DNA of 15,635 nt from Nitrososphaeraceae archaeon. GTDB lineage: Archaea > Thermoproteota > Nitrososphaeria > Nitrososphaerales > Nitrososphaeraceae. Each line of letters opens with the position of its first letter. Positions within the stretch are counted from its first letter, which is position 1. The notes below the pieces were generated by a model. It was given only the letters and a program-made list of their open reading frames with translations, was not told the DNA's origin and did no database searches. The stretch is from positions 1 through 15,635 of the forward strand of contig DATFEP010000055.1 of assembly GCA_035250975.1 (NCBI GenBank). The letters run 5' to 3'. Shown in pieces: positions 1-15,635 of this stretch. A program made the position numbers and the translations under genes.

Positions 1-33
1 AGAAAATATTTTGTTATAATATAATTTGATATA

Positions 34-426
34 TTATTTGTTCAATTTTTCTTCTATAATGTTTTTTGTTTCATTTGGCAATGTATTTAAAATATTATTA
101 AATTCTTCTTTTGATAGTTTATTTTTTATATCATCTAATCCTTCATCAGATATAGATATTAAAACCTTTGATACATTACCGGGATTCAAGATAGCAAAAA
201 CTGCTTTAATTTCCTCTGGTTGTAAATCTGTTAAAGGATAATCTTTTATTTCTGTCTCATTATAGAGGGCAATATCATCTGCAATTAGTTTAGCGTTAGA
301 AGAGATATCAGGAGAAGAGAAATCAAGAGGAGACATAGTAACATTTCCAGGAATTATTGAATATACATTACCATAGTGAAATAATCCAACCATAATTAAA
401 ATATAAACTATTAAAATAATTTTCAT
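34..426 (-). CDS. Secreted/membrane-anchored hypothetical protein; helical C-terminus loosely resembles MgtE N-terminal-type repeats
   Basis: 130-aa ORF with N-terminal hydrophobic signal (MKIILIVYILIMVGLF) and amphipathic acidic helices (LQPEEIKAVFAIL...LSKEEFNNILNTLP). Domain resemblance judged by eye only. Confidence 0.8.
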   Translation of the reverse strand: MKIILIVYILIMVGLFHYGNVYSIIPGNVTMSPLDFSSPDISSNAKLIADDIALYNETEIKDYPLTDLQPEEIKAVFAILNPGNVSKVLISISDEGLDDIKNKLSKEEFNNILNTLPNETKNIIEEKLNK

Positions 427-531
427 ATTTAATATTTAAATTTAAAAAAGTAATAAATAAATTTTTTCATAGATTTTTACTATTTTAGTTATAAAAAATT
501 TTTAATATTATTTAACGAATTAACTACATGG

Positions 532-1680
532 ATGAATTCATATTATAAAAATAATTATTTTTTTATAATTTTTCTTGCTACTTTTTTACTTTTTATCTAT
601 AGTAACAATGGATATGCCGATTCTCCATCTTTTCTAGAACAAGAAATCGGAGATAATACTACAGATTGGGTTGATATGAGTACAAACCAAATACAAAAAA
701 AAGTTAAAGAAAAATATACAGATATTACCTCTGTAGACTACTTTAGTGATGGTAAAACTCTGAATGCAACAATATGGCTGTTATTTCCATTCAAAGAAAC
801 TCCTCCAATGAAAGAGGTGGATTATGGAATGTTTATAGACGCAGACTTCAATAGCAAGACAGGGTATGGTGGATTGGATTATAAAGTTGAATTACAATGG
901 AAAAATGAATCTAAATCATGGACTAAAGTTGTTGAAACATGGTCAAAAAATGGAAAGGAACGCACTATAGATATTTATCCCAACTTTACCGATTTCTTTG
1001 AAAAAGGAAAATACTTTGTGACCATCTCTGTTGAATTGAAAAAAATATTGTATCCTCAAAAATATAAGGTATTATTTTATGCTGATTTTAGAAGAAATGA
1101 TGGAGTATTAATAAGTGACTTTACAAGATGGATTGCTATTCCACCATTGGAATTCGATATATCTACAATACCAAAATCTATTGAATTACATCAAGGACTT
1201 TCAGATAATATACAGGTACAAATAAATTCAACCCAAGGATATGCACCCAAAATTAACTTGACATTGGAAAATAAACCCAAAGAAACATATTTCGTTTATG
1301 ACTCCGATGAAATAATTCTTCCGTCATACGGTATGGCAACAATTCCTATCAAAATTACGCCTACAAAGGATGAGGTCTTAGGACCGCATACATTCTATGT
1401 TACTGTAAAATCTAATTTCCCATCTGATGAATTAATAAAAATTCAAGGTGTACATTCTGTTCCTCCTGAGAATGTAATAAAAAGGTCTGCAGTTTTACTA
1501 AATATACAACCTGAACTTGATTTTTTTGATATCATACAGATGTCATGGGGAAAAGTAGGAGATTTTGCTCAATTTATTTATGGCATTCTGGCTGGACTTT
1601 CTCCTTTTATATACCAACAAATTAGAAATCTTACAAAACATAGTAATACTAAAAATACTGATATTAATAATAATTCATGA
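532..1680 (+). CDS. Surface/membrane-anchored hypothetical protein, beta-rich (possible Ig-like domain)
   Basis: 382-aa ORF with N-terminal signal/TM (FFIIFLATFLLFIY), beta-strand-like middle (YGMFIDADFNSKTG; ATIPIKITP) and C-terminal hydrophobic anchor (FAQFIYGILAGLSPFIY). Confidence 0.85.
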   Translation: MNSYYKNNYFFIIFLATFLLFIYSNNGYADSPSFLEQEIGDNTTDWVDMSTNQIQKKVKEKYTDITSVDYFSDGKTLNATIWLLFPFKETPPMKEVDYGMFIDADFNSKTGYGGLDYKVELQWKNESKSWTKVVETWSKNGKERTIDIYPNFTDFFEKGKYFVTISVELKKILYPQKYKVLFYADFRRNDGVLISDFTRWIAIPPLEFDISTIPKSIELHQGLSDNIQVQINSTQGYAPKINLTLENKPKETYFVYDSDEIILPSYGMATIPIKITPTKDEVLGPHTFYVTVKSNFPSDELIKIQGVHSVPPENVIKRSAVLLNIQPELDFFDIIQMSWGKVGDFAQFIYGILAGLSPFIYQQIRNLTKHSNTKNTDINNNS

Positions 1681-1801
1681 TCATCATCTATAGCCTTATC
1701 TAATATATTACTGACAACTATGCAAAGACTTTAAGATGTTTTTTCCATACCTACGAATTGATGCGAATCTTGATAGATTAATAGCATTTCTGCAATGGTC
1801 T

Positions 1802-1831
1802 CGTCGGGTTGCGAGGCATTTTTGCCTCTAT
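1802..1831 (+). repeat. Modular repeat, module B copy 1 (CGTCGGGTTG..GAGGCA-TTTT-TGCCTC hairpin)
   Basis: 27/30 identical to 4355-4384; perfect 6-bp stem GAGGCA/TGCCTC at 1813-1828. Confidence 0.75.
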
Positions 1832-2026
1832 TTCTTTTCTAGATATTAATGATATTAGAGTAAGATTAGCATTAGTTGACACACCAGAAAGAGGACAAGA
1901 ATGATATAAAGAAGCAAAGGATTTTGTCAAGAATTTATGTCTTAATAAAAAGGGGAAATGGATATAAAATATACCAATGATATTTAGGAATTAAAAAATA
2001 ATGTAATACTATTGTTACATTATTTT

Positions 2027-2449
2027 CTATTCAACTAGATTTCCGCCGTGGATTTTTAATAATCTTTGTAAAATCTCAGCAGCAATATACCCTTTAACAG
2101 TTTGTTTGAGATCAAGACCAGATATTTCTTGAACAATTGTAGCAAATTTTGGATGTTTTGCCTTGATTTCTGATGCTTTTGCCTTGATTTCTTCTTCTGT
2201 CATATATTCCTCTAACGGTGAACTAGTCTGACCAGTTATTTTTTCCTCAACTAGATTTCTGGCATGTGATTTTAGTATTCTCTGTAAAACTCCCGCTACA
2301 AAATAAGCTCTGAAAGTTTCTTTCAGGTCAAGATTAGGAATTTCTTGAACAATTGTAGCATACTTTGGATGGTTTGTTTTAAATTCGGCTGCTTTTGACT
2401 TAAATTCTTCTCTTGTCATTCTAATATCTTCTAAAATGGTTGTCATCAT
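2027..2449 (-). CDS. Hypothetical protein made of two tandem ~60-aa helical repeats
   Basis: MTREEFKSKAAEFKTNHPKYATIVQEIPNLDLKETFRAY... aligns with MTEEEIKAKASEIKAKHPKFATIVQEISGLDLKQTVKGY...; the duplication is also visible in the DNA (ATTTCTTGAACAATTGTAGCA twice). Confidence 0.85.
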   Translation of the reverse strand: MMTTILEDIRMTREEFKSKAAEFKTNHPKYATIVQEIPNLDLKETFRAYFVAGVLQRILKSHARNLVEEKITGQTSSPLEEYMTEEEIKAKASEIKAKHPKFATIVQEISGLDLKQTVKGYIAAEILQRLLKIHGGNLVE

Positions 2450-2974
2450 AATGTGTATATAATAATAGATATATAACTATTTGTATCTCTGGAATAGATA
2501 TATTTATATATATTGAAGAATCAAAGAAACATTTTCCATAGTATTGCAAAACATTACAATATATGTCAATAACAAAGTAATAAATTTACAAATCTATACT
2601 TGCGTACGATTTTATATAACTCAATTAAAATACTATTATTCATATATTTAGCTAATCTGAATGACTTTAGTCATACTATGTGAGGTATAAACCGACCTTG
2701 GCAAAGAATGGTAATCAGGCATTATTACTTTTATTAATAAAATCCATTATTAGAGAACATTTTTAATATTGCTAGTTGATAATTTCACTTAACGTTGAAG
2801 ATAAAAATTATTTCAATCTTTATAATCACGTTTGTTTCAAGTATGACTTTTTTCCTTCACTTCTACTAAGGTACAAAATAGTAGTGCAGTAGACCTACTT
2901 ACTGAAGAACAGTAATAAGAACATAAAAATAAAATGGTAGATATCAAAAGCTGTTCAACTATGAAATATGTCTA

Positions 2975-4087
2975 TTACACCAATGATACATGTAAAAGAA
3001 ACAAGTCATCAAAAAATTGTATGAAATCCTTATTACTAATAACATCATCTCCAAATATTCCAAAGCTTATTACGTTCCCATTTCCATATTCCAGTTCGTA
3101 AGCAGCTATAAGATAATTAAATTTAGATTGTGCTTGATAATCTATCAATATCCTTGCATTTGGATTGGTTACATATTGCTCTTCGTGATGAACATATGAA
3201 AATGGATTGTTATTAAAGTCAATAGAACATGAACTACCACAACCATAATTACTACCTACCCATTGTGTAGTTTCTTCAGCCCATCTTTCTTTAACATCTC
3301 TCCAAGCCTTTTCTCCATCGAAAGCCCAATGATGTCCTTGAACGAGTGTAGTCTGTTGATTGATCGGATCGTAAGCAACTTCAGCATAGAACACATTTGA
3401 GTCAAGTAAAATAAGTATACCGCCATTTTCTACAAACTTTTTGAAGTTATCGTATTCTTCTTCGGTTACATATTCTTGATGTGCAAGGATAATAAATTTA
3501 TAGAGATTTTGGTCGTTATTATCAAACAATAATGCATTATGTACATCTGTGTCTGTCAAAAATGACACTTCCATATTGGGAGAAAGGAATGAGATGCGAT
3601 CTGCGAGATGTTTTATTCCATTAGATTTATAATGTAAAAACGCCTTTTCCCTGTCAGGCACTTGAGACGATAATAAATGTAGGTCTGTAGTTACAAATGC
3701 ATCTTCTGCTTCACGAGTAGTCACTGTTACATATTTTTTATAGAATGGGTAAAATGAATTGTCGTATGCTGCCATAGTGAAGGTCGGCATTATGAAAGCT
3801 ATTTTGTTATTATTTATTTGGTTAAAGGGAGCGACAGTAACGCCATTATCTTTTTCAGGTGACTGACCACTTTTAAATGAATGGGAGTCTTTTATAATTT
3901 CTTTCAAATAGTAATTTTGAATGATCATCTTGCCTAAATTTTCTTCATCCATTTCTGTTGCATATTCATCTTCAAAATCATAGTAGGTGTCATCCTTTTG
4001 GCCAATAGTGTTACCAATATAAAGCACAGCTGAAGAAAACATCAGGGTAACAGCTAGTAACAAATTAAAAGTAATAGACACGATCAC
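2975..4087 (-). CDS. N,N-dimethylformamidase beta-subunit-like domain protein with N-terminal signal/anchor
   Basis: 370 aa; motifs PTFTMAAYD, LAHQEYVT..EYD..KKFVENGG.LILLDSNVFYAEVAY resemble DMFase large-subunit family motifs (TWQAYN; GHxEYW; GGnL.F.SGN...W.V). Hydrophobic N-terminus. Confidence 0.7.
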   Translation of the reverse strand: MIVSITFNLLLAVTLMFSSAVLYIGNTIGQKDDTYYDFEDEYATEMDEENLGKMIIQNYYLKEIIKDSHSFKSGQSPEKDNGVTVAPFNQINNNKIAFIMPTFTMAAYDNSFYPFYKKYVTVTTREAEDAFVTTDLHLLSSQVPDREKAFLHYKSNGIKHLADRISFLSPNMEVSFLTDTDVHNALLFDNNDQNLYKFIILAHQEYVTEEEYDNFKKFVENGGILILLDSNVFYAEVAYDPINQQTTLVQGHHWAFDGEKAWRDVKERWAEETTQWVGSNYGCGSSCSIDFNNNPFSYVHHEEQYVTNPNARILIDYQAQSKFNYLIAAYELEYGNGNVISFGIFGDDVISNKDFIQFFDDLFLLHVSLV

Positions 4088-4184
4088 CTATTTCAAAAAT
4101 GATTTAAATAGACAATGAAGGATTCTGCCAATACATTTGTTAATTATTTTTTATGGTAGTGTCTTATTTTTTCTTATATAATAT

Positions 4185-4286
4185 CAATGAAATAGAACTT
4201 CAATAAATTTTTAGGAATAAAATTAGAAATGATAGCTATTGAAAATCTGATCGTTTATAATGGTCAAATCTTGTATCCAAGTTAAT
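4185..4286 (+). repeat. ~100-bp direct repeat, copy 1
   Basis: About 90% identical to 15531-15635 (about five substitutions, one 4-nt and one 1-nt indel). Confidence 0.95.
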
Positions 4287-4326
4287 TTGTAAATTATTAC
4301 TCTGATAATAATTCTTACTCCTGAAA

Positions 4327-4384
4327 GTAGTGGGCCCGAGAAAAGTACGGGCCCCGTCGGGTTGAGGGGTATTTTTGCCTCTAT
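4327..4384 (+). repeat. Modular repeat, module A (GGGCCCG-N9-CGGGCCC hairpin) fused to module B
   Basis: Perfect 7-bp stem 4332-4338/4348-4354; 4327-4361 matches 12533-12567 and 4355-4384 matches 1802-1831. Confidence 0.85.
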
Positions 4385-4446
4385 ATTGTAGCCTGTCATA
4401 AGAAGAGAGCATACGACCAATTTTTAAAATTAGATTTCAACAAACA

Positions 4447-4560
4447 TCAATACTTAACTTTTGTTATCTTGTTGAAAGAATCTTGCCCAATAAACCTCTC
4501 ACCAGTATCAAAATCTTTTCTGATTAAAACCCAAAGCCAGATGCCAATATGTATAAAATA
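4447..4560 (-). pseudogene. Possible highly degraded DDE (IS6-like) transposase fragment
   Basis: Minus-strand translation YFIHIGIWLWVLIRKDFDTGERFIGQ...; IWLWV and ERFI recall archaeal IS6-type transposases but with shortened spacing. Weak. Confidence 0.2.
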
Positions 4561-4575
4561 AAAATAAATAGATTA

Positions 4576-4986
4576 TTAATCATCTACTGGCCAAGCATTA
4601 GACGTTATGAATTCAACCATATTGCCAACTGGATCGCGAAAATATATTGATTTGCTCTTCCCAAATTTTATCTCTTTTTCAATACTGATATTATTTTCCT
4701 TTAAAAGAGACTTCCATTTTTCATAATCTTCTTTTTTTATTTCAAAAGCAAAATGTATTATAGAAGGAGGACTAAATGCCCCATGAGACGGAAAATTATC
4801 ATTGATATTATTTAATGTATTGTTGGGATTGAAAATTAAAAGCATGTTTTTTCCTGCTTTTAAAAATACATGTCTGTCTTTTTCTTCTGAAACAAGATCC
4901 AATCCCAAAATATCGATATAAAAATCCTTCATTTCTTTTAGATTGGAAGAATATATACTGGTTTCAATAATTTTTATAAATTTCAT
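4576..4986 (-). CDS. VOC family (glyoxalase/bleomycin resistance/dioxygenase) protein
   Basis: 136 aa with FYIDILGL, HFAFEI and SIYFRDPVGNMVEF; putative metal ligands E8, H (HFAF) and E (VEF). Confidence 0.93.
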   Translation of the reverse strand: MKFIKIIETSIYSSNLKEMKDFYIDILGLDLVSEEKDRHVFLKAGKNMLLIFNPNNTLNNINDNFPSHGAFSPPSIIHFAFEIKKEDYEKWKSLLKENNISIEKEIKFGKSKSIYFRDPVGNMVEFITSNAWPVDD

Positions 4987-5245
4987 GATACGTTATTATC
5001 GTATATCAAATTTAATTATTAATACATCAACATTACAAAATCGTATAAAAGTGAAATGAAATATATTTATAACATGCCCGTCGGTAGTTGAATAGTCATT
5101 TTTTCCGTGTTCAGTAACAGATCAGTTAATAGCAGTAATCCGCTAGTGAATATTTAGTTCAATATGCATCTAAATATTCTCTATTACAAATAAAAATAAA
5201 CCAGTTTATCATAATTACAAATACCGACTTCGTAATGGCAACGTG

Positions 5246-5300
5246 CTTCACATTTCCGGAATGAAGAAAGTGAATCCGTCAACCACTTTCTACTCCGGAA
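5246..5300. other. Long intergenic stem-loop
   Basis: TTCCGGA 5254-5260 pairs with TCCGGAA 5294-5300, enclosing AGAAAGTG 5265-5272 paired with CACTTTCT 5284-5291. Confidence 0.6.
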
Positions 5301-5791
5301 TCATTAAAAATTTGATTATAAATTCCAGCATATCACTAGAGTAATAAGTTAATGCATGAATTAATTTAAACAAGTCAGAAAAAGTAAGAAAATTAGAAAT
5401 TAAATTTAGACTAGGGACATTAAACAAAAAAATTCACTCTTTTTTGAGGATAATATTTATAAAAAATTTGATTAAAAAAATATGTTGAAAATATCATGTA
5501 CATTAACTACCATAAATTCATAATATTGTCTAAATAATATAGCACATTTAATTAGGTTCGTAATAGACAGCATATTTTACTATGTAAAATAAGACCATTC
5601 TAAACCTCTATAATGACCAACTATGATTCTGGCTGAGATCAATACAAAATGAACTCAAATATATAATGATTTCATTTTTGGGGGATTTGTTTCTGTCAAA
5701 ATTTTTTAACATAGTACAGATTTTCATAAATGCAACAAGTTATAGCAAATAATATTTAGAAATTGTTATATAAAATAAATAATAGATTATT

Positions 5792-7504
5792 TTGGTATTA
5801 TTAGTGTTTGAGACTATTACATCAAAAATACGAAATAAATCGTTTGAATTTTCAAACTCAATTCTTTACTATCCTATACTATTTTTGGTAGGTTCTTTCT
5901 CTTTGTTTGTCATGACTTCTACAATTGATCCATATATTCCAAGAGATTATGAATTTTCCCTATTCGATCCATTAGTTTTTACTGGAAGTCCTGATGCAGC
6001 AAGAAGCATTCTATCTACAATAGCTACGGGATGGACTACCATTTTGGGTGTGGCTTTTTCTGTTACACTTATTACATTACAACTTTCATCTTCAAAATAT
6101 ATTTCACGTCTCGTTAGCGAATTTCAAAATGATAAAATTAATCAGCTCACACTAGGATGGTTTATTTTTGTATCTTCTTATTCTTTGCTAATTCTAAAAA
6201 CTGTCAGGACAGATGAAGCTGATGGTGTTTATATCCCAATATTAGGTACAAATATTGCGTTAGCTGTTGCTATTATAGGTTTGTTGATTTTTGTAGTTTA
6301 TATACATAACATAAGCAATTATCTCAGACCAAATATATTAATCTCACGCCTTATAGATGGTATTATTTCGTCATTAAAAAAATATGAAAAGAGAAAAACT
6401 GACAAAAAACTTATTTTTGATGAAAAACCATTTGATGAAAAAATCTGTGATATAAGATCAACTAGTACTGGAATTATAACTTCAATTAAGTGGAAGAAGA
6501 TTCAAAATCTGCTCATTCAATTTCAAACAGATAAAGACCTTTGGATGGAATGGTATAAAAGTATTGGAGATTGGTCTGGTAAAGAAGAACTTTTGGCAGC
6601 AGTTTATAAATATAAAAATGAAGAACAAAAAGAAGAAAATTATCACCAAAAGAATAAGAGTAAATTTCTTGGTCTACCTATGATAAATAAAAATAATTAT
6701 GATCATTATAATGAAAACCATTCGATAAATAAAGAAGAAGGAGAAGATGATATTTCATTTAATCAAAACATTCTTAATTGTATACAAATTACTAACGATA
6801 GTAACTCATCAGAGGATCCAATTCTAGGAATACGTTTGTTGGGAGAAATGGCTGTTAAATCTAATAATTTGAGAGATTATGACGTGGTGAATTCGGTGAT
6901 AATAGGTCTTTTCCAGATTTTAATCTATACCTATTCAAATGAAGAGAAATTGGGTTTACCATTTACTATCTCATCAGAGGGTATGCACATTAAAAAAATA
7001 AGAAAAATAAATTTGCACAAAAAAACAAAAAATAATGATGCTACTGAAGAAAATAATGAATCAAAAAAAGAAGAACAAGAAGAAGATAATGAAAAACACA
7101 AGAAGCAAAAGCAACGGATTATAATTATAAACCCTAGGGAAGTACGGATTCATGATGTTATTATTCATACTTTAACAACTATAAGCAGTATGATAGCTAA
7201 TCAAAAAAATACTTCTTCAAATGAATGTATTTGTAAACAGTACATAGCCACAACTAAATACTTGTTAGAGATAAATAAAGTCAATGAATATCAAATACTT
7301 ACAGAATGGTATTCGAATCGTCTTTTACTAATAAAACAAGAATTCTGTGATTCTCTGGTATTGTTACCCATTTTAAATTTGTTATTACAATTTAAAAAAG
7401 ATTTAAATTTCTCCTACCCATATGCGGTTAAAACTTTTTCTGTTTTCATGGATGAAATTCTAAAATATAGAGAGGATATTGTTAATAGAAAGGATATAAA
7501 ATAA
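5792..7504 (+). CDS. DUF2254-family membrane protein
   Basis: 570 aa, TTG start (exact start uncertain); family signature GSPDAARSILSTIATG..TILGVAFSVTLITLQLSSSKYISRLV..F..D...Q.TLG.F; four N-terminal TM helices and a soluble C-terminal region containing EDP..GIR.L.EMA. Confidence 0.88.
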   Translation: MVLLVFETITSKIRNKSFEFSNSILYYPILFLVGSFSLFVMTSTIDPYIPRDYEFSLFDPLVFTGSPDAARSILSTIATGWTTILGVAFSVTLITLQLSSSKYISRLVSEFQNDKINQLTLGWFIFVSSYSLLILKTVRTDEADGVYIPILGTNIALAVAIIGLLIFVVYIHNISNYLRPNILISRLIDGIISSLKKYEKRKTDKKLIFDEKPFDEKICDIRSTSTGIITSIKWKKIQNLLIQFQTDKDLWMEWYKSIGDWSGKEELLAAVYKYKNEEQKEENYHQKNKSKFLGLPMINKNNYDHYNENHSINKEEGEDDISFNQNILNCIQITNDSNSSEDPILGIRLLGEMAVKSNNLRDYDVVNSVIIGLFQILIYTYSNEEKLGLPFTISSEGMHIKKIRKINLHKKTKNNDATEENNESKKEEQEEDNEKHKKQKQRIIIINPREVRIHDVIIHTLTTISSMIANQKNTSSNECICKQYIATTKYLLEINKVNEYQILTEWYSNRLLLIKQEFCDSLVLLPILNLLLQFKKDLNFSYPYAVKTFSVFMDEILKYREDIVNRKDIK

Positions 7505-7684
7505 AATTCAAGAGGAGCTGAACTAGTATTAAAAATATCATTTTTCTACCCTTTTCTAATTCTTTCTTTTGCAGGACAACATATATGTGACCCATTGTTT
7601 GTATCTAATATCTCTATTTCTCAAATGTTCCTTTATATAATATCATCAATAGACTAAGATATTGAATTCAAATATATCGGGAGA

Positions 7685-7724
7685 GAGTAATACCGATAGC
7701 GGCTTAAAAATAAGAGTCTACTGT
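7685..7724 (+). repeat. Modular repeat, module C copy 1
   Basis: GAGTAATACCGATAGCGGCTTAAAAATAAGAGTCTA matches 12567-12602 and 12766-12801; preceded by TCGGG at 7677-7681. Confidence 0.85.
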
Positions 7725-7809
7725 AAATATAGTCTACCTTGTATTTAGCTTTTATTGTTAGAAACTTAAATTAAATGTAATATTCAAGATATATATAAAT
7801 ATTGAAGGG

Positions 7810-7958
7810 TGATACTGATAATCATCGCAAAATTAGTTTTTTTTATAAAACTATTTACAAGATATGAAAAGAATGATGAGAACTATATTGGTTTCCTACA
7901 GTTAGCAAATAGTATAATTGTTTACAGGATGCTAATTTTGCGGTAGGCTATCGGTATT
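7810..7958. mobile_element. Candidate ~150-bp MITE bounded by imperfect inverted repeats related to module C
   Basis: Left end GATACTGATAATCATCGCAAAATTAG (7811-7836); right end reverse complement AATACCGATAGCCTACCGCAAAATTAG (7932-7958). No coding content inside; no clear TSD. Confidence 0.45.
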
Positions 7959-8264
7959 TTCAAAGAAAGTTTTTACTATTCCTGTGAATTGTTCTGGATA
8001 TTAATACATTAAACCATGACCTGCTCCATTAATTTGAAATAGCCATGATCCTCTTATTTTTTCTGCAATAATTAAAGAGTTTTCTGATGAGATAACAACA
8101 TTATTCAAACCAGATATTACCAAGGTGGGATTTTTTATTTTTTGAATAATGTTACATTTTCCATTCCAATTAGTGGATACCCAATCTTCTACTGCTTCAA
8201 ATTCTTTTTTTAGAGTACTAGCAGTTACAATCTCTTTTGATTTTGGAATATTTATAAGATGGCG
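7932..8264 (-). pseudogene. Alpha/beta-hydrolase C-terminal fragment (5'-truncated, internal stop)
   Basis: Manual translation ...KIKNPTLVISGLNNVVISSENSLIIAEKIRGSWLFQINGAGHGLMY*YPEQFTGIVKTFFENTDSLPQN*; classic PTLVI.G and AGH motifs; TAA at 8001-8003; no nucleophile-elbow half seen upstream. Confidence 0.85.
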
Positions 8265-8804
8265 TTAGAATTCAAAATACCTTATATTTATGAAATTGAC
8301 AAAATCTTAACTTTTACCAATCTTGATTTATGAAAATTTCCATGGATATCTCCAAGCTAGTTATACCAATAATATAGCAACTTATTCCTATAATTACGGT
8401 AGAGACAGATATCTTTAAACCAGAAATCTAAAATTCCTTTGAGTTACTGCACGGTCCGATAATGGCAATTTAGAGACAGTATGATGTTCGGTCGTATATT
8501 TTAGTGGATGTAGACGGAAGGGTAGACCGGTCCCAGATGGATTAGGACGTAGGGGAGGAATTCTGGATATTATTTGTTTACTACTAGGTTCCTCAAGATA
8601 TAAGGAGGTAATCAAAAGAAGACTTGAGTTTATAAAAAATAAATCTTCAGCTACTACTGTGGGGACGGGATCGGGTATGTAACCAAGCAAAGTCAAAAAA
8701 CTGTAGTCATAAATGTTACCAATAATACGATAGGACTATGAATACTATATAGGAATATTTGAAATATCTGTTATGTTATTAATAATAATACTGAGCAAAG
8801 TAAA

Positions 8805-8936
8805 ATGAACGTTAAATCTTGCTACGGCTGCGACATTCCGATATACTGGAATCCGGTAAAAGGAGAGTATTTGGAAGTACAGACAAACAATAAACATATT
8901 TGTGAATATCTTGAAAAACCCCAAATACAATGCTAA
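8805..8936 (+). CDS. Small (43 aa) putative zinc-binding protein, CxxC-X21-HxC
   Basis: Manual translation MNVKSCYGCDIPIYWNPVKGEYLEVQTNNKHICEYLEKPQIQC; ATG 8805, TAA 8934-8936; below the ORF-track length cut-off. Confidence 0.7.
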   Translation: MNVKSCYGCDIPIYWNPVKGEYLEVQTNNKHICEYLEKPQIQC

Positions 8937-9043
8937 AGAATCAATCAAACAAAAAATTTTATTACAATTTAGTAACTGAAAACAATTATCTAACATCCTC
9001 TGTGATTCAAGGTATTTGTAGTGCTAGTAATATGACTGGGTAA

Positions 9044-9464
9044 TGTATTATCCCACCACATGTGTTACTCTCCTATTATATACTTGTACTGGTGGTGTCA
9101 TGTAGTTCAATGACATATGTACTCTTTTGTTATTATAGTATTTAATGAATTGTTCATGTCTTTTGAATCTGGGGCTCTCTACATCGCATGTCCTATGCCA
9201 TCTCTCTATTTTACCAAGTGTAGTAGGTTTTCCTATACCACCAATAACATGTTGTACGTCATGTTCCTTGCAGAAAGAATCAAAATCTGATTGCAATTTA
9301 GAATGTGAATTATAGAATTGGGAACCATGGTCTGTCAGTATCTGCATTGGTTTTCCATACTTTCTGATTGTACGTTTTAATAGATAGATGATATTATCTG
9401 ATTTCATTACATGTTTCTTATCTGAGGACAAATCATAATATTCAATAAATAATAAAACCATCAC
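9044..9464 (-). mobile_element. IS481-family element, right end with truncated DDE transposase C-terminus (ORF 9048-9464)
   Basis: YGKPMQILTDHGSQF, GKIERWHRT, YYNNKRVHMSL; ORF ends VTHVVG* inside terminal repeat TGTATTATCCCACCACATGTGTTAC (9044-9068; TGT...ACA ends are typical of IS481). HTH and first catalytic Asp are missing. Confidence 0.88.
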
Positions 9465-9772
9465 ACAATTTTCGTAGTACTCTAATCCGATAATAGTCTA
9501 GAATTATCATTAATACTTCAAATTCTATTTTACATTTTTTTAGACAAGCATATCAATTATTTGATCTTCCTCCTAGTGTTGGTTAATCCTACCTTCTTTA
9601 ATTATTTTATCATGTTTAGTCAAATATTAGGCACAATTGAATTTACAGCCTTAGTTTTTATTTTGTATGACTCGTTATGAGAAACAATTATCTTACAAAT
9701 GCCTTCATATATATATAGAAAACCTGTATTATACTTGGAAATGGATATTTTCAATTAAGAACATACGAAAGG

Positions 9773-9797
9773 TTTGTGACACTTTTGTGACACTTTT
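9773..9797. repeat. Tandem 11-bp repeat TTTGTGACACT x2, inside a 12-bp direct repeat ATGCCTTCATAT (9699-9710 and 9800-9811)
   Basis: Exact repeats read directly from the sequence. Confidence 0.7.
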
Positions 9798-9944
9798 AGA
9801 TGCCTTCATATTGTAATTTAATACGGCTTTATTCATGTTTTACTGTTCGTTAAAAGATTCTATAAAAAATTTCTATTCCCGTATATAAAATATGCTAATA
9901 ATTAATATAACATAATAAATAAAAAAAAATAAAAGAAATTATGT

Positions 9945-10460
9945 TTATGGAAACGGGTTTGTGATATCGCCTAATACTGGTACTCTTTCTTGGTTGTTAA
10001 AGTTGAGATTGACACATATATTTACGAGGTTCCTGTCGACGTTTATACCTGAAAGTCCATCACCATTTTGTGTGTTTGCTGCGTTTGTTCCTTCCCCTGC
10101 TTCATTTGCTGCTGACCAGGTAGTAGGGTCTTGAGGTATCTGGGTAATATCTAGACCATTTAAGTTAAGGTTCTTGTTGATACATTTTATTTCTTGCAGA
10201 TTTACAATTTTTTTATCTTTTTTTGGTTCCGGATAATAGGTGTTATCATAGTTATCATATCCGTATCTGTTATTATCGTCGTATCCGCTCGTATCATAGT
10301 GGTCGCCGTATTGAAGGCCATGTGGATATGCACTGTCATAATCTGCGCCGTATGGTACAGCCTGTGCATTTGAAAGTGACGATGGGTTTAAAGCCAGTAG
10401 ACCTGCGGCTACTATCAGGGTGATAGAAGCCAGAACTATCTTTTCTGCTTGATTGGTCAT
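9945..10460 (-). CDS. Secreted hypothetical protein with Tyr/Asp-rich low-complexity segment and two-Cys C-terminal domain
   Basis: 171 aa; signal peptide (IVLASITLIVAAGLLAL...AQA), YD/YG-rich tract, then IKCINKNLNLNGLDI...NLVNICVNLN. Confidence 0.85.
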   Translation of the reverse strand: MTNQAEKIVLASITLIVAAGLLALNPSSLSNAQAVPYGADYDSAYPHGLQYGDHYDTSGYDDNNRYGYDNYDNTYYPEPKKDKKIVNLQEIKCINKNLNLNGLDITQIPQDPTTWSAANEAGEGTNAANTQNGDGLSGINVDRNLVNICVNLNFNNQERVPVLGDITNPFP

Positions 10461-10974
10461 TACATTGTTAAATACGAATTTAATATATCTATGGTTGGAA
10501 GGAACATCATCTAATCTTGTAATATTTAATGATTCTGAATTGTTTACAATAAGAAGATTAGCAACTGATCCTAGAGTACGATGTGAAATATTTGTAGAGA
10601 TAATAATATCATGAAAAGTAAAAATATCTTGCAGACTTAAAAAATGGTAAAATCATTCAAGTCGATCGATTAATTTGTAATGAGAATGATTTTTAATTAA
10701 CATTTTATTCCTTCAAATTCGTCCTATTAATTTTCATGATGGTATTTGGCGATAATGCTTATGTATACATGTTCTAGCGGCATAATGTCAAGGGTGCAAA
10801 GTTAGATAATCTTATCTGAACCTGTATTTTCATGTCTGATGCTATCGAAACTGGGATTTTTTTACCCATAAAATGATATAGATTTAAAGTAATTTAATTT
10901 TAATTCTTTACTTATTTCCTTGCGTGTTTTTAGGTAAGGCGAATACGTACACACATCACAAAAAAGACTAAAAG

Positions 10975-11150
10975 TTAACTCTATTTACTGTGGAGTGCAA
11001 TGGGAAGACACCACGAATTAAGCCATTTTCAAGCCATTCTACTGTATGCTAGGATAGGAGGATAGAGTAATTACGGTTACGTGACCGTAGACAAGGAGTT
11101 AAAGTTTAATTATTCGTGGTCTTATTATTGGCTTTCATGGTCTTGTCTAA
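10975..11150. ncRNA. Candidate structured non-coding RNA or element end with several crossing helices
   Basis: Complementary pairs ACCACGAAT 11010-18/11112-20, TAGACAAG 11088-95/11142-49, TACGGT 11072-77/11084-89, ACTCTAT 10978-84/11062-68, AAGCCA 11020-25 or 11031-36/11129-34; GC above the flanks; no convincing ORF. Confidence 0.35.
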
Positions 11151-11378
11151 GGCAACCAGAAGTAAGAATAAAAGCATAATAACCTTATCTATTATGTGAT
11201 ATATAGGTTAGCTAAATATGTTAGCAGTAATTAGCAGTGCAAGACAGCAGGATAAATTAAGAAATGTTACAATCAAATTTATAAAACATATTACTCTATA
11301 AAACATGGCCATCAGTTCATATTTTTCCATTATTATATTCATTAAGAAAATAAATAACAGATTATTAAAAATCGAAAC

Positions 11379-11398
11379 TTTATAGATATGCTTAAATC
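11379..11398 (+). promoter_or_regulatory. Possible archaeal TATA box for the cupredoxin gene
   Basis: TTTATAGA (11379-11386) and CTTAAAT (11392-11398) lie about 23-40 nt upstream of ATG 11421; the AT-rich background makes this weak. Confidence 0.3.
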
Positions 11399-11420
11399 CC
11401 ATATCCTGTGAGTAATTGGC

Positions 11421-12251
11421 ATGGCAACTAAATATATTATTTTGTTATTGCCAATAGTGCTGGCTCTATCAATACAAATATCAACTACGGAAATCTTTGC
11501 TCAACGTGGCAGTATGGCTACATTACAAAATATTGATGCTACTTATGCAGTGAGCATAGTTCCTGGTGCTGCTCAAAAAGAGAACATATATCATTACTAT
11601 CCTCCACAAATTGCCGTACCTACAGGTACTACCATAGGGTGGTTTAACAATGACTTTGGACAACCTCATACAGTAACCAGTGGACAACCAGGAGCTGCTG
11701 ATAAAGGTTCGGTCTTTAATTCAGGCATAATGCCAGCTACAGCTAATTCATTCTTTCAATTCACATTTACACAGCCTGGTGAATTCCTATATCATTGTAT
11801 TATTCATCCCTGGAGAGTGGCTTCAGTATCTGCAAACGATGCCTCATTTACTGATGCAAGTTTTGATATAGCTTTAGGTTCAGGTGCTATATGGGATATT
11901 TCGAGTAATCCACGCGTATTAATGGATATTAGTCCAAAGACAGTTCCATTAGACAGAAATACTCCAATTACTTACAATGTAACTATTAATGAACTTCAAA
12001 ATGATAATAAAACATTATTCTCTAAGCTGTTCACTACCTCGGGTGAGTCACTTCCACTAGAATTAGTTTCCGGTATCGGTAATGAAACCATTTCTTATGG
12101 ACCAGATTTTAGCAGTACTGGAGCTTATCATGTTCAATCAGATTTTAAAAAGGGTTCTTCTTATCCAATAAGTGTAGAAATAGTATCTGTCAACTATAAG
12201 CCAGTAGAAAATCCCGTAAAGGCTTCATTCACCTTGAATACTAGTTCTTAA
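11421..12251 (+). CDS. Secreted plastocyanin/azurin-like cupredoxin-domain protein with C-terminal beta domain
   Basis: Signal peptide; YYPPQIAVPTGTTIGWFNND..PHTVTSG..FNSG..FTFTQPGEFLYHCIIHPW; type-1 Cu ligands His, Cys, His present, axial position Arg. Confidence 0.92.
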   Translation: MATKYIILLLPIVLALSIQISTTEIFAQRGSMATLQNIDATYAVSIVPGAAQKENIYHYYPPQIAVPTGTTIGWFNNDFGQPHTVTSGQPGAADKGSVFNSGIMPATANSFFQFTFTQPGEFLYHCIIHPWRVASVSANDASFTDASFDIALGSGAIWDISSNPRVLMDISPKTVPLDRNTPITYNVTINELQNDNKTLFSKLFTTSGESLPLELVSGIGNETISYGPDFSSTGAYHVQSDFKKGSSYPISVEIVSVNYKPVENPVKASFTLNTSS

Positions 12252-12276
12252 ATTTTTTTCCATCTAATTTTTTCCC
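12252..12276 (+). terminator. Oligo-T tracts (archaeal-type terminator) after the cupredoxin gene
   Basis: ATTTTTTTCCATCTAATTTTTTCCC directly after the stop codon. Confidence 0.4.
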
Positions 12277-12413
12277 TGTATTGTCTCATGACATCTGTTA
12301 CACTCTTTTACTTGATAAAAAATAGAGTGTTACACTAGATGCAGTATAAACGAGACCTAGAAAAGATTAGAAGATGGTGTATAAGACGCGAACTAGAAAA
12401 CAAGATTTTGTAA
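12277..12413 (+). mobile_element. IS481-family left end with 24-aa transposase N-terminal stub
   Basis: TGTATTGTCTCATGACATCTGTTAC (12277-12301) is 20/25 identical to the end at 9044; internal TGTTACACT repeated; ORF 12339-12413 MQYKRDLEKIRRWCIRRELENKIL* resembles the basic start of archaeal IS481 transposases. Confidence 0.75.
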
Positions 12414-12531
12414 TTTCTGGGCCAAAATCTTGCTCCATTTGCGCCTCTAATACTATCTAACTCGAATCAAAATACATTAGTTATAGACAAATAGTTTTTG
12501 CTTCCAAATGGTCATATAACAGTTTAACGAC

Positions 12532-12613
12532 AGTAGGTGGGTCCGAGAAAACTACGGGCCCGTCGGGAGTAATACCGATAGCGGTGCAAAAATAAGAGTC
12601 TAATGTTGTAGTA
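12532..12613 (+). repeat. Modular repeat, module A fused to module C
   Basis: GGGTCCG-N9-CGGGCCC hairpin (12539-12561), CGTCGGG junction, then AGTAATACCGATAGCGGTGCAAAAATAAGAGTCTAATGTTGTAGTA. Confidence 0.88.
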
Positions 12614-12765
12614 TCATGGATATTATTTAAACTTAATAAAAATAATAACTTCTTTGAAAATAAAATGATGAGAAGTTAATTATTTACATGTATTTAGATT
12701 TTATTGATGAAAACTTTATTTTAGAAGTATGGAGGTATGTGAGTGGGTTAGAGATTTGAATGAGA

Positions 12766-12812
12766 GAATAATACCGATAATGGTGTAAAAATCAGAGTCT
12801 AATGTTTTAGTA
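12766..12812 (+). repeat. Modular repeat, module C copy 3
   Basis: GAATAATACCGATAATGGTGTAAAAATCAGAGTCTAATGTTTTAGTA, 199 bp downstream of the copy at 12567. Confidence 0.85.
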
Positions 12813-12890
12813 AAAGGAGATAATATTCAGATTTATGTTTCAGAATAGATTTAAAAAAATAAAATTGTTGGAATAAAAATTACATCATTG

Positions 12891-14645
12891 TTAAATTGTT
12901 ATAGGAGCATCTGTAAAGAATCTTCTAAAGTTAAATACTGTTTGTTCTGGTAAATAACTTTTTAATTCTTTGAGAATACTGATGGCAACTTCTTCTCCAA
13001 GTATTAATGAGACAGTATAATCACTTCTATAATGTACTCCAGCTCCATTTCTTCCAATCGCTACATTTGCTGCTAATTTGTTTAGTTCACCATGAATTTT
13101 TATTTGATCTTTATCATTTCCCTCATAATTTTTTAGTTCTTTGCCATTGTGATTTGCTTCCACTATAGGTCCAGGCATGTCTCCGTCTGCAAACCATGCT
13201 TTAAGAATAGTAACACATGCCCCTGCGACTGTTCCATGTCCAGCTCCATATGATGGATGTAAAGGCGAACCTTCTGGAAAAGCCTGTCCTAAGAAATATG
13301 TTTCCTTATTTTTATCTGGATTATCAGATTCTAAGTCTTTATTTAATTCCTTGTTTCGTTTTGCAACTTTTTCCAATACGGGAGAATTAAGAATAGATTG
13401 ATGAATAAATGGATACTTCGTTTTGTTACTTTTTATGTGATGATGAATTAAGCCTGCAAACGCTTCTGGTCTGAGACGTCTATGAACAAACCATTTTTGG
13501 AACCAAACTGCTTTTAATGCTCTTGTGGCAACTTCTGTCAACAAGGAAAGAATATGTGGACCCCCATAATTTCCAAATCCCTCTTGTTTTTGGAGAGTTT
13601 TATATGGAATACCCTCACTTATGCTAAACCTATTTGAATTATTCTCACCGCCACTATCATTCAACATATACAAACATGCTGTTAGATATGCTTGATATAA
13701 TGCATCGTAATGTACAAAGGTAGCTAAATCTCTTAAATTTCTTATAAAACACGGTTCATCATCAAAATATTTATTGTTATTGTCTGCTACTCTATCTGCA
13801 TAAGTATATAATCCATTTTGTACATTCAACCAACTTTGATTATCTGTCATAAAATCTAATCCTTTTTTAGCAACTACGTGTTTTTGATCTATACTTGTTG
13901 TACCATATTTTACGTGTCCGTGTTTTTCTTTTCTTTTTATAGGCTTATCTATATTTCCTCTCAACATAAATTGAGAAATGTAAGGACCAACATTATCTCC
14001 GACATTTATTCCCCTGAATAATGTTTTTGGTGAGAGTGCAATCCCTGTTTTCGTCCAACTTGTATTTAGTGTTTCTATTGTGAAATTGTATGCTCCAAAA
14101 TTATTTTTTAAGTCAGTTACAGCATCTTCTGCTGTATCTTCTTCATCATAATCTGTGAAATTAATGTCTCTCATTAGATACATCCAGTATAACTCAGCAA
14201 TTTCAGCAGCCCCATTTAATGAATCCATTCTCGGAGCAGGAAGCATAATACGATTAAAAGCATCCAATCCTTCAGAATCATAAGATAAACCACACACAGG
14301 ATTTACCAATTTTGCTTTCGGTTTGCCAGCAGCTACTCCACTTCCAATAGGAAGATTTTCAAAGAATGATAAACTATTCGAATAATTTGGAACATCGGCC
14401 AAGCTATCCTGTATGGCATTTAGAAATTGATCAAAATCGACTGGATTTAGCACTTCACCCATATTATTATGATTCAAACCTTTTGTAAAACTTGCAATTC
14501 CTTTTGGATGACCGGCAGCCTGATAGTCCATTTCTTCCTTATTATTATCATGTATTACTGCAGTATTTGGTAAAGATATATCGGCTACAGCATTTCTTCT
14601 ATTTTTTGGTTCTGGAATTCTATCATTTGGTAAAGGATTTACCAT
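12891..14645 (-). CDS. Vanadium-dependent haloperoxidase (red-algal/cyanobacterial bromoperoxidase-like, PAP2 superfamily)
   Basis: 584 aa with all three vanadate-binding motifs: QKWFVHRRLRPE, HPSYGAGHG, GRNGAGVHYRSD; plus VBPO-type segments FTKGL.HN..GEV, ELYW..L.RD..F, GPYISQF, IRNLRDLATFVH.DALYQAY. Confidence 0.95.
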   Translation of the reverse strand: MVNPLPNDRIPEPKNRRNAVADISLPNTAVIHDNNKEEMDYQAAGHPKGIASFTKGLNHNNMGEVLNPVDFDQFLNAIQDSLADVPNYSNSLSFFENLPIGSGVAAGKPKAKLVNPVCGLSYDSEGLDAFNRIMLPAPRMDSLNGAAEIAELYWMYLMRDINFTDYDEEDTAEDAVTDLKNNFGAYNFTIETLNTSWTKTGIALSPKTLFRGINVGDNVGPYISQFMLRGNIDKPIKRKEKHGHVKYGTTSIDQKHVVAKKGLDFMTDNQSWLNVQNGLYTYADRVADNNNKYFDDEPCFIRNLRDLATFVHYDALYQAYLTACLYMLNDSGGENNSNRFSISEGIPYKTLQKQEGFGNYGGPHILSLLTEVATRALKAVWFQKWFVHRRLRPEAFAGLIHHHIKSNKTKYPFIHQSILNSPVLEKVAKRNKELNKDLESDNPDKNKETYFLGQAFPEGSPLHPSYGAGHGTVAGACVTILKAWFADGDMPGPIVEANHNGKELKNYEGNDKDQIKIHGELNKLAANVAIGRNGAGVHYRSDYTVSLILGEEVAISILKELKSYLPEQTVFNFRRFFTDAPITI

Positions 14646-15286
14646 TATTTTTGCCTCCTATAATATTCTGAATATGTATATTATTCATAGGATAGCCATA
14701 TTAGAATAGAATTTAAATATATTGGTCAACATAGAAAAGGTTTTATATGTCATAATTAAGTATAACAAAAATAATTCGAAATTGAAATTAATAATTAAAC
14801 GTTATTGCTAATACTGATATATGTTTAAATACATAACCATGTTTTATAATTTATCATATATTGTCCTCTGGAATAATATGTTATTGAAATATCATCAATT
14901 TTCTATCTCTGTGATTTTGTATTCTAATAGTATTACCTAATAGCTTTAAAACTAATTCATAGCATAATTTGAATGATGGATAATTTTTTCGGCGCCGAAA
15001 AAATAAGAAATGGAATTTTTCATGGCATTATCAAATAAGATGGAAAGCAGATTCTACCAATCTTATTATCATTACTTCATTTTTCTTTACGTAATTATAT
15101 AGGTATATGGTATTTGTGTTATTTATGATATTTGGTAGTCAAAAATGAAAATATTTTTTCATCTCATTTCATATTGAATATCGATAATGATTTAACTCAT
15201 ATACAATGTATCGCGTATTGGTAGATATATTGAGCTTGTATTTATTGGAGTATTGACGGTATGGACTTTCTTTTCTTAGTACAAAT

Positions 15287-15391
15287 CTAACACCATCTAC
15301 ATGTCAGTCCAATGAAAGGCAATGTTGCAATTAGTGATGCTCCTACAATCATTCCTATGACGCACATGTTGAATTTTGTTAACTTGAACAT
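15287..15391 (-). pseudogene. 34-aa signal-peptide-like ORF, possibly a truncated secreted-protein gene
   Basis: Manual translation MFKLTKFNMCVIGMIVGASLIATLPFIGLTCRWC*: basic N-terminus plus hydrophobic core, then a stop. Confidence 0.3.
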
Positions 15392-15530
15392 ACTTCTATA
15401 TCCTCTTTAGAACAGAAAAAGATTTTCCACATCTGAAAATAGAATTGGCTGTAACGCAGATACATAATTCGGAACCTAGAAAAGAAGACCAATAGAGTTA
15501 TAAGGTACTATTTTTTGTAACTTATAATGA

Positions 15531-15635
15531 CAATGACATAGAACTTAAATCAATAAATTTTTAGGAATAAAATTAGAAATCATAGCTATTGAAAATCTGA
15601 TCGTCATAATAGTCAAATCTGGTATCCAAGTTAAT
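15531..15635 (+). repeat. ~100-bp direct repeat, copy 2 (runs off the window edge)
   Basis: About 90% identical to 4185-4286. Confidence 0.95.

Follow-up and report, generated by a model that had tools for sequence, protein, structure and literature searches.

Does a soil ammonia-oxidising archaeon carry an intact vanadium haloperoxidase gene, how long has its lineage kept that gene, and what might the enzyme do? The question is raised by a stretch of 15,635 nt (the window), which is one entire contig from a genome of 2.49 Mb (94.6% complete) and in which an earlier note had recognised such a gene. Few soil microbes are as abundant as the ammonia-oxidising archaea, many of which are sensitive to H2O2; chlorination and bromination of soil organic matter are usually credited to fungi and bacteria. 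The reading at which we arrived, with a probability of roughly 0.7, is that the window holds a functional chromosomal gene of an ammonia-oxidising archaeon that encodes a cytoplasmic vanadium haloperoxidase, forms an accessory cassette, comes from an archaeal branch of long standing within the enzyme family, and likely serves halide-mediated H2O2 consumption.

The haloperoxidase gene and its predicted product

The open reading frame at 12891..14645 on the reverse strand starts with ATG and encodes 584 aa; since the open frame comprises just 588 codons, a longer N-terminus is impossible. A putative Shine-Dalgarno-like GGAGG (14654..14658, reverse strand) ends 8 nt before the ATG and, by alignment, is identical in a related metagenome contig, L117. 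When the 584-aa protein was searched against the PDB with phmmer, all 10 of the 10 matches were vanadium bromoperoxidases, with 5lpc_A at the top (E = 3.6e-99), Corallina entries at 2e-93 to 1e-89, and 1qi9 at 2.4e-63. An AlphaFold model of the protein (pTM 0.84) matched 11 bromoperoxidase chains with TM-scores of 0.74-0.81 and E values of 1e-33 to 3e-23, the next match having E 0.17. The modelled fold is full-length and mostly helical, over the ~550-600 residues typical of solved bromoperoxidases; pLDDT fell below 50 at residues 458-466, H463 included, and the geometry of this loop is not used as an argument. No NCBIfam model matched the protein, and the local Pfam scan gave solely PAP2 (PF01569) at 17.6 bits (E 0.0033), short of the gathering cut-off of 27.2, which is a superfamily resemblance only. 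PF22778 is found precomputed on homologues.

The active-site motifs were complete in the protein: K384-x7-R392-P393, H463-P-S-Y-G-A-G-H470, and R532-x5-H538-x3-D542. The site residues are W381, K384, R392, H463, G469, H470, R532, H538, and D542, and H470 is presumably the acid-base histidine. Together with P393, all of these but W381 were kept in each of the archaeal-genome (17/17), bacterial (58/58), and metagenome (35/35) rows that we aligned; R532 and H538, K384-x7-R392-P393, and H470 with H463 were invariant across 110/110 rows. W381, at the halide-specificity position, was invariant among the archaeal rows. The spacing of R532 and H538 equals that of Arg490/His496 in the Curvularia enzyme, and that of K384 and R392 is one residue longer than Lys353/Arg360, as in the 5LPC alignment; both Curvularia pairs are named in the title of a published reference. 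On these matches, and on the modelled fold, the gene encodes a member of the vanadium-dependent haloperoxidases, of the algal/cyanobacterial bromoperoxidase type, as the earlier note had proposed in describing a full-length enzyme of that type with all vanadate-binding motifs.

The top sequence match, the enzyme of Acaryochloris marina (AmVHPO; PDB 5LPC, mutants 8Q20-8Q22), aligned with residues 7-564 in two stretches. Both proteins have the same N-terminal segment, lack a signal peptide, and carry the "GAGH" variant of the central motif, with Ala rather than Ser (residue 468 in the window protein). Lys428, His513, and Arg425 of AmVHPO align with K384, H463, and W381 (numbering in the 5LPC chain is that of the paper plus 27), and the remaining site is conserved. 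By contrast, the archaeal protein is ~80 residues shorter, with alignment gaps in place of several loop insertions, and has Trp381 where AmVHPO has Arg425, a position reported to tune chloride use; its fold match (TM 0.75) also lies below those of the Corallina enzymes. AmVHPO is reported to be a dodecamer; in bromoperoxidases of this type the oligomer is built from dimers, and the adjacent subunit contributes to the wall of the active-site channel. The top fold matches were the bromoperoxidases of Corallina officinalis and C. pilulifera (1QHB, 1UP8, 7QWI, 8VH0; TM 0.79-0.81), which share 34-35% identity over nearly the full length but are eukaryotic (red-algal) and reportedly have Arg at the W381 position. 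Bromoperoxidase I of Ascophyllum nodosum (1QI9) has the same fold (TM 0.74-0.76) and, like the window protein, Trp at the equivalent of W381, and it can reportedly chlorinate; it is more distant in sequence (29% identity). The chloroperoxidase of Curvularia inaequalis, Streptomyces NapH1, and the Zobellia iodoperoxidase belong to the same superfamily with the same catalytic Lys/Arg/His/Arg/His set, but their fold matches were not significant (4cit E 0.17, 3w36 E 0.49), and the window protein belongs to none of these branches.

At the N-terminus the window protein can be aligned with the 5LPC enzyme, and its first 75 residues contain neither a signal peptide (maximum 15-residue hydropathy 0.65) nor a twin-arginine motif with a hydrophobic stretch. 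The product is thus predicted to be cytoplasmic, in agreement with the earlier remark that no signal peptide was obvious.

Locus, host, and maintenance of the gene

The gene had been described as standing alone with repeat and IS debris downstream, and so it does. Its sole near neighbour is a convergent gene at 11421..12251 (forward strand) for a putative secreted cupredoxin-domain protein of 276 aa, in which the Copper-bind and halocyanin/plastocyanin domain matches all fell below cut-off. This cupredoxin-domain family is multi-copy in the genus, with 69-89% DNA matches in >10 same-genus genomes; we put forward no functional link between it and the haloperoxidase. Directly 3' of the stop codon lies a copy (12766..12835) of a dispersed 47-70-nt repeat (family D1), with a second copy at 12567..12635 and a third at 7685-7731; further copies occur on at least 8 other contigs of the genome (among them C69, C20, C71, C68, C2, C23, and C89). 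The truncated integrase-core (rve) ORF at 9048..9464 (reverse strand, 138 aa; rve_3 6.6e-08, rve 2.9e-07) is a fragment of an IS present in many 82-91% copies in same-genus genomes (G078, G138, G012). The piece at 12277..12398 is likewise IS-associated: in same-genus genomes, the transposase piece 9041-9402 has copies some 450-500 bp away from it (G078:C10, G078:C7, G138:C50, G158:C112). Upstream of the gene, a ~550-bp dispersed element (14980..15524; 82% and 76% copies on C23) starts with a 20-nt perfect palindrome and contains a conserved 34-codon one-helix ORF at 15287..15391 (reverse strand). This element and the repeat at 12766..12835 form the two ends of the block shared with L117 (12763-15524).

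No ORF of at least 60 aa was present in the 990 bp upstream of the haloperoxidase gene, and Rfam and tRNA scans of the window gave no match. A conserved operon partner was sought and rejected: of the 6 related archaeal loci, 3 have a divergent membrane-TPR gene and no other neighbour recurs, and tblastn against the host genome gave generic TPR matches only, with no orthologue. Synteny with G078 and other genomes ends at single-gene boundaries, so that an empty insertion site is not definable. The region is flexible and rich in repeats; in it the gene forms an accessory cassette, and within the family it behaves as a mobile accessory gene.

Might such a gene have reached the genome only through misbinning of a bacterial or chimeric contig, the outcome that the earlier note had named as fatal to its reading? 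The contig is short (15.6 kb) and carries no marker genes, and the enzyme family is mostly bacterial. Yet its composition is typical of the genome, with a GC content of 0.300 (genome, 0.306) and a tetranucleotide distance of 0.0104 (median of 25 similarly sized contigs, 0.0109), and its dispersed repeats are those of other contigs, large ones included. Each of the other window genes has 70-96% DNA matches in same-genus genomes (25/25 genomes match), and in the same archaeal family haloperoxidase relatives are encoded by a 2.99-Mb genome assembled as one contig and by a contig of 710 kb. All genome-derived rows of the gene's tree clade likewise come from this family, the rest being metagenome proteins, and we consider misbinning scarcely credible. 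Archaeal amoA is encoded elsewhere in the source genome (C61, 394 bits), and an NCBI protein 97% identical to the window protein is labelled "Nitrososphaeraceae archaeon". The host is an ammonia-oxidising archaeon, as had been surmised, and the contig is neither bacterial nor chimeric. A second possibility, that the gene is decaying and, carried along in a mobile, repeat-bounded cassette, has no current function, draws on the IS fragments and dispersed repeats around it, on the lack of a haloperoxidase gene in the closest species by rpoB (G078 and G048, 97% identical), and on a 1-nt deletion at about codon 42 in L117, a close relative. Against it, the reading frame is intact, the site is invariant, and dN/dS was 0.095, 0.116, 0.116, and 0.056 against four metagenome relatives, low even against L117, and 0.15 and 0.21 against the genomes G030 and G158. 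A dN/dS of 0.06-0.12 shows that purifying selection acts on the gene, and decay appears highly improbable. Related sequence was also found in metatranscriptome assemblies from 4 of the 4 soil runs compared (3 studies), whose contigs cover 13038-14670 at 90-99% identity; RNA-library contigs can contain DNA, so that transcription is not proven by them. In these four runs, no contig covered 12488-12975, 14684-15635, or the final ~50 codons (12891-13037). In a further set of sequencing runs (X2-X14), 0.41-0.48 of the sampled words were present; these runs carry no weight here as to habitat.

Distribution and ancestry of the archaeal genes

We surveyed the phylum for relatives, as had been suggested. 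Of 200 further species genomes from Nitrososphaeraceae, 26 carried them, spread over 10 of 18 genera, as did 1 of 4 genomes of a second archaeal family; none was found among 223 genomes of the largest sister family or among 400 genomes sampled across the phylum. The haloperoxidase family is overwhelmingly bacterial and, within the phylum, confined to two families. The suggested phylogeny was built in part, with bacterial, archaeal, and metagenome rows compared and red- and brown-algal sequences outside the tree. The clade of the window gene was diversified and held rows from Nitrososphaeraceae and metagenome proteins only, and a single archaeal clade was not rejected (AU test, p 0.51; LG+G4 was the model for both tree and test, and its weaknesses apply). 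Trees disagreed on how the four archaeal subclades and the bacterial groups follow one another, the backbone lying below the 95% support threshold.

The diversified clade and the non-rejection of a single archaeal clade together argue for a long archaeal history of this branch and against a recent arrival of the gene from bacteria, as judged from sequence relationships. Horizontal acquisition, which the earlier note had inferred, therefore holds in part: inter-domain transfer fits the bacterial predominance and the confinement to two families, but recent import does not, and the unrooted tree names no donor lineage. Nitrososphaeraceae have thus had this gene family for long, though its distribution among them is patchy.

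The NCBI pipeline already calls proteins of Nitrososphaeraceae metagenome-assembled genomes "vanadium-dependent haloperoxidase", including the 97%-identical protein mentioned above (P0002). The same automatic name is carried by WP_144732475.1 (P0134) of Candidatus Nitrosocosmicus arcticus, which falls in a 90%-identity cluster with P0041, a protein 49% identical to the window protein and in its subclade. All of these belong to the same archaeal family as the window protein and have their names from the pipeline only. Full-text literature searches found no paper testing or discussing archaeal members (gene lists in supplementary tables lie outside such searches), and the available text of the Ca. 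N. arcticus genome paper (PMC6657660) contains 0 occurrences of "haloperoxidase". Of the concern that the gene might already be widespread and described in this lineage, the first half is borne out to a moderate extent, together with the automatic annotation; for the second, no paper was found. The gene has been known so far by automatic names, and its intact, conserved residence in archaea is established here.

Possible roles of the archaeal enzyme

By homology with solved enzymes, vanadate would be held by His538, with hydrogen bonds from Lys384, Arg392, Arg532, and the Gly469-His470 turn. Binding of H2O2 would give peroxo-vanadate, which a halide would attack to yield hypohalous acid or an enzyme-held X+ equivalent. 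This species may then halogenate an available nucleophile, or oxidise a second H2O2 with regeneration of the halide. Most likely the enzyme removes H2O2 with the help of halide; the reactive halogen so formed, and through it haloamines or organohalogens, could be a by-product or serve as a weapon. Neither a heme nor a Mn catalase was found in the source genome, which encodes three AhpC/TSA proteins. A complementarity between haloperoxidase and Mn catalase was considered as support for this role and rejected. Within the genus the two did appear complementary, Mn catalase being present in 1 of 7 genomes with haloperoxidase and 16 of 18 without; this pattern reduces to 4 independent contrasts, 3 with the two genes opposed and 1 unchanged, which is not significant once relatedness is taken into account (sign test p 0.25). 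One of these contrasts depends on a G048 Mn-catalase gene that is fragmented and interrupted by stop codons, and another on a genome that is 73% complete. Family-wide there was no link (13/27 genomes with haloperoxidase versus 74/174 without, by hand count).

Because free hypohalous acid is toxic inside the cell, a cytoplasmic peroxide sink would need a quencher. The source genome also encodes TatC and a haloperoxidase paralogue (on C58, among RsmB/F, NIP7-PUA, and RNase HII genes) with an N-terminal twin-arginine motif and hydrophobic stretch; relatives of this paralogue in G012, G026, G366, and G017 have a Tat-type signal too. Conceivably, the cytoplasmic enzyme and a Tat-exported paralogue could form a two-compartment system, in which H2O2 and catalytic halide yield hypohalous acid that ammonia and nitrite quench to haloamines and nitrate. 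Such a halide-cycled defence against peroxide might replace catalase in some lineages, and soils would then receive reactive halogen and organohalogens from nitrifying archaea, a biological source so far overlooked; we regard this extended scheme as rather unlikely.

Other activities would place the same protein in a different role. It could be a dedicated biosynthetic or allelopathic halogenase acting on one metabolite, like the selective Streptomyces enzymes, rather than a general peroxide consumer. Selective vanadium haloperoxidases exist (NapH1-type and esVHPO), an aryl-binding tunnel can reportedly form in the A. marina enzyme, and genes of secondary metabolism typically show such a patchy, accessory distribution. 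Neither in the window nor at the 6 related archaeal loci, however, do biosynthetic genes adjoin the haloperoxidase gene; the membrane-TPR gene recurs in 3 of these loci but is absent from the host genome (G000), and NapH1-type chains gave no significant structural match; a specialised halogenase is therefore unlikely. Haloperoxidases and acid phosphatases have a common active site, which supports phosphatase chemistry as well, and the protein could instead be a PAP2-superfamily phosphoesterase that uses phosphate rather than vanadate in vivo and has no halogenating role. The weak PAP2 match, the acid phosphatases low in the fold list, and the phosphate seen in the site in crystals of the closest relative, the A. 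marina enzyme, are in keeping with this. But the PAP2 score stays below its cut-off, every significant sequence or fold match is a proven bromoperoxidase with the full 550-600-residue architecture, and H463 (His513 in A. marina) and W381 are invariant in the archaeal rows, so that a phosphoesterase seems very unlikely.

We thus favour halide-mediated H2O2 consumption by a cytoplasmic haloperoxidase. Vanadium haloperoxidases as a class express well in E. coli, and a relative is annotated in an enrichment culture, that of Ca. N. arcticus, which makes the proposal directly testable. If the enzyme proved to be an ordinary bromoperoxidase without a special role, the finding would extend the host range of a well-known family. 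If it is active, the main soil lineage of ammonia-oxidising archaea would possess, in about one of every eight species, a haem-free peroxide-consuming enzyme, and nitrifiers would have to be counted among the organisms that may release hypohalous acids, haloamines, and volatile halocarbons.

Enzyme type, active site and predicted location

The open reading frame at 12891..14645 on the minus strand encodes 584 amino acids from an ATG start codon, and a GGAGG motif ends 8 nt before the ATG. Because the open frame around the gene spans just 588 codons, a longer N-terminus is impossible. A phmmer search of the product against all PDB chains matched 10 distinct sequences, all of them vanadium bromoperoxidases: the Acaryochloris marina enzyme (5LPC) and its mutants (E ~4e-99), the Corallina enzymes (E 2e-93 to 1e-89), Ascophyllum 1QI9 (E 2.4e-63) and 5AA6 (E 8.7e-51). 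An AlphaFold2 model built from a 15-row alignment (mean pLDDT 76, pTM 0.84) was compared with the PDB by Foldseek; 11 bromoperoxidase chains topped the matches (TM 0.74-0.81, E 1e-33 to 3e-23), and the first hit outside this group was a Zobellia iodoperoxidase (E 0.17; NapH1, E 0.49). These sequence and fold matches indicate that the protein is an algal/cyanobacterial-type bromoperoxidase and rule out the Curvularia, Streptomyces and Zobellia types. The sole match in a Pfam scan was PAP2, at 17.6 bits and below the 27.2-bit cut-off; the NCBIfam scan gave no match.

Active-site residues were assigned by reference to the A. marina enzyme, numbered as in PMC11871015 (the PDB chain number is the paper's number + 27, an offset derived from the 5LPC alignment). 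K384 and H463 correspond to the active-site residues Lys428 and His513, and W381 to Arg425, which lies at position i-3 and tunes chloride use. R392 and R532-x5-H538 match the patterns of Arg360 and Arg490/His496 in the Curvularia enzyme, as named in the title of a reference. K384, R392, P393, H463, G469, H470, R532, H538 and D542 are invariant across a 110-member family alignment (all 17 archaeal-genome rows, all 58 rows of named bacterial genomes and all 35 metagenome rows); the active site is intact. The type and complete motifs proposed in the earlier note were thus borne out. The model has pLDDT < 50 over residues 458-466, and we make no structural claim for this loop. Position 381 is Trp in all 17 archaeal and in 44 of the 58 bacterial rows, the remaining 14 bacterial rows having Arg. 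According to PMC11871015, the chlorinating Curvularia and Ascophyllum enzymes have Trp at the equivalent position, and the Corallina pilulifera enzyme gains chlorination upon Arg-to-Trp/Phe replacement, whereas Arg425Trp has little effect in A. marina, leaving chloride use by the archaeal enzyme possible but not predictable.

The N-terminus aligns with that of 5LPC, and residues 1-75 contain no hydrophobic stretch (maximum 15-residue hydropathy, 0.65); the protein is predicted to be cytoplasmic. The same genome has a second haloperoxidase of 590 amino acids on another contig (C58:31258-32697, locus L002; 7950-9722 of locus L103), 36-43% identical to the first (36% by BLAST) and neighbored by genes for an RsmB/F methyltransferase, a NIP7-type PUA protein and RNase HII. 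Its N-terminus is of the twin-arginine type. Clear RR motifs with a hydrophobic stretch after them are present in its orthologs in G012, G026 and G366 and in a G017 protein. These N-terminal features point to a cytoplasmic haloperoxidase and a second, probably Tat-exported one in this organism. In three other archaeal genomes representing two haloperoxidase subclades (G073, G032 and G134), a divergently transcribed gene of about 290 codons lies beside the haloperoxidase (L104 10019-10939 (+), L106 10036-10911 (+) and L108 3637-4509 (-)). The three products share 57-72% identity and have a hydrophobic N-terminal half, apparently with several membrane helices as judged by eye, and C-terminal TPR repeats; no ortholog of this neighbor was found in the host genome.

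Host, genomic surroundings and selection

The window is contig C26 in its entirety, one of the 91 contigs of a 2.49-Mb genome (completeness 94.6%, contamination 2.6%) that encodes an archaeal amoA (394 bits) and TatC. Its GC content is 0.300, against 0.306 for the genome, and its tetranucleotide distance to the genome mean is 0.0104 (rank 36/91), against a median of 0.0109 among 25 contigs of 8-30 kb. The window DNA matched all 24 other genomes of the genus searched, and every gene other than the haloperoxidase had 70-96% DNA matches there, but on scattered contigs and without synteny. A 97%-identical protein carries the NCBI label 'Nitrososphaeraceae archaeon'. With typical composition, repeats present on other contigs of the genome and neighbors that match genus genomes, a bacterial or chimeric contig is not supported; the contig belongs to an ammonia-oxidizing archaeon, as the earlier note had supposed.

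The haloperoxidase gene is solitary: no ORF of at least 60 amino acids was found upstream of it in the window. Downstream, towards lower coordinates, lie two copies of a 47-70-nt dispersed repeat (12766-12835 and 12567-12635; a third is at 7685-7731), a 122-bp IS-associated piece (12277-12398), a convergent cupredoxin-domain gene (11421..12251) and a truncated rve ORF of 138 amino acids (9048..9464) within a transposase segment (9041-9402). The earlier note's description of an intact gene standing alone, with no obvious signal peptide and with repeat and IS debris downstream, is right. The short repeat is present in over 20 copies across at least eight other contigs of the genome (C69, C20, C71, C68, C2, C23, C89 and C50) and resembles a miniature mobile element or a recombination site at the borders of gene cassettes. 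Elsewhere in the genus, copies of the 122-bp piece lie about 450-500 bp from copies of the transposase segment; the two pieces are parts of one multi-copy IS, with many 82-91% copies in G078, G138 and G012, and are separated by two genes in the window.

Upstream of the haloperoxidase, a dispersed element spans about 550 bp (14980-15524); two further copies are on contig C23 (82% and 76%), and at least seven genomes of the same genus have copies as well. It begins with a perfect 20-nt palindrome with a GC-rich core, kept in all four aligned copies, and contains a conserved 34-codon ORF (15287..15391 (-)) for a one-helix peptide with a Cys-Arg-Trp-Cys end, which may represent an unannotated small-protein gene family. 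A metagenome contig (L117), which carries the closest long metagenome relative of the gene (96% amino acid identity), is collinear with the window solely over 12763-15524 (91% DNA identity), with unlike flanks on both sides, indicating that the element, gene and repeat together behave like a cassette within a flexible region.

Other repeats were observed elsewhere in the window. ORF 2027..2449 (-), of 140 amino acids, is an internal tandem duplication at 2020-2419 (216-bp period, 1.9 copies, 76% match); its multi-copy family has 90-96% DNA matches at two places in G078 and also in G026 and G048. A glyoxalase-family gene region (4344-5346) is duplicated at C71:503-1499 of the host genome (93% identity), and the final 127 bp of the contig (15509-15635) repeat 4165-4286 (87.5%); the latter two repeats probably account for the break in the assembly.

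We calculated dN/dS by the Nei-Gojobori method with our own script. The values for the window gene were 0.095, 0.116, 0.116 and 0.056 against the metagenome relatives L117, L118, L119 and L120, and 0.15 and 0.21 against those in G030 and G158, showing that purifying selection maintains the gene. In the L117 copy (4902-6652), the loss of a single base at about codon 42 breaks the frame; since whole-gene dN/dS is nonetheless 0.095, either the assembly is in error or the inactivation is very recent. According to a run index, part of the gene is present in 20 public runs from 10 studies, and six of these runs are RNA libraries. In each of four RNA runs (three studies labeled as soil or rhizosphere metagenomes), assembled contigs matched 13038-14670 at 90-99% identity, which is consistent with transcription in situ, although such contigs may stem from DNA and give neither strand nor level.

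Distribution and phylogeny

Presence was scored at E <= 1e-20 in genome samples; the counts mean found or not found among the genomes searched. Excluding the host, the gene was found in 26 of 200 genomes of its family, spanning 10 of 18 genera, and in 6 of 24 genomes of its own genus; among high-quality genomes of the family, host included, the count was 18/114. Among the carriers is G032, a genome of 2.99 Mb in a single contig, and in G164 the match lies on a 710-kb contig (C1). In a sample of the class, it was found in 8 of 78 genomes of the host's family and 1 of 4 of a second family (f5), but in none of 223 from the largest sister family (f2) or of 95 from 17 further families; besides the host, none of 400 genomes in a phylum sample had it. 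Outside archaea the family is large (at least 7955 of 8000 candidates in the protein search at E <= 0.001). A species-genome scan gave 594 relatives, the best 80 of which were cyanobacteria (up to 46% identity), Actinomycetota, Acidobacteriota and others, with a single archaeal record, identical to the G076 locus.

A first tree of 110 rows comprised all 17 full-length archaeal loci, 58 of the 80 bacterial loci and 35 metagenome proteins out of 120 listed; four archaeal fragments (L099-L102) and bacterial loci shorter than 480 amino acids or beyond two per genus were excluded. In this quick LG+G4 tree, the window protein fell inside a set (SH-aLRT 98) consisting solely of family genomes (G030, G158, G134, G073 and G164) and metagenome proteins. 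Trees of 69 rows, from which eight long branches and near-duplicates had been removed, were then inferred under a C20 mixture and LG+G4. The LG+G4 tree contained four archaeal subclades: A, the window's own; B, with G032, G152, G067, G091 and G076; C, with G027 and G017; and D, with the host's second copy, G012, G026 and G366 (family f5).

In both 69-row trees, a single change between archaeal and bacterial labels is all that the strongly supported branches require. Constraining the 17 archaeal rows to group apart from 32 bacterial rows gave a tree 2.23 log-likelihood units above the free search (p-AU 0.508, LG+G4), and therefore the data are compatible with a single ancient arrival, later duplication and numerous losses. 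There may instead have been several arrivals; the tree is unrooted and names no donor. An rpoB tree was built for the genus from 20 of its 25 genomes (four had no match and one partial sequence was left out); in it, the closest relatives of the host were G078 and G048 (97% identity). Both lack a subclade-A gene, and the closest species-genome homolog belongs to another genus (G030, 72%); within the family, the haloperoxidase thus behaves like a mobile accessory gene. Horizontal acquisition, as the earlier note put it, is too strong as a property of the window gene itself.

Prior annotation and physiological role

The NCBI pipeline name 'vanadium-dependent haloperoxidase' is already attached to these proteins in Nitrososphaeraceae MAGs and to P0134 of Candidatus Nitrosocosmicus arcticus (WP_144732475.1), which falls into one 90%-identity cluster with P0041, a subclade-A protein 49% identical to ours. 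A full-text literature search, which does not cover supplementary gene tables, found no paper describing a haloperoxidase of an ammonia-oxidizing archaeon. In the host lineage the family is patchy, automatically annotated and unstudied.

In this enzyme family, peroxo-vanadate oxidizes halide, and the hypohalous acid so formed halogenates nucleophiles in its vicinity. The Curvularia enzyme is reported to chlorinate amines to chloramines (PMC13054786). In favor of a peroxide-linked role, neither heme catalase nor Mn catalase was found in the host genome (94.6% complete), which has three AhpC/TSA genes. By hand count, Mn catalase occurs in 1 of 7 haloperoxidase carriers versus 16 of 18 non-carriers in the host's genus, but this near-complementarity disappears at the family level (13/27 versus 74/174). 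When mapped onto the rpoB tree, the genus-level pattern comes down to four independent contrasts, three opposite and one unchanged (sign test p 0.25). One contrast depends on G048, whose Mn-catalase gene is broken into three pieces and has stop codons, and another on the 73%-complete genome G158. These counts and contrasts argue against a simple replacement of catalase, and we keep the peroxide sink as the most likely role by inference only. The window haloperoxidase is a real and intact archaeal gene, under selection, that belongs to a known enzyme family, and we infer that it most likely serves as a peroxide sink.
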